From: a virus
Length of the DNA: 64,000 bases
Direction: 5' to 3' (one strand)
Virus record (IMG/VR): IMGVR_UViG_3300043673_000021
Span: 33,626-97,625 of that record
Shown in pieces: positions 1 to 64,000 of the stretch. A model generated the notes under the pieces. That model searched no databases, had not been told where the DNA came from, and saw nothing but the letters and a program-made list of their open reading frames with translations. The translations under genes were made by a program, and so were the position numbers. Numbering within the stretch: position 1 is the stretch's first letter; every line of letters starts with the position of its first letter.

Positions 1-945
1 AATGAGCGGCTGGCCCATGTTGTTCGACTCGGCGAGAGTTTTGATTGGGTTGTGTCGGCCAATAAAGGTCTTGAGTTTCCCCATCTGGTGGGGGTAGGTC
101 AAACCGCGGAACCTCTCCATCTCGACAAGTTCCCCGCCGGTATCGACGGCAGAAAAAACGGTAAAGTCTCCCCTTCCAGAGGTGCCGGCCCAATCGACCG
201 CTATAACCTTGTCACCAGTGCTCTGAACGATGTTATTGTTGACCGCGTCGCCCACATTGACGAAAACTGCGCCTTCATAGCTGAGGAAGTCCCCGCCGTA
301 TTCTTGGTTGAACGCGAGTTCAGAAAGCCCATCGCGAATCTCTTCGATTTCTTCGGCGGCTAGATAGGGATTCGTCCAGGAAGGCATCTTCCACGACTTC
401 CAGTTTCCTTTTTCGGGGTCCTGCCCCCACTGGTAGAGCGTATAGAAGTCGTTACCGATACCGCGCGGAGTTGAAAAAAACCAAACGTCGCCCCGATAGA
501 ACGCGATCAGCGCGCGAAGGGAACGCTCCCACGTTTCCTTGAGATTCTTAATGAGGGCGGCCTCGTCCACAACCAGCCGCTTATATTTGCGACCACGGGG
601 CCCGTCTGGATCTTCGAGCGACCAGAATTCAATCTTTCCGCCACCAGGGAAGCATAACTGCTTCTGTTGCTCATCCTTCGATCCACCCTTCCGATTCCAA
701 AGCGGCTCAGTGGTGGACTTGACTTCCTCGAAACTCTCATCGAGGCTCTTGTAGCTAGGCGACATCCACGCAGTTGGATACCCAGCCAGCGCTGGGCGTA
801 TGACCAACTCTTTTCCCATGGTCGTCTTGCCCCACTGACGGCCACAATCGACAACCGAGAAGCGAACCGCCTCGGATAGAACCTGGATCTGAGCGGCATG
901 CAACCGCGGCAGGTCAATCCGAACGGTAGCCTTGCCGTCAACCAT
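1..945 (-). CDS. terL: Terminase large subunit, N-terminal ATPase part (runs off window start)
   Basis: Not in the ORF track; manual translation from ATG 945: MVDGKATVRIDLPRLHAAQ...CGRQWGKTT (Walker A)...GRKYKRLVVDEAA (Walker B)...FFSTPRG (coupling motif). Confidence 0.93.
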   Translation of the reverse strand, partial: MVDGKATVRIDLPRLHAAQIQVLSEAVRFSVVDCGRQWGKTTMGKELVIRPALAGYPTAWMSPSYKSLDESFEEVKSTTEPLWNRKGGSKDEQQKQLCFPGGGKIEFWSLEDPDGPRGRKYKRLVVDEAALIKNLKETWERSLRALIAFYRGDVWFFSTPRGIGNDFYTLYQWGQDPEKGNWKSWKMPSWTNPYLAAEEIEEIRDGLSELAFNQEYGGDFLSYEGAVFVNVGDAVNNNIVQSTGDKVIAVDWAGTSGRGDFTVFSAVDTGGELVEMERFRGLTYPHQMGKLKTFIGRHNPIKTLAESNNMGQPLI

Positions 946-1618
946 TGTCTTCTGGTTCTTCGAGCGCCGGCGGGACGTCGACCGTTACAGGTTGGGGCTC
1001 GTTTACGGATGGTGGCCTGACGTCGATATAGTTCACTTCGACTTTAATCGTGCCGACCTGCTCTTTGTTCTTGTCCCGGTCGCCAACCTCTACCGCAACC
1101 GATTCGCGCAGGGCTGCCTTCGTCTCCACCAGATCGCGATTGAAAACGAACTCGGCCTCGCCCTTCGCCTTGAGCCGCTTGGCAAGCAAGCCCGTGGTAG
1201 CGCCGACGACCGGTCGGCCATCGACATGGAAGAGTGGATTATTGGGATCTCTCGCGGCCTTGACGAGTTCGGACTCAAGTTTCTCGATGCGGTCGTGGTC
1301 GCGTTGCGCCTTTTCGGCACGAACCGTCTTATTTGCCAGCGGAAGGTACATGATCGCCGCCTGCATATCCCGGCGCGCTTCGGCAACCTTACGCCCGAAA
1401 ACCGGTTTCTTCAGCCACCCGTTCACAGTTGACTGCGTGACGCCGTGCTTCTTGCAGATCTGCTTAATGGTGAGGCGACCATCTCCTATCGCAACCGCAA
1501 CGGCCTGAATCGTCGCCTGTGGATGCTTATCCCCGAGTGCCTTCTGCTCTCTGATAAGCTTCCGGTTCATTTCGTAAGCCCAGTGACGGCCACGGGTCGA
1601 TATGTCAACATCGCTCAT
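938..1618 (-). CDS. Putative terminase small subunit
   Basis: Directly upstream of terL; N-terminal HTH (TIKQICKKHGVTQSTVNGWLK); ATG 1618 overlaps the upstream stop (ATGA). Confidence 0.7.
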   Translation of the reverse strand: MSDVDISTRGRHWAYEMNRKLIREQKALGDKHPQATIQAVAVAIGDGRLTIKQICKKHGVTQSTVNGWLKKPVFGRKVAEARRDMQAAIMYLPLANKTVRAEKAQRDHDRIEKLESELVKAARDPNNPLFHVDGRPVVGATTGLLAKRLKAKGEAEFVFNRDLVETKAALRESVAVEVGDRDKNKEQVGTIKVEVNYIDVRPPSVNEPQPVTVDVPPALEEPEDNG

Positions 1619-1950
1619 GCTGCTTCTTCTCTGACCATCAAAATATCGGGACCCTGCTTCACGGGGCGGCACGGGCACATCAGAACGCTACGGGCGCAAT
1701 TGGGGCAGACCCCGCGAATCGTTATCGATCGGTTGAAGAGAGGGTTTTTCAGTTCTTCTTCGTGCCGGGCGGCCTCGTAGAACTTACCCTGCCGAACGCC
1801 GCCGTGCCGGTTGATCGCAATGCCAGGCCCAAGGTAGCGAGGGTCGTTAGCACGCGGTCGGTTGTCGATTCGCGGACGAAGGCTTTTCGGCTTGGTGGTA
1901 AGACGGCCGGTTAGGTCGTCTTCGAGTGAGCCATATTTGCGAACGCTCAT
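1615..1950 (-). CDS. Hypothetical protein with CxxC/CxC motifs
   Basis: ORF coupled to terS by an ATGA overlap. Confidence 0.55.
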   Translation of the reverse strand: MSVRKYGSLEDDLTGRLTTKPKSLRPRIDNRPRANDPRYLGPGIAINRHGGVRQGKFYEAARHEEELKNPLFNRSITIRGVCPNCARSVLMCPCRPVKQGPDILMVREEAA

Positions 1951-1974
1951 GTCAGTACGAGAACAGCAACGCGA

Positions 1975-2199
1975 CTATTTTGGCAACAAAGCAAAAAGTT
2001 CCTTCTTGGTCACGATTCCCTCGCGTAACGCGAGCGCTACCCAGAGTGCCCGAGAACTGATCCCAGATTTACCTCGAATGTGGCTCATGTAGCCCCGTAC
2101 CGTATTGAAGGAAATACCAAGCTTGAAAGCAATTTCTTTGTCCTCGGCACCGAGCGCCACCTCCCGCACTATCTGTCTTTCGCGCGGGGTGAGGTGCAT
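1975..2199 (-). CDS. Stand-alone LuxR/GerE-type HTH regulator
   Basis: LTPRERQIVREVALGAEDKEIAFKLGISFNTVRGYMSHIRGK is the classic LuxR HTH pattern. Confidence 0.88.
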   Translation of the reverse strand: MHLTPRERQIVREVALGAEDKEIAFKLGISFNTVRGYMSHIRGKSGISSRALWVALALREGIVTKKELFALLPK

Positions 2200-2207
2200 C
2201 GTAGGAA

Positions 2208-2483
2208 CTAGAGAACCGAGCGGAGTTCCTCAACAATCGCAATGAACTCTTGCGGGGTCTTCGCGACGATCAGTTTCTTGTCGAGCAGGTGCTTGGCTGC
2301 GGCGAAGGCCTTCTCGGTCGGACTCGACACAGTTGGCGGCCAGTAGGTGTAGCCGTTGACTTGGTAGCCGCCGGAAAAGGGAATGATGTAATTGCCAATA
2401 TTGCCGCCCGTTATAGTCTCGGAATATGGAGACAACGTAACGCCGTCACTGGTGGTAAATGATTGATCCAATGGCCCGTTCAT
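2208..2483 (-). CDS. Hypothetical protein
   Basis: ORF in a coupled minus-strand run. Confidence 0.55.
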   Translation of the reverse strand: MNGPLDQSFTTSDGVTLSPYSETITGGNIGNYIIPFSGGYQVNGYTYWPPTVSSPTEKAFAAAKHLLDKKLIVAKTPQEFIAIVEELRSVL

Positions 2484-2692
2484 AGATTTCTCCTACTCTC
2501 GTAATCGGCGAACGTCCGGATGCCGCGATGCAACGCCGAATCGCCGAGAACCTGCCGGATCGCCTCGAACTCCGCCACCTCACGAGGCTTGCCAGCGTCC
2601 ATCTCCAGAATTGCGGCACGCTCGCGGAGAAGATAGCATTCCTCAGTTAACTCGGCGGCAGTTGCTGACGAAGTAGCCATAGTTCTTTGCAT
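2480..2692 (-). CDS. Hypothetical protein
   Basis: ERAAILEMDAGKPREVAEFEA motif typical of small phage proteins; coupled stop/start. Confidence 0.55.
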   Translation of the reverse strand: MQRTMATSSATAAELTEECYLLRERAAILEMDAGKPREVAEFEAIRQVLGDSALHRGIRTFADYESRRNL

Positions 2693-2834
2693 TCGTCGTC
2701 GGTCAGGTGGTCAGCAAAGGAGAAGACCAGCGCGGAAGGTTGATGCTCTGGTAAGCGCTCCGGCTCAGCTTCATCAAAGTCTTCCCGCCATGCCATCCAC
2801 TTCGCGGACTCCGCAAGATGCCGGGCACCGGCGC

Positions 2835-3248
2835 TCACGTTTCCACTGGCCTTTTGGGGCCTCGCCTGCGCCGTTTGAACCCAAGGCGTTTCGCAATGCG
2901 ACCGATGTGATCGTTATGGTATGTGACCTCGAAATTGCGCGTGATCCATTCGCCGACTTCCCTGTAGTTCCAGTGCGGGTTCGCGGAAATGATTCGCTCC
3001 ACTTCGGCTAGCTTGTCGGCGGAGAGTCGCGGTGGACGGCCCGTCGCGATGCGTCGGCGGAGACCCTTCTCGCCGCAGGTCTTTAGCGCCCGACACCAGC
3101 GGCTGGCAGTTGTGCGGGACACGCCGTACATGCGGGCAATATCAAACTGCCGCACACCAGTCCTGATCTGGTAAGCGGCGGCCAATCGGCGCGATTCGAG
3201 TTCCGCGCGAGTTAACGGCACAAATGAACACCGTCCCGGGAGAGCCAA
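2835..3248 (-). CDS. IS630-like HTH DNA-binding protein without a DDE domain
   Basis: DIARMYGVSRTTASRW...GRPPRLS...WITRNFEVTYH...RLGF resembles the IS630 transposase N-terminal half; no catalytic domain seen downstream. Confidence 0.75.
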   Translation of the reverse strand: MALPGRCSFVPLTRAELESRRLAAAYQIRTGVRQFDIARMYGVSRTTASRWCRALKTCGEKGLRRRIATGRPPRLSADKLAEVERIISANPHWNYREVGEWITRNFEVTYHNDHIGRIAKRLGFKRRRRGPKRPVET

Positions 3249-3922
3249 GCCATTACGCAGGCGAGGATAAAAAACCAGCGCATTGCCTTACGAGAAAACG
3301 ACAGGCGGCCCGTAGTTCGAGCGGAGCCAGTCAATGCTTGGCTGCATAACCGCGCCGTCGTGATCGCCAGACTGGCGAAGCCGAAGGCCGCGGGCATAAA
3401 CTCGGCGGGCGAGACTCAACTGGCGAGGGCGAAGATACTTCAGTTTCTGCTTGGGACCGCCGACGACGCCTTCGTAATCGCCTCGCTGCGCAAGGCAGAT
3501 TGCCTCTACCGGGTGGATGGCGCGCTCATCGCCGGGATATTCCCTGACACGAACGTGGTCTCCGAATCGGGCAAGCACAGAAATGAGTTCTTCGCCTGAA
3601 ATTGTCACAGTATGTTTTAAGGAGGGCACCGCGGAGGGAGTTGTAGGTGATGACGGAAACCCCGCTAAGGCTTTCGGCGCACATGCTAAGCATGCCAGCG
3701 CAGGTATCGACAGCAACTACACCACTACTAACAGTTATCAATATCACGTTAGCCCCAATCGGTGGGCTTGTCAACTGGAATGTGGTTAAAATACCGCAGT
3801 GTAGTCAAGTTGACCCATTTCGGCGCTAGAAATGCAACGTTTACGGCAATTCCGACGCTGTATAGCATTTACAAGTGTGGCTAAATTGACACAGTTGGCC
3901 ACTAAACTGCCCAGTGAACGGC

Positions 3923-4078
3923 ATGATACACCTAATCTTGCTCGTCTTTGCGGTTGTGTTGGCCGTCGTCGCTGGTTTCGTCAACCCCGCTGAGCCTTGG
4001 CGCGGAAGACTTTTGTGTTTTGCTGTGGCTTGCCTCGCGGCGGCTCAACTGGTTTTGGCGGGGCCACTCGGACGGTGA
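3923..4078 (+). CDS. Small two-helix membrane protein (51 aa)
   Basis: Manual translation MIHLILLVFAVVLAVVAGFVNPAEPWRGRLLCFAVACLAAAQLVLAGPLGR; below the ORF-track size cutoff. Confidence 0.55.
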   Translation: MIHLILLVFAVVLAVVAGFVNPAEPWRGRLLCFAVACLAAAQLVLAGPLGR

Positions 4079-4347
4079 ACTGTACGACCGTCTTTTACTA
4101 TCAGGGCGTCCCGATCGTACAGACAGTTCTTTCCGATGTCTTCCACTACGAACAATAGTGCATCGGCGAGTTGCCGGGCTTCACTGCTCGAAATGTTGTA
4201 GGTACGATGCGATCCGTCACTTTCCGTGACTGCCAGATCAACGAATCCGTCCAGCGTCCCGGCAATCTTGAATTGGAAACCTGACGCCAGAATCTCTTTC
4301 AGTGCCGCGCGGTAGGTTGACCTGAATTCCAATACTTTTCCCTGCAT
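4045..4347 (-). CDS. Hypothetical protein
   Basis: ORF from MQGKVLE with GAGG RBS. Confidence 0.5.
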   Translation of the reverse strand: MQGKVLEFRSTYRAALKEILASGFQFKIAGTLDGFVDLAVTESDGSHRTYNISSSEARQLADALLFVVEDIGKNCLYDRDALIVKDGRTVHRPSGPAKTS

Positions 4348-4498
4348 TATGACCTCGACAACCAGAAGTTGGTGAACTGCGAACCCGCCGCGACCAGCAC
4401 GCTGAAGTACGGTCGCCAGGGGCACGTCGACATTGTGCACGGGCAAGAACAGAGATCGGCGACGGCGTACTCGGGGGCTCGGAAGTTGCGGCGTAACA

Positions 4499-4867
4499 TC
4501 ATTTTGAGACGACCGCCAAGATCCCCACCGGCTCCGGGGATGAAGGATCTCCGTACAGGAGTCTGTTGATTATTTCTTCTTCCAGCACCAGCTGCTGAGT
4601 CTCAGAAAGTTCAGGAGCGGGGGTTAGTTCGGTTACTTGATTAGTGACTTCGTCGACGCGGTATTCCTTGAGGAAATCAACCTCGGTCCAAGACTGCGGG
4701 TCGAGGCGCGACATCTTGTGCCAGACTGCGGTCCCGCACGCCGGGCAGAGTTCGCGGAAGAACCCCGGGCGCTCCGGCATTGCGATTGCGAGCGGCGCGT
4801 TACAGCAGGGGTAGTCGCCGAAGATCATATTGGTTGGGAGTTTAGCGAAGTCGACGCAGATTGGCAA
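4499..4867 (-). CDS. Hypothetical zinc-ribbon protein
   Basis: PCC...CPACG motif. Confidence 0.55.
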   Translation of the reverse strand: MPICVDFAKLPTNMIFGDYPCCNAPLAIAMPERPGFFRELCPACGTAVWHKMSRLDPQSWTEVDFLKEYRVDEVTNQVTELTPAPELSETQQLVLEEEIINRLLYGDPSSPEPVGILAVVSK

Positions 4868-4873
4868 TAACAG

Positions 4874-5410
4874 TCATGCGGGTACCTGTCGAATGATCTC
4901 GGCGATTCGCCTCACGATGTCCGGCACGTCGAACTTCCCATCAGTTCTCAACTTGGCGGAAGCGGCGGCATGAACGATGACCTTCGACAGCGACGGGTCA
5001 CCTGCGTTGTTTCGGAGATGTGCGGATAGCGCCTTCGGGTTTTGCCCGACAAGCTGGGTTAGCGTCAGGAGCCGATAGGACAGGCTTGTCCATTCGCGCG
5101 GCTCCGGCTGTAGTTCCGACAGTACGGCGCTAACACCCATATTCAGCGGGCTATCTGTGAACTCGTAAGTCTGCCCGTCCATTTCAAAAGATCCAAGCTT
5201 TTCTTTCTTCACGCCAACCATGCGCCCACTCGCGCCAGCCATGAACACCGCCACCGCGTATGAGAACCGGTCTGGATCGACCGGCTTGATTGCCCGCAAC
5301 ATCGGCGACAACTTTCGGATTGCGTTACGATTTCTCTTAGCCACTCGGTCTCCTTCAAAGATCGACTTGGGACGGCGCGGTGCTGATACACCACGTCGTC
5401 CTGTGGCCAA
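4874..5410 (-). CDS. Hypothetical protein
   Basis: 178-aa ORF following the AT-rich divergent region. Confidence 0.55.
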   Translation of the reverse strand: MATGRRGVSAPRRPKSIFEGDRVAKRNRNAIRKLSPMLRAIKPVDPDRFSYAVAVFMAGASGRMVGVKKEKLGSFEMDGQTYEFTDSPLNMGVSAVLSELQPEPREWTSLSYRLLTLTQLVGQNPKALSAHLRNNAGDPSLSKVIVHAAASAKLRTDGKFDVPDIVRRIAEIIRQVPA

Positions 5411-6109
5411 AGTACCACACTTTACATCACAAAGCCAATTGGCACGACAACTGCTTAAGCGAGTATGTCAATAGGCACATACCACAAAATATAGATGACT
5501 CGGACTTCGATATACAATATATTGCGGTATAAGTAACGCGACTTCCGTTAGGTATCGACCACCGAAAACTATTTTGCCTTTACGTTAACGCTACAATAGA
5601 TTTTACGGTTTATAATATCAGTGTCATCGCGGTCTCTTCTTTTTCCGCAGGCCGACGTGGTAAATTAACCACACGAAATCCGGGAGATCTGAAGTTTGTG
5701 ATTCTCGATCAACCATACTGCTCGATTTGCCTTCGGACGATAACCCTCACGCCAGTGAAACAGTCCGGCGACCTCTGCAAGGATTGCCAGCGAGAGCGGC
5801 GCAGGTACCTCGCATCTGAGCGCGCCAAGAACGCCAGTCTCCAGACGAACGGCGCTCGCGTTTACCATCGGAACTCCTGATCCTCAGCCTGTGGCCAAAT
5901 CGCCACACATTCCGCCACGGATTCGTTATACATTTGCCAACTGGCACTTTTCGGGTTGAATGATAATTTCTCGTGAGAGCGCAGGCGCAGGTTTCCCGGT
6001 GAGACTTTCGGTTGAATCGAGGGTGGGGGCGTCTTGTTACCGTTAAGCCCATGTAAATCAGTGGTTTAACGTTGTGTTGTAGTACCTCGGTCGTGGTACC
6101 GTTCGAAGT

Positions 6110-6853
6110 ATGAGACGACTACCGATCAAGACACAGACATCAGGCGCTCTGCACGTTGGCTATGCACGCGTCTCCACTCACCAGCAGGCCAGCGAGGGTC
6201 TATCCTTGGATGCCCAGCGCTCACGGCTTGAGTCCGCAGCTACCCTGCGAGGTGTAACGCTTGAAATCTTTTCAGATGAGGAATCGGGCAAGGACACGAA
6301 CAGACCTCATTTCCTCTCTCTCCTCACCAAGGTGAAAGCTGGACAGATAGCCTCCGTGACGGTCTGTAAGCTCGACAGGTTGACGCGTAGCGTACGTGAT
6401 CTTCTGGACCTCATGACGCTATTCGAAGCGCACGGTGTGGCATTTATCAGCCTTGCGGAAACCATTGACACCACTACCGCTATGGGCCGATTCTTTACCG
6501 TCGTACTGGGTGCGATTGCTGAGCTTGAGCGCGGCCTGATCAGTGATCGGACTACCGCAGTGTTGCGCCACAAGCGGGCATCAGGACTGGCTTGGAATCA
6601 TGCACCGTACGGCTTCGACAAGTCTGACGGCCGTCTGATGCTGAACGAGTCCGAACTCGCCGTGGCTCACCGCATCCTGCAGGCTCGAGTTGATGGTCAA
6701 TCGTTCGGCGCGATCGCTAAGCAGTTGAATGCAGAGAGTGTGCCGGCGAAAATGGGCGGCCCCTGGTACCCGTCGACCGTGTCCTTTGTGTGCGGCAATC
6801 GTGATCTGTATGTTAGTGTGTCAAATTTACCACAGCCTAGTGTGGCTGTTTGA
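6110..6853 (+). CDS. Serine recombinase (resolvase catalytic domain plus partial recombinase domain)
   Basis: GYARVST, ESGK...RP, KLDRLTRS, AELERGLISDRT, APYGF, IAKQLN...W motifs. Confidence 0.93.
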   Translation: MRRLPIKTQTSGALHVGYARVSTHQQASEGLSLDAQRSRLESAATLRGVTLEIFSDEESGKDTNRPHFLSLLTKVKAGQIASVTVCKLDRLTRSVRDLLDLMTLFEAHGVAFISLAETIDTTTAMGRFFTVVLGAIAELERGLISDRTTAVLRHKRASGLAWNHAPYGFDKSDGRLMLNESELAVAHRILQARVDGQSFGAIAKQLNAESVPAKMGGPWYPSTVSFVCGNRDLYVSVSNLPQPSVAV

Positions 6854-6865
6854 CAACGGTCCTAA

Positions 6866-6905
6866 GCTGTAGCCATGTGCTTGAGGCTGTAGCCATGTGC
6901 TTGAG
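6866..6905. repeat. Perfect 20-bp tandem duplication GCTGTAGCCATGTGCTTGAG x2
   Basis: Read directly. Confidence 0.95.
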
Positions 6906-6951
6906 CGTAAAAATAGAGAAGTCTACTGATTCTATAGGATTAATGGGTTAA

Positions 6952-6980
6952 TTGACAACATCACCATGCTGTCGTAGGTT
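6952..6980 (+). promoter_or_regulatory. Sigma70-type promoter TTGACA-N17-TAGGTT, probably leaderless for ORF 6987
   Basis: Consensus -35, 17-bp spacer, ATG 6 nt after the -10. Confidence 0.7.
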
Positions 6981-6986
6981 GGAACC

Positions 6987-7181
6987 ATGAAGAAAACAAT
7001 TGACCTGAGCGCAGTTCCCGATGAAGATCTGAAGCGAGAATGGGCGCGCCGAAATAGCTTCAAGCGCAAGACTAAGGCCGGCGGTCGTCCTGTCATCAAG
7101 GAGCGCTGCCCCTGCGGAATCATGACCTTAAGGCGCGCTGAATCCCGTAAGCATGTGTGCGAGAAAATAAATGCAAAATAA
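6987..7181 (+). CDS. Small basic protein with C-terminal CPCG...HxC motif, possible regulator
   Basis: ORF between two related promoters. Confidence 0.6.
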   Translation: MKKTIDLSAVPDEDLKREWARRNSFKRKTKAGGRPVIKERCPCGIMTLRRAESRKHVCEKINAK

Positions 7182-7184
7182 CTG

Positions 7185-7213
7185 TTGACATAAACACCAT
7201 GTTGTTTTAGACT
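7185..7213 (+). promoter_or_regulatory. Sigma70-type promoter TTGACA-N17-TAGACT
   Basis: Consensus -35, AT-rich upstream sequence, followed by TAAGGAG RBS and ATG 7237. Confidence 0.75.
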
Positions 7214-7236
7214 TATGAATGTAAGGAGCAAGCGAG

Positions 7237-7458
7237 ATGAGCACAGCAAAGAGTTTCGAAGTTAGAGACATCAAGTTTTCCGCAGTGGATCGCGCGGTAA
7301 CATTGGCGATTTACGACACCCTGCGATTCATCAGCCGTATCGCGCGCCGATATGCTGACAGGCTTTCACGCACGGTCGATATCGATGCATTGCGCGGCGT
7401 GACTGACTTATCCGATGCGGATGACTTCAGCACCTCCGTTGATTACTTGGTCAGCTAA
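7237..7458 (+). CDS. Hypothetical early protein
   Basis: Strong RBS and promoter. Confidence 0.6.
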   Translation: MSTAKSFEVRDIKFSAVDRAVTLAIYDTLRFISRIARRYADRLSRTVDIDALRGVTDLSDADDFSTSVDYLVS

Positions 7459-7556
7459 GCCAAGTTATCGTAGCTCGGACGTTTCCCGAGTAGCCCAGCT
7501 TAGCAAGTGGCATCGACCACAAGCGAGCACGGACAAAAAAGAGAGAGAAAATCGAC

Positions 7557-8600
7557 ATGCATAACATCAATACTTACATCGGACGCCAAGCAGCATGGCA
7601 TAAACTCGGAACGGTAACAGGTTCCTTTCAGACATGGGAACAGATTCAGGCCCACGGTGGACTGAATTTCGTGCCCTTCAAGGAACAGCTTTTCAGCCAA
7701 GATGGAAAGCTCGTAGATGCGTGGGGCGTTTTTCGTCCTGATACCGGAGACTTCCTCGGAGCGGTCGGTAAGGACTACACGGTGATCGACCATGCCCAAG
7801 GTTTCACGATGATTGATGCTTTGCTCGAAGCGCAAAACGGAGCGCATTACGAAACCGCTGGCGTCTTAGGACTTGGCGAGGTCGTATGGGGGTTGGCAAA
7901 TCTGAACACGAGTATCAACGTGGGAACCTCGGGAGACAAGATCGAAATGTTTCTCTTGTTTTCCACTGCACATAACGGCAGCTTCAGCCACTCTTACCGC
8001 ATGACCGGAACGCGCGTGGTGTGTCAGAACACGTTGAATGTTGCCCTGAAATCTAAGACGTCAGCGCAATTTCGCGTCCGGCATACTATCAACGCTCAAA
8101 AGCGCTTGGACAATGCGCACGAAGCACTAGCTTTGATCGGAGAAGAGACTAAAAGCGTTGAGGAAAAACTGAACCTGTTAGCCAAGCGCCGTATGACGAA
8201 GGACACCATGACGACGGTCCTTGATCGGCTGTTCCCTGGCCAGAAGGACGAAGCCAAAATGTCAACGCGTCGCGAGAATATCCTGTCGGATGTCCTTCGC
8301 TGCTACGAGTCAAACGACCGTAACCAATTTCCCGAGCAGCGCGGTACCGCATACAACCTCTTGAACGCCATCACGGAGTACACGGACCACAAGCGCTCAA
8401 CGCGGAAGGATGACAAAGGCGAGTCCGCTATGTTCGGTTCTGGCGATCGGCTCAAGTCGCAGGCAATGGAAGTTCTGTTAGAGACGGCGGCCGGATTGCC
8501 AGTTGTGGAGACTCGGACGGTTTACGTTCCGAAGTACACGGCACCCGCCGCGGTTTGCACTGTTTCTCTTTTGGATGCGATTCTCTCGGAGGCGAACTAG
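7557..8600 (+). CDS. DUF932/DUF945-family phage/plasmid protein
   Basis: AWHKLG, LGAVGKDYTVI, ETAGVL, RVVCQNTL, GTAYNLLNAITEYTDH motifs. Confidence 0.88.
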   Translation: MHNINTYIGRQAAWHKLGTVTGSFQTWEQIQAHGGLNFVPFKEQLFSQDGKLVDAWGVFRPDTGDFLGAVGKDYTVIDHAQGFTMIDALLEAQNGAHYETAGVLGLGEVVWGLANLNTSINVGTSGDKIEMFLLFSTAHNGSFSHSYRMTGTRVVCQNTLNVALKSKTSAQFRVRHTINAQKRLDNAHEALALIGEETKSVEEKLNLLAKRRMTKDTMTTVLDRLFPGQKDEAKMSTRRENILSDVLRCYESNDRNQFPEQRGTAYNLLNAITEYTDHKRSTRKDDKGESAMFGSGDRLKSQAMEVLLETAAGLPVVETRTVYVPKYTAPAAVCTVSLLDAILSEAN

Positions 8601-8602
8601 CT

Positions 8603-8701
8603 ATGAGGACTAACCCGCGTTGGTACGCGCCCGTGGGCTACATCCTTATCGGGCTTTTGATCGGGCTTAACGTCGCAGCGATCATATCAACACTCACCTG
8701 A
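8603..8701 (+). CDS. 32-aa single-helix membrane peptide
   Basis: MRTNPRWYAPVGYILIGLLIGLNVAAIISTLT with GGAGG RBS, followed by a long hairpin. Confidence 0.5.
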   Translation: MRTNPRWYAPVGYILIGLLIGLNVAAIISTLT

Positions 8702-8780
8702 CCGCTGAGCCGCAAGCGCTGAAGGTTTCGCGGGCGAGTACCGCGATTCCTTGAGCATTTGAGGTTTAGAGGAGATTACA

Positions 8781-9071
8781 ATGCTGCGAATTGAACGACT
8801 CACCCACAAAGTGACAGGCGAACCACTGGCGGGTTTCTTTGTCCGTAACGCGATCGGTAAAGCGGTAGCGGTTGGCGCTTTCTCATCCGATGGCGGGTTT
8901 GTGACGCCAACACTCAAGCGCTACTGCCGTGATGTTGATCTCTGCCGGAAGATTGGCGAGTTAACCGGCATCCCAATCAAATGGAATCTAACGTTCTGGT
9001 GTCGTCACTTCACCAGCCACAACCGGCAGGATTTAATGCGCAGAGTTAGGCGGGAAAGGAAATGCAAATGA
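8781..9071 (+). CDS. Hypothetical protein
   Basis: GAGGAG RBS, part of a coupled run. Confidence 0.6.
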   Translation: MLRIERLTHKVTGEPLAGFFVRNAIGKAVAVGAFSSDGGFVTPTLKRYCRDVDLCRKIGELTGIPIKWNLTFWCRHFTSHNRQDLMRRVRRERKCK

Positions 9072-9472
9072 ATATCAGCGAACGTTTACTAGCGGCTGGC
9101 TACACCCACAAGCGCACACCGAACGCGATGAACACTGGAAAGCACTTTGTCACCTGCGTCGCGACGGGCGAAGTAATCGGCGAATGGACCGCGTTTCAAT
9201 CGCTCGATTTCCTTAACCGCATCACGGTAGAGAACTTCTTTGGTAAGCAGGTGCGCGTTAGCTACCTGACTATCAACCAAGGAAATGGTGACCCGGACGA
9301 ACAAGAGGACGGCGAGCTAGAGGGCGTTTTCAGTGGCGAATCAGACATCTACGGGAGAACGATTCGGTACCACTTAAAAACCTCTGAAGGCGATCCCTAT
9401 TTCATTTTTGCAGATGAAATCACAGAGATTGAGGAATTGGCAGGCGTAAGGCTTAGAAAAGGAAACCAATGA
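9062..9472 (+). CDS. Hypothetical protein
   Basis: Overlapping start and stop with neighbours. Confidence 0.6.
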   Translation: MQMNISERLLAAGYTHKRTPNAMNTGKHFVTCVATGEVIGEWTAFQSLDFLNRITVENFFGKQVRVSYLTINQGNGDPDEQEDGELEGVFSGESDIYGRTIRYHLKTSEGDPYFIFADEITEIEELAGVRLRKGNQ

Positions 9473-9723
9473 ACACTACAATCACCATTATCGGCAAATC
9501 CGAGATGAAGGGACGCAACGGTTACTCGTCACTAGGGCAGGCGCAGTACGTAATGCTGCCTAACGTGGGAGATCAGCCAGAACTGCATTACATCGATTTT
9601 TTCTCGAAACGCGGAAGCGACGAACCGCCGGCCCGTCTCGTCCTGTCGCGCGAAGATGCGATAGCGTTTAAAGAATGGGTCGCGCAGTTGCCAATCGGAG
9701 AGCAAACCACATGCCTGCCGTAG
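9469..9723 (+). CDS. Hypothetical protein
   Basis: ATGA coupling. Confidence 0.6.
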   Translation: MNTTITIIGKSEMKGRNGYSSLGQAQYVMLPNVGDQPELHYIDFFSKRGSDEPPARLVLSREDAIAFKEWVAQLPIGEQTTCLP

Positions 9724-9923
9724 CCCACCAATACGAAGCTACAATCCGCCGCGCGGCAATCGAAGCCGCTCAAGCGTCCATGGATGCGCACGGTTATCTG
9801 GTATCGCCCGAGATGGCGTACGACTTCATCCGCGAGCAGGTGTACGCTGAAACCGAACCATGGACGGCGGACATGCTGCCCGAGGGGATGCCGGACCTGT
9901 TCCGCGAGGTCTACACATCATGA
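9711..9923 (+). CDS. Hypothetical protein
   Basis: GGAG RBS before MPAVAHQ. Confidence 0.55.
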   Translation: MPAVAHQYEATIRRAAIEAAQASMDAHGYLVSPEMAYDFIREQVYAETEPWTADMLPEGMPDLFREVYTS

Positions 9924-10117
9924 GAGCGCCCGTACTCACGATGCCACTGGCCCGCGCAGCAGCGTCCGATGCCGGTAACCGCTCCATGCGCGTGGGTGGC
10001 CGTACGGCATGGAGCGAGGACGACTACAGCGCAGCCTGCGAGGAATTCAACCGGCTGTGGCCAGAAACGCCCCACGGGGACGAAATTCCAATTCCTGGCA
10101 AACCTGATATTGCCTGA
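9920..10117 (+). CDS. Hypothetical protein
   Basis: ATGA coupling; DAGNRSMR..GRTAWSEDDY motif. Confidence 0.6.
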   Translation: MRAPVLTMPLARAAASDAGNRSMRVGGRTAWSEDDYSAACEEFNRLWPETPHGDEIPIPGKPDIA

Positions 10118-10266
10118 ATCCACTTTTGCCTGAAGGGCGAGGTATCTGGCTCACTTTTACAGCCCGTCGATGGCCTCTCGGGTGAGCCAACCCGCGGTAG
10201 CAACACTTGCCGCGGTAACGGCGGGCGGGAAGTATTCCGTCCGTCGAATATTTCAAGGAAGGTATT

Positions 10267-10635
10267 ATGAACAAAGCCCCCATCTGGACTCTGGAACGAG
10301 ACGGCGAAACACCCCAACAGCGGGAGGGTGAAACCAAAATCGTCTCGACGAAAACCGGCTACGCGGTAGAAATCAGCTTCGGCCCGGCCAAGATCCGAGT
10401 TCAGTTCGCGACCAAGCAAGAAGCTCTCGCGCTCTTCGGGATGGCGGACACCCCGGCAGTCATGGTGCTGTCGCAGGTTGAATCAGATACCGTATCCGCG
10501 CTGCGCAACCTCGGCACCGATGGCGACCAGGCTACCGCTGCCGTGCGCGATTGCTACAAGGCTGGCGCTGGCACTTTCGATGTGCTGTTTCGCGCAGCAT
10601 TGGCCAAAGTGCATGACGGTCGGAGGGTCCAGTAA
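10267..10635 (+). CDS. Protein with C-terminal RuvA domain III-like helical bundle
   Basis: DTVSALRNLG..GDQATAAV...FDVLFRAALAKV matches the RuvA C-terminal pattern. Confidence 0.65.
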   Translation: MNKAPIWTLERDGETPQQREGETKIVSTKTGYAVEISFGPAKIRVQFATKQEALALFGMADTPAVMVLSQVESDTVSALRNLGTDGDQATAAVRDCYKAGAGTFDVLFRAALAKVHDGRRVQ

Positions 10636-10698
10636 GGCCCAAATCAAGCAAAGGCTACCGAAGTGCTGATAATATTGATGTTAGGAGGGGACCCAACG

Positions 10699-10896
10699 AT
10701 GCGCACCGAAATAAACGACGAACGCCGCAAGGTGATGGGCCAGCGCTACACTCCCTGGGCTGGCGGTTTCACCTGCCGCATTTGCGATGCTCCGCTGCTC
10801 GATTGCGATAGCTTCTGCGCGTGCCCTAAGCACTGGGATCGCGTCGTGGAGATCGTGCGACCGGTTGGGCGGGAACTGGAACTGGCGACGGCTTAA
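10699..10896 (+). CDS. Small zinc-binding hypothetical protein
   Basis: AGGAGG RBS; CRIC...CACPKH. Confidence 0.5.
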   Translation: MRTEINDERRKVMGQRYTPWAGGFTCRICDAPLLDCDSFCACPKHWDRVVEIVRPVGRELELATA

Positions 10897-11225
10897 AGCT
10901 CAACTTCGCCGCCGTCCGGCCTCTCCCCCGGCGGCTTCCAATAGTCCTTTCCGCGAACCGCATCCAGAAGCACGTCGCGAATCAAATTGGCGATATTGAA
11001 GAACGATTCGCCTTCCGAGTGCAGGCCCTCCATATTCGGCAGGCCTTTGAGCTTTGCAGCCTCGACGTTAGCCGCAAGCCCCCACTCTCGGACAAGTTCG
11101 CAGCATCTCTCGGTGACGCGTTCCTCGGTCTCCGTCTGAACCGCGAGCAATTCATCCGCGATTGAATCTATCACCCCAGCGGCTTTGTGTGCCCGGCTCA
11201 GCGCATCTTCTCGCGTCAGTCTCAT
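10893..11225 (-). CDS. Hypothetical protein, last gene of the leftward operon
   Basis: AAGGA RBS; converges on the plus-strand island. Confidence 0.55.
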   Translation of the reverse strand: MRLTREDALSRAHKAAGVIDSIADELLAVQTETEERVTERCCELVREWGLAANVEAAKLKGLPNMEGLHSEGESFFNIANLIRDVLLDAVRGKDYWKPPGERPDGGEVEL

Positions 11226-11664
11226 ATCTCATCCTTAACTTTAACTTTCGAACTCCCCGTTGAAAGCGCGCCCGATGATGTCCATGACTTCCTCGCAGGT
11301 CAGAAGCACAACCGTGTCAGCTTTAGCGATCATCTCAAACGCGTGGCGAATTCGCGAATCAACCCGTGGCTGCTTCGTTGGATACGGCTCCAGCCCCATT
11401 GCGCTTACGGTATTCGTTGATGTGCTCGAACGTTGGCACCGCGTAGGCGAAAGGGTCATCCCGCGGCTTGGTCGTCATGCCTTCATCCCTTCCGCTCCAT
11501 CCGCTTGCCGCTGGGCATGGCAGCCTCGCCATCGCTTCGGAGGGCACCCGGACGATGTGCGAGAAGAATTCGCCAATCTGACGGCACCTGGGCCGCGCGG
11601 AAGCCCGCGAAGGGGGGCGCTGCAAGTTGGGCGAGTTCGCCGGCGGTTAGGTCGCTGAAGCGGA

Positions 11665-12642
11665 TCACGCGGTGACCTTCCCTGATAACCCGCTGCGGAT
11701 AATGCTCACCAGCACGCGCTCTGCTCCTTCTCGGTTCGGGCCGTCCGGCAACGTCGACGCATCACGCGCCGCGCGCGCCTGAGCCCAAAGGTCATCCGCC
11801 AGAAGCTTCACGTCCTCCAGTTTCCACTTGCCGGTTTTGATCTCCAGTAGTTCAGCGGCATCCTGCCGGTAAACGTGCATTTCTCCGGTCTTCATGAACT
11901 CTACGCACATCCGGAGTAAACGAATCAAATGGGCAGCGTTCTTCGTGTCATACGAGTGGCGGAGTACAAGTTGTTTGCGCTTCTCGCCCATGTAGCCGAT
12001 GTTCTCGCCCTTCTTTTGGAAGTTGCGGAGCCGGGCGAGTAGTTTATCCGGTGCCCAATTGACAGCATCACGAAGTTCGCCGGTATCGCGATCGGGCGCC
12101 GGGAAAACCTCGCCTTTATGGTTCGGGTGGATGCCGCGAAACTTCATTTCGGCAGTGACAGCCAAATACTCGCGCAACTCCTCCGGGTCGCGGCTCTCCA
12201 TCTTTTCCATTTGCTGGTGTGCGTAACCGGCGAAGGCGTTATAGACGTGCTTGCCGACGAAAAACTGGCGATTAGCAAAAAGAAGATCCGCGATCGGCTC
12301 GACAATCAGGCGGTGCCGGGGCTCAAGCCAGAGCATCGACATGATATTGGGGTTGCCTTGCAGGAGAAGCGAAACCGCTTTCCGCGCTTCGTACAACACC
12401 ACGTCGTACTGGCCAGCCTTGAACTCTTTCGTGCCGCGGCTGCCCCATTCGCCGAGCCCGAAGTAGTCCGTCTCGGAGCCCACGCAGAAACCCATCAGGT
12501 CGATATCGTCAATGCTATCGATGTTTTCCGGCGGAACATACATGCCGTGGGCAATTGACCCGCGATATCCAAGGTAAAAGCACTCTGGCGGCACCGTGAA
12601 AGTCACGCCCGTCTTGTCGGTCATTATCAGCTTTTCCGTCAT
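11665..12642 (-). CDS. Nucleotidyltransferase (Pol-beta superfamily, YcgL/RlaP-like)
   Basis: GYRGSIAHG...DDIDLMG motif, GNPNIMSML, YDTKNAAHLIRLL, ELLEIKTG; ATG 12642 coupled to the upstream stop. Confidence 0.88.
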   Translation of the reverse strand: MTEKLIMTDKTGVTFTVPPECFYLGYRGSIAHGMYVPPENIDSIDDIDLMGFCVGSETDYFGLGEWGSRGTKEFKAGQYDVVLYEARKAVSLLLQGNPNIMSMLWLEPRHRLIVEPIADLLFANRQFFVGKHVYNAFAGYAHQQMEKMESRDPEELREYLAVTAEMKFRGIHPNHKGEVFPAPDRDTGELRDAVNWAPDKLLARLRNFQKKGENIGYMGEKRKQLVLRHSYDTKNAAHLIRLLRMCVEFMKTGEMHVYRQDAAELLEIKTGKWKLEDVKLLADDLWAQARAARDASTLPDGPNREGAERVLVSIIRSGLSGKVTA

Positions 12643-12865
12643 ATCCTCACCTTGCTGCCTGCCTGTTCCCGCAACTTGGTCGCTTCCCGCCACTCGTCCA
12701 GCGTATCCAGCATTGGGTTGAGGTAGGTGCCGAAGAAATAGCCCCAATACGCCACATGCCCGGCTTCGACCTTCATCACATGGCGCGTCCACTTTTTCGG
12801 CTTGATGTGCGGTGCCATGTCAACGCAGTCGCCGGGTTGCGGGTCGATTCTTGGGTCGCGGTCGG

Positions 12866-13285
12866 TCACGCTTCCACCATCCTGCATACCCGCGCCGTTG
12901 CTGCTTTCAGCGCATCGCCTTCCGTCCGCTCAAGTTGCGGGTATAACTTACCTGCCATCTGCCGAGCGTCCGCAAGCATTGACTGGTCTGGCATCTCACC
13001 GGTGTCCAACTGCTGAACCGCCCGATTCACCAGCGCGTGGATCTTCACAATGGCAACCCAGCAGTCGTCAAGATCGGCCTTGACACTCTGTTCTCCGCGC
13101 TCGAAGGCGTCCGATAGTTCGTCGGCAATCCGCTGGGCATCCTCGGAATCGCCGTAACTCTGCCCCATAACCGCCGTGCTGTCTGAGGCACGGAGCACAT
13201 CCCAAGTCCTGTCGTGGCCACATTTGGGACAACCGTTGTCAGCCACTTCAATGAAATATTCCGCCTGCTTTTCTTCTGTTTTCAT
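12866..13285 (-). CDS. Hypothetical protein with CPKCG motif
   Basis: GGAGG RBS. Confidence 0.55.
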   Translation of the reverse strand: MKTEEKQAEYFIEVADNGCPKCGHDRTWDVLRASDSTAVMGQSYGDSEDAQRIADELSDAFERGEQSVKADLDDCWVAIVKIHALVNRAVQQLDTGEMPDQSMLADARQMAGKLYPQLERTEGDALKAATARVCRMVEA

Positions 13286-13684
13286 ATCTTCACCTCCCTC
13301 AATCTCTTAACAATCGGCTCCCATCCCGCGATCCAAGCCCGCAGATTACCAAACGGTTGGCCGACAAACCGCTTGACGATTGGGGCCGCTTGCACAATCA
13401 CGCCGCGCTCGTCCAGTTCAACCTCGCAGGTGGACTTCGTACAGGAGACCCAAACCCTCATGGTCCTTCCGGATCATCGACATGGGGAGTTTCAGTAAGT
13501 AAGTCTTCCGCGTTACTTGTCATCCCTGATACGACACATTGCTCGACTAACTTTTCGCATTCAGTGAGAGCGTTTAATAGCCTATCGGCAATGCGAACCC
13601 GCTCACGAATGGAGTTCGCTTTTTCTAGACTGCCACCGAACGCCTCAATCACCTGAATCTGCTCGGTTAACTTGCGCTGAACGC

Positions 13685-13951
13685 TCACGCGCCCACCTCT
13701 GGCTTCCGCCACCGCGAAAACACCAGCCCGCGTTCGCGCTCCAGCACGTGCTCAATCACCGCGATCCCCTGCTCTTTGGCGCTGGGCCAAGATCCGTCAT
13801 GGATCGCGCTGTAGTAGTTGTTGTCCTCTTCAGCGGAACACAGGTCGTTGCGAAGTTCGGCGATCAGCGCCTTGAGTTCGTCGACGTTACCGCGCTCGAC
13901 AATGGCATTGTGCCCGCGGTTCTTCTTGCACCAGTCGCATTGGCAGGTCAC
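13685..13951 (-). CDS. Hypothetical protein
   Basis: GTGA-coupled ORF. Confidence 0.55.
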   Translation of the reverse strand: MTCQCDWCKKNRGHNAIVERGNVDELKALIAELRNDLCSAEEDNNYYSAIHDGSWPSAKEQGIAVIEHVLERERGLVFSRWRKPEVGA

Positions 13952-14183
13952 GCGCTCACCTCGCTTTCCATGTACGCTCTACCCGCCGCCACGCACTCCG
14001 CGCAAAGATCGATCGTCGAGCAACGATAAAGGCTGTCTGTTATCAACCCCTTCCGTTTTGTGCAGTGTCGGCACAGAGGCTTGTCGCAGGTGCGCTTTGG
14101 TTCCCCCACAACGGACAGGATTCCATCACAGAGGCAAATAGCCGCTTGAGCCTTGCAGGCACCGCAGACTCCGTAAACTTCGA

Positions 14184-14402
14184 TCACGCCCCCACCTGCA
14201 CTTTCGCCGCGCGCTCGGCACGGAGGGCACGCCGCCTTTGATCGCCCAGCCGCGCCTTCTCCCGCTCCTGCGCTTCCCAGTGAGCAACGCAAACCGTGTG
14301 CAGCGGGTGGCTTTTCTCGAACGGCCGCCCGCAGGGTACGCCGGCGACGAGCCATTCACAGTGACCGGTGCCATAGGTTTTCCAGTTAAACTTGCTCGGC
14401 AT
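14184..14402 (-). CDS. Small Cys/His-rich hypothetical protein
   Basis: AGGAGG RBS. Confidence 0.55.
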   Translation of the reverse strand: MPSKFNWKTYGTGHCEWLVAGVPCGRPFEKSHPLHTVCVAHWEAQEREKARLGDQRRRALRAERAAKVQVGA

Positions 14403-14808
14403 TTGTCCCTCCTGGCGGGTCTAGTTCATCCGCGCGCTGCCGAAGGAACCGCGCCTCCTCTTTGCGCCTCAGAGCCTCATGCGGGTCGAGTTCGCGCGAG
14501 TATTCCGTAAGATCGGTAAATCCCATCCCGACCAACAGGGCGATCACTTGATCCTGGCTCGGGTTGGTTTCCCCAAGCGCGGCCAATGGCTCCATTCCGA
14601 GGCCAAAGAAAACGCGCCAAGAGTCTTGGAAAACTTCTATCCGTGCAGTAGGCTCCTTGCCTACAACTTCCCAGCGAATTGCGAACTCTCCATCCGTTCC
14701 ACCGTCTGGATAGTAGAGCCCGATCATGATCTGCGTCTGCGTATCCGGGCGCTTGTACCACGCCCGGTTGCTAACGTTGAAGCCTTTAGTTGGCGCGTTG
14801 TTCGGCAT
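14386..14808 (-). CDS. Hypothetical protein flanked by direct repeats
   Basis: AGGAGG RBS before MPNNAPT. Confidence 0.65.
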   Translation of the reverse strand: MPNNAPTKGFNVSNRAWYKRPDTQTQIMIGLYYPDGGTDGEFAIRWEVVGKEPTARIEVFQDSWRVFFGLGMEPLAALGETNPSQDQVIALLVGMGFTDLTEYSRELDPHEALRRKEEARFLRQRADELDPPGGTNAEQV

Positions 14809-14820
14809 TTGTCCCTCCTG
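14396..14820. repeat. 19-bp direct repeat TCGGCATTTGTCCCTCCTG at 14396-14414 and 14802-14820 (RBS plus start codon)
   Basis: Read directly; both upstream ORFs therefore end in GGTNAEQ. Confidence 0.92.
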
Positions 14821-15472
14821 AAAGTTCACGCTGCCCGGCCTTCTGACGGCTCACTTCTATCGCTGCGTCGATATCCGCCTGCGTGATTCGTTGGCCGGGC
14901 GGCAACACTGGGATATCGCGAACCTTGTGAATGCCGACCGCGTTCAGACTCTTGGCGCGCGCCAAGTCGAGAACGGTATCCTCGAGCGAATCAGCCACAG
15001 ATACCTCTCGCCCGGGTGGCAGGGCTTTCATCTCGGGTGCCGCCAGAAGCTTCTCAGATGGAATACCATCGGGGAAATCCTCGGTGCTGCCGATCAGTTC
15101 GAACCCGTCCAACGGGCGGTACTTCGAGCAGTAAACCGCTCGCATGTCGCGCACACTGGGCCACTTCGAGTACAACCGTGCCATCCGCTGCGCAAGCCAG
15201 AGAGCCTGCTCGGAATCGTGGCACATGGAGCGGATTTCCTCCGCAATCAAAAGTCGAGCGCCGCCTTCTTTCGGGAAGAATGGCAATGATGCGAGCATTT
15301 CTACCGCAACCGCTGCCGCTTCGTTGCTGATCCTCGGCTGTTCCGAGTGGCCATCGATCCTCGCTTGATCAATCCCCGTCAATCGCTTTCCGGAATTGCA
15401 AGTGCAGCGCCGGAGACCATCTGACGTTTGCATCCACAAGCCCGCGAAGGGCAAGCACTTTTCACAGCCCAT
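14786..15472 (-). CDS. Hypothetical replication accessory protein (helicase-loader position)
   Basis: Immediately downstream of the O-like gene; N-terminal CxxC...CxC. Confidence 0.5.
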   Translation of the reverse strand: MGCEKCLPFAGLWMQTSDGLRRCTCNSGKRLTGIDQARIDGHSEQPRISNEAAAVAVEMLASLPFFPKEGGARLLIAEEIRSMCHDSEQALWLAQRMARLYSKWPSVRDMRAVYCSKYRPLDGFELIGSTEDFPDGIPSEKLLAAPEMKALPPGREVSVADSLEDTVLDLARAKSLNAVGIHKVRDIPVLPPGQRITQADIDAAIEVSRQKAGQRELSGGTNAEQRAN

Positions 15473-16400
15473 CAGTTGTCCTACCTTTCATCCTGTCGAT
15501 AATTTGAAGTCCCGCGAGTAGTTCTGCCCGACGTCTTTCCTCTGGTGGTTCGCGGCATTGCCCTGGTAAAAGCAGTTGCGGGATTTCTTCCTCATCAGCA
15601 AATCGCTCCTTGTTCAGCCAAGTGCTCATGTATGGGCGTTTGTCTTTGTCGCGGAGAAGCATTGAGTGCTTCTGTTTCCGAACGGCCACCATGATCGCGG
15701 TTAGTTTGGCAACACTCGCCGCTTTTTTCCGAAAAGCCTTGACCGCCGCAGCGCGGTCGTCGGACCTCCAGCGCTCTTCCCAGAAATCAGAGAATCCAGG
15801 AGGGTCGGCATCTCGGACTGGCTTTGACCGCTTGGTTGCTTGCGGCTCCTGTGGGGCGAGTTCGAGTTTCGGCTCCGGTTCGGTGCTGGGAGGAATTACC
15901 TCAGAAGTTGGCTGAGGTAGCTCGGATGGGGATATGTTTTTAAACCTCTCCAATACAACTTCTTCTCCTATACTATGAAGAAATCCTTTGAAAATACTTA
16001 CTAAGTCCTTCGCAAATTCTTTGTTTCCAGTTCTATAGGCCACTTTCCAGGCCATGACGTCCTCATCTTTTGGGGCTGGACTTTCTTGGTCTTTGCGGGT
16101 CTTAAAGGTGGGCAAGCGGCTAGATGAGGTATCCCAAGCACCCCATAATTGCCGCCCCACTGGCCACACGTACAGTAAGTTGGCACCGATGTATTCGGCG
16201 ATCCAGGAGAACACCTGCTCGCGCGCTGGGCAAGGATGAAAGTTACTGAAACACTTCGCGGCGATCCGCAAGTAATTGATCTCGAACCGAGCATAGCCGT
16301 TGGCGGCCATGTAGATCCACGGCCACGCCAATTTTGCCTCAGTCGAGCAGCAGGCTAGCCGGTCGCCGTTGTACATGCCATCTGGGTCAATCAGCGGCAT
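15462..16400 (-). CDS. Phage replication initiator (lambda O / replisome organiser-like)
   Basis: C-terminal FSDFW...AAAVKAF...YMSTWLNKERFADE domain, Pro-rich linker, internal AT-rich repeat tract. Confidence 0.72.
   Translation of the reverse strand: MPLIDPDGMYNGDRLACCSTEAKLAWPWIYMAANGYARFEINYLRIAAKCFSNFHPCPAREQVFSWIAEYIGANLLYVWPVGRQLWGAWDTSSSRLPTFKTRKDQESPAPKDEDVMAWKVAYRTGNKEFAKDLVSIFKGFLHSIGEEVVLERFKNISPSELPQPTSEVIPPSTEPEPKLELAPQEPQATKRSKPVRDADPPGFSDFWEERWRSDDRAAAVKAFRKKAASVAKLTAIMVAVRKQKHSMLLRDKDKRPYMSTWLNKERFADEEEIPQLLLPGQCREPPEERRRAELLAGLQIIDRMKGRTTDGL
15981..16023. repeat. Four imperfect 10-mers at 11-bp period inside the O-like gene (putative iterons)
   Basis: AAATCCTTTG 15981, AAATACTTAC 15992, AAGTCCTTCG 16003, AAATTCTTTG 16014. 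Confidence 0.6.
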
Positions 16401-16869
16401 AGGAAACCCCTGGCTCGGCCCCAAATGAAGCTTGCATTTGTTCGAAAACCTCACTGGCTAACTGGCCATAATCAAAGGCGCGTGGCGTTGTGGCGAATCC
16501 GTTGGCTAATTCTCCCTCTGAGAATATCGGCATCTTGCGAAAACGCGGCAGCATCCAGCGAGGTAGTTCGTCAGGTGTTGTATCGCCATCGCTGTGCTGC
16601 TCGTCAAATTCACGCTCAAGATTATCTTGGTAGTCCTGGCTATAGAATTCCGAGAGATGAACTGATCGGGCCGACTTCCCGCGATTGCAATCAAAGCACG
16701 CGGTGATTAGGTTGTTGGGGTCAAGCTCAGCGCCGCCATTCGCAATCGAATGAACGTGGTCAATTTCCAGCCGGACTTCCTCTGACCCGCTACCGCAGTA
16801 ACGGCACCGAAACCCATCGCGGCGCAAGATCTCGAACCGGAGGCGCTTTGAGATACCGGCGCGTTTCAT
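16387..16869 (-). CDS. HNH endonuclease
   Basis: RFEILRRDGFRCRYCG...EIDHV...NLITACFDCNRGK. Confidence 0.92.
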   Translation of the reverse strand: MKRAGISKRLRFEILRRDGFRCRYCGSGSEEVRLEIDHVHSIANGGAELDPNNLITACFDCNRGKSARSVHLSEFYSQDYQDNLEREFDEQHSDGDTTPDELPRWMLPRFRKMPIFSEGELANGFATTPRAFDYGQLASEVFEQMQASFGAEPGVSYAAD

Positions 16870-17324
16870 CAGCCCTGGTCCTCCGACTTACGGACGACTA
16901 CTTTTGCCAATTCCTCGCGGACTTTGGCCCTACGGCGCGCTGCGGCTTCTTCGGTCAGAAGATCCTTGCATCCCTCAGTCCATGTACCCATCTCTCGATG
17001 AATAAGGCAGTGATCTATTGGGTTGACTCCCGGTTCCGGGATGTCAAATATCACTCCGACTATAAAGGAATGGGGGTCGCACATCGGGGCATCGCACGTA
17101 AAATCCTCTAGTGCTTCGAAGTCGCGGACCAACGCCTTGGGCCTTTCTACTCCCACAGCGCCGACCATTACGGGTCCAGGAGCATCCTGGAGGATCGCGC
17201 GAAGCCCTATCCGGTAATCGCACAGCCACCGACCGGGAACCCCGCATATGGCGCAAGGTTCTGAGAAGGGTAGAATCGGTTGCTCCGTATCTGGCGAAGA
17301 TGAAGTAAAATGTGGTTTAGGCAT
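16869..17324 (-). CDS. Cys-rich hypothetical protein
   Basis: CAICG..LCDY...TCDAPMC...DHCLIH; similar Cys pattern to ORF 19065. Confidence 0.6.
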   Translation of the reverse strand: MPKPHFTSSSPDTEQPILPFSEPCAICGVPGRWLCDYRIGLRAILQDAPGPVMVGAVGVERPKALVRDFEALEDFTCDAPMCDPHSFIVGVIFDIPEPGVNPIDHCLIHREMGTWTEGCKDLLTEEAAARRRAKVREELAKVVVRKSEDQG

Positions 17325-17504
17325 CCTGAACCCTCCATAGGTTCTTGCTGCTAGGGTCTCGTTGAAGTACCACCTTCCACGGGACCCGCTTATCTCTATT
17401 CTCCCACCCGCCCACTAACTCCGCAACAATTCCGACTAACTTTGTCGCGCGCATTTTAAGCACCGTGATGTTACCTGACTTACTTGGCATTAGGCTCGCT
17501 GTCA

Positions 17505-17759
17505 TCAGAAGCATCCGCTCGTATTGTATTTGCGCTCATCGCGTCCCGCCTTCCTCGCCTTGTCGCGCCGCACCTTAACGCACTCCGCCATGTCTGCCGC
17601 ACTCGCGCCGGTCGCTTGGCAGGTAGTGCAGGCGTTGAATTCTCGGTTGCATACGAAGGACGGTTTGCCGAAGTCGTCTAAGCCCACGCACTTATCGCTG
17701 TGCATGTGGCTTAGAGTCAAGAACGGAAACGCGCTTGGGTAGTCATGAATCTGCGCCAT
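17505..17759 (-). CDS. Hypothetical protein
   Basis: GGAGG RBS. Confidence 0.5.
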   Translation of the reverse strand: MAQIHDYPSAFPFLTLSHMHSDKCVGLDDFGKPSFVCNREFNACTTCQATGASAADMAECVKVRRDKARKAGRDERKYNTSGCF

Positions 17760-17778
17760 CTTAGCCTCCCTTTTCCTT

Positions 17779-18012
17779 CTAAATACCCTGCTTCACATCT
17801 GGGATCCTCAGCCTCATCCTCTTTCGAAACTTCTTGAACCTAGGGAGTGACGCGCAGGATTCGCAGAGGTGCCATACTTCACGGCTTCCAACACACAGAA
17901 CAGCCTCGGACGAACAGCCCGTATAATCCCGGTATCCACCCAGCGCGTTACGGTCAGGAATGCCTTGCGCTGGACGATCCCTAGTGGGGTCCCAAAAACA
18001 CAACTCAGTCAT
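17779..18012 (-). CDS. Hypothetical Cys-containing protein
   Basis: Coupled ORF. Confidence 0.5.
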   Translation of the reverse strand: MTELCFWDPTRDRPAQGIPDRNALGGYRDYTGCSSEAVLCVGSREVWHLCESCASLPRFKKFRKRMRLRIPDVKQGI

Positions 18013-18412
18013 GGTTAACGCCCCTCAATATCTCCAGCAGAACATCCGCATGGCAGGCCTCCGATAGCGAACAGAAGCACGCGAGATTGTGGCCCCCGAG
18101 TTCGCCATGGATGAGTTCGAGCGGGTGCGCGCCAAGTCGCTTACGAAAGTTATGGTGCGCATCGTAGGCTGTTAGCCTAAGCGACAGTCCTTGCACGCAG
18201 TCTCCATTCCAGATACCCTCCACGCTATTGCGGAACAACCTCAGCGCCAGTTCGCGCCCGAAGATTGCCACGCTGTACGGGTTGCCCCAGCGCCCGGGTC
18301 GCGCGACGCTGATGCACGGTAGCCCGTTGACGGCCATGCTCGCAGCCTGCATGTTGAATCCGGCGGTTCGCTTTCGCTGGATGCGCACGGGGGTAGGTTG
18401 GCTCATTGCCAT
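18005..18412 (-). CDS. DUF4326-family protein
   Basis: PVRIQRKR, RPGRWGNPY, LGGHNLACFC...CHADVL. Confidence 0.85.
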   Translation of the reverse strand: MAMSQPTPVRIQRKRTAGFNMQAASMAVNGLPCISVARPGRWGNPYSVAIFGRELALRLFRNSVEGIWNGDCVQGLSLRLTAYDAHHNFRKRLGAHPLELIHGELGGHNLACFCSLSEACHADVLLEILRGVNHD

Positions 18413-19068
18413 ACTCCACTATCCGAGCGTGCGTGTCTGTCGGTCGAAGTCCATGTGTCAGGCTTCATGTCCCGATGCTCGGCCACCCACTTAGTCATGT
18501 AGGCGCATAACTCGGAGTGCCAGAGTTTCAGATCTTGCGAGTAATCAGCGGCCTTCCAATGTCCGGCTTTGGTGTCGGCATTCTTGGCCATATTCAGGTA
18601 CTCGCGAATCTCGCCAGTCGCACAGACGGCGGGCAAGTAAAGCCATCGTGGCGTCAGAGGAAACGAAAGCTTATCCGCAACGCACAGTCGAGAGAATGGC
18701 AGGCCTAGAGCCTTGGCGTAATAGCGGGAATGAAGTAAAGAGAACTGTCCCCACTTGCCGTACGCCTCACCATCAACCCAAACGTAATCCTTAGTATTTT
18801 TACGGAGTGGACCATCCTGCCAGATGATAGTGGGTTCCTCGTCAAATAGCGTGGTCATTATTTGGCCGCCTAACTTCGGATGTTCCTCGCCTTCCGGCCC
18901 GTCCATGTTGGTTTTACCGAAATATCCAAGATCGTGAACGAAGAACGAGACCCAAAGAATAGGGCTCCAAGGAAAGCCGAATAACTTCCACCATGCAAGG
19001 GCAACAAACCACGGATGCAGAAAGAAACAATGCGCTCCATATAAAACACTCTTAGTTCCGACTCTCAC
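18403..19068 (-). CDS. HD-domain-like phage protein
   Basis: H...VHDLGY...EEHP...LHSRYY...ADKL spacing of HD hydrolases. Confidence 0.6.
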   Translation of the reverse strand: MRVGTKSVLYGAHCFFLHPWFVALAWWKLFGFPWSPILWVSFFVHDLGYFGKTNMDGPEGEEHPKLGGQIMTTLFDEEPTIIWQDGPLRKNTKDYVWVDGEAYGKWGQFSLLHSRYYAKALGLPFSRLCVADKLSFPLTPRWLYLPAVCATGEIREYLNMAKNADTKAGHWKAADYSQDLKLWHSELCAYMTKWVAEHRDMKPDTWTSTDRHARSDSGVWQ

Positions 19069-19511
19069 GCTATCTCCTCAACTTTCCAATGCTCCATGCA
19101 ATAGTCCACATCCTCGCCAACGCTCCGATGGTGCGCATCGCAGCAAGGCTGGTCGCAGGTTCCCTTGACCGCCAGCCGCGCATTGCCCTCCACGCCGATT
19201 CGTAGCGGCTGGGCCTCGATGCCGTTCCAGATCCAGGTCACCACCACCCACTCGTCCCGGCGCTCGACCGATATCAGCGTCCGCGCCTCCCTGCCGCTGG
19301 AGAACGGGAAGATACGGTCGTCGGCCTTCAGGCTCTTGGCCGGCACCTGCTTCTGACGTTCGACGGGCCAGTCGCAGAGCTTGGTCGAGCGCGCGGTGCA
19401 GAAGGCACATTGCTTGGGCGCGGGGGTTCCGCAGATGATCGCGGTAGCGCCTAGCATGTTGAGAACTCGGCAGGGCATTAGGTGGTCTCCATAAACGCCG
19501 TCTCGGCGCAA
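19065..19511 (-). CDS. Cys-rich hypothetical protein
   Basis: CAFC..LCDW...TCDQPCC...DYCMEH. Confidence 0.55.
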   Translation of the reverse strand: MRRDGVYGDHLMPCRVLNMLGATAIICGTPAPKQCAFCTARSTKLCDWPVERQKQVPAKSLKADDRIFPFSSGREARTLISVERRDEWVVVTWIWNGIEAQPLRIGVEGNARLAVKGTCDQPCCDAHHRSVGEDVDYCMEHWKVEEIA

Positions 19512-19915
19512 TCAACACCGAACATTTGGAGCGCCGTATCAAGGCACCCGCCAACACTCGCCAGAATGAACTCGTCCCCGCGAATGATCGCAGCCGCCAG
19601 CCTGTGATTACCATCCTGCACAATCCAATCGACATGGCATCGGAGTGAGGGGATTCCAATGTCCACTTCAATGGCGTCATTCCATCCATGGACCACAAAG
19701 TAAGCGATACGTCGCAAGTGCGCCTCATATGATCTCAGCGGACGGAAAATCGGAATTCCGGCTTCATCGGCGCGTACAGCAGGAGTGTCTCTAAATTGTC
19801 TGGCAACTACGGCCAGTCGAACAGTTTCAGGATCGATGCGCCCGCATCCCCATGGGTCGCCAAGAAATGGGTTGCAATACTGGCGAAGGATGGCGACTGG
19901 CAATTGTACGGGCAT
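19478..19915 (-). CDS. ParB/Srx-like domain protein
   Basis: IVQDGNHRLAAA motif. Confidence 0.7.
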   Translation of the reverse strand: MPVQLPVAILRQYCNPFLGDPWGCGRIDPETVRLAVVARQFRDTPAVRADEAGIPIFRPLRSYEAHLRRIAYFVVHGWNDAIEVDIGIPSLRCHVDWIVQDGNHRLAAAIIRGDEFILASVGGCLDTALQMFGVDCAETAFMETT

Positions 19916-20604
19916 TAGTTATCACCTTCCGTCGCCGGGTCATCCGGATCAGCAACCCCCAGCGATCCTTGCTCAACGGCCTCGTTCATCATGGAGTCGA
20001 GAAAGCGCGTCAGTGGCGTGCTGCCGTCTTCGCCCTCATCGTTCATCGCGCGGCAGACATCCTTGGCGAACTCAAGCGGATCGGCGATTGTAGCCTCTCG
20101 CTTGAAATCGTTAGCCGCTTCATCGAACGGGTTGTTGCCTTCGCCGTGCTCGAACGCAAAGGCTAGCGTCTCTACGCCGATGGAGATCACCAGCCGACCG
20201 TCTTCTACTTCCGCGCGCAGCGGCATACCGTCGCGACCGTCATTTGGTTTCTCTTCGACGTCGGGGTCGCAGGATTTCGCTACACATCCTCTACAGAGTC
20301 CCGGATCAGAGAGATGATCAGCGCCAGCGATCACGCCGATGACGCCGCCACATGCAGTGCAGGACCGGTACCTGTCGTCCGTCCGCACAATCGTCCAAAC
20401 CTGCCACGCCTTGTCCCACGTAAAACCCATGCCTTCCAACTGCTCCCGCATCGCCGTCATCGGCATGTTGGCAAACTGTATAGCCATAACTCGCGGCTCC
20501 TTCGGGTGATTCAGCCATGAGTACCAGCGCACCAAATACTGGTTGCTGAGGCTGAGCACGATTGACTGGAACTGGTCTAGGGTCATGCGCATACCTCCGA
20601 CCAA
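19915..20604 (-). CDS. Hypothetical protein
   Basis: 229-aa ORF in a coupled run. Confidence 0.6.
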   Translation of the reverse strand: MVGGMRMTLDQFQSIVLSLSNQYLVRWYSWLNHPKEPRVMAIQFANMPMTAMREQLEGMGFTWDKAWQVWTIVRTDDRYRSCTACGGVIGVIAGADHLSDPGLCRGCVAKSCDPDVEEKPNDGRDGMPLRAEVEDGRLVISIGVETLAFAFEHGEGNNPFDEAANDFKREATIADPLEFAKDVCRAMNDEGEDGSTPLTRFLDSMMNEAVEQGSLGVADPDDPATEGDN

Positions 20605-21674
20605 TCGAACTCCGTAACATACGGATTGCGCGCAGTCCCGCGCAAACTCGATTGCGGCAAAGTAAGCACGGCCTCATTCAGCCAGCCGATGTACTCGCGC
20701 ACTGGTCGCCCATCCCACGTGCCAGTCCATCCATGGCGGTCAACCACCCCAACTACAGCGTCAGTTGCAGTAGCCGACTTGACGCGCACGAAGTCACCGC
20801 TGGCGGTGTATGCGTAGTCGCCGGGCGGGTAGCAGCCGGGGTAAATCTGCCGGCGCGCCAGCCATTCGAGGACGGCGGGATCATTGGCCATCGGCGGCAG
20901 CGGTGGACGGTCATGCCATCTCGGGAAGCTATCGCGCTCATTGCGGATCGCGTGAAGACTCACCGGCCAAGTCGGCTCGACGAAGGCCCACGTATCGGTT
21001 TGCTCGCAGGCTTCGCAGAGCCCCGCCTTCCAGCGCAAGCCAATCTGCATTCTGTAGAGGTCCCACGAGTAACGGCAGTTAATTGATCCGCATATCCAGC
21101 AGCCGGGAAGCTCGCCGAGGTGCAGGCTGTATTCGGTGGAACTTCCGAAGCGTGGCTCCGGCACGGGGATGATCGCTTCAACCTGATTGATCAGGCGGAT
21201 GAACTCTAGTCGCTCAAGCGGTGCGCCGGGTTGCTCGGGCTCCCAGTCGGTACCGCCCGGCTGGACTGCTTCGAAATCCTCCGGGGTGAAGACGCCAAGA
21301 TCCCAGCGCGGCCGGGGAGTATGGAAGCGATACTGTCCCGCGATAGTCGATTCGACGAACCGCAGAATGACCTTACCAGTGGCTCCGCATCGGCGGCAGT
21401 CCTGATAGTCAACGTGGTCTTCGTCGTTCCAATCTACCCATTTGTATTCGCCAGTTCCCTTGCAGGCCTTACACGAACGCTCGACACCGATAATGCGCTG
21501 AGTCGCCATGCCCAGTTTCATCGCTGCGCCAATGGCCATCTTTTTCCATGCGTATATCCGACTCGGCATCTCGTGCATGTCGAGTTGGTCCTTATACTCG
21601 AGACGCGCCCACGCATTGAGTCTTGCCAGCGGCGGCATGATCGACAGGAGTTTCTCTTGGTCTGTCATTAGCAT
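20583..21674 (-). CDS. Hypothetical protein with DnaJ-type zinc finger
   Basis: CKACKGTG...CRRCGATG. Confidence 0.6.
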   Translation of the reverse strand: MLMTDQEKLLSIMPPLARLNAWARLEYKDQLDMHEMPSRIYAWKKMAIGAAMKLGMATQRIIGVERSCKACKGTGEYKWVDWNDEDHVDYQDCRRCGATGKVILRFVESTIAGQYRFHTPRPRWDLGVFTPEDFEAVQPGGTDWEPEQPGAPLERLEFIRLINQVEAIIPVPEPRFGSSTEYSLHLGELPGCWICGSINCRYSWDLYRMQIGLRWKAGLCEACEQTDTWAFVEPTWPVSLHAIRNERDSFPRWHDRPPLPPMANDPAVLEWLARRQIYPGCYPPGDYAYTASGDFVRVKSATATDAVVGVVDRHGWTGTWDGRPVREYIGWLNEAVLTLPQSSLRGTARNPYVTEFDWSEVCA

Positions 21675-22366
21675 TCCACCGCCATCGATTGTTCGTCGCT
21701 AAGGCTTGGATCAAACACGCGGGTGCGCCCCTTGCGCGGGTTCTTGGGAGGATCTCCCTTTCGCACGGGGTACCAGCCGTAGTCGCCCTCGTACATCTCA
21801 AGATGCGGCGCATGGACGTCGATCGCCGATTGGACGAACTCCAGAGTGTGGTTAGTTGCGAAGGCTGTACCTTGATAAGCACGGCCCTTGCGCTTCTGCC
21901 GGTGATACCAGTTAGGGTTACAGACGGTCACTCGAGACGGCCCTTCGAGTGTCGAGGTGCTAACGATTGGCCCGATCTGGGCAGATACCGCGGAAGCCCC
22001 GCTACTCCACGGTCCTGTTAATGTAAGCACCCGACCATTGAGGACGCAACAGACGTCCCGGTTAGTTCTGGAGCCGAAGTCGCGCTCATGGCGTGCGCAG
22101 TCTTTCCATTGCGATGCGTCCCAATCGTCGGCCATGTGGAGTTCGAACTTGGCGAATCCGAAGCCATTGTGGTCGTTTCGGTTGTGGTATAGATATCGGA
22201 CCTCGCCATCCTTTACGGCATAGAATAGGTTGCCGTTTTGGTTCCACCTAAACTCTGATGAAGGAGTAAGCACGCGGTCACGCTTGAGGACGAATTGCAG
22301 TTGTGGATTGTTGCCGAACTGCTCCATCCATTCCACTTCAACTCGGCAGATGTCTTGTGTCTTCAT
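21668..22366 (-). CDS. Hypothetical phage protein
   Basis: 232-aa ORF with AAGGA RBS. Confidence 0.65.
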   Translation of the reverse strand: MKTQDICRVEVEWMEQFGNNPQLQFVLKRDRVLTPSSEFRWNQNGNLFYAVKDGEVRYLYHNRNDHNGFGFAKFELHMADDWDASQWKDCARHERDFGSRTNRDVCCVLNGRVLTLTGPWSSGASAVSAQIGPIVSTSTLEGPSRVTVCNPNWYHRQKRKGRAYQGTAFATNHTLEFVQSAIDVHAPHLEMYEGDYGWYPVRKGDPPKNPRKGRTRVFDPSLSDEQSMAVEC

Positions 22367-22622
22367 TTGTTCCTTGCCTCCGCCTGTGCCTTCCGTAACT
22401 TCGCCGGGTGACTGAACCTGCTTCGCTCTTCCGGTTGCGCCAGTATCTCCGCGATACGTTCGCGGCTCAGGAGTGCTCTCGGCGTGTCAACCGCTCGCTT
22501 GCACAATTCATTGAGTTCTTGCCAGTCCGAGATGTCATACCCCACCGCGCGGGACTGCGGAACCTCTGCCGCCTGAATGTACGCGCTCGTGCCACCGGGG
22601 GTGGTTTGTTTGTTGCGGGTGA

Positions 22623-22829
22623 TCATGCCTTCCGTCCTTCCTGCCGCTCTTGCGCCTCGGATATCGCGCGCCGGATCTTCCCAAGGTTCTCCGTGTAAGG
22701 AGCGCGGTCCTTGTCCAGTCGAACCTTCGACCATTCGCCCGTCACGAATCCTTGGATCACATCCCAATCGCCGGACTCCAGCGTTACCGTCACCGGCGTC
22801 GCCATTCGATCAAGCGTTGGCTTGCTCAC
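22623..22829 (-). CDS. Hypothetical protein
   Basis: GTGA coupling, GGAGG RBS. Confidence 0.5.
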   Translation of the reverse strand: MSKPTLDRMATPVTVTLESGDWDVIQGFVTGEWSKVRLDKDRAPYTENLGKIRRAISEAQERQEGRKA

Positions 22830-23090
22830 TTGGCCTCCATCATTCGTTCGAGCGCGGCAATCTCCGCATCAGTGACGATCTGCCATTGCTCGGGGTATTT
22901 GTCCAGAAGTCTCAGCGCCGTATCCCAGTAGACGAACTTAGATTGGTCGTATTCGTTACCCGTGATGAACGGGATGTCGATAATCTCGAACTTCCGACCG
23001 CCAGGGAGCCCGACGTGGGTTCCGGGGGCTGTCAGCGCCTCATCTCTCGTTCCGGCGATACAGACTAGCCAGGATTTGCTCATATGTCGT

Positions 23091-23564
23091 TCACCGCTTG
23101 TATTCCTGGATGTATGTCCCGCAAACGCCGCACGACACATACCAAGGATTACCTTGCGTTCGGAATGTGTTACCTTGCGTTCGGAATGTGTAGGTTACGC
23201 CCTCGCCACATTTGGGACAGGGCAATAGGCCCGAACTTACATCCGATGACTTACGCGCGCCAAAGGAAAGCCAGTCCAGCAAACAAGGGTCTTCTTTGTC
23301 CTTGCCAAAATGAAACCCAGCCAGAGCGAAGTGTGTCCTGATGCCACGCTCTGGCTTACCTCCTCTGTCATACCAGTAGGCTATGTCCGCGCACGTTTCC
23401 GCAGTTTGACGTACCACGGTTTTTGTCCACTGTTCCACGTCGGCAGAATCACTGACCTTTAGCCGATCGATCTCCTCGATCAGTTCAAGTACGGCTTTAC
23501 CGAATCCCTCGGCAATACAGTCCTGCCCTAATAGCTTGAGTTGCGCTATGCGTTCTTTTGTCAT
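23091..23564 (-). CDS. Hypothetical protein with C-terminal Lar-like zinc ribbon
   Basis: LLPCPKCG...YVSCGVCG. Confidence 0.55.
   Translation of the reverse strand: MTKERIAQLKLLGQDCIAEGFGKAVLELIEEIDRLKVSDSADVEQWTKTVVRQTAETCADIAYWYDRGGKPERGIRTHFALAGFHFGKDKEDPCLLDWLSFGARKSSDVSSGLLPCPKCGEGVTYTFRTQGNTFRTQGNPWYVSCGVCGTYIQEYKR
23149..23190. repeat. Perfect in-frame 21-bp tandem duplication TTACCTTGCGTTCGGAATGTG x2
   Basis: Read directly; encodes TFRTQGN twice. Confidence 0.95.
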
Positions 23565-23809
23565 TGCGGACCCCTTCGCATCCTATTGATCGCGGCGACG
23601 GCCTTCATGTTCACGCCCTTATCGCTGGGCACGCATTCGGAAAGCTCGACCTTTGCAACCGCGAATCTTCTATTCGGCTTGCCAAGCGCCATCGCCTGAA
23701 TAAGGTATGCGGCCTTGTTCGCGCCCTCCGCACTATCGTGGGAGCCGTCGATCAGCGTCGGGTTATCGTACTGATCAAGTTCAGCGAGCCAGTATTGAGG
23801 CGTTCTCAT
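23561..23809 (-). CDS. Hypothetical protein
   Basis: ATGA coupling on both sides. Confidence 0.55.
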   Translation of the reverse strand: MRTPQYWLAELDQYDNPTLIDGSHDSAEGANKAAYLIQAMALGKPNRRFAVAKVELSECVPSDKGVNMKAVAAINRMRRGPQ

Positions 23810-24029
23810 GAGAAATGCGCCCCCTCTCCTTCATCGAAAGCGAATACGCAGTGACCACCGCGATAGATCGACGGGTTTTGCTTGGTGATGATACGGATCG
23901 CCCTCTCTCTTGTTTGGCAACTGCCATCGGTTGTGCCAATCTCGGCGAGTAGTTGTTCGCGTGCAGCGGCGACGGACTCAGCGTGTGCCGCCGCAAGGAA
24001 GGTGTGATGATCGCCCCATGTATAGAGGT

Positions 24030-24347
24030 TCATTTCTCCTCCAAGTTCCGCGCGGCAAATAGCCACTCCGGAGCACCACTGAATTGATGCATACCTTCGC
24101 GTAACCACCATTCGACGGAGCGAGCGAGGATCGCGCGGAGTTTGGCTATCTCGGCATCACGCTCGGCCAATGCGCGTTTACCTTCGTGCAGGCAATCCTC
24201 ATAGTTAGCCAACCGCCATTGAAGGACGTTTAGGTTATCGGATGTCCCGCACTGTTCGCCAGTTAACGCGATGAGTCTAACCTGAATATCAGACAAGTTA
24301 TTCTGCGCTTCATTCCAGTGATGTCGCGCCAATTCTAAAGGCGTCAT
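24030..24347 (-). CDS. Hypothetical coiled-coil protein
   Basis: Coupled ORF. Confidence 0.5.
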   Translation of the reverse strand: MTPLELARHHWNEAQNNLSDIQVRLIALTGEQCGTSDNLNVLQWRLANYEDCLHEGKRALAERDAEIAKLRAILARSVEWWLREGMHQFSGAPEWLFAARNLEEK

Positions 24348-24562
24348 AGATAACTGTCCTCATTTTTGCCGTCCTTATTGCACACCCGACACGGCGTTGG
24401 CGGGTCTCCGTGAATGCACTCATCTTGACCGTGACAAAGATCATCGATACATGTGACCATCCAGCCTCTGCCGCCGCAATTCCAGCAACCGCGACTCTCG
24501 AAATCCTCCCACTCTTCGCGGGTCGGCTGCTCATCGTCTAGGGGGTTTAATTCAAAGCCCAT
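24344..24562 (-). CDS. Small Cys-rich zinc-finger protein
   Basis: CWNCGGRG...CIDDLC...CIHGD..CRVC. Confidence 0.6.
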   Translation of the reverse strand: MGFELNPLDDEQPTREEWEDFESRGCWNCGGRGWMVTCIDDLCHGQDECIHGDPPTPCRVCNKDGKNEDSYL

Positions 24563-24850
24563 TCGTGCCCTCCTTCGGAATCACCATCGAAATCGACTCC
24601 CGCATCCTCAACTTCACAACCTCCGCCGTCAGCCGTTGAAGTTGGAGACTGCGCACCTGCTCAAAGCTGCCCAGCATGCTGAGGATGTCGTGCTGGAGGG
24701 TTGCGTTCGCCGCGCGTAGGTCGGTGACATCGCCCTCAAGAACATCAGCCGCGTATTCGAGGGAGCGCTGATAGAGCATGTGGGCGAGTGCGTAGAGTGT
24801 GGCGTCGTTCATGGCGATGCGGGCTAGGCCTTCGTTTTGATCTTTGATAT

Positions 24851-25162
24851 TCATGGCTTGAGCACCTCTACCTTCACCCACTCACCCGGCGCGAAGCATT
24901 GTGACAGTCTCGATTCATCGCCAGTGAAGAAGTAGAGCTTTGATCTGTCGCTGAAACAAAGCGCTCCCGCTCGTGTGATCTGATAGTTTTCCAGCGCTTT
25001 CGCGCGAGCCTTACTGCCATCTTTGAGGGTTACTTCGTATATCTGGAATTTCTCATTCACCCGCGAATGCCATGAAGAAAACATTCCGCAGAGGCAGAAC
25101 AAAACAAGCCCGGCAGTCGGCATCACGACCATTAACCAAACCTCGCGGCTCATCGTTTCCAC
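24851..25162 (-). CDS. Hypothetical protein with N-terminal membrane anchor
   Basis: Hydrophobic N-terminus. Confidence 0.5.
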   Translation of the reverse strand: METMSREVWLMVVMPTAGLVLFCLCGMFSSWHSRVNEKFQIYEVTLKDGSKARAKALENYQITRAGALCFSDRSKLYFFTGDESRLSQCFAPGEWVKVEVLKP

Positions 25163-25388
25163 CTCGAACTCAGCTTCGGGTCGAACCTCGGCTTCACCTC
25201 GGGCAGGTCGGTCTTACCGGGCTCAACCCTTAGCCAGCACTGGCCATAGTCTGCTGTCCTGCCGTTAGCCCATCTAACGAACGCGGTATGTGCACAGACA
25301 GAAAGAACCGTGCCAATCTGCTTTTGGTTAAAGATGTCTACTCCTTTGTCAATCGCGTCTTCATTTAGGCGCACCTGTGATCCGCGCG

Positions 25389-25961
25389 TCATGCGACTGT
25401 TTCCTCCCTCTCAAACATTGACCCCTCCCGAATACTCGCTACCTTTTCCGGCCATGTAACCGGCATGCCTGTGGCGGTCTGGTTAATTGCTTCCCATCGG
25501 CGCTTGTCTTGTTTGTAAATCGCCTGTTCTCTACGAAGCAAATCATCCTGCTTGCCCCAATTGGCGGCATTGTGGCCCTTGACCGTTGCCGCGAGTGCCC
25601 ACCCCGCTCCTCGTAAACTTGCGCCGGACTCTTCAGTGAGCGTGTAAGTTAGAATCTTCCGGCCGCCCATCTCGAACCAGATACGACGGCAAGCTCCATA
25701 GAGAAGGGAATTGCAATTCCGTGGCGCTTCGGGTAGAACACAGGCGCGGAGAACTTCAGCCGTAAAGCCATCCATTAACGTCGCTGAAAGAGGATTGCCG
25801 ACGATGGCAACACCTACTATCTGCGGACCGAGCGCAACAGCGATTGCAAACTTTCCACCGTCTCGCGACGTGCGCAGGTTATGACGATGGAAGATCTCCA
25901 CGAAGTCATTTGCCTTGCGCAACGTGCACGGAACGACGCGAAGTTTGTCCGCTGGAACCAT
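25389..25961 (-). CDS. XF1762-family (Mom/GNAT-like) putative DNA-modification protein
   Basis: ANDFVEIFHRH...GVAIVGNP...AEVLR...NCNSLLYGA...ILTYTL.EESGASLRGAGW. Confidence 0.78.
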   Translation of the reverse strand: MVPADKLRVVPCTLRKANDFVEIFHRHNLRTSRDGGKFAIAVALGPQIVGVAIVGNPLSATLMDGFTAEVLRACVLPEAPRNCNSLLYGACRRIWFEMGGRKILTYTLTEESGASLRGAGWALAATVKGHNAANWGKQDDLLRREQAIYKQDKRRWEAINQTATGMPVTWPEKVASIREGSMFEREETVA

Positions 25962-26200
25962 CAGCGGGTCGCCTCCCCAAACAAACTCGCCTGCCCAACC
26001 GGCGCTACCTCGCCGCCCAACTCGCGCCGCCATTCGTCCAGTGACACCGTCGTGTGGCCGAAGTCCGTACCGTTGATCGAGGTGCGATAGCGGACGGACT
26101 GCGCATCGACGGCAACCACGGTTCGCTGGTAGACTCCGGGCTTCGGGCGCAGTTCGAGGATGTCGCCGGGGGATGGATTGCTGGCTATGGAACGGGTCAT
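25961..26200 (-). CDS. Hypothetical protein
   Basis: Coupled on both sides. Confidence 0.5.
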   Translation of the reverse strand: MTRSIASNPSPGDILELRPKPGVYQRTVVAVDAQSVRYRTSINGTDFGHTTVSLDEWRRELGGEVAPVGQASLFGEATR

Positions 26201-28749
26201 GCTGCTGGCTCCTCTTCGGTAGCAATCAGGTCAAATAGCGTCGGCATACTCACCTTCTGTTCGGCGGCTTTGCAGTAAGCCACGCCATCTTTCCAGTACT
26301 GCGGGCTAAGTTCGATTCCGTAACCGCGGCGGCCTTTGAGAATCGCTCGGTAGGGAACGGAGCCAATGCCCGCGAAGGGGTCCAACACTAAGTCTCCAGG
26401 GTTGGAGTATCGGCCAATCAGCCGGTCGATGATATCTAGCTGCAGAGGGCAGACATGGAACTCCTGCCGCTTTCTAGACTGCTCCATATTGAGCGTCCGT
26501 GCCCGCATCACGTCATCCCACATCCATGGCGATTTGACGACAGGCGGCAGAAGCATGAAACTCGCAGGCAAGAGGCCCTTGTCCTCGAGGGATTGAGCGA
26601 CGCCGACATGCTGCTCGTAGTCGTATACGTGCGATGCAGAGTACGATTTCCAGAGCTTAGCCAGCGACTCAGAAGTCATCTCCTGGATTTCTTCCGGAGA
26701 GAGGAACCGGTCACCACGGCTACGCCAGAAGCTTGAGGCATCGAACTGCCAGCGTGACCTAGTGTAGTCGTCCTTCGACTTCACTACTGGAATATCGGCG
26801 TAGGCGTTCTTTGTGTCGGTCGGCAGCTTGCGGAATAGCAGAACGTATTCCGGAGAGCCGACGCCCATCTTGGTTCCGTCCTTGGAGTTCTCGGTCCATC
26901 CAAGGCGATAGGTTTGCCCGTTTTCGCGCACCACATCGGTGTCGATCGATATGCGCCCGCAATAACGGAAGCCGTGCTTCTTGAAGGCGGCGACGCACTT
27001 ATCGCTGAATTCGTTGACGGTATACATACCGTCGCCACTGACCGACCCGTAAACCAAGCGGTCTTTCGCGTGAACGCAACACATCCGGCCCGGCTGCAGG
27101 ATCCGGAGAAGTTCAGGCGTCAGGAATTCCATCTGCGTGAAGAACCCCTCATCGCCGTCGTTATGGCCGAAGTCGTTGTACAGTTCCGTGTATTCGTAAT
27201 GGTCGGAAAACGGCACCGAAGTTACGATTAGATCAACCGAGTTATCAGGCAAATCAAAGCATTCGAAAACGTTGTCGCGATTGACCGCAGTGAAGAGGTC
27301 GCCAGTCTCCGCGCGCCGCTCAAGACTAATCTGTCGGCACATCTCCTCTACCGCGCCGCCGGGGTTTAGCCCGAACTCAGCTAGGACGCCTGCCATCTTG
27401 GCGCGGAGAACAATGTCTTGTTCCCACTTCCGCATTAGGTCATCGTGGATACTGTCTTCAGACTCCGTGTAGATGAGGTGGATCTCAACTTCGTGAGTCT
27501 GGAGGAAGCGTTGTATTCTCGCGATGGCTTGATAGAAATCGTTGAACTTCCAGCCGATTCCTAAGAAGATTGCCGAATAGCAATGCCTTTGTAGGTTGCA
27601 CCCACTTCCAGACAATCGGGGTTTCGTGCCGAAGATCCGAATCCTGCCTTCAGAGAAATCCTTCACTCGTTTCTCGCGGATTTCAAGATCTTGCGATCCC
27701 CAGATGCTTACGATTTCCGGTATGGCCTTGTCTAGCGCCTCGCGCTCGGCTTCGAGGTCATGCCATACCAGCCAATTACGATCTGGCCCGCCGTCTTCGA
27801 TGATCTTCCGCGCGACGGCAACACGATCCTGCAGGCTGTCTCTTTTCTCCCTGCACGCATCCGGCAGACTCAACGCCGCATCGCGGATCAGCTTCCCTTG
27901 TCCCCATGAATCGTAACCCGCCGTCGAATGGTCGACAGGTATACGGTGTCGAATGATCTTGAGCGGCTGGAGATCATATCCCGCGTCGCTATGGCCAAGC
28001 TCCGATGGCTTGTTAAGGAATACGGCCCAAGTGTTCAGCCATAGGTAGAACTCGCGCGCCTTGTGCGGATGAAGCTGTAGGTTCCCGGCTTCCTCAGAGT
28101 CGCGTTTGAAAAACCTCGTGAGCGCTTGGCCGCTATCCATTACTCCCAGAAAAGCCGCGTAGTGAATCAGTTCCTTGAAACGATTAGGCGACGGCGTTGC
28201 AGTGGCAACGAACTTGAACTGTACCTTGTCAAATAGAGTTAGGAATGTCTGATAGGTTTTGGAGCCGAACGATCTGAGGATCGAAGCTTCGTCCAAGGAA
28301 ACGACCGTGAATAGGTTGGGGTCAAGCTGCCCGTCACGGACCCGCTCGTAATTCGTCAGGAAATAGCGATGGCCTTGCGCGTAGAATTCGGCCCATTCCT
28401 GATCGGTGCGAACGTAGACGTAATCGATGCCGAAGAACTCCCGCGCGTCACGGACGAATTCAGCTTTGACCCCGAGAGGGCAAACGATCAGTCCGGAGCC
28501 ACCAGGGTTAGCCCCCAGAATGACATGCTGAATCTGGATCTGGATCAGACTCTTGCCGAGTCCGAAAGCCGCGAAGATCGCCCGGTTACCGCCCCGGATC
28601 GCCCACGCTGCGATATCGCGCTGGTGGGGGAATAGCCGTGGGTTCAGTTCGAAGTCACCCACTAATCCTCGGTCGACGGCCGTCACGGCCTTAGATCGGA
28701 GGAACTTCAGGTACAGCGCTAGGCGTTCGTTTGTTGCTTCTGTCGTCAC
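26197..28749 (-). CDS. SNF2-like helicase fused to a beta-class N4/N6 DNA methyltransferase
   Basis: FGLGKS, LDEASIL, TATPSPN, QAIARIQR; then DLIVTSVPF, HVCPLQ, VLDPFAGIGS, GIEL. Confidence 0.9.
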   Translation of the reverse strand: MTTEATNERLALYLKFLRSKAVTAVDRGLVGDFELNPRLFPHQRDIAAWAIRGGNRAIFAAFGLGKSLIQIQIQHVILGANPGGSGLIVCPLGVKAEFVRDAREFFGIDYVYVRTDQEWAEFYAQGHRYFLTNYERVRDGQLDPNLFTVVSLDEASILRSFGSKTYQTFLTLFDKVQFKFVATATPSPNRFKELIHYAAFLGVMDSGQALTRFFKRDSEEAGNLQLHPHKAREFYLWLNTWAVFLNKPSELGHSDAGYDLQPLKIIRHRIPVDHSTAGYDSWGQGKLIRDAALSLPDACREKRDSLQDRVAVARKIIEDGGPDRNWLVWHDLEAEREALDKAIPEIVSIWGSQDLEIREKRVKDFSEGRIRIFGTKPRLSGSGCNLQRHCYSAIFLGIGWKFNDFYQAIARIQRFLQTHEVEIHLIYTESEDSIHDDLMRKWEQDIVLRAKMAGVLAEFGLNPGGAVEEMCRQISLERRAETGDLFTAVNRDNVFECFDLPDNSVDLIVTSVPFSDHYEYTELYNDFGHNDGDEGFFTQMEFLTPELLRILQPGRMCCVHAKDRLVYGSVSGDGMYTVNEFSDKCVAAFKKHGFRYCGRISIDTDVVRENGQTYRLGWTENSKDGTKMGVGSPEYVLLFRKLPTDTKNAYADIPVVKSKDDYTRSRWQFDASSFWRSRGDRFLSPEEIQEMTSESLAKLWKSYSASHVYDYEQHVGVAQSLEDKGLLPASFMLLPPVVKSPWMWDDVMRARTLNMEQSRKRQEFHVCPLQLDIIDRLIGRYSNPGDLVLDPFAGIGSVPYRAILKGRRGYGIELSPQYWKDGVAYCKAAEQKVSMPTLFDLIATEEEPAA

Positions 28750-28991
28750 TACTTAATCCCCCTGATCGCGCGGTACCGCTCAAACCAAACATCGGCCTTG
28801 GCGTGGTTACTCGACTCGGCCTCCGCCAACTGGAGGCAGACCTTGCCGACCCACATGATGAGAAACTCCCAGCCCCACTCGGCGATCACCTTGCGGATTG
28901 CGGCTGCTGCGAAGTCGCCCGCGCATGCGCTTTGGTACTTACCGTTCTCGCCGCGGACCTTGATTTGGACGGTCATTTGTCTCTCCTCCAT
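28749..28991 (-). CDS. Hypothetical protein
   Basis: ORF in the run. Confidence 0.45.
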   Translation of the reverse strand: MEERQMTVQIKVRGENGKYQSACAGDFAAAAIRKVIAEWGWEFLIMWVGKVCLQLAEAESSNHAKADVWFERYRAIRGIK

Positions 28992-29269
28992 GCCTTAACG
29001 AACGATGGGACGTCCTGCACGTTCTCAATCAAACTCCATTGCCCGCGCCACATCTTCTGAAACTTCATTTCGTCCGGCGTAAGCTTTCGCTTGCATGGAT
29101 CTTGATTAGGGTTCTTGACCTCAACGAGATAGTTGCTGAGGTCGCAACCGATCAAAAGATCCGGACATCCTTTGCCCATTGCGGCCAGTGATAGCACTGT
29201 GCATCCCAACGCCTCGAAGGCCGTCACGATATCTGGATGGTTGTCGTCTACTCGCGCTGCTCGTCGCAT
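28973..29269 (-). CDS. VRR-NUC-like PD-(D/E)xK nuclease, putative Holliday junction resolvase
   Basis: RVDDNH...GCPDLLIG...LVEVK...LTPDE..F. Confidence 0.8.
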   Translation of the reverse strand: MRRAARVDDNHPDIVTAFEALGCTVLSLAAMGKGCPDLLIGCDLSNYLVEVKNPNQDPCKRKLTPDEMKFQKMWRGQWSLIENVQDVPSFVKAWRRDK

Positions 29270-29346
29270 TCAAGATCCTCAGGTTTACAGCTCCAAAACT
29301 ATTAAACAAGAGCCGAGTTGTCCCGGCCCTGTCCTTGCCTTCCGTC

Positions 29347-30258
29347 TTAGATGGACCCCAAGAGAACATCCAGCCCGAGATTCTCGCCGATGGCCGATGC
29401 CGCCAACTTGAACGCATCCGAGAGCAATTCTGCGGGACGATACAGCTTGTAGATGAAGCGCAACTTTCCGCCATTCACGCGAAACCGAAGGCGAGCCTCA
29501 ATTGACACCGGCTTCTCGCCGAAGAACACCGGAATGAGGATCGTGAACGCATCCGGTATCTCCATGTCGCCAGCTTGCCCAACGCCAGCCGTGACGACCT
29601 CCTGGTAAGCGAACTTAACAGCGCCACTCTTCGGCGTTACCTTGGAGGCAAAGTTCATTTCAACGGTTGCGGTCAGGTCACGCGCAACCTCCAGCATTGT
29701 GGCTGGCGAGGGGGTAGAAATGTCCCTGAAATTATCCTCGATAAATTCGGCAAACTCTGCTTGCTGAATCTCCTTCTCGTTCTTTGCCATCCAGAGGTTC
29801 CACTGTTCTGATGTGCGCAAGATAAGCGTAGCCTGATGGTCAAGAAACTCTGCGCCCGCTACCGTGTAGGTCGCCTCAGAGGTGACCCAAGTAGCCCCTG
29901 CGGTTTCCGGTTCTGCAGCGGGGAGTGCCTTCGGCGCGTCGTTTGCGCAGTGGTAGTCCAGCACGGCGCGAAAACTCATTGCCTTCGGATCGGCGAAGAC
30001 TCGGGTCCGGCTGTCCTGGTACAACTTGATGTACTTGCAGAAGCTGTCCGCATCCGTCAGCCCCACTGCCGCTTTGATGTGCTCCGGCTTGCGCTTCGGG
30101 AGCCCGTAGGGATACTTCTCATTCAGCAACGAAACCATCCTGGAATCGTTGGGCACAATCGCGAACGGGATCTCCGTAGCGTCAGTGATGGGCTTTCCCA
30201 GCTTTTGGCCGAGGGATACCGCCTCAGTCAAAAAAGCCGCGTTCTTATCGTCTGCCAT
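29347..30258 (-). CDS. DUF2303 (YfdQ-like) protein
   Basis: AVLDYH, QAEFAEFIEDN, IPVFFG...ARLRFRV. Confidence 0.85.
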   Translation of the reverse strand: MADDKNAAFLTEAVSLGQKLGKPITDATEIPFAIVPNDSRMVSLLNEKYPYGLPKRKPEHIKAAVGLTDADSFCKYIKLYQDSRTRVFADPKAMSFRAVLDYHCANDAPKALPAAEPETAGATWVTSEATYTVAGAEFLDHQATLILRTSEQWNLWMAKNEKEIQQAEFAEFIEDNFRDISTPSPATMLEVARDLTATVEMNFASKVTPKSGAVKFAYQEVVTAGVGQAGDMEIPDAFTILIPVFFGEKPVSIEARLRFRVNGGKLRFIYKLYRPAELLSDAFKLAASAIGENLGLDVLLGSI

Positions 30259-30604
30259 TAGTTTCTTTCTCCTTCTCGAAATCGAGTTGCTCTTGATTGG
30301 GGTCGTCGCGCGTCAGATGGTTGTCTTCCGACACGAAGAAAATGCTGGAACCCTGCGACGGTTGCGGCTCCTTGATGGTCACCATCGGGGTGATCTCAAA
30401 TTGGTTGATTCTGCCGTCGCAGATGCCAGCCGGTATGAGTTCGAGGGTGATTGTGAGTTTGCCCTTCTTGCCGGTGCGAATGATTCCGTCAGTCAATTCC
30501 TGCAACTGCCTGCCGCACTCGATCAGAAAGTTGCCGCGGTTGCATTCGGCCATTACGCCGACGACGTCCGCAGTTTGTGATGCCTTCTCTTTTTGGTCTG
30601 CCAT
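30245..30604 (-). CDS. Conserved partner upstream of DUF2303
   Basis: TGKKGKLTITL...IFFVSEDNHLTRDDPNQ. Confidence 0.7.
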   Translation of the reverse strand: MADQKEKASQTADVVGVMAECNRGNFLIECGRQLQELTDGIIRTGKKGKLTITLELIPAGICDGRINQFEITPMVTIKEPQPSQGSSIFFVSEDNHLTRDDPNQEQLDFEKEKETNGRR

Positions 30605-30718
30605 TATGCCTTCTCTCCTGTGTAATTTGCTAAGTCGTGGTGGCGTAGATCGTGGATGCCATGGACTCGGGGCCGTCTCAGTTCCTGAGGTCGCACTCGA
30701 AGGAGCGTACGGCGGGGG

Positions 30719-31204
30719 TCATTGGCGTCCATCCATAACTTGGTCATCATCGTGGATGCCCCACGCAACGCTCCACGCCAGCCAAGGCGAACGCAGCCCC
30801 TCGTAGCAGTCGTGATCCTCGCGATCCCACGGCTTGATCCAAAAGATCCATGCGGCGCGAAGCGAGCGCCCCAGCCGGAGGCGCAACGGCGCGAGTTTCG
30901 TCTTTGGCGGCGCGATGCTGGCGAAGTACTCAGCGATCGGCATCACCGGGATGAGTTCGTTACAGCGCCAGCCGTAGCGGTCCTTTTCGAATCCCATGCG
31001 CGCGGCAATCGGCGCAGACACCTTGCCATCTGAGACGTAGGCAAAGTCAACGGCCTGCTGAATGTCGCATTGCCACACCCAATCAGTCTTCCCATTGGTG
31101 TAATGGCCGCGCTTCTGGCAGTTGTCGCAGTTGGAAACCTGCCAGTCCGCGCCTTGAGATCCGCAGTAGAACGGACGCACCCTAACTTCCAATTCGCCAG
31201 CCAT
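30719..31204 (-). CDS. Hypothetical Cys-containing protein
   Basis: GAGGG RBS. Confidence 0.55.
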   Translation of the reverse strand: MAGELEVRVRPFYCGSQGADWQVSNCDNCQKRGHYTNGKTDWVWQCDIQQAVDFAYVSDGKVSAPIAARMGFEKDRYGWRCNELIPVMPIAEYFASIAPPKTKLAPLRLRLGRSLRAAWIFWIKPWDREDHDCYEGLRSPWLAWSVAWGIHDDDQVMDGRQ

Positions 31205-31963
31205 CTAGACCCCCTCCCCTTCCGCCGCGATAAGCGCGTCAACGGCGCGAGCGAGTTCCACGCGGACGCCGGCAATGGCAGCCGCCACGAGTTTCGTGTC
31301 AACCTCAGATACGATGACCTGCGCGGCACGGTGATCAAGTACCCGCTCTAAAAGCTTGGATATCCCCTGATTCTTGATCTCCGAATGGACCTGAGGATCA
31401 GAGAATATTTCGCGCATGTGCGCGCCGAGAACTTTAGCCGATTCAGCTTCAGCCGCGGCCAATGCGCTCGGTGTAATTTTTTGCAGTCTATCTTTAACGT
31501 AATCGGCCGTCCACATGTCGGCCATCTGGACAGACATGCGCTCAATGATCACCTTCTCTATGGCACTCTTGGCAGCCGACCTCATCTGGCGATCAAGCCA
31601 ATGAGGCATATCGTAAGAGCGAAAGGCTTCATCTATTGCCAACCGCCAATCGTCTGCCGCCTTTTCTTTTCTGGCAACCTCTTCAGCCCACCACGTCACG
31701 AATTTATCCGTCTTACAGAACTCGCGTATGTCCGCTACGCAATACCGGATCTTTGGCCGGGAATCCTCATTGTTTGGGTCGTAGATAAAGACTGGCTGCA
31801 AGCCCTCTTGCGAGCGGCAGAACCCCTGAAGAGCTTCAGGAGTGATCCCGAAGAATGCCTTAACCTCTGAGGTCGTTAGAAGATAGCCATCGCTCAGTTC
31901 GGCGGTATCTTCTCGTGTCGCTGGCCAACTATGGGGCGTGTAGTTATTTCGGGTTCTACTCAT
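31205..31963 (-). CDS. Hypothetical protein, possible MerR-like HTH near the N-terminus
   Basis: GGGAG RBS before MSRTRNN; LLTTSEVKAFFGITPEAL...IRYCVADIREF; credible part of the 800-aa track ORF. Confidence 0.6.
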   Translation of the reverse strand: MSRTRNNYTPHSWPATREDTAELSDGYLLTTSEVKAFFGITPEALQGFCRSQEGLQPVFIYDPNNEDSRPKIRYCVADIREFCKTDKFVTWWAEEVARKEKAADDWRLAIDEAFRSYDMPHWLDRQMRSAAKSAIEKVIIERMSVQMADMWTADYVKDRLQKITPSALAAAEAESAKVLGAHMREIFSDPQVHSEIKNQGISKLLERVLDHRAAQVIVSEVDTKLVAAAIAGVRVELARAVDALIAAEGEGV

Positions 31964-31982
31964 CGCAACGTCTCCCTTCTGG

Positions 31983-32237
31983 ATTGTCCACAAACTGTCC
32001 ACTATCCGGGCAATGTCGTCTATCGAGGACCGAAAACAACCGCAATAGCCCGTCATTTCACAAGCTAGACCGTATGCGTACGCTCTAGTGATATCAAAAA
32101 TTAGATATATTAGCAAGTGTGAAAGAGAAAAATATGAATGTTTTCTGTTACTTGGATCTTCCGACTGTCCACTATTGGCCACTTTGATAGACTGTCCGGT
32201 GAGCCCAACATGAAGATTCAACCGCCAAATAGTGGAC
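31983..32237. promoter_or_regulatory. Putative intact attP: arm-type repeats around an imperfect palindrome and AT-rich segment
   Basis: ACTGTCCACTAT at 31994 and 32164, variants near 31983, 32175, 32191 and an inverted copy near 32229; palindrome CTAGACCGTATGCGTACGCTCTAG at 32065-32088. Confidence 0.68.
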
Positions 32238-33364
32238 GCCCATCGAAGCCGACGAAGCGTACGGGACGTGCCAGAAAAGGCGACGGCTCCTTGAAACTCC
32301 GCGGCAAGATCTGGTGGTACATTATCCCCGGTGCGACGCCGGGCGCTAAGCGCATTGAGAAGTCTTGCGAGACGTCGATCTACGCAGATGCAGTCCAGAT
32401 CAAGGCGCGCGCGCTTGTGGAGGTTCGGGGAGTCCAAGCACGGACCCCCGGTATACGCGGAGCCAAATTGACAGTGGGCGATGTGCTTGACGGGTACGAG
32501 CGCTATTGCGAGAAGCAGCGCCCGCGGTCGTGGGGTTCGATGCGAACCGCCATCAAGCATCTTCGCGCGGCCTTTGGTCGAATCGTTGCCGACGAACTCA
32601 CGACGGCCGACACGGATCAATTCCGGGATGACCGGATCGCGGACGACTCCGTTACCGACTCGACCGTCAACCGGGAACTGGGATATCTTCGCGCTGCGCT
32701 CCGACGCGAAACGATAGTAACCCCGCCGCGCGTCACTCGCATTCCGTACATGCGTATGCCTAGCGAAAAGGACCTCGTCCGTGAAGGGTTCATTGACAGG
32801 GAAGATTACCAAAAGATCCTGGCCGAACTCACCCCAAGTCTTCAGGCGATTTTCGTATGTGCTTTCCATACCGGCGCGCGGTCTGGAGAACTGAAGATGA
32901 TCCAGTGGCGTCAAGTTGATTTTGCGAACAGCGTCATTGAGCTTCGCCCGAAGATTACAAAGAACAGTGACGGTCGCTGGATTCCCATTTGGGGCGACAT
33001 GCGCGAGTACCTGGAGCGGCAAAAGGCGATTCGGGACAGGGACTTTCCGGAATGCAAATGGGTTTTCTTTTGGCATCACAAATACCACCATCGGGCAATT
33101 CCAGGCGAGCCCCTGAAGGATTTCCGTTGGGCTTGGTCCGAAGCCTGCGAACGCGCGGGGTTCTCCGATCTTCTGTTTCACGACCTTCGCCGTTCCGCCA
33201 TTAAGTACGCCGATCAAGAAGCGGGGATAAGTCCGATTCGTGTTCGGCTGATGAGTGGCCACAAAACCGACGCCGTCTACTCCCGCTACAACATTGGAGG
33301 GGCAAAGGACATCGCTAAAATGGGGGCCGACCTCGATGAATCTCTTAAGCGGAAGAGGCGGTAG
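32210..33364 (+). CDS. int: Tyrosine integrase
   Basis: N-terminal arm domain (GDGSLKLRGKIWW), TGARSGE, TKN, FHDLRRS, SGHKT...RY; start placed at MKIQPP (track start 32138). Confidence 0.93.
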   Translation: MKIQPPNSGRPSKPTKRTGRARKGDGSLKLRGKIWWYIIPGATPGAKRIEKSCETSIYADAVQIKARALVEVRGVQARTPGIRGAKLTVGDVLDGYERYCEKQRPRSWGSMRTAIKHLRAAFGRIVADELTTADTDQFRDDRIADDSVTDSTVNRELGYLRAALRRETIVTPPRVTRIPYMRMPSEKDLVREGFIDREDYQKILAELTPSLQAIFVCAFHTGARSGELKMIQWRQVDFANSVIELRPKITKNSDGRWIPIWGDMREYLERQKAIRDRDFPECKWVFFWHHKYHHRAIPGEPLKDFRWAWSEACERAGFSDLLFHDLRRSAIKYADQEAGISPIRVRLMSGHKTDAVYSRYNIGGAKDIAKMGADLDESLKRKRR

Positions 33365-33366
33365 TA

Positions 33367-33597
33367 TCATGCTGCGGGGATTTCCAGTTTGAACGACTCC
33401 ATTGCCTGATCGATATCCATTCGATCCATCATCAGGCGCTTGCCCATTTTGATTACTCGAATCCGACCGCGCCGCGCCATCATGCGCATTGCCTCTGCCG
33501 AACGCCCACCGCAGTATTCTCCAGCCTCCGCTAGGGTAAAATAGCGAGCCTGAATCGGCGCTTTCTCTTCCATGTCTCTCGTTCTCATCCCTCGCAC
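33367..33597 (-). CDS. xis: Excisionase-like HTH protein
   Basis: YFTLAEAGEYCG...RGRIRVIKMGKRLMMDRMDID; converges on int. Confidence 0.8.
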   Translation of the reverse strand: MRGMRTRDMEEKAPIQARYFTLAEAGEYCGGRSAEAMRMMARRGRIRVIKMGKRLMMDRMDIDQAMESFKLEIPAA

Positions 33598-34238
33598 TCC
33601 TCCACAAATCCCGCGATCACAATCGACGGGTCGTGCCCCGCCGCACTCATATTCTTGGCGATAGCCAGGGCGGCGTCAGCCAGTTCATCCGCGGTCATCG
33701 GGATATATAGCCCGCCCGATGTAGGCTCCCACCCCTCGCAGTTGTAGGCCAAACTCGGAGCGTTAGAAATCTCCCCCTCGCGCACGATCCAAGCCGCCGG
33801 TGGAGACACGACCTGCACGGTGTGAACCTGAGAGGCAGACATGTGTGCGGGAACCCCGGACTGGAGAACTTCCCGATTGAACGCCATGCGGGCCTTCCGC
33901 AACGGCTCTACCTCCATCTTGCCGAGAATGCCTGAAAAGAAGCGATACTCCGTCAGGTCGATAGCGAACTCGGCGTCTGTCTCGGTCGCCCTCCAGTTGC
34001 TGACGTTTCCGTATATCAATTCGAGTGATACGTCCTGCCGGTGATTGTGTGGCGCAAGGCAGAATTCTGCCGTTGGCAGGTCGAGGCGTTTAAAGATATT
34101 GATCAGCCCATGACCCGGAGTCGCATGAAAAACACGCACCATACCAACCTCGTCGCTCACGCGCTCCGAGATAACCAAGCTGTCCACGCCCTTGACGTGA
34201 CAGTTCTTCAACCCGCTGATAAATTTCATATCTTTCAT
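33585..34238 (-). CDS. Cupin-like hypothetical protein
   Basis: PHNH...VHTV metal-ligand-like spacing. Confidence 0.55.
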   Translation of the reverse strand: MKDMKFISGLKNCHVKGVDSLVISERVSDEVGMVRVFHATPGHGLINIFKRLDLPTAEFCLAPHNHRQDVSLELIYGNVSNWRATETDAEFAIDLTEYRFFSGILGKMEVEPLRKARMAFNREVLQSGVPAHMSASQVHTVQVVSPPAAWIVREGEISNAPSLAYNCEGWEPTSGGLYIPMTADELADAALAIAKNMSAAGHDPSIVIAGFVEECEG

Positions 34239-34412
34239 CCCAATCGATCCAATCCCGGCTTAGCCCCGTGCCGAGTAACCGCCCCAAGGAACGCACCGCC
34301 GTCATACCGCACCGTCACCCGAATGCCAGCCTGTTGTGGGTCCACTGCGCCTTACCCGCCGGGCTATCCCACCTCTTGGCATGGCAAACCTTTATTTCGT
34401 CGATGGTGAAGG

Positions 34413-35306
34413 TCACTGGGTCACCCCAAACTTCGCCTTAATCTCGCCCGCCAACTTAGCCGCGAAATCCGCCCGTCGCTCCGTGATCAGCGCCATCTCG
34501 TGATTGCCACCCCGGCTGTGTTGCGAGGCTTCGGCGTTCAGCGTGCGGCACTGATCCATTAGCGTCTCAGCGCACTCTCGGGCGGTCTGCTCGATGGCCC
34601 TTTTCACGTACTGAGGACAAACCTCTTCGGCGTTGATCGAGTCGAGCATTATCACCGAACTTCGCAAACTGGCCACTTGCTCCTGGAGTTCGGCGATCTG
34701 GCGGTCCCGAGATTCTATCTCACCACCGAAATACTGAAGGCGCTCCGTGAAGCCAGCGACCAACTTAGAATGTGCTCTCGCCTGATACTCAATGTCAGCC
34801 TTCAGGCTGTTGATCTTGGCGTCCACCACGCTATGCTCGATGAGCGCGCCCTCGATGCTGTCCTGAATGCACTTCTGCCCGAACTGGGCGTCCATGGTTA
34901 GGCGTTCGATCGCGCGGTCGGCCATCGAGCACTTAGTCTCGATCTGCAGCCCGTTCATCTCTTCGCCGAAGTGCCGCTCGAACCACGAGTGGGCTAGCTT
35001 GATCTGCACCTCGGCCGCCAAGTCCTGCTCACGCCACCTGTCCTTAACTTCGCGCTCTCGGTCGAGTTCCTTGCGGAAGCGTTCAATCTCCGAGACGTCG
35101 CGCTCTTGCCATGCCCTTTCGGTGTCTGGAAGAGACGCGCAAATATTGCTTTGACAGATACACTCGCAGAACGGGTTACCGCACTGAATGCGCCACTGAG
35201 TGGCCGTCAGATTATCAGCCAAACGGGCCTGCTCTATAGCGGAGGTACCGCAAAATGGGCAGGACTTCAGATCATCTCGCTGCTGTGTCGTCCAAGGGTG
35301 CGCCAT
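34413..35306 (-). CDS. Lar-like (restriction alleviation) zinc domain plus coiled coil
   Basis: LKSCPFCG...IQC...C...ERAWQER. Confidence 0.65.
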   Translation of the reverse strand: MAHPWTTQQRDDLKSCPFCGTSAIEQARLADNLTATQWRIQCGNPFCECICQSNICASLPDTERAWQERDVSEIERFRKELDREREVKDRWREQDLAAEVQIKLAHSWFERHFGEEMNGLQIETKCSMADRAIERLTMDAQFGQKCIQDSIEGALIEHSVVDAKINSLKADIEYQARAHSKLVAGFTERLQYFGGEIESRDRQIAELQEQVASLRSSVIMLDSINAEEVCPQYVKRAIEQTARECAETLMDQCRTLNAEASQHSRGGNHEMALITERRADFAAKLAGEIKAKFGVTQ

Positions 35307-35548
35307 TACTTGCCGCCCCTCGCCAGCGCGTCTCTTTCGGCTTCGCGCTTGATCTGAATGTCTGTCTTGGCGTGCGGGTCAACCAGTGTTTGCAGAAGCT
35401 TCCCAACACACGATGAATGGCAAAGGTGCCAGCCTTTACCAAGCAATTCCGTGCGCTTCAGTTCGAACCCATTCCCGCTGGTTCCCGTCATAATCCACAC
35501 TGGGCCAGTGCGCTCTTCGCCGCAGTTGTCGCAGGTAACGGTGATCAC
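35306..35548 (-). CDS. Small zinc-binding protein
   Basis: CDNCG...HLCHSSC. Confidence 0.5.
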   Translation of the reverse strand: MITVTCDNCGEERTGPVWIMTGTSGNGFELKRTELLGKGWHLCHSSCVGKLLQTLVDPHAKTDIQIKREAERDALARGGK

Positions 35549-35742
35549 GCTTTCTCCTTATCTCGAAACTCCGCCATCACCGCGGCAACCGCAAGGAACC
35601 CGGGGCACGGATCGCCCAGTGGAGCCGCGCATCGTTCCGCGTAGTCATCCAGCGTGCAGCCGCACTTGTCGCAGATGCATTTGCCCGCCAAGGTGGCCTT
35701 CACGTATTCGCGCTCTTGCTTTAGGGTTTCGCTAAGTTGCAT
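35545..35742 (-). CDS. Small Cys-rich protein
   Basis: CDKCG...C...CPGF. Confidence 0.5.
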   Translation of the reverse strand: MQLSETLKQEREYVKATLAGKCICDKCGCTLDDYAERCAAPLGDPCPGFLAVAAVMAEFRDKEKA

Positions 35743-36025
35743 CTGCGCCGTCCTGTTTTGCGGATCGAATGGCTATCGAAATAGCGCCTGATCGCACGCC
35801 TTTCATGACCACGGAAGAGAACCATGCCGATACCCCCGCCGTTTTATCGAATCCCATGACATTAGCGACGGCACCACAATGAACCTCGCCGCGATGATAA
35901 GCAAGCGCGAGTTCCATTTCCTGCAACTCTTTGTTAGATGGTCCAGGCCTATCAAATACGCCAAGCTTCGCCTCGGCCTCTTTCGCCAGTTCCAACAGGC
36001 TCTTAATCTCTTTTGGTTCGCTCAT
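35732..36025 (-). CDS. Hypothetical protein
   Basis: ATGA coupling. Confidence 0.5.
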   Translation of the reverse strand: MSEPKEIKSLLELAKEAEAKLGVFDRPGPSNKELQEMELALAYHRGEVHCGAVANVMGFDKTAGVSAWFSSVVMKGVRSGAISIAIRSAKQDGADAT

Positions 36026-36582
36026 TTGCCCTCTCCTTCGACCGCCGCCAGTGCCGCCAATGCGACCGCGTGCGGAAGTTCCTGCGCCACGCCGCTAAAT
36101 GCCTTCCCCTTCTCGAAGAACGCGATCCAGCCCTCATCCTTGAAACCTTGGCCCATGCTGGCTATCCAGCCGAGTTCCTTCATCTGATTCAGGACAGCGA
36201 GCATTTGTTCGCCGGAAGTCGAAAGCGCCGGCGGAAACCACTCCATGCCTCCGCCTGCCGTTGCGATCAAGGTCCAGCCACCACGCTTAAATCCTACGCC
36301 GGGCCAATAATCGGGCAACGCTGGCCTTCCCCATCCAAGGGCTAAAGCTAGTTCTGTGTCAAGTTTTGATGCCGACGAGAAACCCATCTTCGTCGCCTCC
36401 TTAGCCCTACGCTGGAGTATCTGGCTAACCCGAAGTTCCACCGGGATCATGCGGCGACCGGAAACCCAATAGAGGGTCGAGAGAATCGCGCCTGCAAGCA
36501 CGCGTTCTGGGCTCGGTGGAGTATTGACAAGTTGATCGACGATGTCATCGATTGCGCGTTCGACACGGGCTTCGGACTTCAT
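36022..36582 (-). CDS. Protein with phage ABA-sandwich-like C-terminal domain
   Basis: LDTELALALGW...LSTS...AVLNQM...PHAVALAALAAV. Confidence 0.55.
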   Translation of the reverse strand: MKSEARVERAIDDIVDQLVNTPPSPERVLAGAILSTLYWVSGRRMIPVELRVSQILQRRAKEATKMGFSSASKLDTELALALGWGRPALPDYWPGVGFKRGGWTLIATAGGGMEWFPPALSTSGEQMLAVLNQMKELGWIASMGQGFKDEGWIAFFEKGKAFSGVAQELPHAVALAALAAVEGEGK

Positions 36583-37566
36583 GCCGCCAATCTCCGTTCC
36601 GCGCGTCTCGCCAGTGCCCGCGCTACGAGCTCTGCCTCGATGGCTTCGGCGACTTCCGCCCAGATGCGTAGCGGGCGGTATGAGCGCTGTGTGGCAGCTT
36701 GGATTGCGAACAACTCAGCGTCTGAGAAATCGGCTATTTCCCTGTTACGGTAGAAAATCACGCGTCTCCCCTTTCGAGTGTCCATGCCAGCCACCTGTCG
36801 CCAACGTGATGTGCCTGAGAGACTCGCCTGCACGCGAGTTCGGGGTAGACCTTCGCTGCCAGATCGAACAGGAGGCAGGCCAGCCGATACCGCAACTGAT
36901 CTATCACTTTCCGCTCCCGTCCACAACCTTCGACTCCAGCCGCTTTAGCGCGCCGACGGCTTCATGTAAATCGATTCGCGCACCCACGTCGCTGTGCATC
37001 TTGGCGTCCCATTTCTTGGCAGCTTCGACTACGCGCCGCTCTGCCCTTCCTAACTCCGCGTCGCGCTCAACCGCCTGCATGTGATTCATAGCTTGCTCAA
37101 CTCCTGCCTAATAATCCCGATCACAACCAACATCAGCGCGAACATCGTCGCGATCCAGCGTCTGTGCCAGATGTCCCGCCGCGCTCGCATGAAGTCGTAG
37201 GCTTTCTGGAGCCCGGCGATTGTTTCGTTGGCCGACTCCAGTTGTGCCTTTGCCGAAATCAGGCGCATCTCGCTCATCGTTAGCTCCGGCTCCAGTTGGA
37301 TGTGCATCTTTGCCGCGAACTCGACATCGGCTTGGGTGATGTGCTTCATGCCACTTCCTCCGCTCTCACGCGCTGAATGCGCCAGTACTCCAGCATTGGT
37401 ATCGCCTTCACCTCGCGATGCTTGCAGGGGCCGAACACTCCGCAGATGAAGCACTCACGTCGCGCCCAAACTACCTCGCGGAAATCGCTCAGCGTCTCAA
37501 CGTATGCTGGCGGGTAGAAGGCACGCGCCCGACGTTCGGAGAAGGCGGCGATGGGGCTAACGAGGG

Positions 37567-39165
37567 TCATGCGGCTGCCTCCATGATTCGGCGACCAATC
37601 CAAGCCAGTACAGGAACGGCCATGCTGTTGCCTAGCGCCTTGTACCGGGGACCATCGGCTGCTTCTTTACCCCGAAAGGTAATGTTGGTAAATCCAACCG
37701 GAAACCCCTGCAAAATTTCGCATTCTTCTGGGATTAAACGTCTTACCGCAAACGTCTGGTTTCCCACGCCTTTTTGACTGCATCGCCCGGACTCTTGCTG
37801 CTTGTCCCGAGTGTCCCTCTCTTGAACTGCTGAGCATGCATCTGACAATAGCCATTGGCATGGTGTTTTCTGCCGCACCCCAAAACCGCACACGCCTTGT
37901 TTGGGTTCGATTCCATTTCGGATCGAATCGGAACAAACTGATTGTCCTTGATGAGTAGCGGATCGCCATATTTCTTGTAGCGCTGATAGTGCTTGGCGCA
38001 TAATGAAAATCCCTTCGCTGGCTTCCCACATACCAGACAAAAAGGTTTCTTGCGATGAAGCCGAATATGGCAACTCCGACAGATCCGCTCCAAATTCTCG
38101 GGTGAGTTGTTCTGCCAGTTCTCGTCTTTGTGGTGAACATCCGAAGCCTTCGGTTTGCCACAATGGCAACACGCTCCCTTTGGGCATATCTTCCGTGCGT
38201 GATAATGGGCCGTCTCCCACGATGGGTCCGCTATCACCGGCTTCGCATCGAATGCTTTCGCCATGCAAATCTGATCGCAGTATTTGCGGCGGTTGAAGTG
38301 AATTAAATACTCCAAGTCCCCATTCGGCAAACGCTTCCTCTCCAACTTCTTGGAGCAGAAGGTGCAATATTTTTCCGGTGTGGTTTTCTTGTGTGCTGGC
38401 ATGGCTGATACCATTATACTGCAAGGTATCATTCTCGGCTACATTAAATGCGACGGCGATTTGGCCACCTCCATTCGCGTGGCTCCCGTCGTGGCCCATA
38501 CTGCGCAGCGTCGGCGCAATTTGACCTGCATCAGCGCCGTGATCCTTGCAGGAAAAAGCCACCATGCCGGGGTCTCCATGACGCGTTGTGACTGGAGGGA
38601 AAGTATCCTCGCTGACAGAAAGGTTCGTGTCGCCAGCAGAATTACAGAACCCAATCGCCGGAGGGTGCGCCCCGCTCGCTAACGGATGGCATGGGTCGCC
38701 AGTCTTCGGGTTGCTCCGATTCGCCTTGCTCGTAATTTGCGTTGTGTCAAAGCAAATGGTCGGCACCCCAGCCCCGCCGCCATCCGTGGAGGCGATCGGC
38801 GGCGCAATCTCGTCTGGCGCAAACCCGTCCTGCCCACATGCGCGAAAAGCTACAGCGTGTTGCTTGCCCGATTGCAAGGTAAACATCGGGTCGCCATCCT
38901 GTCCGATACCGATACCAGCCCGCACGTCATCAGTGGACTTACCCGTTCTCGCCCCTGCCTCAAGGATCGGGATGGCTACCGCTATGATCGGAGTTCCTCT
39001 CCCCGTGCCATCCTCTAAGGCATCGAAGCCATCGGCGCGAAGAGAATGGGTAATTGCGGTGGACTCGTACAATGCTCTCGCCTCTGTGCCTAGAGTGGCC
39101 GCTGTTTCTGACTCGCTCCAGTACCCCTGTCCGGTAGCTACGAAAGTTTCCGATTCAGCGTCCAT
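37567..39165 (-). CDS. C5 cytosine methyltransferase, C-terminal part (modular variable region plus motifs IX and X)
   Basis: RRLIPEECEILQGFP and RYKALGNSMAVPV; about seven short modules upstream. Confidence 0.85.
   Translation of the reverse strand: MDAESETFVATGQGYWSESETAATLGTEARALYESTAITHSLRADGFDALEDGTGRGTPIIAVAIPILEAGARTGKSTDDVRAGIGIGQDGDPMFTLQSGKQHAVAFRACGQDGFAPDEIAPPIASTDGGGAGVPTICFDTTQITSKANRSNPKTGDPCHPLASGAHPPAIGFCNSAGDTNLSVSEDTFPPVTTRHGDPGMVAFSCKDHGADAGQIAPTLRSMGHDGSHANGGGQIAVAFNVAENDTLQYNGISHASTQENHTGKILHLLLQEVGEEAFAEWGLGVFNSLQPPQILRSDLHGESIRCEAGDSGPIVGDGPLSRTEDMPKGSVLPLWQTEGFGCSPQRRELAEQLTREFGADLSELPYSASSQETFLSGMWEASEGIFIMRQALSALQEIWRSATHQGQSVCSDSIRNGIEPKQGVCGFGVRQKTPCQWLLSDACSAVQERDTRDKQQESGRCSQKGVGNQTFAVRRLIPEECEILQGFPVGFTNITFRGKEAADGPRYKALGNSMAVPVLAWIGRRIMEAAA
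37743..38402 (-). CDS. HNH endonuclease overprinted inside the MTase C-terminal ORF
   Basis: CTFC...YCDQIC; CCHCG...DVHHKDENWQNNSPENLERICRSCHIRLH; two C-terminal Cys/His fingers. Confidence 0.85.
   Translation of the reverse strand: MPAHKKTTPEKYCTFCSKKLERKRLPNGDLEYLIHFNRRKYCDQICMAKAFDAKPVIADPSWETAHYHARKICPKGACCHCGKPKASDVHHKDENWQNNSPENLERICRSCHIRLHRKKPFCLVCGKPAKGFSLCAKHYQRYKKYGDPLLIKDNQFVPIRSEMESNPNKACAVLGCGRKHHANGYCQMHAQQFKRGTLGTSSKSPGDAVKKAWETRRLR
38406..38431 (-). promoter_or_regulatory. TATAAT box enclosed in the inverted repeat TGATACC/GGTATCA just upstream of the nested HNH
   Basis: TATAAT at 38418-38413 on the minus strand; arms at 38406-38412 and 38425-38431. Confidence 0.5.
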
Positions 39166-39514
39166 ACGTTTCTGCCCCCCCCGCGTTAAGGCACATAGAA
39201 ATCTCGGGAACTCCGCTCATGCTTGCCTCTGATTCGATCAAGCCAAGCGTTACAAGCCTGTGGCAATTGGGGCACAGAACCATAACATTGCTAGGGTGAT
39301 AACCAGCTACTGGATTATGCCGATGGCGATCGCAGGGTGCCTTGTCCCATCCGCAGAGTTCACATTGAGAGTTGTCGATGATGCGCCTATTGCTTGGCTC
39401 ATCCCGTCGATGGCATCCATGGCAAAGGCGGTCATATCGCGGATCTCCGTTTGGAGTTCTCCCCTTATTTCTCGCTAGATTTTCGCAGCCTTCGGTTTCG
39501 CAGATCGGCCTCAT
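39155..39514 (-). CDS. HNH endonuclease splitting the MTase
   Basis: CELCG...DRHRH...NVMVLCPNCHR; tail (EISMCLNAGG) looks like MTase variable-region sequence. Confidence 0.8.
   Translation of the reverse strand: MRPICETEGCENLARNKGRTPNGDPRYDRLCHGCHRRDEPSNRRIIDNSQCELCGWDKAPCDRHRHNPVAGYHPSNVMVLCPNCHRLVTLGLIESEASMSGVPEISMCLNAGGAETYGR
39175..39182 (-). repeat. G8 homopolymer at a frame break in the MTase variable region
   Basis: Removing one G gives CLNAGGQKRMDAESETFV, continuous with ORF 37567..39165. Confidence 0.8.
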
Positions 39515-39566
39515 TTACCCTCCAACACAAAATATCCATGCGCCTCATCGACACTTCCGCGCGCCG

Positions 39567-40369
<803 letters not shown>

Positions 40370-40373
<4 letters not shown>

Positions 40374-40585
40374 GCAGACCCCACAATTTCGTTCTTGCCC
40401 TGAAGATTGCACGCCCAGCAATGCGAACCTTCATCCGCGTCTGCATATACCTGATCGAATGCCGCGCCGACTATCCCAGTACCGGGGCAACCGTTCTCCT
40501 CAATCCGGAACTTCATGGACTCGGCAGTCTCGCCTTCGGGTATTTCGACTTCAATTTCGAACGTGCAGCGCACCTTGATCTTCAT
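40370..40585 (-). CDS. Hypothetical protein
   Basis: Coupled on both sides. Confidence 0.55.
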
Positions 40586-40808
40586 CGCGTCTCCTCAACC
40601 CACTCAAGCGTCGTCCGGTAGACTTCGCGATACCGCACCTTCGCTGCAATGTACGCCTGACGCATCGCGTAGATCGAAGCGCAGACGACCGCCAGAATGC
40701 GCGTGATACCCACCGTGCGCACCCAGATACCGGCTGCCGGGATGCCGATGCAGGTGCTGAGCATGAGGACGTCAGCGCCGGGCGAGGTTAGGGATTCGGC
40801 GATCATAT

Positions 40809-41114
40809 TTACATCCACGCCTTTACGCACCACGCGAAGCCAACTGAGAACACGGGAGACAGAAGCATCTCAGCGTAGGTCGCCCAGATTGACTTGTCGG
40901 AATTATTCGCGTTGGAAGTTTTCCCGACCAACATCGCGATCAATACCGACAATCCCAATGCCACAGAGCGCGATGGTGCAGGGATGCTCCATGCTGGCGT
41001 AATAAACCAACCCCATATCGTTGTCAGCGCCCAATCCTTTATCAATACCGAGGCCACGAGGACTGGGACTAGAGAGATGCATCCCAGCAACGCTTCGTCT
41101 TTTGAGATTTCCAT
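40809..41114 (-). CDS. Hypothetical membrane protein
   Basis: Three hydrophobic segments; AAAGGA RBS. Confidence 0.6.
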   Translation of the reverse strand: MEISKDEALLGCISLVPVLVASVLIKDWALTTIWGWFITPAWSIPAPSRSVALGLSVLIAMLVGKTSNANNSDKSIWATYAEMLLSPVFSVGFAWCVKAWM

Positions 41115-41124
41115 TGTTTCCTTT

Positions 41125-41620
41125 CAATGGCGGGCCGCACGCGCGACCCGCTTCGTTTCCCTCTCAGTTAGTTGCGACCGCCAGACAGGGTCCAATTCCC
41201 TGCGGCAGGCGCTGGTCGTTCTTTCGGTCGATCCGGTGGGCTTGAGAGTTTGGCCATCACCACGACACCGATCTGTACCAACGGACTTTCTGTCCTCACA
41301 CTCTGGAAACCGGGGAACCCCGCGCAGATTTTCGTGCGCTAGTTAAAATTCCCCGGCTGTTCGCAATCGGACCCGAAGCGGCGGGATGACAATATACACG
41401 CCGAACCAAGTTACGGCGCAACGTATCCTCGAACATTCGAGCGCGTGCGAAAACTAAAACTTTTGCGAGCCTCCCAGATGGATTTGGACACCTCCCCCGA
41501 GATTTACCGTCCATCCGGAAAGCTTGCAAAATACCGGCGGCTCACAACCAAGCAAACCGCCGGTGAAGGAAATGCTACTTACGACGGAGATAACCCGCCG
41601 CTTTCCCTTTGGGGGAACTT
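41125..41620 (-). ncRNA. Candidate structured non-coding RNA (about 500 nt, run of hairpins)
   Basis: No convincing ORF; many inverted repeats, e.g. CCGGGGAA/TTCCCCGG, TTTTGCGAGC/GCTTGCAAAA, ACCGGCGG/CCGCCGGT; strand inferred from the operon. Confidence 0.5.
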
Positions 41621-41622
41621 GC

Positions 41623-41916
41623 TTACGCGGTCGGTTGCGTCGGAGCGACCGGGGTATTGGCAACGACAGCCGCGCCAAGAGCCGTGGCGGATGCCGCGAA
41701 ACGGCTGGTTACGGCAGAGATGGCGTTGGTGGCGGCATCGATCGAACCCTGGTTCGCCGCGGCATCAGCGGTAAGTGCGGCGGTAACCGCGGCGGTAATT
41801 TCAGCGGCAATGGCGTTGATTAACGCGAGTGCGCCGGCTTCGGTGGTTTCGGTGGCGGCAACCTGTGTAGTGGCTGCGGCGATAGCTGCATTGAGTGCTG
41901 TGAGATCTACTGGCAT
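41623..41916 (-). CDS. Ala/Thr-rich helical hypothetical protein
   Basis: AAGGAG RBS before MPVDLT. Confidence 0.65.
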   Translation of the reverse strand: MPVDLTALNAAIAAATTQVAATETTEAGALALINAIAAEITAAVTAALTADAAANQGSIDAATNAISAVTSRFAASATALGAAVVANTPVAPTQPTA

Positions 41917-41923
41917 GTTTTTA

Positions 41924-42106
41924 CTACTCCTTGGTGTTTTGGTCAACGGAACTTTGCAGTTCCGAACTTGTTTTGCCCAGGCCGGAGGTGAATTTCTGCA
42001 CTTGGGCGGTAAGCGCGTCGATCTCTTTCTGCTGCTGGTCTTCCAAATAGGTGACCAAGCGGTCGAGCGCTGGAATTTCTACCTTGATAAGTAACTGGTG
42101 TCGCAT
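41924..42106 (-). CDS. Small coiled-coil protein
   Basis: AAGGAG RBS. Confidence 0.55.
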   Translation of the reverse strand: MRHQLLIKVEIPALDRLVTYLEDQQQKEIDALTAQVQKFTSGLGKTSSELQSSVDQNTKE

Positions 42107-42119
42107 GTTGGCTCCTTGC

Positions 42120-42695
42120 TTACATCCCCATGCCGGAGGCCATTTTCATGACCAGTGCCAGAGTCTGGTTCGCGATTGTGCGATCGGCATCGGTGTATCC
42201 TCCACCCGATGACGGCGTGGACGCTGCCGGCGGATTCGGGTTGAAGACGTCAGTATTGGCGACCCCGCCGATACCGTTCGGGCCGAACGGGCTGGCGATC
42301 AGTTGCTCATTCGGCAGCAGCGGGCGAATCGGCACCAAATAAGACCCCGCAGTCGAAGGGGGAATCGGGCCGCTGTCCGGCGGAAGGTTGACCGAAGTCG
42401 CCAAGAATGCCGGGAGCATGATAGTTGTGACGACCGGCTTCTGCCCAGCGGCATCAAGATGAGCAGTGGAATACGACATCATCCCAGTGATTGAGCCGGA
42501 TTGGGCATTGCTGTCGATCCAACTCTTGACAGGCAGGATCGGGTTGTAAGCTGGCGCGACCTTGCCAGTCTTGGCGAAGTAATCCGCCTGATTTGTGAAC
42601 ACCTTGATATAGCTCGGCACCAAGGCGGTGATTGGATATTCCCCTTGGCCTTGCGGCTGAGGCGGATCGATAGTTACAGTCGGCGTAGTTCCCAT
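42120..42695 (-). CDS. Pro-rich hypothetical protein
   Basis: AGGAG RBS. Confidence 0.65.
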   Translation of the reverse strand: MGTTPTVTIDPPQPQGQGEYPITALVPSYIKVFTNQADYFAKTGKVAPAYNPILPVKSWIDSNAQSGSITGMMSYSTAHLDAAGQKPVVTTIMLPAFLATSVNLPPDSGPIPPSTAGSYLVPIRPLLPNEQLIASPFGPNGIGGVANTDVFNPNPPAASTPSSGGGYTDADRTIANQTLALVMKMASGMGM

Positions 42696-42823
42696 TTGTT
42701 TGGCTCCTGCGAACCACCCAGAAGGTCAAGAGACGAATGCTTCGGAGGCTCGCACTCGTTTCTGTTTCTGGATGGTTGGCAGAAGGCCGGATGCCCATCC
42801 GGCTCTTCCCGATTTATCGGACT

Positions 42824-43156
42824 TCAAGCGCTCGTCAGATCCTGGGTAGCCTCCCTTCTGGCGTCTGCCGTGGGGTCGGTCGAAATCGTTGAACCCGTGG
42901 GCGTAACGTTGGCAACTTGATAAGTGGTTCCGATGGAATACTCTTCCAGCGCCAATCTGCCGGCCACTTCCGCTGAAAGGTCAAAGGGCGGTTCTACCTT
43001 GATGGGGTCGATTGCCTTATCGCGGCGCTCGATATAGCGCAGAGTTCTATCGACCTCGTCCGCACGGGTAAGGAAATCTCGCCGACGCTCCGGCGTCCAC
43101 TCGCGCATGCTGGCCAGCATTTCGCGCTCTAGGGTGCCTCGCTTTTTATTGGCCAC
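42824..43156 (-). CDS. Hypothetical protein
   Basis: GGAGG RBS. Confidence 0.55.
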   Translation of the reverse strand: MANKKRGTLEREMLASMREWTPERRRDFLTRADEVDRTLRYIERRDKAIDPIKVEPPFDLSAEVAGRLALEEYSIGTTYQVANVTPTGSTISTDPTADARREATQDLTSA

Positions 43157-43895
43157 GGTGCGCCTCCGCTCTCTGCGCTTCCTGATGCTCCCAGATCATG
43201 TCTACGTCCGCATCGGAGACGCCAAGGTCGCCAGCGTCGTCTAGTTCGGCTTCCGCTGTGCGCCAGACGAACGGCCCGAAGCGCTCTTCGACTTCGGCGC
43301 GCTTCATGCGCAGTACGTCCACGAAAGCCTCGGTCGCCTCCCTCAGCTTTGCGATGTACGGCTCGTCGCGCTCTACCGGCGTCACGCTCAGCGGCAGTTC
43401 AGGATGATAGGAAACCGCGTAAACTCCGTCATACTCGCCGACCATAAGCTGGCCTTGCAACTGAGTGCGGTAATCCAAAACCATCTCGCCACCCATTAGG
43501 TAACGCATATGGACTGCCTCAGAAGCCGGAGCCTTGATCTCCACAATCCAGTTCGTGCCAACCACTTTGCGGTCAGGCGAAGCTCCAAGCATCAAATCTT
43601 CAGTTGTGACGAATCCGATGCGCTCCACTTCGATGTCAGTCTGGAACGTGAACGCCTTTGCCGCCGGCTCTTCCATCAAGGTCCCGCGCGCCATTACATC
43701 GGTCTCGATGCCGGTGATTGGCCGACCCATGACAAACTCCGCGAGGAGCTCATAAATGTAATTTGCAGACGATTTGCTTAGTTCGCATTTCGCCGGGGTG
43801 ACAATTTTGTCAAAGCATGAAGCAGTGGGTATGCCGAGCCGGAGACGGTGCCAAGCGGGAGAATTTTGAATGCAATCGTGCACCACGTGGCCCAT
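43146..43895 (-). CDS. YqaJ/lambda-exonuclease-like nuclease
   Basis: QNSPAWHRLRLGIPTAS, RGTLMEEPA, GASPDR, EIKAP, QLQGQL. Confidence 0.9.
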   Translation of the reverse strand: MGHVVHDCIQNSPAWHRLRLGIPTASCFDKIVTPAKCELSKSSANYIYELLAEFVMGRPITGIETDVMARGTLMEEPAAKAFTFQTDIEVERIGFVTTEDLMLGASPDRKVVGTNWIVEIKAPASEAVHMRYLMGGEMVLDYRTQLQGQLMVGEYDGVYAVSYHPELPLSVTPVERDEPYIAKLREATEAFVDVLRMKRAEVEERFGPFVWRTAEAELDDAGDLGVSDADVDMIWEHQEAQRAEAHRGQ

Positions 43896-44209
43896 TACCG
43901 ATCACTCCTGTCCAATACTGGATGCGTCCACTCATGCCACAGTTTGTGCACCGTGCCCGGCTTAACCCAGCAATAGAACCGTTCTCCGACCTTAACCGGA
44001 AACTTCAAGAAGGGGTCAACGACGCCTACCGGAGAAATCGACTTCTCCGCACCGAAAAACTTATCCTTCCGGTCGGTCTTTTTCAATGTGACCTTATCCC
44101 CAGGATTAAGCCCTTCCAATGCAACCACTGGCATGATCGGAACATGGATTGCGTCCCTAGCGTACTCCGAAAGGGGGTCGAGGACTTTGCCGATCAGTGG
44201 CTTACTCAT
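43895..44209 (-). CDS. Hypothetical phage protein (RDAIH family, copy 1)
   Basis: RDAIHVPI...GVVDPFL..PVKVGERF...HEWTHP. Confidence 0.65.
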   Translation of the reverse strand: MSKPLIGKVLDPLSEYARDAIHVPIMPVVALEGLNPGDKVTLKKTDRKDKFFGAEKSISPVGVVDPFLKFPVKVGERFYCWVKPGTVHKLWHEWTHPVLDRSDR

Positions 44210-44489
44210 CCTCGGGGTCCTCATACGCTTCGCAATCTTTATTCGTGCAGTGCCCGTCCGTTTCCTCTTGGTAGCAGGAGTCGCATTTCTCCTCTTTGAA
44301 CACACCATAAGCCTTAGCGAAGGTGTCCACTGCCAACTGGTATGCGTCCGGCGCGACCTCCGAAGTGCAGCAGTAGTTGTCCCAGTCGAGCGAATCGTCA
44401 TCGTAGTTCGCCTTCAGGTACGCGATGATCTGTTCCGCTTGCTCTGCTGTTAATTCGGGCAACGGTAGTTTTCTCTTTGGTTGTCTCAT
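44202..44489 (-). CDS. Acidic hypothetical protein
   Basis: ORF between ERF and the RDAIH gene. Confidence 0.5.
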   Translation of the reverse strand: MRQPKRKLPLPELTAEQAEQIIAYLKANYDDDSLDWDNYCCTSEVAPDAYQLAVDTFAKAYGVFKEEKCDSCYQEETDGHCTNKDCEAYEDPEDE

Positions 44490-44495
44490 GTGCTT

Positions 44496-45272
44496 CTACT
44501 TAGCTCCATGCTTCGCGCGCATCTTGGCCTGCAGCGCCCGGTATGCGATGGGATACGTGACCGCGTTAATCTCCTCGAAACTCTTGACGCCGATCAGGTT
44601 CAGGAAAGCCGTAGTCTGCTTTTCATCCATCTCAGCTTCCGCCTGCATATCCCGCAGCGAGTTCAACTGCTTCTCGTTAATGGCCGACATGCCATTGCCA
44701 TCGTCGTCCTGGCCCTCGGTCACCAAATTCAGTAGGCGTTCAGTCAGGTAGCGGCGCGCGTACTTATCGCTGCTTCCGACCGCCTGAATTGCGTTCTTAC
44801 CGCCGCTCGTATCCGCCGGCAGCCGCATCTTCGAGGACTTGCTATGGCCCATGCGGTGCGATATCGTGCCCACGTAAACGTCGCCCTTGTCGGTGAACTC
44901 CGTGTCAAAGGAGAGCGAGAAGCCAAACTCCGCGAGCAGCGGACGAATCGCCTTGTCAATGTTCTCGTAGGTCGCAAAGCGGAAGTCCACATCCTTGTAC
45001 TTCACGCGGCCATCTTTGCTGATGCGCGGCAGGCGGGGCTGAAGTTGCGACATCGCTTCATTGAAAGCCGCCAGTGATTCGTCGCGCTTCAACTGGCGAA
45101 CTTGATCCAGCACCTTTGAAAGCTTGTCGGCGTCGAAGCGGGGGTCCATCACCATTGGGCTGATCATGGCCATCAGCGCAGAGGATTCTGATTGAGCCGG
45201 ATCGGTATCGCGGTGGAACCGATTATCGAGAGCGGAAGTCTCGTGGCTTACAACTTCTAGCGACTCAGGCAT
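44496..45272 (-). CDS. ERF-superfamily ssDNA annealing protein
   Basis: FATYENI..AIRPLL..FGF, H..GHS, QAVGSSDKYARRY...GQDDDG. Confidence 0.88.
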   Translation of the reverse strand: MPESLEVVSHETSALDNRFHRDTDPAQSESSALMAMISPMVMDPRFDADKLSKVLDQVRQLKRDESLAAFNEAMSQLQPRLPRISKDGRVKYKDVDFRFATYENIDKAIRPLLAEFGFSLSFDTEFTDKGDVYVGTISHRMGHSKSSKMRLPADTSGGKNAIQAVGSSDKYARRYLTERLLNLVTEGQDDDGNGMSAINEKQLNSLRDMQAEAEMDEKQTTAFLNLIGVKSFEEINAVTYPIAYRALQAKMRAKHGAK

Positions 45273-46638
45273 TGACTGGCTCCTCGAATAGTTCAGGCTG
45301 GTTGACCGCGGAGACCGCGCCGTCTTCCATCACAATTCCTACCTTTCCGGAACTTTCAACCTTCTCGATCCAGACTTGGTAGTCATTGGCTTCGGCCATC
45401 TCGGAGATAAGCCTGATTCCGTCCTCGTCGAGTAGCGAACCATCCTTGATCCGGATAACTCGAAGCTTAGGGTTAGCAGCCATTGCGATCGCGACCGAAA
45501 CGCGAAGTTGTTCCGCGCTGGATGCCTGATCGAACGGAATCCCGTTATAGGTCACCACGCCATCGCCAAAACCAAGACCCGGTACTGGCATGTCCGACGC
45601 CGCAATGGCTTCGCCTCGAAGCGCCGCGCGCGCCTCCATGCGATCGGTTATTGCCTGCGACTCTTTCTCTAGCCGCTCCGCTTCAGCGGCAATAGATTCT
45701 CCCGACTGACGCTTTGTGACCTTGGCGTTGTACTCTTTGGCCTCAGACAACTGACGCCGAAAGTCTGCGATATCGATCGGAGCAGGTGTATCCGGCAGAG
45801 ACGCCAAGCGCGCCTCGATACCTTCAGCCTCGAGTATTGCTGCGTTAGCCTGCCCATCAATCAGGACAGCGGCCTTTTCTCCGTCTTCGCGGACGCGCTG
45901 AATCTCGCGCTCCAGTTCCGCAATTCGGGACTCCGTCATTGACCGACGGTGGGCTGCGCTATCCCTGTGACGTTCTGCTAGCCCACGCTTCGCAGAGATC
46001 CCCCGCTCCATGTCCTGACGGATTATCTCTGCGGTGCCGATAGAATTGTTGTGTTCGGCGGCAGCCTGTAGGCGGTTTAGAATCTCGGCCTCATTTACCG
46101 GCTCCGATGGAAGTGACGCGTAGTCTGCCGGAACGCGCGCCCGTGCCGCCTTGGCGTCGCGGTTTATATCAGTGCGCCGGGCGTAGTCGCCTTTATCCAG
46201 CCGTTCAAGTTCTTCGAGATTGATCGAAAGTTTGGATGCGCGCTGTAGTTCGGTGACTTGAAGCTTTTGCGGCATGCGCGAGAATGCAAGCGGGTCAAAA
46301 GTCAACTCTCCCAAGAGTTTGTCGAGCATGGCCTGAGGAGAGCCATAGTGCGCTCCTTCTGCATTCGAAACCGAAAGCGAGGTACCGCCGGCGGCCGTGA
46401 ATCGCCTCTCAACAATGAGCTCGCCCATGTCGAGTTTGATTCGCGCCTTCTCTGCGCCATTCCGAACCGGCTTCCCTTGGATCACTTCCTTGCCCGCAAG
46501 CGCCCAGTAAATGGAGTCGAGAACCGAACTCTTGCCGCTGCCGTTTTTCCCGGTAACCTGAACTAGAGCACCGGACGGCTTGATTTCAACAACACGTAGC
46601 TTTTTGACGTTCTCGGCTGTTAGTGTAAGTATTTTCAT
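45265..46638 (-). CDS. SMC/RecF-like ATPase with coiled coil
   Basis: ENVKKL, GKNGSGKSSVLD, ASSAEQL signature, IRIKDGSLLD. Confidence 0.88.
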   Translation of the reverse strand: MKILTLTAENVKKLRVVEIKPSGALVQVTGKNGSGKSSVLDSIYWALAGKEVIQGKPVRNGAEKARIKLDMGELIVERRFTAAGGTSLSVSNAEGAHYGSPQAMLDKLLGELTFDPLAFSRMPQKLQVTELQRASKLSINLEELERLDKGDYARRTDINRDAKAARARVPADYASLPSEPVNEAEILNRLQAAAEHNNSIGTAEIIRQDMERGISAKRGLAERHRDSAAHRRSMTESRIAELEREIQRVREDGEKAAVLIDGQANAAILEAEGIEARLASLPDTPAPIDIADFRRQLSEAKEYNAKVTKRQSGESIAAEAERLEKESQAITDRMEARAALRGEAIAASDMPVPGLGFGDGVVTYNGIPFDQASSAEQLRVSVAIAMAANPKLRVIRIKDGSLLDEDGIRLISEMAEANDYQVWIEKVESSGKVGIVMEDGAVSAVNQPELFEEPVNA

Positions 46639-46779
46639 TGCTCTGAATCTTTCCCTTGCCACATAAACTCTGCTCGTTTCATCTGCTCAACCACCAACCT
46701 GCGCGTTTCGGCGCTGGCGATCTTCATGCAAAGTTCGCTGGCCACCAGACTCCAAGCCGCTTCGTCATCGAGCCCGGAG

Positions 46780-47091
46780 TCATCCCCTTACCGATGAGGA
46801 AATCAGCGATAGTAGACGCCTTGCGCTCGCGCCCAAGTTCTTGATAAATGTTTGCCATTTGCTGTCCGTCACTGACTCCATCTCGGTAAAGCAGTACGCG
46901 CCAATCTCGTCGGAGTCGTCGTGCTTTACAAACCACACGTCGCCGCCATGCCCTGGGACGTATCTCGTAATCACACCCGTTGTCCCGCTCTTCCTGACGT
47001 TCAAATGCTTATCAGCTATTAACATCCCAAGCGTGCTTCCTAAATCGCCGATGCGAACACGCATGCCAGGCTCTACGTCGTTGCATTCCAT
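46780..47091 (-). CDS. SH3/KOW-like hypothetical protein
   Basis: PGMRVRI...GTTGVI...VWFVKH. Confidence 0.5.
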   Translation of the reverse strand: MECNDVEPGMRVRIGDLGSTLGMLIADKHLNVRKSGTTGVITRYVPGHGGDVWFVKHDDSDEIGAYCFTEMESVTDSKWQTFIKNLGASARRLLSLISSSVRG

Positions 47092-47093
47092 GA

Positions 47094-47375
47094 CTAGATA
47101 TGCAGCCCAGCCGCGCGCAACCTCGGCGCGATCTTAGGCTCGACGCCAAGCGCCCATCGCTCGTAGCCATTCACCTCAACCGGATAGCCCTTGCGCAAGA
47201 TCTCCAGATTGTCTGGGTCCGCATGGGCAATCACTATCGCCAGCGCCAGACTGAAACCTCCCAATAGAGAGAACTGCCAGCGGACCACCCATTTCTCAGA
47301 CTCGTCAAAGTCGGGAGAGTTAAGAACCCCAAAGGTCTTGTCACTCAACAGGAAATTTCCAAGTAGTTTCGTCAT
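47094..47375 (-). CDS. Hypothetical protein
   Basis: GGF..ALA....ADPDNL..L..GYP motif. Confidence 0.55.
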   Translation of the reverse strand: MTKLLGNFLLSDKTFGVLNSPDFDESEKWVVRWQFSLLGGFSLALAIVIAHADPDNLEILRKGYPVEVNGYERWALGVEPKIAPRLRAAGLHI

Positions 47376-47479
47376 TTCTTAATCCCGCTCCCGTAATTGT
47401 TCCCAACGCTCAAACCGCTCCCGTGCCGAAAACTCCCCGTCGAGAATGGCGTCCTGGTCCTCGTGGCCACACGGGTCTT

Positions 47480-47602
47480 TGGTAGCGCCGGATGGATTCG
47501 AACCATCAACAGGTTTCCGAAGAAGGTCTAGCGCGCACTTGGCAGTCTTCAGATTCCATCTACTCTGGTATGAGGCGGGTTTACCAATTTCCCCACGGCG
47601 CA
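47480..47602 (-). ncRNA. tRNA-like element with intact acceptor, D and T arms but an expanded, non-canonical anticodon region
   Basis: TGCGCCG...CGGCGCT-A-CCA; D arm TGGGGAAATTGGTAAACCC; T arm GATGG-TTCGAAT-CCATC; 68 nt between D and T arms. Confidence 0.72.
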
Positions 47603-47812
47603 ATTCCGTCTTCATCAGTGCCCCCGCTTCCGATCCCGCTTCGCCTTAACCTTGACCGCGCACTCCGCGCAACGTTTCTGCAAGCGAGAACTAGTAACGA
47701 CCGCAGCACCGCATGTGCATCGGAACGTCCGCGCCTGCGACACCGCCCTGCCTGTTCCGAACCGGAGCCCCATCATTTGCAGCATCCTTAGCACGAGCAA
47801 CTGAAATAGAAG

Positions 47813-48106
47813 TCAGTGATGTTGATGTTGCTCGTGTCCATTCCGGTCAGAGCGCCGAAGTCTGGTTACCGTGTCCTGGTAGAGAACAAGCCAAAATCGC
47901 TCGCCGGGTCGCACTGGATTATTGAGAAAAGGATCGACGACGCCAATCTTCTTTCGCTCATGGGCCGACGCCTTTTTTTCGCGGGTCAACCCGACGTGGG
48001 TTCCCGGAGATAGCATCCCATCGGCTTCAACTGGAGCAATAGCAAAGTGGATTGCATCCCTCTGCTCGTCGCCGTAAATCAGACTTCCAAGTTTCGTTTC
48101 GTTCAT
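47813..48106 (-). CDS. Hypothetical phage protein (RDAIH family, copy 2, altered C-terminus)
   Basis: RDAIHFAI...GVVDPFL..PVRPGERF. Confidence 0.6.
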   Translation of the reverse strand: MNETKLGSLIYGDEQRDAIHFAIAPVEADGMLSPGTHVGLTREKKASAHERKKIGVVDPFLNNPVRPGERFWLVLYQDTVTRLRRSDRNGHEQHQHH

Positions 48107-49104
48107 GAATTCGATCCTTCCCACTCCCCCAGCCCCTCATCCCAAGCCCGCGTCTCCGCCAGGGCCTTGCGCGCGTCGTCGCCGATGTCATATAACAGTG
48201 GCTCGTCCAGGACCGCGTCGTCGGGATCATAATCGCCATCCATAAGTTGCTCAGCGGTCGTTTTCAAATGCGTATCAATCACGGCTGGACCTCAGCGGGA
48301 ATGCCATGGAAGCCGCGATAGCGAACAGAGAGCCGACGATCAAGCCCCACGGATGGCCAAATACGCCGTCTGTTATCACCGAAGCACCTACGGCTCCAGT
48401 AGCGATCATCGCGATATTGGCCCAGTTGATTCTGCGCATGGCTACCTCGCCCCAAATAACCCATCGAGCCATTCGCAGGCCCGAACCATAACCGCGTGCA
48501 GCCTGTCGCCGAACCGCATCGGTACCTCGATCACATTCGGCGCAAAGTCTTTGTCGGAGAACGCCTTCGGAGCCCACGGCCCAACGTAAGGCATCTCGCG
48601 CGGTAGGAGCGCCGGGTTCGGGTCGGTGCCGGTCCACAGGTTGCTCGCGGTTTCCGTCCGGGGTGCCAAGCGCGGTTGCATCATCTCGTCAAGCTTCGGG
48701 TCAACGGCCCCGCGCTTCGTGCTGCGCTCCATTTCAATGTCGATTCGCGTCATTGGACCAGTTCCCCTTTCCCGTTTCGGCTGATATCGTTGCTGTACTC
48801 GAGCGCGGAAATCTGCTCGCAATCCAGTGGGCTGTCGCTGAACCCGAGGAGCGTTACCGTAGCCCCCAAGACGAAGCCGGACGCGATGAATAGAAGGATC
48901 GAGATCATTAGGCCGACCGCCGCTCTTGTGCCGCCGCGATCGTCAGCGTCCGCTCCGCGCCCATGGCCTTGCGCTGCACAGTCGGGGGCGGGGGTTCGAC
49001 GGTCGCGCCGCCATTCTCAATGGCCAAGAACTGTTTCGTAATAGCGTGGAGCGTTTCGACCATCATGTGGAGGGTTTCCCTTTGGACGGGCTTCCGGCGT
49101 GCCA

Positions 49105-49509
49105 TTATGCCGCCCTCGGGATAACCAGACCAAGCGCGCTCTCAATGCGAGCGACGCGTTCCTCTACTGTCTCGAACCGCTGTTTCGTCAAACGGTCTGT
49201 GTGGCGCTTCCAAAGCTCCACCGTCACGATCGGGTCACAATTGTTATCGCGCGAAGTCTGGAGGACGTTACGTCCAGCGGTTGCTTCCAGTGCGACACTT
49301 GCCCTGATTGGAGCTAGCATCGTGCCGGGGACCTCATGCGGGCGAGTTCTCGACAGATCTTTCGCTTTCACTTCAATGCGTTGCGGACCAGCCATTGGCG
49401 CAACTGCCGCGCATTCTGCGATGCTTACGTTTCGCCGTTGGGAGGGCTGGGTGGAGGACTCAGCCATGGAGGCTTTCGGCGGCGATCCTTTCTTTTCGTT
49501 CATCATCAT
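49105..49509 (-). CDS. Hypothetical early protein
   Basis: GGAG RBS; second gene of the leftward operon. Confidence 0.5.
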   Translation of the reverse strand: MMMNEKKGSPPKASMAESSTQPSQRRNVSIAECAAVAPMAGPQRIEVKAKDLSRTRPHEVPGTMLAPIRASVALEATAGRNVLQTSRDNNCDPIVTVELWKRHTDRLTKQRFETVEERVARIESALGLVIPRAA

Positions 49510-49533
49510 TGTTCTCCGAGTGAATTTTGGGTT

Positions 49534-49794
49534 TTAGGCAGCGGGCCGAGTTGACTTGCCGTTTTTCCTGCTTGAGATAGGAGCGCAATCCTCACGCGCT
49601 CTCTTCTCTTCGGCGTCAGAAACATAGGCCAAATAGTGATCGAAGGCCTTTGCCGCAAGCTGTTCGCTTGTTACGTCTTCGCGTATGGCCTGAATCTTCA
49701 TGCCGTCCCAAGTGGGTTTTGGAATGCGAATCTGTATGCTTGCGCGTATCATTTCTGTTAATGTGTTCTCTGATGTCTCTGATGGCGTTGCCAT
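49534..49794 (-). CDS. Ribbon-helix-helix protein (Cro/Arc-like position)
   Basis: SIQIRIPKPTWDGMKIQAIREDVTSEQLAAKAFDHYL. Confidence 0.7.
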   Translation of the reverse strand: MATPSETSENTLTEMIRASIQIRIPKPTWDGMKIQAIREDVTSEQLAAKAFDHYLAYVSDAEEKRAREDCAPISSRKNGKSTRPAA

Positions 49795-49800
49795 GTAAGA

Positions 49801-49846
49801 AGCTTAGGAGAAAAAGAGAAAAGTGTCAAGAGAGAAAAAGAGAAAA
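49801..49846 (-). promoter_or_regulatory. Leftward promoter TTGACA-N17-TAAGCT with two GAGAAAAAGAGAAAA direct repeats (putative operators)
   Basis: -35 at 49829-49824, -10 at 49806-49801; repeats at 49808-49822 and 49832-49846. Confidence 0.75.
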
Positions 49847-50349
49847 TGACACAACCGATTGATTCGACTAAGAATTTTGTCACTTTGAAGGTTCCACGAG
49901 AGACACGGAAGGCAGTGAAAGACCTAGCGAATGCGATAGATCAAGGAATCTCTGAAACTGCCGCGATTGTCATCAAAGAGGGCCTCGCTAAAATAGCAGA
50001 CGCCAAACAGTACCCAGCCTGTTCCGATTCCGGAACACCAATTGACATAGGGGAATCCCCGATCTATCGTGGTCAAACAGTTAACGTTTTAGTGCCACTA
50101 CAAATCGCTCCATGGGTACCCAAGCTTGTTACTGTTCTCTCCGGCCCCGCTCGCCACGCGCTGGAATCCAATCTAGACACTTTCGTGGAATATACGGAAC
50201 TAAAGGCGGTAGGTAATGAGCCCCCGCCAGGTAATCCCGTGGAAGTTGCCGAAAAAGCACTCGCCGCTCTCGGAAGTGCAAAGGATGCTTCTGAAGAACA
50301 TCTTGGTCGCGGCAATCGCCGCACTGGAAAGCGCAGTAAGACTGCTTGA
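49846..50349 (+). CDS. Ribbon-helix-helix protein with C-terminal extension (repressor position)
   Basis: FVTLKVPRETRKAVKDLANAIDQGISETAAIVIKEGL. Confidence 0.65.
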   Translation: MTQPIDSTKNFVTLKVPRETRKAVKDLANAIDQGISETAAIVIKEGLAKIADAKQYPACSDSGTPIDIGESPIYRGQTVNVLVPLQIAPWVPKLVTVLSGPARHALESNLDTFVEYTELKAVGNEPPPGNPVEVAEKALAALGSAKDASEEHLGRGNRRTGKRSKTA

Positions 50350-50377
50350 TGAGGGGATGTGAGGGAAGGGAAACAAG

Positions 50378-50926
50378 ATGAAACTCACCGCCGCTTTAGT
50401 GGTGCTTGCCTCCGCGTCGATATCTGGCATTTGCCAAAGCCAAAAGGACGACCCGGGCGGCTGGAATGGTATTAAGTGGGGCACATCTCGGGCTGACGTA
50501 GAAACTCGCCTTCCGGACGCAAAAGAGATGCCTTGGGGGCCGGAGAAGTTTAACAAGAAGGTGCTGACGGTGCCCGATTTGAATGTGGCCCAGAGCCACT
50601 TCCTTGTTCGGTTGTTCTTTTCAAAGGCCAACGAATTCCAGGGAGCAAGGCTTGAATCTGTTGCCAAGCCGACCGAGCCAAGTTACCTCGTCAAGGAACT
50701 GGCCAAGGTTACGCTTCTGGGTGCGCTGACCGACAAGTACGGAAATGATTTCAAATCCCATATTGAGCCAGAGGGTTCAGGCGGTGGATTAACGGAGACT
50801 TGGCAATGGATGTTCCCGTCTACCTCCATCACCTTGACGTGGACCCATTACCGGGCACCGAACTACAGAGACCTTGACAGCACGAGCGTTGCCTACTCTA
50901 TCCGCGAGAAACTGGAAGGCATATGA
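50378..50926 (+). CDS. Secreted hypothetical protein (possible superinfection-exclusion moron)
   Basis: Signal peptide; GWNGIKWGTS...LTDKYG. Confidence 0.65.
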   Translation: MKLTAALVVLASASISGICQSQKDDPGGWNGIKWGTSRADVETRLPDAKEMPWGPEKFNKKVLTVPDLNVAQSHFLVRLFFSKANEFQGARLESVAKPTEPSYLVKELAKVTLLGALTDKYGNDFKSHIEPEGSGGGLTETWQWMFPSTSITLTWTHYRAPNYRDLDSTSVAYSIREKLEGI

Positions 50927-51156
50927 AACTGGCGCTTACGCTCTGCGTAGCGGCGGCGGTAATTGTTGGGCTTAGATCCTGCAATCCTGCCGAGCGGCAC
51001 CATACTGCCGAGTGGGAGCGAGCCAATAACTGTATGACCGAGGCAACCTTCAAACTGATCGAGAAGGGATACTCCAATGGAGACGCCAAGGTCGGGGCCA
51101 CGATGACCTGTAGCAATCAAATCGATGCGGTCAAGGGCGATGGTTGGGAGAAGTAA
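50923..51156 (+). CDS. Small secreted or membrane-anchored protein
   Basis: Hydrophobic N-terminus, ATGA coupling. Confidence 0.5.
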   Translation: MKLALTLCVAAAVIVGLRSCNPAERHHTAEWERANNCMTEATFKLIEKGYSNGDAKVGATMTCSNQIDAVKGDGWEK

Positions 51157-51251
51157 TCGCCATGATGGCGAGGCGAAGGAAAACTGGATGAATCGAAAAA
51201 GGATTGCAGGGCGAAGCCGGTCGCGCGTAGACTGAGCATAGCCTTCCACGG

Positions 51252-51848
51252 TTGATGCCCACATTTAACTGGATTTGGGAGAGGCTAGTGAAGGAGCACA
51301 TGCTGATTACCCAAGTCCCCATTCACTTCCTGTTAGCGGTATCGGCTATTTCGATATTGATATGGCTGGCTATTTGGTGGATTCACGCCGAACGGATAAC
51401 CAGCCTAAACTCCCTGCTCGGCATGTATAAAGAGCGCTACGGCTCGCTTTCTGAGGTGGTGGGCCAGTCACCAATTGGCCGCGTGCGCAACGGTGCCCTA
51501 AAACAACGCGCGGTTCAGATCGCCATCGCCATCACGGAAATCGCCAGCCGACTGGACACAGACAGCACGCAAATACCGTCACCGGGAGGAGTCACCACGA
51601 TTCACGAAATCGGCAATCGCCATATAGCTGTTTCGAATTCAGCGCGAGAGGCATACAGTAAAACTGCAAAAGCTGACGCTATTCTGGTCAAAGCGGAGAT
51701 AGAGGCGCGTCTCGCATCAAGGGGAATCAAGGATAACGCGCCTCGCGAATTTTATGTAACCCCGGGGATGTTTGAGGAGCCCACCAATGCCATTTGTTAC
51801 CGGATGGTCGCTGATGAGCTTCGCCGCCTCGCGGCACTTCTGCCCTAA
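51252..51848 (+). CDS. Membrane-anchored hypothetical protein
   Basis: One N-terminal transmembrane helix. Confidence 0.6.
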   Translation: MMPTFNWIWERLVKEHMLITQVPIHFLLAVSAISILIWLAIWWIHAERITSLNSLLGMYKERYGSLSEVVGQSPIGRVRNGALKQRAVQIAIAITEIASRLDTDSTQIPSPGGVTTIHEIGNRHIAVSNSAREAYSKTAKADAILVKAEIEARLASRGIKDNAPREFYVTPGMFEEPTNAICYRMVADELRRLAALLP

Positions 51849-52201
51849 AGTAGCCACCCCACAAACAGAGATGCCCGCCGATGTTTTCCAGTTCTCAGGT
51901 TCGAATGGGTCTAGGTAGCGCGCGAATTCGGCTCGGAACCTGCAAGGGTATTGGCGGGCCATCGCAAGCATCGGGCTGAGGCGCAAGCACCCGAGCCTGC
52001 CGTTTAGCCCGTTCAAGTATATCCTCGATGTCGATTAACGATGGCCGTTCGAATCTGGCTTGCACTACCGCCAAAGCCTGAGCGGCCGTTTCTTCCTTGG
52101 CTAAATGAGTCATAATCGTCTGCTGCTACAAGGCCGGTGGGCTTAGAATAGTAGGTGACGTGGCGACTTACGATCGCCGCGCCACCGATACCACCTGATC
52201 T

Positions 52202-53287
52202 ATGGAGGATCAAATGGCCTTACCTGATTCTACCGAACCCGAGAAACCAAAAGAGAAATCTGGCGCGGGGTTCTTTTCCGTCGACCGCCGAATGTGGGCG
52301 AGGGTCTGCCAACTTGGGATAAACGAAGCTGTCTCCTATCTCGTTCTCGCACAGGGCACAGGGAAGGACAATAAAGTTACATCGTGGTCCACTAAAGCAA
52401 TACGGGAATATGGCGGGATGGGATGGCCTAGAGCCAAGGACGCAATCACTAATCTCTTGCAGGGGAAAATCATCAGCCATGCCAAGGGGCACACCCAGCA
52501 ATTACCTAGATACGAATTACTGACACTGCCCGCCAAGAAAGCTACTTCCAACTCTGAATTTTCCCCGGAATCGGATTTGGTTTGGCTCCCGTCAACACTA
52601 GTAACCGGGACTGCCAACGGAGAAGATTCGCCAGTAAAACGACTACGAATGATAGGGGATGTATCGGCAATGCGCCTACTCGTGGAACTGTATCACACAC
52701 AGAGTCTTCGGGATGATGGCGGAATAAGCCCCTGGGTAATGCATAAAAAGTACAAGAAAGTTTCCGCCTTAGAGTATGGCCCATGGGCTATTTGGGCTTT
52801 CAGCAAAATCGGCAGCACTATATATCCAAGCGCATGGCCGTTCCCGACTTATGCAAATGGCTGGGTATCTGGCCATGGCGAACACCCCGTATTCAAATCC
52901 ATCTCGATCCTGACATCTGAGGGGCTCTTAGGGTTCGTCCCGCATCTCTGGGATAACGAAACCGAGCAGGCGGAGATTATCCATCCATATGGAGCCAACG
53001 GCGAGGGAGAGGCGCTTGAAATCGCTATTGGTGACGCCGCGCACCAGGCGGCGAGTGCAATGCTTGGCGACCGCTGCGATGAATACATCGGCGATCACCT
53101 CGCGCCAGTGAAGAGATCAATCAAGAATGTCTGTATGATCGGCGTGGCCAGATTACGCTACCGACCGCAAACGAAGCGAACCGCGGCATGGTTTGCGGAA
53201 TTGAACGAATCCGGCGCGGAATTTTTGCGCCAGTACAACAAGTTGTTTGGAATGAGCACTTCGTTCAGAAATTCAGCTTGCCTTTAA
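52202..53287 (+). CDS. Winged-helix protein, putative second replication initiator
   Basis: N-terminal YLVL...WSTKAIREYGGMGWPRAKDAITNL wHTH-like pattern; repeat array right after the stop; GGAGG RBS favours ATG 52214. Confidence 0.5.
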   Translation: MEDQMALPDSTEPEKPKEKSGAGFFSVDRRMWARVCQLGINEAVSYLVLAQGTGKDNKVTSWSTKAIREYGGMGWPRAKDAITNLLQGKIISHAKGHTQQLPRYELLTLPAKKATSNSEFSPESDLVWLPSTLVTGTANGEDSPVKRLRMIGDVSAMRLLVELYHTQSLRDDGGISPWVMHKKYKKVSALEYGPWAIWAFSKIGSTIYPSAWPFPTYANGWVSGHGEHPVFKSISILTSEGLLGFVPHLWDNETEQAEIIHPYGANGEGEALEIAIGDAAHQAASAMLGDRCDEYIGDHLAPVKRSIKNVCMIGVARLRYRPQTKRTAAWFAELNESGAEFLRQYNKLFGMSTSFRNSACL

Positions 53288-53298
53288 GCCGCGACACA

Positions 53299-53348
53299 TC
53301 AAGGGTATCTCAACGGTTCTTCAAGGGGCTTTCAAGGGTTATCAAGGG
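53299..53348. repeat. Five TCAA(G/C)GG repeats at 10-11 bp spacing (iteron-like)
   Basis: Starts at 53299, 53310, 53321, 53332, 53342. Confidence 0.85.
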
Positions 53349-53420
53349 AAAGCGTAAAAGCACTTCGCGCCGTGTTTGTTTCGTAAACGAATACACTAGA
53401 AAGAGGGGAGCAGGATCTTC

Positions 53421-53618
53421 ATGGTAAGTCCATGGTCGTATTTCAAAGACTACGAAGCTGAAGCGAAAGGCGGAATCCCGCCAGAACGGCTCAACCCAAA
53501 ACTCCGCGTACCTCGCTTGGCTGCGGGCGACCCGGACCCCGAGGAACTCTCGCCCATCACCAGCAAAGAAACCTTACGATCTGGCTGTGTCGTGTTTGAG
53601 ATGAGGAAGCCGCGATGA
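53421..53618 (+). CDS. Hypothetical protein
   Basis: RBS and ATGA coupling. Confidence 0.5.
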   Translation: MVSPWSYFKDYEAEAKGGIPPERLNPKLRVPRLAAGDPDPEELSPITSKETLRSGCVVFEMRKPR

Positions 53619-54118
53619 TCGGGACGCCAGTCTCAAAGGCCAGGATCACGGAACTTGGGCAGCCTTGCCGTAAGTGCGGTGCCGCGGTAGTCAGGCATGA
53701 CCGGGACCTGTCGAAGGCGGCAACCGGCAAAACCTACTACGCGTGGTGGTTCTCCTGCCCACAATGCCGGACGCAGTACTTTGTCGACGAGGCGAAGCGC
53801 TCAGTGACAGACGGGAAGCTCAGCGGGCCCGTGGCTCCAAGGGTTCCAGTAACGGCGGTCGGCCAGCCTTGCAGGCACTGCGGTACGCCCGTCGTTAAGA
53901 GCCAGCACAAGCCCGGCAAGCCGCTGAAGAACAAACCCGGATCATACTACTTCGAATTCTGGTTTGCGTGCCCGAACAAGCGTTGCCGAACGCTCTACAT
54001 GGTCGAGGCAGCAAAGCGCTGGTACGATCGCCCTGGCGAGGCGCTGGACGCCTTCGACGTGACGCCGGCGGAGAGCATGGTGCCCAAGTACAGCGGCGAG
54101 GAGCCACCGTGGGAATAA
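53615..54118 (+). CDS. Protein with duplicated zinc-ribbon domain
   Basis: GQPCRxCG..VV...YY..WF.CP..C...Y.V..AKR occurs twice; ends in PPWE. Confidence 0.7.
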   Translation: MIGTPVSKARITELGQPCRKCGAAVVRHDRDLSKAATGKTYYAWWFSCPQCRTQYFVDEAKRSVTDGKLSGPVAPRVPVTAVGQPCRHCGTPVVKSQHKPGKPLKNKPGSYYFEFWFACPNKRCRTLYMVEAAKRWYDRPGEALDAFDVTPAESMVPKYSGEEPPWE

Positions 54119-54218
54119 TGGCGTGGCGAGTACGTGATACTATAGATGGCTGAAAACAAAAGAATAAGGGGGCTGAGGCGCTGCGAACGCTAATCAACCC
54201 CAGAAGACAGGTTCTCGA

Positions 54219-54671
54219 ATGCAGTATACTACGCATCGATCCACCTCGGCTGGCTTGGAAGTGCGGGTGGCAAGAAAGGGATCGTGGATGGATATGTCTC
54301 CTGACATCGAAACAGTAATCGAACAGATCGACTTTCGTGTTCTCATTGAACCGGCTGACAATCAGACCTATGTGGCGCGTTGTCTGCAAACCGGAGCAGT
54401 CGCCGAAGGCACAACAATCGAGGAAGCCGAGTCTATGATCAAGGCAATCCTTGAAAATGATTTCCGTAGAGCAATACAGGTCGGCAGCCTAGAAAGCCTG
54501 CTGGCGTGCCCCGCGCCATATGAAACGACCGTTCGCTGGTACGAGATGATGGCGCTCGATCCCAATGGCGTGCGCAAGATACCCTTGGCCGTCGAGGTCG
54601 GCAAGCTTAAGCGTGACGTGCAATCCGAGGTCCGCGTGTCTTCTCGTATGAGGGGCGCTTCTGTCGCCTGA
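54219..54671 (+). CDS. HicB-like antitoxin
   Basis: YVARCLQTGAVAEGTTIEEAESMIKAIL. Confidence 0.7.
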   Translation: MQYTTHRSTSAGLEVRVARKGSWMDMSPDIETVIEQIDFRVLIEPADNQTYVARCLQTGAVAEGTTIEEAESMIKAILENDFRRAIQVGSLESLLACPAPYETTVRWYEMMALDPNGVRKIPLAVEVGKLKRDVQSEVRVSSRMRGASVA

Positions 54672-54918
54672 GGAACGCCGCCCGAAGTCGGTCGCGGAAG
54701 TAACGCGCATCGCCCTCGATCATGGCGTTTGCACTATGGCGGTAATGGGCTACGACCGCTTGGTTGAATTCTACGCCGGCGGTCGCTACGCCACGATCCA
54801 CACTTCCACGGATCTGGACACGTTCAGCCCTCGCGCGATCATGCGCCTTGTAGATTTCTTCCCCTCACATCTATCGGTTGAAATGTTTTGGGACGTCGCG
54901 GAAAGCGCATCGACGTAA
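54661..54918 (+). CDS. Possible divergent HicA-like partner
   Basis: Frame open from CTG 54661 (GAGGGG RBS); about 85 aa directly after the HicB-like gene; lacks the canonical GSH motif. Confidence 0.4.
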   Translation: MSPEERRPKSVAEVTRIALDHGVCTMAVMGYDRLVEFYAGGRYATIHTSTDLDTFSPRAIMRLVDFFPSHLSVEMFWDVAESAST

Positions 54919-55021
54919 AGGGCCATCCACTTCGCCCTCATTTACCTGATAGAATTTGGGAGAAGAAACGGCCGCCCGTCGCCAAACGGACGGCCTATCG
55001 CAAGGATATCGGAGGGTACCC

Positions 55022-55708
55022 ATGCAACTTAACGGAACCATTGTAGCCGCTTTTTGTCTGCTTTCCTACGCTTCGCCGTGTCAGGCAAGCACAATCATCG
55101 TCACCTGGGTGCAGAACCTGGACTTGATAACCACCAGCGTACAGCCCGGTGTAGTAGGTGTTTCAGCCGGCGATCCAGTCCCAGGACTTGCCGGGCATCC
55201 AACGATCACCTGGACCATGACCACCAACACCCAGCAGGGATTTTACGGAGGCCTGTCCTTCACTAATCCGGTCATGAATCAGGACGCGATCAACGACGGT
55301 GTGATCCCGCTTGGCGGCAGTATTGAAGACGAGGAATTCAGCCCAAGTGGAATCCCTGAATTATTCGAGATCGCTTCATATATTCAATCTTCCGTGGATA
55401 CTGCGGCATCGCTCACAGGAATTTATTGGTTCGACTACATCACTAACGACACCTGCCTACAATACCCCTGCACGCAGACGATGCACAACCCATACGGATC
55501 GGCGTCTTTTGGAGCCAACAGCTTCCCCTTAGCGCGTTACCTAGCTCAGACCACAGACACCTTCGTCACGGTGCTTGTGCCGAACCCTGAACCGGGAACG
55601 ATCACTCTGATGGCGATCGCGCTCGTTACTGGGTTATCCCGGAAAAGTTACCTTGCAAAAACGAGAGCCCGACGAAGCCCAGCTGAGGACCGTAACGCGA
55701 GGTGTTGA
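55022..55708 (+). CDS. PEP-CTERM sorting-signal protein
   Basis: Signal peptide; C-terminal NPEPGTITLMAIAL plus basic tail; GGAGGG RBS and TGATAGAAT extended -10 upstream. Confidence 0.78.
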   Translation: MQLNGTIVAAFCLLSYASPCQASTIIVTWVQNLDLITTSVQPGVVGVSAGDPVPGLAGHPTITWTMTTNTQQGFYGGLSFTNPVMNQDAINDGVIPLGGSIEDEEFSPSGIPELFEIASYIQSSVDTAASLTGIYWFDYITNDTCLQYPCTQTMHNPYGSASFGANSFPLARYLAQTTDTFVTVLVPNPEPGTITLMAIALVTGLSRKSYLAKTRARRSPAEDRNARC

Positions 55709-58700
55709 GGATGGTTGCGGTCGCAATGCCCAATGGACCCATCGTGTCTCCAAACCGCCCGTTGATCGAATACGGCGACTTTACAACATAGTTCACCGTG
55801 TCAACGAAGATGCTCGACGTAGAAATACTCTGGAACGAATGCGTCTCAAGCGCGTTGGCCTGCATGCTGTTTGTCGACCCCACCATCGTGAATGTCTGCG
55901 GAGTTACGCCTGTAGAAAACAACCAAGAAGGCGCGCATGTGCTTGCATTGTAGTCTGAGAGATTGAAGATCGCACTCGGCTGTCCTGTAAAGGCCTGCTG
56001 ATCGTTGGAAAGCATTATGCAGTTCGTGGAGCTATTGACCCAGATGTTGTTCCACACCTTGAGGTTGATAACTTGGTTGGCTGCCCCACCCCAACTCATA
56101 AGCGCCGATGTGCCGCTGTTGAACCTGAACAGGTTGTTGTGTATCTCCGTGCTATCGGATAGGACGCCGCCGGTCCCGCAGCAGATGGGAGCTATAAACC
56201 CGTCGATTACATTCGAGTTTAGAAAGGCCACCTGTGGTGGCGCGGAAAATGGAACTGAGTTAAGTTGGTTAGTCCCGCTCCACTGAAATATCTGGTTAGC
56301 CGTAATCCAGTTACGGCTGTAGGTATTACCGCTTCCAAAAGACGACGATGACTTGTCGTAGATCCCTTGGCCGTTGTCGTGAACCCAGTTATCAGAAAAG
56401 GTGGAAGTCGTCGTAGAGTAAACCTTTATACCGGTCGCGTTCAGCCGGTTAGTGCCACTCGTAGAGTTGAATCCAGAAATCTCATTGTGGTGAACGTTTA
56501 TATTGGTTGCGGCCTCTACGATGACCCCTTGGTAGTTAGGATCGGTGTCGCCGGTCAATGGCGGGGTGATGGTTCCGCCGATGAGTTTGTTATAGGAGAA
56601 TTCCACATCAGTTGTAGAGCCGCCAACGGCACCCAGCCTAGACACTGTTACCTCAGCCGAAACGGCATTTGTGCTTGAGGCATCTAGGATGAACCCAGTG
56701 ATTAGAATGTGAGAGAACAGCGTTCCGATTAAAGGCGGGGCGAGTTCTTTTGTGGAAGTTCCAGCATATGCAATCGTGACCGATTCGCCGGGATAGGGCT
56801 TCATGGTTATCCGGTTGCCAACACCGCCATCACGGACAGGGGCAATGTACGAATTGACGCCGCCGCCGCCAGCGATCGTGCTCAGCGTTGGGTAGGTGCC
56901 CGCCCTGAAGTACAGGATATCGCCGGGATGAAGAATCTGGCACGCTGCGCCGGGAACGTAATCACTCGGATTCACTAGATCGGGCAGTCCGAACGGTGCA
57001 GCGAAAGTCCCAGTGCCCGCGCCTGAATGCGTATCTACGTAATAGCAAACTCCCCCTCCTGTTGCTTCACACGTTCCAGACTGCGCAATATTCCACGCTG
57101 TCGAGTCTGCTACGGATGCTGAAAGAGATTGCAGGAGCAGCGTGGAAGAGTCCAACTTGGTTGCCGTGTAATCGGTGCCCAACGTTTTGGAAACCCCGCC
57201 TACTGTGATGGTGCCTGGGACGGCGGCTGTCCAACTGGCGACCTGGAAGACGGGGTAATGCTGGATGTTGTGCGTTGTGAAGCTGACGCCGCTCGTGGCT
57301 GTCATGACGTACGCGCCTTTGAGAAGGTCGAAGCCGTTCGTCACATCTGCGCCGGTCCCAACTGTTCCCGTGGTCATAGTGGGCGCAACGATGTCATGAT
57401 ACTCTGTCGCCTGCTCTTGCGCTGTTGCGATTGAAGTGATACCGTTGTCTCCAACTCGCATAGAAAGGTAATGGGAATAGACATCAACGCCCACGCTCAG
57501 TGGCGCTGGAAGGTTCATGTCCCATTCTGTTCTTATTCCTTTAAAGTACTGTGGGGTGGACCCGAACGGATAGACATACGTATCAGCAGGGCCAGCCAGA
57601 AGAAGCATGTTAGTCTTCATCGCGACATGGTAATCAACAACGCCACCAATACAGTTAAGTGCAGCGCAGTGAGATACGTCTCCAACAGTTGGCAGGCCAG
57701 GGTTACCGGCACTAATACAATCATTGCTCGCCGGGAAACTGGAAGTTCCGGCTGATGAGTAAAGCAAGAAAGTTTTGTTGCTTACGTTATTCGGTGGTGG
57801 ATCTTGCCACATCCACAGCCAAGGGGATGGGGATGGTGGAAGGAAATTGCTAGTTCCAGAGCATGGATTAGGCCCACCAGACCAATTGTTAGCGATGGTT
57901 TCCAAGTTACCAGCGAACGCCCATGTGCCATTAAGAATGGGTTCTACCCCTACGCCACCCGGAAATCCCCAAACTAGAGGAGCTTGGCCGTCTGTTCCTG
58001 TGTAGGAGAACTTGGTTGTTCGATAGATTTTGTCCGGGGCTTCCATTGAGAAGTACTGGTCCACCGATATGCAGCAATCGGTTACGGCAGTATTCGTCCC
58101 GAAGCGTATGGGTACGAAGTGGTATTTGATGCGCTTTCTAAGATTGTTATCTTCGAGAACCGTAAGGGTGCCAGGACTCGGACCCGTGCTTCCACCACCG
58201 GAGTATCTATCAGTCGTGTCGTGGTTAGTCCAGTCCCACTTATCCCAGATGCACCCGGTATCAAGTCCGCATACACTGTACTGCTGGGTTGAATCACTCT
58301 TCAGGTCCCACAGTCTAGCAATGCCTTTGTATTGTCCCAATGTAGGATCAGGAGATCCTACTGGCCCATCTCCACTCCCAATTTCAACTGCATAGTGCCC
58401 TGGGAATGTAACCCTATAGCCAGTGCCTCCTGGATTAACAGACTTAGTTAGAGTTGGGTTAGCAGCAACTACAGCGAACGCGCCGAGATCGGGCGATCCA
58501 TCGGTGGGAGAGCCAGCCGCCCGCAATGCTGGGTTCGTTGGGTAGTATCCCGGCTTGACAAATGCGAGGAGTGCCGCGATGTTGTACGCCGAGTTATAGC
58601 CGGTCGCGTCGTTGATCTTTGCAAGTTCCGCCAACGCACAAGCTCCCGTCCCATCACAACCGAGAGTCGCGCCCCACGACCCGAGAGAGCGGTTACCATC

Positions 58701-60203
58701 TACGAACCACGGATCGGCAATGATGTCGTGGACGCCGTATGCCGTGCTGGTGACAGGCATGTCTCCGCCGCCAATCAGATGGTAAGTGGACATCCCCGTT
58801 ACTACGTTCCAGCCCGCGTTGTAGTCCATGCTGGTCACCGCCTGCGTGGCGTGGGTCGTGCCGGAGACGTCCTGCATCTGGTACCCTAGGTAATTCTGTT
58901 TATGAACGCAGAGCATGTTTCGGTAGACCGCGTACATATTAGCGAACGAAGTAGATGGTTCGCCAATATGACCGCAGGCCATCTGCACCCCGGCAATGAT
59001 TGTGTTGTTTTTTACGATCACTCCGGTTACGGAAACGCCGGATGACATAAGCTCAGAAGTCAAAGTGCCGGACGCAATCGTCAGGTTGTTGGTGACTATG
59101 GTTCCCGTATTAGGCACTACCATGTCTCCGGTGTCGTCTGGTAGGGAGTAGTCAGTCTCGAAAATATTACTAGTGACCGTTGTCCCAGTGTCAGCCATGC
59201 TCAGCATATGAGGATTGCCGCTGCAAGCGTAAAAATAGTTTCCGCTTATGACGCTAAGGCCAACGGTCATTGTGGTAGCGCCACCGAGAGCCCCGTTTGG
59301 AATGGTGCTACAGGGCTGCATGATGAAATTTCCAGTTATAGTGTTGGTCTGCGCTGCATCCTCAAACACCTGATACTTTGTAAGGTTTCCTGTTACCGTA
59401 TAACCCGACGCCGAGATGTTAAGAATACCGTCCGTCAAAACGTTGTTTGTAAACTGCCGCAGGTGCCCGCCTGTGGGGTTCACGCCAAAGAGTGAAACTT
59501 CATTCCCTACATGCAACGTATTTGTGAAAGTTACACCACTAATCACGTAATCGTCGGTCGCGTTGCCGTTGTTGCCGATATTAACTTGCCCACTTAGGTC
59601 AACAGCCCCAGCCCACACAATCGAACTCACATTACCGTTGCTGCGAAACGTACCGGCATACTGAGAAGCGCTGCCAAGGTGCGACCAATTCATATGGGGC
59701 CAGGTGATGTTATACCCAGACGCGAAGTCAATCCCCATGTCAACGAAACCAACGCCTAAACCTGTAGTCGAGATGGTTGAGGGGGCCAATGCAGTTGCGC
59801 TCGGGCCTGTCCAGGTGAGAATCCCAGTCGCCGTGTGGATAGAGAATAAATCGCCGCTGGACGCCGTGATAAAATTGACCGCCCCATTGTCAATGAACAA
59901 AACATTGCCAATCGTACCCATACTTCCATAGAGTTTTAATTGACCGCCTGGATCGATTATGAAAGTTCCACCTGTTATGATTAGGCCATCCCCAGAGCCA
60001 GAGCCACATGACAAGGGGAAGCCACTGCGAACTCTGATTGTGGCCGTTGAAACGACCGTGCATGTATCGCCATTACCGTGATTCGGCGCAACACCCCCAA
60101 CCCAGGAGCCACCCGCGTCTGCGTTGCCTCCGCTCGAGGTCGAGGTGATGCTGGCCGCAAAGCAGGAAGAGAGAGAAAGCGCGACAAGGATAGGAAGCTT
60201 CAC
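55626..60203 (-). CDS. Large beta-helix (pectin-lyase-like) fibre/adhesin protein with signal peptide
   Basis: Many xNNxI parallel beta-helix repeats, YYVD...GT..APF, LHPGDILYFRAGTY; N-terminal MKLPILVALSLSSCFA. Confidence 0.75.
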   Translation of the reverse strand: MKLPILVALSLSSCFAASITSTSSGGNADAGGSWVGGVAPNHGNGDTCTVVSTATIRVRSGFPLSCGSGSGDGLIITGGTFIIDPGGQLKLYGSMGTIGNVLFIDNGAVNFITASSGDLFSIHTATGILTWTGPSATALAPSTISTTGLGVGFVDMGIDFASGYNITWPHMNWSHLGSASQYAGTFRSNGNVSSIVWAGAVDLSGQVNIGNNGNATDDYVISGVTFTNTLHVGNEVSLFGVNPTGGHLRQFTNNVLTDGILNISASGYTVTGNLTKYQVFEDAAQTNTITGNFIMQPCSTIPNGALGGATTMTVGLSVISGNYFYACSGNPHMLSMADTGTTVTSNIFETDYSLPDDTGDMVVPNTGTIVTNNLTIASGTLTSELMSSGVSVTGVIVKNNTIIAGVQMACGHIGEPSTSFANMYAVYRNMLCVHKQNYLGYQMQDVSGTTHATQAVTSMDYNAGWNVVTGMSTYHLIGGGDMPVTSTAYGVHDIIADPWFVDGNRSLGSWGATLGCDGTGACALAELAKINDATGYNSAYNIAALLAFVKPGYYPTNPALRAAGSPTDGSPDLGAFAVVAANPTLTKSVNPGGTGYRVTFPGHYAVEIGSGDGPVGSPDPTLGQYKGIARLWDLKSDSTQQYSVCGLDTGCIWDKWDWTNHDTTDRYSGGGSTGPSPGTLTVLEDNNLRKRIKYHFVPIRFGTNTAVTDCCISVDQYFSMEAPDKIYRTTKFSYTGTDGQAPLVWGFPGGVGVEPILNGTWAFAGNLETIANNWSGGPNPCSGTSNFLPPSPSPWLWMWQDPPPNNVSNKTFLLYSSAGTSSFPASNDCISAGNPGLPTVGDVSHCAALNCIGGVVDYHVAMKTNMLLLAGPADTYVYPFGSTPQYFKGIRTEWDMNLPAPLSVGVDVYSHYLSMRVGDNGITSIATAQEQATEYHDIVAPTMTTGTVGTGADVTNGFDLLKGAYVMTATSGVSFTTHNIQHYPVFQVASWTAAVPGTITVGGVSKTLGTDYTATKLDSSTLLLQSLSASVADSTAWNIAQSGTCEATGGGVCYYVDTHSGAGTGTFAAPFGLPDLVNPSDYVPGAACQILHPGDILYFRAGTYPTLSTIAGGGGVNSYIAPVRDGGVGNRITMKPYPGESVTIAYAGTSTKELAPPLIGTLFSHILITGFILDASSTNAVSAEVTVSRLGAVGGSTTDVEFSYNKLIGGTITPPLTGDTDPNYQGVIVEAATNINVHHNEISGFNSTSGTNRLNATGIKVYSTTTSTFSDNWVHDNGQGIYDKSSSSFGSGNTYSRNWITANQIFQWSGTNQLNSVPFSAPPQVAFLNSNVIDGFIAPICCGTGGVLSDSTEIHNNLFRFNSGTSALMSWGGAANQVINLKVWNNIWVNSSTNCIMLSNDQQAFTGQPSAIFNLSDYNASTCAPSWLFSTGVTPQTFTMVGSTNSMQANALETHSFQSISTSSIFVDTVNYVVKSPYSINGRFGDTMGPLGIATATILNTSRYGPQLGFVGLSFLQGNFSGITQ

Positions 60204-61288
60204 TGGATGATTCTCCGACGCACTGCGCTAGTAGCTGATTGCTCGGAACTGACTGTGGCCCATGTCGAAGTCGACCCGTAGTTACCCCACTCTGCGGAGA
60301 CCTGGGCATCCGACATATTTAAACTCGATACGCGAAACTCATCTTCAAGACCTCCGAAAGGTTGGCCGAGGGCATGACTTGCTCCGAGGTTAAGGGATGT
60401 CGCGGTCAGGGTCTGTGCCGTAATGGCACCCGATACGACATTTACGCCATCAATATAAAGGGTTCCAGTTGTGCCAACTCCCTTTTGTACAATTTGGTGC
60501 CAGTTACTATTGGATGGAGTTGTAAAAGTGAGGAATGCAGAGTTGAAATAGGCGTTCGTTCCGCTTGAAACTTGCGTCAGCCATTGCGGAAAGTCGTCCG
60601 AACTCATTAGGGCTGCTGTCTGGCTGTTCAGCGTTGCCGACCACACCCATACTTCAGCCGTAAAGGTAGCCTGATTAAATGCGGGGAAAGCCACGTCCAC
60701 CACCCCCGCTCCTGGCAGCGAAATCGCCCCGCCCGTGATTCCCGTAGCGGATGCTACCCCCGCGCTTCCAAGATAAGTTCCGTTGTTGCCATTGGATGTC
60801 GAATCTGCCGTCGTGCAGGTTATTATGCAGCCGGAGTTGATGTCGGATAAGTGCGCCACCACAAAGTAAGCCGCAGGCCACACCTGAGATGCAGTGCCTC
60901 CCTGCCATGTGCTCGCAGATGAGTTGTAGCACTCCCAGATCACTAACCCGCTGGTGGCTGTTGGAATTCTGACATGCACAATACGCGCCCCGAGGGTTGT
61001 GGTGGGCAACTCGAATTGCCAACGAAGAGGCAAGGCACAGCCCGCGTCAGATGTAAAGATATCGTCCGCCGACACAGTCTGCCCGTCGTATTGAGTCGCC
61101 ATATGTTGAACTAACCCGTTCGGAGTAACGGCGAGGTGTGCATCTGTCCGGTTCACGAGGTACATGTAATCAGTGATGGTCGCTGCCAGTGTTGGCAGGG
61201 TGTGTGAAATACAATTGTGGAACCCGTTACCGCATGCACCGAACGCCGGCAAGCAACTCAGGAAAATCATCGCCAGTATAAGTCTCAT
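60200..61288 (-). CDS. LamG/ConA-like (DUF2341-associated) protein with signal peptide
   Basis: ADSTSNGNNGT, FTAEVWV, WHQIV, LYIDG, FGGLEDEFRVS; N-terminal MRLILAMIFLSCLPAFG. Confidence 0.8.
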   Translation of the reverse strand: MRLILAMIFLSCLPAFGACGNGFHNCISHTLPTLAATITDYMYLVNRTDAHLAVTPNGLVQHMATQYDGQTVSADDIFTSDAGCALPLRWQFELPTTTLGARIVHVRIPTATSGLVIWECYNSSASTWQGGTASQVWPAAYFVVAHLSDINSGCIITCTTADSTSNGNNGTYLGSAGVASATGITGGAISLPGAGVVDVAFPAFNQATFTAEVWVWSATLNSQTAALMSSDDFPQWLTQVSSGTNAYFNSAFLTFTTPSNSNWHQIVQKGVGTTGTLYIDGVNVVSGAITAQTLTATSLNLGASHALGQPFGGLEDEFRVSSLNMSDAQVSAEWGNYGSTSTWATVSSEQSATSAVRRRIIQ

Positions 61289-63750
61289 TAGTTGATCACC
61301 CCATAAACAAAGAGCTTGACGTCTTTAGTGGTCCCATTTGCCGTGCCAGATAAATCAACCTGGGAGTTTGCGGCAATGGCTGTGTTTGTCATCGATCCAG
61401 CCACGATGAAGCCAGCGCTACCCCCCGTACCGGAGACGCTTCCTGGCGCAACGCACGTAATCGTAAATAAGGTTGTGCCACCGATCTTTGCCGTCACGTT
61501 CTGACTACCAGCGTCCGAGATACACGTGGCCTCAACCAACGTCTTTGCGTTGGAGTCATTTACCGCCGCCGCGTGGTTGGTGAGGTCTGCGGTCACGAAA
61601 GCCGCCGTCGCATTCTCTGCGCCTACCTCATAACTTAGAACGTTGACGTTTTGGGATGGAGTCGAGTAGATTGAGAGCTTAATATCTTTTGTTGTTGCGT
61701 TGGCCGTGCCAGACAGGTCAAGTTGGGAATGCGCGGCGACGGCCGTATTCGTCATGGATGCCGCGATGATGTTTCCTGCGGAGCCACCAGTCCCAGAAAC
61801 ACTTCCTGGGGCTACACAGGTAATGCTGAATAGCGTCGTCGATCCGATCTTGGCGGTTACCGTCTGCGACCCAGCGTCGGAAATGCACGTCGCTGATGTA
61901 AGGGTTCTGGATATGGAATCGGTGACGGAGAAGGCGTGATTCGTAAGGTCGGCCGTCACAAAGGCAGCAGAGGCGTTCTCGGTGCCAACTTCGTAACCGG
62001 ATAACAGCACAGGTTTCGCTGCTGCCCTGCTCGTGTCGGTCGGATGCACGTGATCTGCGCGGGCTGCCGTGGTTCCTGTGCCGACCGCGCCTGATCCACT
62101 ATCGACAAGTGGGGTGGAACTCGATAGTACAACCCCGCTACCAACAGGCGTGACAGTACGAGTGCTGTCCATTATCGAAAACACGCCAGCATTATCAGCA
62201 TTGAAAAATATGACGTACCCATTGGTGACCGGAGTTGGAACACTGGCGACCGTGCGCCACAAGCCACCCGCGCCGAAGGCTGTTCCAGAATTGAAGCCGC
62301 CAGTGCAATTCATGACAGATCCAGCTGCAGTGCAGCCCGAGTCGGCAAGCGATCCACCACCAGCAGCAGACTGTACCGCCCCGGCTGAGCCAGCCGCCGA
62401 GCTTCCGCCACCCGCACCCAGCCGGAAGTTCGTTCCGTCATATGCGAAGATGTAGCCCGTTCCTGCGATTAGTGCGCCCGACGCGATATTAGTTGCGCCA
62501 TCGGCTGCTTTCAGGGTCTTCGCTCCGAGCCCATTGACGTTCAGAGTTGCGGTTCCTGTGTTCGTTGTCTGCGGGACGAAGGTAACGATCAAGCCCGCGA
62601 GCGTTGTGACTGTCGGGCTTGGACTCGGACAGGTGTAAGTCGTCGTGCTTCCGGTGGCGTCCACGCACAGTGCGTTATTGCCGCTGCCCGGGGTTCCTGC
62701 TCCAGTCGCCCCCACGGCCCCCGCCAGATTGATATTCCAGCTGGAAAAAGTGCCCGACCCGCTAACCGCATCAGCGATAAGCGCCAGCGACGTACCGCTA
62801 TATGAAACGAGGTTTCCTTCGACATACGCGCCTCCGCCGGTCGATGATACCCGAACCCTCGCCCCCACGGTATAGGCAAGTCCCGCTTGGGTAGTCAGGC
62901 TGATGCTGCCGGTGCCGATGGTGATGGAGGTGGCGGAGGTTGCCGCATAACCCGGCCCTATGGGACCGCTCGATCCCGCCAGCCCCACATTCCCTGAGGC
63001 ATTCAGATTCCAGTCTGCATGTGATCCTGAGCCGTTCGTGGTGTCGACTGTGATCACCAGCGTGCTCCCGCTATAGGAGGCGACAATGCCCTCCATGTAC
63101 TGCGTGGTGTCGGATGCCGACGATGCTCGCGCCCTGACGCCGGCAGAATATGCGAGTCCGGTCTGTGTGGCGAAGGTCTTAGACCCGGTGCCAATCGTTA
63201 GCGAGGTGGTCGACGTCGCCGCATAGCCGGGACCAGTTGAGCCGATCGCGCCTGCTGCCCCAGCAACCCCCGGCGTCCCCCACTGCAACACGACCGTCGT
63301 GGCCGCCGGAGAGCCAGTTCCGACCACCATGATGTCTACCAAGTCTCCCTGTGCGACTGTGAAGGAGTGCGTTAGATCTGAGCATGAAGTGGCCGGGTTG
63401 CTGATCGTGCAAGTGATCACCTGCGAAGAACTGTTCTTGCGCCACGTGAACGTCAACGTTGCGGACCCTCCCGGCGTCGTGCCGACAGTTGCCGAGAAAT
63501 TGGCGATCGGGCCAGCAATGACAGATGTCGCTTGGACCAAATTCTCGGTTGAATTGGCGAGCACGCCACCGCCCGGCGGCAGGAAGAACGTTCCGGCGTA
63601 GTTGGCTGATGGAGCGGAATAGGAGCCGCTGCTACCGCTAGATCCGGTGCCGCCAGTGTTGCAGCCAAAACACACGCCAAAGCCGCCGATCTGGCCAAGC
63701 AGCGACGGGCTTGCGAGCGCAAAAATGATTACAAGTTTCTTCATCGACAT
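61288..63750 (-). CDS. Gly/Ser/Thr-rich tail-fibre-like protein with internal repeats and signal peptide
   Basis: Short GxxGxxG runs, NTGTATLNVNGLGAK, AARADHVHP, two duplicated domains; N-terminal MKKLVIIFALASPSLLG. Confidence 0.75.
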   Translation of the reverse strand: MSMKKLVIIFALASPSLLGQIGGFGVCFGCNTGGTGSSGSSGSYSAPSANYAGTFFLPPGGGVLANSTENLVQATSVIAGPIANFSATVGTTPGGSATLTFTWRKNSSSQVITCTISNPATSCSDLTHSFTVAQGDLVDIMVVGTGSPAATTVVLQWGTPGVAGAAGAIGSTGPGYAATSTTSLTIGTGSKTFATQTGLAYSAGVRARASSASDTTQYMEGIVASYSGSTLVITVDTTNGSGSHADWNLNASGNVGLAGSSGPIGPGYAATSATSITIGTGSISLTTQAGLAYTVGARVRVSSTGGGAYVEGNLVSYSGTSLALIADAVSGSGTFSSWNINLAGAVGATGAGTPGSGNNALCVDATGSTTTYTCPSPSPTVTTLAGLIVTFVPQTTNTGTATLNVNGLGAKTLKAADGATNIASGALIAGTGYIFAYDGTNFRLGAGGGSSAAGSAGAVQSAAGGGSLADSGCTAAGSVMNCTGGFNSGTAFGAGGLWRTVASVPTPVTNGYVIFFNADNAGVFSIMDSTRTVTPVGSGVVLSSSTPLVDSGSGAVGTGTTAARADHVHPTDTSRAAAKPVLLSGYEVGTENASAAFVTADLTNHAFSVTDSISRTLTSATCISDAGSQTVTAKIGSTTLFSITCVAPGSVSGTGGSAGNIIAASMTNTAVAAHSQLDLSGTANATTKDIKLSIYSTPSQNVNVLSYEVGAENATAAFVTADLTNHAAAVNDSNAKTLVEATCISDAGSQNVTAKIGGTTLFTITCVAPGSVSGTGGSAGFIVAGSMTNTAIAANSQVDLSGTANGTTKDVKLFVYGVIN

Positions 63751-63813
63751 TTCCTTTTTGTGTGCTGCTGGAATTTCAGTTGGCGACTGCTGAATGCCAA
63801 GGTCGGGGGTTTT

Positions 63814-63999
63814 TCAAAAGATGATTGCCGGAGAGCTATTGCTGGTAGCGATTGCGGTCAGCGAAGACATTGTAGGCGGGCTGTTCTGGTTGGTGTAATT
63901 TTGGAGTATCCAGTCACCGGACCTAGCGACACTGGATACTCGCGCTTCGTCGTTGACAGAATTAGCAAACTCTGAAAAACCGTCATCCATGACGAAGAA
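63814..63999 (-). CDS. C-terminus of another LamG/DUF2341-like protein (partial)
   Basis: Manual translation ...NDEARVSSVARSGDWILQNYTNQNSP...PAIIF*. Confidence 0.7.
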   Translation of the reverse strand, partial: FFVMDDGFSEFANSVNDEARVSSVARSGDWILQNYTNQNSPPTMSSLTAIATSNSSPAIIF

Positions 64000-64000
64000 A

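Follow-up and report, generated by a model that had tools for sequence, protein, structure and literature searches.

Among described systems, the nearest to the element reported here is the ShiLan domain, a hidden, out-of-frame HNH endonuclease within the DNA methylases of mycobacteriophages (Gosselin et al. 2023, PMC9957025; Arsenault, Gosselin & Gogarten 2025, PMC11855218). A read-through design that dispenses with splicing was first published in 2025 for the ShiLan domain and for the Pacc40 insertion (Genes 2025, PMC11855218), the latter being a second, independent nuclease-like ORF that lies out of frame inside a phage methylase, gp60 of Pacc40 (PMC11855218). For the ShiLan HNH, leaderless initiation has been proposed (PMC11855218).

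We analyzed a 64,000-nucleotide stretch of an IMG/VR virus record (hereafter, the window), in which a C5 cytosine methyltransferase (MTase) gene harbors an insert of comparable design; all MTase and HNH genes at the locus are on the minus strand. An alignment with insert-free homologues (Pseudomonas phage D14E and Caulobacter phage DMCA), of the kind proposed in a preliminary description of this DNA, confirmed an extra segment of 696 nt, or 232 codons of the MTase frame (37750..38445, minus strand), the left border of which is uncertain by a few codons. The insert follows the last recognition module and precedes motif IX, is bordered in the MTase protein by ...QIAVAF upstream and AVRRLIPEEC downstream, and has a GC content of 0.50, compared to 0.58 in the flanking gene. 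Its principal content is an ORF for an HNH/zinc-finger endonuclease of 219 amino acids plus a TAA stop (37743..38402, minus strand), which is in the +1 frame relative to the MTase and occupies 660 of the 696 nt (about 95%), with 36 nt outside the ORF. The stop codon (37745-37743) is formed within the Val-Arg codons of motif IX, at the 3' border of the insert. A longer version of the ORF spans 38432..37743, but the family alignment places the conserved start at its third Met, at 38402. Upstream of this ATG is the 5' leader of the cassette (38403..38445, minus strand), which encodes NVAENDTLQYNGIS in the MTase frame and contains the sequence TATAAT (38418..38413) at a distance of 10 nt from the ATG. 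This hexamer lies in the loop between the two arms (38431-38425 / 38412-38406) of a 7-bp inverted repeat, and a TTT codon is present at either border of the insert. The TATAAT, the inverted repeat, and the TTT codons had been reported in the preliminary description and are present in the sequence.

The C-terminal MTase ORF (532 aa; 37567..39165, minus strand) proceeds from the recognition modules through the insert to motifs IX-X (AVRRLIPEECEILQGFP ... GNSMAVP; 37570..37749, minus strand), whose first two codons overlap the HNH stop. Motifs I-VIII are encoded by a separate N-terminal ORF of 284 aa (39567..40421, minus strand), and the two ORFs match Pfam PF00145 with 87.6 bits (N-terminal) and 28.1 bits (C-terminal), such that motifs I-VIII and IX-X are all present. 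The MTase of the window is, however, not a single uninterrupted frame, as it is in relatives such as L005: its halves are in different frames, with a second HNH gene and a G8 tract (a frameshift) between them. This second gene (119 aa; 39155..39514, minus strand) is unrelated to the first, splits the MTase in its variable region, and belongs to the context of the host gene, outside the dual-coding element.

Several lines of evidence bear on the identity of the 219-aa protein. It matches the PHROG family phrog_1271, “HNH endonuclease” (E = 3.9e-16), and scores 21.2 bits against Pfam HNH_3, under the cut-off of 24.8 bits; some of its relatives have precomputed PF01844 or PF13392 assignments. The catalytic His, Asn, and His and the zinc-binding CxxC pairs are conserved in the family (C78, C81, H90, H91, N103, C108, C111, H112, and H116 are invariant across 34 sequences), and the window copy retains 25 of 25 family-invariant residues, including the CxxC pairs, the DVHH motif, the conserved Asn, and CxxCH. 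The AlphaFold2 model has a pLDDT of 91.6, and its residues 56-117 align to 5h0m (Z of 5.6, rmsd of 3.7 over 61 aa); although the Z scores are modest, HNH nucleases make up the top five structural matches, which also include 8yha, 4h9d, 6ghc, and 1u3e (among the matched proteins are Cas5-HNH, Gme HNH, McrA, and I-HmuI), and most of the rest. Foldseek returned no match to the model at E<=0.001, and a profile search of PDB sequences gave weak matches only, the best being the IscB HNH domain (E = 0.095). As judged from the model, the ORF is a member of the HNH (His-Me finger) superfamily with a predicted beta-beta-alpha-metal fold. Because close pairs of these genes differ mainly at HNH third codon positions (e.g., 22/16/69), the HNH frame is under purifying selection.

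Across the insert, the MTase frame contains 0 stops, compared to a mean of 11.7 expected when synonymous HNH codons are drawn according to the codon usage of the window, and 0 of 20,000 such resamplings was stop-free; the third frame has 3 stops, with 3.5 expected. These counts uphold the original observation that an HNH gene is overprinted in the MTase without breaking its frame, and they answer the suggestion that stop depletion be tested. The pattern extends to 68 loci with HNH relatives (35-69% identity, 31-65% GC), which include Staphylococcus phage CUB-EPI_14 and MAGs labeled as Peptococcaceae, Actinomycetales, Acidobacteriia, Planctomycetaceae, and several Proteobacteria. In 64 of the 68, the same relative frame is stop-free and forms part of an ORF for a C5 methyltransferase, which is full-length wherever the locus extends far enough, and the remaining frame has 2 to 18 stops. 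Among the 58 loci in which the HNH ORF is clean, not one of 2,879 HNH codons preceding AA, AG, or GA ends in T, whereas 27% do so elsewhere, and approximately 814 stops would be expected at these contexts; in the four relatives without an open MTase frame, T is common before AA, AG, and GA. Selection for an open host frame is thus very strong, and the host protein is probably translated straight through the insert. In the window itself, the open frame may in part be a legacy of an ancestor that was functional until recently.

If the insert were a self-splicing intron, an intein, or a segment skipped by translational bypass, and hence missing from the finished MTase, the open frame would be incidental. 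Such removal would accord with the usual carriage of homing endonuclease genes in phage genes by introns or inteins, and the flanking TTT codons can be read as take-off and landing codons, but we regard it as very improbable. No Rfam family matches the region 36500-41500 at E<=1, and the extent of the HNH ORF leaves no space for a ribozyme core. The insert begins with Asn and ends with Phe (...TF), followed by Ala, rather than having a Cys or Ser start and a His-Asn end, and a Pfam search of the 532-aa ORF returned no intein or Hint domain, in agreement with the earlier remark that intein and group I intron signatures are missing. The bypass gap of T4 gene 60 is 50 nt, and a 696-nt bypass would be about 14 times as long. 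Moreover, an insert that is removed would be under no pressure to lack stops, yet 64 loci have 0, so the open-frame selection seen across the family argues against removal. This also counts against the bypass that the preliminary description had entertained, since a skipped insert provides no selection for an open host frame. Homologous inserts with stops in the MTase frame and a fitting intron model were the contrary findings it had named; the inserts are predominantly stop-free (64/68), and no intron matched. The other reading that it had offered, in which a homing element avoids destroying the host gene through dual coding, is consistent with all of the evidence and corresponds to the element type published in 2025.

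With the ShiLan domain, whose sequence (L148) we compared directly to the window, the element shares an insert occupied almost completely by an HNH/zinc-finger ORF that runs in a different frame and terminates at the very end of the insert, the lack of an intron or intein signature, a disjunct distribution among related methylases, and a host-frame peptide that is poorly predicted except for a small helical element. The two differ in host (an N6/N4 amino-methyltransferase, PF01555, for ShiLan versus a C5 methyltransferase, PF00145, in the window), in HNH type (HNH_3, I-HmuI-like, versus a CxxC...HH...N...CxxCH motif), and in the frame of the HNH gene (+2 versus +1). Their HNH proteins are 29% identical over only 52 aa of the catalytic core, and tblastn yielded no match to a mycobacteriophage methylase. 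Whereas the ShiLan copies, few in number and near-identical, come from mycobacteriophages, the window lineage spans many phyla at 35-69% identity and uses two insertion sites. Shine-Dalgarno sites are present in most of its members, in contrast to the ShiLan HNH, near which no ribosome-binding site was detected. On sequence grounds, the window lineage is therefore separate from ShiLan in HNH subfamily, host class, and frame offset. The Pacc40 insertion is set apart by its description as an AP2/HNH-like family (a less certain annotation) in another host methylase and at another site, although its free-standing relatives adjoin methylase genes, a parallel to L054 of the window lineage.

Other homing endonucleases offer partial parallels. 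The free-standing homing endonuclease mobE, which splits nrdA of Aeromonas phage Aeh1, likewise has its gene inserted in a conserved host gene with neither intron nor intein around it, and the same split layout recurs in relatives L056 and L060 and in the second HNH gene of the window; however, a host gene of the mobE type yields two polypeptides, whereas that of the window element is open and probably read through. I-HmuI and other intron- or intein-borne HNH proteins have the same catalytic fold as the window HNH (1u3e, Z of 3.9), and their life cycle, in which an empty allele is cut and its repair copies the element, is presumably common to the window element. Unlike them, the latter has no ribozyme or protein-splicing domain, and dual coding would reduce the cost to its host.

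The distribution of the lineage is that of a mobile element. The insert is absent from most related methyltransferases, and of two loci with near-identical recognition regions, one (L132) lacks it and the other (L133) has it. Nearly all members of the lineage are associated with C5 methyltransferases. Two insertion sites are used, one before motif IX and one between motifs IX and X, and HNH pairs that are 70-78% identical reside in MTase cores that are 38-53% identical (r = 0.32). The GC content of the window insert, lower than that of its flanks, also points to mobility. Patchy presence, two sites, and weak co-divergence with the host all fit a homing element, and it is from this distribution that we infer homing.

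The same data bear on whether the insert is instead an old, integral MTase domain overprinted by an HNH-like ORF, or whether the second open frame is an artifact of chance or of a pseudogene. The read-through peptide does align among many loci and is carried by 52 database methyltransferase proteins, as an integral domain would be. The HNH proteins, however, are a bona fide family with non-overprinted relatives and a confident HNH fold, substitutions are concentrated at HNH third positions, and insert-free methyltransferases are common, some of them near-identical to insert-bearing ones; chance is excluded statistically by the stop counts in the window and related loci. We consider this explanation exceedingly improbable.

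How the HNH protein would be made is suggested by signals at its start. Shine-Dalgarno signals are found at most HNH starts in the lineage, with stronger pairing there (-5.8 kcal/mol) than at control positions (-3.6 kcal/mol; p = 1.4e-7); the window copy has a weak match (-2.9 kcal/mol). A scan of the gene strand around the TATAAT with the sigma-70 consensus found no matching -35 box and no full promoter. We also considered an MTase-HNH fusion produced by programmed frameshifting but dropped it, as several loci have a stop in the HNH frame 0 to 2 codons before the HNH start.

We judge it highly probable that the window contains a homing HNH cassette that is dual coding, with the host frame read through and the insert not removed. 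Under this model, a mobile cassette of about 0.7 kb, consisting of a short leader and the HNH ORF, whose stop is made in the first codons of motif IX, would have inserted just upstream of motif IX in a phage C5 methyltransferase and would be excised from neither the RNA nor the protein. Ribosomes that translate the MTase would continue through the cassette in frame 0, adding a 232-aa, largely low-confidence helical peptide between the target-recognition region and motifs IX-X of a presumably still-working enzyme, and the choice of synonymous HNH codons, with none ending in T before AA, AG, or GA, would keep the MTase frame open. The HNH protein would be made separately, by internal initiation at the ATG at 38402 in the +1 frame. 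As a putative nuclease, it presumably cuts insert-free MTase alleles near the conserved motif IX sequence, and recombinational repair of the cut allele would then copy the cassette in.

Whether the cassette has ceased to be selfish, or is more than just selfish, turns on the read-through peptide. Co-option could take two forms: the peptide may be a selected part of the MTase, or the nuclease and MTase may be a compact linked pair, e.g., a restriction-modification-like or addiction unit, with retention of the nuclease dependent on the methylase. The near-constant link to C5 methyltransferases would suit either, and some codon choices point the same way. Several synonymous HNH codons are near-fixed and preserve residues of the MTase frame: AAT for Asn (35/37; Trp in the MTase frame), TTG for Leu (39/43; Gly), and CGT for Arg (32/43; Phe). 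At conserved residues, the share of the top codon is 0.70 in the overlap versus 0.55 in MTase-only regions of the same 26 loci (p = 3e-5), and it stays elevated, at 0.65, without the stop-avoidance contexts (p = 0.006). A helical hairpin (...LRxLRxxIGEEAFxxWGLG...), predicted with a pLDDT of about 90, spans exactly the codon-constrained residues. Against this, the 232-aa peptide as a whole is mostly helical or of low confidence (model pLDDT of 59.8), and pairwise identity at four-fold sites, a blunt test because the sites are saturated, shows no extra constraint (0.40 in the overlap versus 0.42 elsewhere). The codon excess could also reflect HNH genes that are more closely related to one another than their hosts are, with the third-frame control showing a similar excess: a codon-resampling test of MTase-frame conservation gave z = 27 but also z = 25 in the third, noncoding frame, so it cannot separate selection from shared ancestry, and we do not rely on it. 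The scarcity of the insert among related methyltransferases, its presence/absence polymorphism, and its weak host co-divergence fit a parasite better, and we regard co-option as unlikely.

There are nevertheless hints of some constraint on the read-through peptide, which a purely selfish passenger would not predict. That the peptide, and especially its hairpin, is itself under purifying selection, amounting to true two-way dual coding, is a possibility we put forward tentatively, with the balance tilting against it. The peptide would then be a selected structural module that enables, or is needed by, an MTase with a cassette inside it, and in that case selection would have molded a selfish nuclease gene in both frames simultaneously during a long evolutionary history.

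What is new here is the family-wide evidence for stop avoidance, the Shine-Dalgarno signals at most HNH starts, and the hints of constraint on the peptide. For annotation, gene callers give the MTase or the HNH protein but not both, and the roughly 160-230 aa that the insert adds to read-through MTases could pass for a new domain. The family is also a clean natural data set on how a second frame is maintained, with one synonymous rule and 0 exceptions in 2,879 contexts. In the usual view, homing endonuclease genes persist in essential or useful genes only when removed with an intron or intein, or else they lie between genes. This lineage would represent a third, splicing-free route, read-through dual coding, which is no peculiarity of mycobacteriophages: it is old and widespread among the C5 methyltransferases that phages and prophages of many phyla encode.

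All relevant genes of the window lie on the minus strand, and the C5 cytosine methyltransferase (MTase) is divided between an N-terminal ORF of 284 aa with motifs I to VIII (40421..39567; Pfam PF00145, 87.6 bits) and a C-terminal ORF of 532 aa that ends with motifs IX and X (39165..37567; PF00145, 28.1 bits). Insert-free homologues from Pseudomonas phage vB_PaeS-D14E and Caulobacter phage DMCA, when aligned with the MTase, reveal an extra segment of 232 codons (38445..37750) between ...GGQIAVAF and AVRRLIPEEC, with a GC content of 0.50 versus 0.58 for the remainder of the C-terminal ORF. Inside this ORF, in the +1 frame relative to the MTase, runs an HNH ORF (38432..37743). When 24 relatives are aligned, its conserved start falls on the third Met (38402, MPAHKK...), yielding the 219-aa protein of the preliminary description. 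The TAA stop of the HNH arises within the Val-Arg codons (gcg gTA Aga) of MTase motif IX. All but 36 nt of the insert belong to the HNH ORF. The HNH gene is overprinted in the MTase frame, as first described, and each border of the insert does have a TTT codon.

The host frame is open beyond what chance would produce. Holding the HNH protein fixed and redrawing synonymous codons by the window's codon usage (20,000 draws) gives a mean of 11.7 stops in the MTase frame across the HNH; none is observed, and none of the draws was stop-free, bearing out the suspected depletion of stop codons. The third frame, under the same redraw, has 3 stops versus 3.5 expected. At the +1 offset, a host-frame stop can arise only where an HNH codon ends in T and the next one begins with AA, AG, or GA; T ends 46 of the window's 218 HNH codons overall and precedes AA, AG, or GA codons in 0 of 65 contexts.

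The same holds across the family. Relatives of the HNH number at least 181 in a large protein database, and 52 database MTase proteins contain the peptide that the insert encodes in the MTase frame. From the DNA of HNH relatives in viral contigs, species genomes, and GenBank phages, we assembled a set of 68 loci (tblastn match at E<1e-20), which are 35 to 69% identical to the window's HNH, range from 31 to 65% GC, and include Staphylococcus phage CUB-EPI_14 as well as MAGs labeled Peptococcaceae, Actinomycetales, Acidobacteriia, Planctomycetaceae, and several Proteobacteria. Homologous inserts do not commonly carry MTase-frame stops: 64 of the 68 loci have none in the equivalent frame over the length of the HNH match, and the other frame contains 2 to 18 in this set. 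The open frame is a C5 MTase ORF, full-length (PCQ, ENV, RRLTPxE, GNS) wherever the locus extends far enough. In the loci whose HNH ORF is clean (n=58), T stands before AA, AG, or GA codons in 0 of 2,879 cases, versus 27% before other codons, such that none of the approximately 814 host-frame stops expected by this route is present; the four relatives without an open MTase frame commonly have T in these contexts.

Read-through is the usual solution in this HNH lineage but not the sole one, because two loci (L056 and L060) have an HNH of the same lineage at or beside the motif IX site with the MTase split into pieces and the host frame closed (23 and 11 stops in the MTase frame, respectively). 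Elsewhere, the HNH lies directly downstream of a complete MTase (L054) or is present with no MTase visible at the locus (L059). Translational bypass, which the preliminary description had offered as an alternative, is rejected. The decisive argument is a logical one: an insert that was spliced out or bypassed would place no demand on the host frame, and yet 64 divergent loci all keep it free of stops, which makes removal of the insert unlikely. Consistent with the earlier failure to see an intein or group I intron signature, no Rfam family matched within 36500-41500 at E<=1, the border residues of an intein are wanting, and no Hint domain was found. The dual-coding homing element originally proposed is instead supported by the stop-free host frame, the patchy presence of the insert, and the weak coupling of HNH and MTase divergence (r=0.32 over 496 pairs).

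Several lines of sequence evidence agree that the element is probably mobile. Most MTases related to that of the window are without the insert (L129 to L132 and L134 to L136), and two related loci, L133 and L132, are near-identical right to the junction ...GDAAPCVAV, after which L133 continues with the insert and L132 with a short linker and then MAVRRLTP. HNH pairs that are 70 to 78% identical reside in MTases whose catalytic cores are 38 to 53% identical. There are two insertion sites: most copies lie directly before motif IX, where the HNH stop usually comes from the Leu-Thr codons of RRLT, and eight loci use a second site between QGFPDxY and motif X. The HNHs fall into three size classes (~123, 163, and 200 to 220 aa), and some appear truncated with the host frame still open, which fits nuclease decay after fixation while selection on the host gene continues.

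The HNH frame is the primary frame of the overlap. Close pairs differ chiefly at HNH third positions (22, 16, and 69 differences at positions 1, 2, and 3 between the related loci L006 and L005), and the CxxC pairs, DVHH, conserved Asn, and CxxCH are invariant across 34 HNH sequences. The protein matches phrog_1271 "HNH endonuclease" (E=3.9e-16); a Pfam HNH_3 match scores under the family cut-off. Its structure model is confident (pLDDT 91.6), and the core (residues 56 to 117) most resembles the GVE2 HNH (5h0m, Z 5.6), followed in order by Cas5-HNH, Gme HNH, EcoKMcrA, and I-HmuI. The model of the MTase-frame reading of the same DNA has a mean pLDDT of 59.8, with 118 of 298 residues below 50; its confident parts are a helix pair (pLDDT ~90) over ...ILHLLLQEVGEEAFAEWGLGVF... 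and motifs IX and X.

Evidence that the read-through peptide is itself under selection is mixed but suggestive. Certain near-fixed HNH codons keep host-frame residues (named second), namely, Asn AAT (35/37; Trp), Leu TTG (39/43; Gly), Arg CGT (32/43; Phe), Gly GGG (34/43; Gly), and Cys TGT (32/42; Trp), a fixation that goes well past stop avoidance. At conserved residues, the top codon has a share of 0.70 in the overlap versus 0.55 in MTase-only sequence from the same 26 loci (p=3e-5); with stop-avoidance contexts excluded, the overlap value is 0.65 (p=0.006). A global test of four-fold sites found no extra constraint in the overlap (0.40 versus 0.42). Codon resampling shows MTase-frame conservation in excess, but the third frame is likewise in excess, and so this test is compatible with shared ancestry.

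The simplest model for HNH expression would be ordinary internal initiation on the MTase mRNA, because across the family the sequence ahead of HNH starts pairs more strongly with the anti-Shine-Dalgarno than do control positions taken from the same MTase ORFs (mean of -5.8 versus -3.6 kcal/mol, p=1.4e-7; 51% versus 22% at -6 kcal/mol or lower). The window's copy has a weak match (-2.9 kcal/mol) and belongs to a weak-Shine-Dalgarno subgroup (with L005, L006, L012, L019, L020, and L022) in which a TATAAT-like hexamer lies 7 to 10 nt ahead of the ATG. In the window, the TATAAT reported 10 nt ahead of the HNH ATG is indeed there (38418-38413) and lies in the loop of the 7-bp inverted repeat; a promoter scan found no -35 partner on the HNH-coding strand. 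The spacing of hexamer and ATG in this subgroup would suit a leaderless or near-leaderless HNH transcript.

A second, unrelated HNH gene (119 aa, 39514..39155; phrog_2255, E=1.2e-4) splits the MTase variable region, with junctions at 39567 and 39165, and is a classical gene split, because stops close the host frame soon past its junction. Related HNH genes stand alone, and two of these (in L141 and L142) immediately precede C5 methyltransferases. The frame of the window's second HNH gene continues into the host segment ...EISMCLNAGG, after which a G8 tract (39182-39175) shifts the frame into the C-terminal MTase ORF (QKRMDAESETFV...). With G7, the second HNH and the MTase C-half would form one ORF matching homologues (CLNAGGMGRxDxETETLV); the tract may reflect either a homopolymer error or a phase switch. 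The window's MTase may function as two chains, may be switchable, or may have no activity; these interruptions weaken the claim that it still works and leave the dual-coding reading unchanged. Near the end of the N-terminal ORF, a tetranucleotide repeat of nine units (39651-39686), of the kind that causes phase variation, encodes DRQT three times. Overlapping the MTase catalytic half in another frame is a 128-aa ORF (39686-40072) with counterparts in L005 (1819-2385), L054, L141, and L142; its conserved ...SLSDxL...YFLSPRACAGILRRAEKRGKELP... segment is found again in related loci. In L142, the relative of the second HNH gene (798-1316) starts with a copy of MTase motif I (MIYGSVCSGIESAS) and is followed by a complete MTase (1301-2683) starting with the same motif, an arrangement that resembles a target duplication produced by insertion. 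The 764-aa ORF of L131 (start 1583) has an HNH_3-like domain (...LHRVIWIAENG...IDHINNDKTDNRIANLQLL...) in frame between MTase motifs IX and X, a fusion solution rather than an out-of-frame one.

In mycobacteriophage methylases, the ShiLan domain was initially reported as a cryptic, stop-free insert of disjunct distribution (PMC9957025). Later work showed that it hides an out-of-frame HNH gene and added a second case of this kind in phage Pacc40 (PMC11855218); our literature search found no further paper on such elements. Compared directly with the phage ShiLan sequence (L148), the window's element works like the ShiLan element but is a separate lineage, because the host methylase (N6/N4 type, PF01555, in ShiLan versus C5 type, PF00145), the HNH type (HNH_3 versus a CxxC...HH...N...CxxCH motif), and the HNH frame relative to the host (+2 versus +1) all differ and the two HNHs share only 29% identity over 52 aa. 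This kind of element was first published in 2025, and the window's lineage is a new form of it, for which the family-wide evidence for dual coding is stronger than in the published paper (PMC11855218). The cultured Staphylococcus phage CUB-EPI_14 (L007, ON325435.2; GC 0.35) carries the element at 2501-2983, where the annotated 601-aa CDS of gp45 (DNA-cytosine methyltransferase) covers an unannotated 160-aa HNH ORF, and would offer a convenient experimental system for it.

Follow-up and report, generated by a model that had tools for sequence, protein, structure and literature searches.

What kind of proteins are encoded by the three fibre-like genes at the end of the window analysed here (64,000 nucleotides of a viral contig), and in which compartment do they fold? 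Tail fibres and tailspikes determine host range; the reducing cytoplasm is assumed to be the place where they fold and assemble, and the particles of tailed phages are assembled there as well. An earlier note on this DNA had described a tail-fibre-like cluster in which every complete protein carries a signal peptide, and had proposed that the products are exported. Our analysis suggests that the three proteins most likely fold outside the cytoplasm, the compartment in which the virus particles are built. We assign a probability of roughly 0.4 to the reading that these distal genes of the late operon encode Sec-exported, disulfide-folded proteins for the recognition or cutting of glycans, with binding to the particles at lysis as their preferred fate.

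The arrangement of the genes agrees with the earlier description. P0001 (820 aa; 61288..63750), P0002 (362 aa; 60200..61288) and P0003 (1525 aa; 55626..60203) all lie on the minus strand and are translationally coupled, with the overlapping junctions TAATG (1 nt) and GTGA (4 nt). The last 61 codons of a LamG-type gene are found upstream (63814..64000, minus strand). Shine-Dalgarno-like GGA/GGAG sequences precede the 820-aa and the 1525-aa genes, and the second ATG of P0001 (M3) has a better spacing to AGGA than the first. The gene calls of the source record place the start of the 1525-aa gene at V196 and that of the 362-aa gene at M7. However, the conserved protein sequence of the P0003 homologues continues upstream of V196, where codons 1, 64, 95 and 102 are the only possible starts. 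Promoter-like sites are no commoner in the cluster than in shuffled sequence.

The contig (97.6 kb, 147 ORFs) is viral along its whole length and encodes an integrase, which makes the phage probably temperate. We infer a temperate siphophage of about 98 kb, with the three genes in the distal part of its late operon. The host of this uncultured soil phage probably belongs to the Acidobacteriota. The capsid protein has no close relatives in genome contigs or viral contigs, so that the phage lineage is unplaced; the comparison with cultured phages yielded only distant matches from Brevundimonas and Thermoanaerobacterium. Strand and operon direction of the cluster match those of the tail and late structural genes. 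When the two contig ends are related to each other via a repeat (see below), it is located outside the tail module and beyond the lysis genes, following the endolysin gene and the genes of two small secreted proteins. Two signal-less proteins, one J-like (1209 aa) and one of 1640 aa, are already present at the tail tip; a PHROG scan of the 1640-aa protein was uninformative.

The claim that each complete protein of the cluster starts with a basic, a hydrophobic and a small-residue segment was borne out for all three, as judged by a hand-made rule and not by a trained predictor (positive n-region, uncharged h-region of about 7-15 residues, small residues at positions -3 and -1). The N-terminus of P0001 reads M(SM)KKLVIIFALASPSLLG up to the likely cut and QIGG after it, that of P0002 MRLILAMIFLSCLPAFG followed by ACGNG, and that of P0003 (V)MKLPILVALSLSSCFA followed by ASIT. 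The signal-peptide-like segment of P0001 thus covers residues 1-19 (63694..63750, minus strand; likely cut between G19 and Q20), and the corresponding segments comprise residues 1-17 in P0002 and 1-16 in P0003. In each case the anatomy fits a Sec/SPI signal: the n-region contains K or R, the hydrophobic core of 13-15 residues is devoid of D or E, the likely cut is preceded by small residues (LLG before Q, AFG before A and CFA before A, respectively), and the early mature part lacks K or R. A core of this length is too short to act as a membrane anchor. The twin arginines of a Tat signal are absent from all three N-termini. With respect to a lipobox ([LVI][ASTVI][GAS]C closing the h-region), P0003 contains a similar L-S-S-C at residues 11-14, which would imply an unusually short signal of 13 residues, and P0002 has F-L-S-C at residues 9-12; a later SPI cut is equally possible in both proteins.

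Such N-termini are not a general property of the phage. A rule based on hydrophobicity and charge flagged eight of the 147 ORFs, six of which are encoded in two clusters at the contig ends; terminase, portal, capsid, tape-measure and tail-tip proteins were all left unflagged. A phmmer comparison among the signal-bearing proteins of the contig revealed no paralogy except for a weak pair of LamG proteins. Moreover, the form of the cut site, a small residue followed by Q, recurs in 18 of the 20 signal-bearing homologues of P0001 and also in 11 of the 12 TonB-receptor genes of one genome of the Bryobacteraceae (Acidobacteriota). A homologue of P0003 that lacks the first ~580 residues (P0006) has a signal of its own at the new N-terminus.

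The distribution of the cysteines points in the same direction. P0001 has six tight pairs, 3-23 residues apart (permutation p = 2e-4), and the pairing in P0003 is similarly non-random (p = 1e-4), in line with the close pairing that had been noticed before; the overall cysteine frequency is not raised (1.52% versus 1.51% in the rest of the phage). Within the P0003 family cysteines are gained and lost in pairs (516/522, 1212/1217, 187/189, 682/688, 1341/1342 and 1395/1423). Among 105 homologues of P0001, the median cysteine content is 1.71% in the 20 that bear a signal and 0.43% in the others (p = 5e-8). Taken together, the signal anatomy, the host-type cut site, the paired cysteines and the link between signal and cysteine content among homologues make export and disulfide-linked folding in the periplasm, as proposed earlier, the best reading of the three sequences. 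The mature part of P0003 contains an odd number of cysteines (23), which argues against the preferred explanation.

P0001 is a mosaic, fibre-like protein. Its signal peptide is followed by a Gly-rich linker and a jelly-roll N-domain; the protein further contains collagen-like spacers, two shaft repeats and an ADHVHP motif, and its C-terminal domain is duplicated. The N-domain (residues 42-160; 63271..63627, minus strand) contains a conserved Cys114/Cys123 pair and was modelled by AF2 as a beta-sandwich or jelly-roll with a pLDDT of 85-94, the model being confident at residues 42-345 only. Its family comprises 2469 representatives, about half of which bear a signal. Structural matches (Foldseek, VIA) included jelly-roll capsid and cement proteins, TNF/C1q-like domains, the fibre of phage 7-7-1, PBSX XepA and the N-regions of the P560 and K1 depolymerases, but with all Z-scores at or below 7.6, in the range of noise, they were rejected as specific relatives and only the description 'jelly-roll-like' was kept. 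The two shaft repeats of ~90 aa (residues 170-345; 62716..63243, minus strand; mutual identity 52%) are shared by signal-less prophage tail fibres, for instance of Bradyrhizobium, and by signal-bearing proteins. Both the GxxG runs and the ADHVHP motif reported earlier were recovered, the former as (G-x-x)4-6 runs at residues 33, 158 and 253, the latter at residues 565-570 (62041..62058, minus strand) within a block of ~35 aa that occurs at 217 viral loci. The C-terminal domain (residues ~586-820; 61291..61995, minus strand) consists of tandem copies that are 79% identical, each with a cysteine pair, and its homologues P0014, P0040 and P0047 all carry a signal. Signal-bearing relatives are also encoded in a bacterial chromosome: in a genome of the Bryobacteraceae, a relative of the P0047 family adjoins sugar-nucleotide genes that probably represent a locus for polysaccharide synthesis. 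A sequence search of the PDB and a tblastn search of cultured phages gave no match for P0001.

The homology to fibre modules is limited to P0001. The designation of the cluster as tail-fibre-like is therefore apt for this protein, which shares modules with genuine fibres, but not for P0002 and P0003, which do not, and it fits less well with a position past the lysis genes. In P0002 the predicted LamG domain was confirmed: residues 196-331 match the concanavalin-like lectin family Laminin_G_3 (PF13385) with 48.1 bits against a cut-off of 27.6 (E = 1.8e-12). The protein is a distant paralogue of a 372-aa LamG protein encoded at the opposite contig end, and its PHROG matches are weak only. P0003, in which a repeat region follows the signal and precedes a middle and a C-terminal domain, has no match in Pfam or PHROG, and a PDB sequence search found none either. 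The beta-helix claimed earlier for the cluster is weakly supported, through the homologues of P0003: P0007 matches Beta_helix with 23.8 bits, below the cut-off of 25.9, and P0006 matches NosD at a sub-threshold 18 bits and has a precomputed assignment to PF22842, a Pel9A-like family. On this basis the C-terminal domain of P0003 is probably a right-handed, Pel9A-like beta-helix. An AF2 model of the family (P0006 first, four sequences) reached a mean pLDDT of 39, too poor for a structure search. No relatives of P0003 were found in viral contigs, genome contigs gave a match of 20 residues only, and a search of metagenome contigs with the P0003 alignment and with P0005 returned nothing useful. Finally, a Pfam scan of the cluster proteins detected neither an S74 or other C-terminal chaperone family nor an outer-membrane secretion signal (T9SS, autotransporter or PEP-CTERM).

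How could such proteins serve the phage? The Sec-type signal peptide would take each product across the inner membrane, signal peptidase would cut it, leaving P0001 with an N-terminal Gln like the exported proteins of the host, and folding with formation of disulfide bonds would take place outside the cytoplasm; export, cleavage and disulfides are all inferred. P0001 would then be a fibre with collagen-like spacers, P0002 a LamG lectin and P0003 a large protein with a probable beta-helix of the pectate-lyase type. In the preferred scenario the proteins would be held in the periplasm until holin, endolysin and spanin merge the compartments, after which they could bind the particles built in the cytoplasm as accessory fibres or depolymerases. 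The attachment of P0001-P0003 to virions is speculative, and we know of no documented case in which fibres are attached after lysis. In its most general form, the scenario would imply that virions are completed in two compartments, with Sec-exported and periplasm-oxidised fibres or depolymerases joining the particles only at lysis, both in this phage and in many of its soil relatives; they might then be attached to the tail, or become head fibres by way of the jelly-roll N-domain. We consider this reading as a whole rather unlikely.

The preferred reading presupposes that the cluster is part of the phage. The genes could instead belong to the host, as the earlier note recognised, and lie in DNA at the edge of a prophage; one might also think of a chimeric assembly end. 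The location at the end of a contig that is rated 80% complete and 'linear' (CheckV) would allow this, as would the ESM Atlas leads for P0003, in which beta-helix proteins are commonest in bacterial clusters, with weak scores of only 0.77. Nevertheless, a foreign origin is most improbable. A stretch of 155 nt in the upstream LamG-type gene recurs with 99% identity at the 3' end of the 372-aa LamG gene (contig 95-1213), the gene with which the late operon ends on the left. This sole repeat of the contig ties the cluster to the end carrying the tail, lysis and secreted-protein genes. The other flank is formed by phage ORFans with a phage zinc-binding domain and then by replication genes, the GC content is uniform along the 64-kb window, and analogous clusters are present inside complete phage genomes. 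Given a contig that is viral throughout and the link provided by the repeat, the cluster belongs to the phage. The repeat constitutes a junction at the LamG 3' end that is followed by two different downstream cassettes, an arrangement typical of host-range loci; an exact-pattern search of viral contigs for the truncated alternative cassette found none. A switch of the invertase type was rejected: a serine recombinase is present but at a distance of 50 kb, and no inverted repeats surround the cluster. If the genes belong to the phage, their products might still be ordinary virion fibres of the cytoplasm, whose hydrophobic N-termini would not function in export but in docking to the tail or in a transient membrane association during assembly, or would be removed by a phage protease. 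The textbook assembly route would thereby be kept, the source record has other starts for two of the three genes, and signal-like N-termini on capsid proteins of Porphyromonas phages have been read as substrates of the prohead protease (Matrishin et al., PMC10367356). We consider this improbable, as the N-termini copy the cut-site form of the host itself, the pairing and paired gain and loss of the cysteines point to an oxidising compartment, and among homologues the cysteine content goes closely with the presence of a signal. In addition, the signal reappears when the architecture changes, as in P0006, the N-domain of the signal-less relatives with the same shaft repeats is a different, hydrophilic one, and sequence conservation extends upstream of the alternative start V196.

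The fate of the proteins after export is less clear-cut, and an alternative of similar probability to the preferred reading is that they never become bound to virions but act on the envelope of the infected or lysogenic cell. From the periplasm or the surface they might cut or bind exopolysaccharide or capsule, such that the progeny is freed and not trapped; they might mask or destroy a receptor and so exclude superinfection; or they might be adhesins of the lysogen, resembling bacterial surface fibres. Several observations favour such a role or weaken the case for attachment. The cluster lies past the endolysin gene, a frequent site of accessory 'moron' genes, and apart from a tail tip whose J-like and 1640-aa proteins are candidates for host recognition. 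P0001 lacks the hydrophilic N-terminal docking domain of its signal-less fibre relatives and has a different, jelly-roll domain in that place. The integrase makes expression from a prophage possible, LamG and beta-helix domains are typically found in secreted proteins that act on glycans, and the chromosomal relative of the P0047 family adjoins the sugar-nucleotide genes mentioned above. There are also precedents for envelope-directed proteins in the fibres of Bdellovibrio (PMC10769870) and the signal-bearing genes of Porphyromonas phages (PMC10367356). On the other hand, the genes share the orientation of the late operon and are coupled with it, with no excess of promoter-like sites over shuffled sequence, and no signal for secretion across the outer membrane was found in the Pfam scan. 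Furthermore, in the viral genome G002 and in phage Tunturi_1 the fibre or tailspike slot itself is occupied by signal-bearing proteins, and the exchange of modules with genuine fibres together with the swapping of cassettes would suit receptor-binding proteins under selection for host range. These points speak against the alternative.

Whichever fate applies, a large set of soil phages appears to send fibre-type proteins through the secretion system of the host and to stabilise them by disulfides. If this is true, either virion completion includes an extracytoplasmic step or phages secrete fibre-derived proteins as tools that work on the host envelope; the two-compartment reading would entail assembly beyond the cytoplasm, which is not known for tailed phages. 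Both outcomes would change the annotation of host-recognition genes in soil viromes, the choice of compartment for the expression of such proteins (the periplasm and not the cytoplasm) and the reading of phage-host links in Acidobacteriota.

A comparison with known systems brings out what is particular to this cluster. With the canonical fibres and tailspikes of Caudoviricetes P0001 shares the shaft repeats (45-65% identity), the G-x-x spacers, the ADHxH block and the mosaic build, and the cluster is likewise co-oriented with late structural genes. The canonical proteins, however, start with a hydrophilic docking domain, lack a signal peptide and are poor in cysteines (median 0.43%), whereas P0001 has a signal peptide and a jelly-roll domain with a cysteine pair in place of the docking domain; among 82 ADHxH fibre ORFs from viral contigs, only 2-3 seem to bear a signal. 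We found no literature describing tail fibres of tailed phages with signal peptides, nor an export route for fibre-like proteins in any of them. Phage-encoded proteins that use the Sec route of the host are known, such as lambda lom and bor, secreted endolysins and the signal-peptide genes of Porphyromonas gingivalis phages, which follow the Q-rule of Bacteroidetes and have been read as envelope modifiers (PMC10367356). The latter resemble P0001 in that the cut site follows the habit of the host, with Gln at +1, but all these proteins are small, with envelope, lysis or unknown functions, and none is fibre-like or linked to host-recognition modules. The mosaic adhesive trimer (MAT) fibres of Bdellovibrio bacteriovorus are phage-fibre-like and mosaic as well, and they show that signal-bearing fibres of the phage type can function on the cell surface (PMC10769870). 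P0001 resembles them in layout, with a signal, a Gly linker and a 120-aa beta-sandwich. They differ from the phage-encoded cluster, in which Pfam detects no S74 domain, in being encoded by chromosomal genes of the predator, shown on its own surface and in many cases ending in an S74 chaperone-protease (PMC10769870).

The closest parallels are found in other phage genomes. In the complete 53-kb viral genome G002, signal-bearing proteins are encoded directly after the J-like and tail proteins, and one of them combines collagen repeats and a pectate-lyase domain with tail-fibre PHROG matches down to 3e-39. The cultured Tunturiibacter phages Tunturi_1 and Tunturi_4 (PP887698, PP885687; PMC11924767) have runs of signal-like late proteins adjoining tail or lysis genes, namely gp12, gp13, gp14, gp16 and gp17 of the former and gp113 and gp114 of the latter. 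Annotated among these are a 'tail spike' (Tunturi_1 gp14), a 'virion structural protein' (Tunturi_1 gp17) and a 'tail protein' (Tunturi_4 gp113). The paper on these phages does not mention the signals and includes no virion proteomics (PMC11924767), and PHROG scans of the proteins gave nothing useful. Sequence homology to P0001 is not detectable by tblastn. In other respects they resemble the present cluster: the seven signal-bearing proteins range from 149 to 1190 aa with 2-32 cysteines, five of the seven signals end in A or G followed by Q, and the GC content (55-56%) is comparable. In the siphovirus Tunturi_4 these genes do not accompany the core tail genes but are set apart from that signal-less module, just as in the phage studied here. 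Since the same pattern is thus present in cultured phages, the question of where such proteins fold and what they bind can be addressed directly at the bench.

The three coupled genes at the right-hand end of the window, all on the minus strand, encode P0001 (820 aa, 61288-63750), P0002 (362 aa, 60200-61288) and P0003 (1525 aa, 55626-60203), which are a fibre-like protein, a lectin and a putative beta-helix protein, all with N-termini that show the anatomy of Sec signal peptides. The earlier note had described three coupled genes with signal-like N-termini, and this was borne out by that anatomy and by the TAATG and GTGA overlaps that join P0001 to P0002 to P0003 and point to translational coupling. 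The genes of P0001 and P0003 are preceded by GGA/GGAG motifs; clear SD motifs in the cluster presumably speak against a Bacteroidota host. In the gene calls of the source, P0003 begins at V196 and P0002 at M7, which truncates the genes by 59619-60203 and 61271-61288 (minus strand). The V196 start must be wrong, because P0003 can be aligned well upstream of it with the homologues P0005 and P0007, and because among the only possible upstream starts (codons 1, 64, 95 and 102) codon 1 alone has both a GGAG and a stop-start overlap. Since these calls cut away or shorten the signal peptides of P0002 and P0003, automated annotation would hide the feature.

A hand-made rule was used to flag signals along the contig: the best N-terminal 10-residue hydropathy window had to reach at least 2.0, with no D/E through the end of the window and at least one K/R before and just into it. 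Eight of the 147 ORFs were flagged, six by the rule and two (a 372-aa and a truncated ORF) by eye; besides P0001-P0003 the set includes a 153-aa ORF, a 68-aa ORF from the tail-lysis interval and a 182-aa ORFan (50378-50926, plus strand; N-terminus MKLTAALVVLASASISGIC followed by QSQ) that lies among convergent ORFans downstream of the cluster. No flag fell on the terminase, portal, capsid, tape-measure, tail-assembly, J-like or 1640-aa protein. The cores comprise 13-15 hydrophobic residues, which is too short for a membrane anchor, and K/R is absent among the first mature residues.

The cysteines provide a second line of evidence. The 12 cysteines of P0001 form six pairs with a spacing of 3-23 residues (p = 2e-4) and those of P0003 are paired likewise (p = 1e-4); with signals discounted, four proteins hold 12, 6, 6 and 2 cysteines and P0003 holds 23. 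In an alignment of P0003 with three homologues the variable cysteines were gained or lost pairwise (516/522, 1212/1217, 187/189, 682/688, 1341/1342 and 1395/1423), and the homologue P0006, in which the first ~580 residues of P0003 are missing, has a signal-like N-terminus of its own at the new start. The 20 of 105 P0001 homologues that are signal-bearing by the hand-made rule have a median cysteine content of 1.71%, versus 0.43% in the others (p = 5e-8). Moreover, 18 of these 20 signals end in a small residue followed by Q. The same end is found in 11 of 12 CarboxypepD_reg/TonB-receptor genes (L100-L111) of a Bryobacteraceae (Acidobacteriota) MAG that was found via a relative of P0047, a signal-bearing homologue of the P0001 C-terminal domain, and the phage signals thus copy a habit of the host lineage. 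Although the paper on the Q-rule describes it for Bacteroidetes only (PMC5837995), the receptor genes imply that a similar habit may exist in Acidobacteriota. Judged from these sequence features, P0001-P0003 are probably exported and oxidatively folded outside the cytoplasm, and it is improbable that the signals are non-functional.

P0001 is a mosaic. An N-terminal signal and Gly-rich linker with a CFGC motif are followed by an N-domain of 120 residues, modelled as a beta-sandwich (AF2 pLDDT 85-94) and carrying a conserved Cys pair. Next come short G-x-x runs of the collagen-like type, two shaft repeats also found in prophage fibres of Bradyrhizobium that are signal-less, a module (residues 351-445) whose partners are mostly signal-bearing proteins, an ADHVHP block present in 217 viral loci, and a duplicated C-terminal domain (copies 79% identical) common to signal-bearing proteins. 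The family of the N-domain comprises 2469 representatives; among the best 146, roughly one in two is signal-bearing. In the P0001-like subfamily the domain directly follows the signal, and in other proteins it is placed elsewhere; many family members of ~420 aa (P0122-P0258), of which about half bear signals, contain three tandem copies and may represent a single-chain pseudo-trimer. As the structural matches (Z no higher than 7.6) did not rise above noise, we describe the fold only as 'jelly-roll-like'. P0002 is a predicted LamG lectin, to which both remote homologues add a DUF2341. P0003 itself has no family match; its homologues have sub-threshold Beta_helix and NosD scores and a precomputed Pel9A-like family, and the ESM Atlas gave a weak pointer to beta-helix families that are commonest in Acidobacteriota.

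The window corresponds to bases 33626-97625 of a 97,625-bp IMG/VR virus record, which CheckV rates as 80% complete and which is classed as 'linear'. The genes on the minus strand of the contig, whose left end lies in locus L003, encode in order the large terminase, portal, capsid, a probable tape measure of 1046 aa, a tail assembly protein, a J-like tail protein (1209 aa, PF13550), the 1640-aa protein (L003:6396-11318), small ORFs, a glucosaminidase endolysin, the 153-aa and 372-aa (LamG; contig 95-1213) proteins with signal-like N-termini, and the truncated ORF, which starts MNKLILTLLSVAMMYGQ. The 1640-aa protein, without signal and without Pfam or PHROG match, is a candidate depolymerase of the virion itself. 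Its N-terminus (…DFYNDFGCACDGTTDDT…), encoded directly 3' of the J-like gene, is reminiscent of pectate-lyase-type tailspikes.

The window's final 187 bases (63814-64000, minus strand) contain the last 61 codons of a LamG-type gene; over 155 nt they match the 3' end of the 372-aa LamG gene (L003:95-281) with 99% identity, the sole repeat that ties the cluster to the remaining contig. The copies diverge over their final 10 codons, and what follows is a different signal-bearing gene in each case: P0001 for one copy and the truncated MNKLILTLLSVAMMYGQ ORF for the other. Since the window ends in a LamG 3' end followed by P0001-P0002-P0003, the cluster forms the far end of the late operon via a cassette junction. 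There are either two paralogous loci or two strain variants of one circular genome, and the junction is either a site of cassette swapping or a strain bubble at which the assembly broke. On the other flank lie the convergent plus-strand ORFans, among them one that has a phage zinc-binding domain, and past these replication, methylase and helicase genes. The earlier note had allowed that flanking sequence might reveal host genes outside the phage; the phage-type flanks and the LamG repeat give no indication of host DNA, and a non-phage origin of the cluster is very improbable. The phage is probably temperate, as it has a serine recombinase (6110-6853, plus strand; PF00239, E = 9e-41) and a tyrosine integrase (32138-33364, plus strand; PF00589, E = 1e-15). 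The integrase ORF overlaps an 800-aa ORF on the opposite strand (31205-33607) that is probably spurious.

Comparable arrangements recur elsewhere. Only three of 82 ADHxH fibre ORFs on viral contigs look signal-bearing, and these three lie within runs of three to five large signal-bearing genes. One such run is found in a 53-kb genome rated complete (G002), in which the late operon ends with genes for a tape measure, proteins of 874 aa and 1393 aa (the latter J-like), an 84-aa ORF and a tail protein of 388 aa; three signal-bearing proteins directly follow. The 1504-aa one of these three combines collagen repeats with a pectate-lyase domain and gives tail-fibre PHROG matches down to 3e-39. Loci with the P0001 N-domain likewise hold runs of signal-bearing, cysteine-rich proteins 3' of structural genes. 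In the cultured Acidobacteriota podovirus Tunturi_1, gp12, gp13, gp14 (annotated as tail spike), gp16 and gp17 (annotated as virion structural protein) are signal-bearing and contain 2-32 cysteines, and their genes lie between those for the tail protein and for lysis; four of the five signals end in A followed by Q. The siphovirus Tunturi_4 has core tail genes that are signal-less, and gp113 and gp114, in a separate cluster, are signal-bearing. The paper on these phages makes no mention of signals and contains no virion proteomics (PMC11924767). A Bryobacteraceae chromosome also holds a run of signal-bearing, cysteine-rich proteins of up to 1117 aa (L090:2904-11208), which contains a P0047 relative and adjoins GDP-mannose dehydratase-like and GDP-fucose synthase-like genes; this is a bacterial counterpart of the phage proteins, the locus probably being one for polysaccharide.

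What happens after export can be read in two ways. The exported and oxidatively folded proteins would be attached to virions at lysis, for which we count the relatedness of the modules to true fibres, the coupling of the genes and their place in the late operon, the fibre-slot position in G002 and Tunturi_1, and the cassette junction. It is quite possible, if doubtful, that the proteins act instead on the cell envelope, outside the virion: the cluster is placed past the endolysin in this phage, the J-like and 1640-aa tail-tip proteins are signal-less, the usual fibre docking domain has been replaced, an integrase is present and the chromosomal relatives adjoin sugar-nucleotide genes. Bdellovibrio MAT fibres (PMC10769870) offer a precedent for such a role, and genes of Porphyromonas phages have been interpreted as envelope modifiers (PMC10367356). 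Export combined with virion attachment is the full explanation that we prefer over each single rival, with a probability of about 0.4; taken strictly, the statement that P0001-P0003 join virions is rather unlikely.

We found no account in the literature of tailed phages whose fibre-type proteins carry secretion signals. The nearest are those of Matrishin et al. 2023 (PMC10367356) and Caulton et al. 2024 (PMC10769870), and those of secreted endolysins. Here, fibre and depolymerase modules appear to be provided with an export route. The locus adds a siphophage in which a distal signal-bearing cluster coexists with tail-tip proteins that lack signals, a cassette junction within a LamG gene, the covariation of paired cysteines, and a defined jelly-roll domain family placed directly after the signal.
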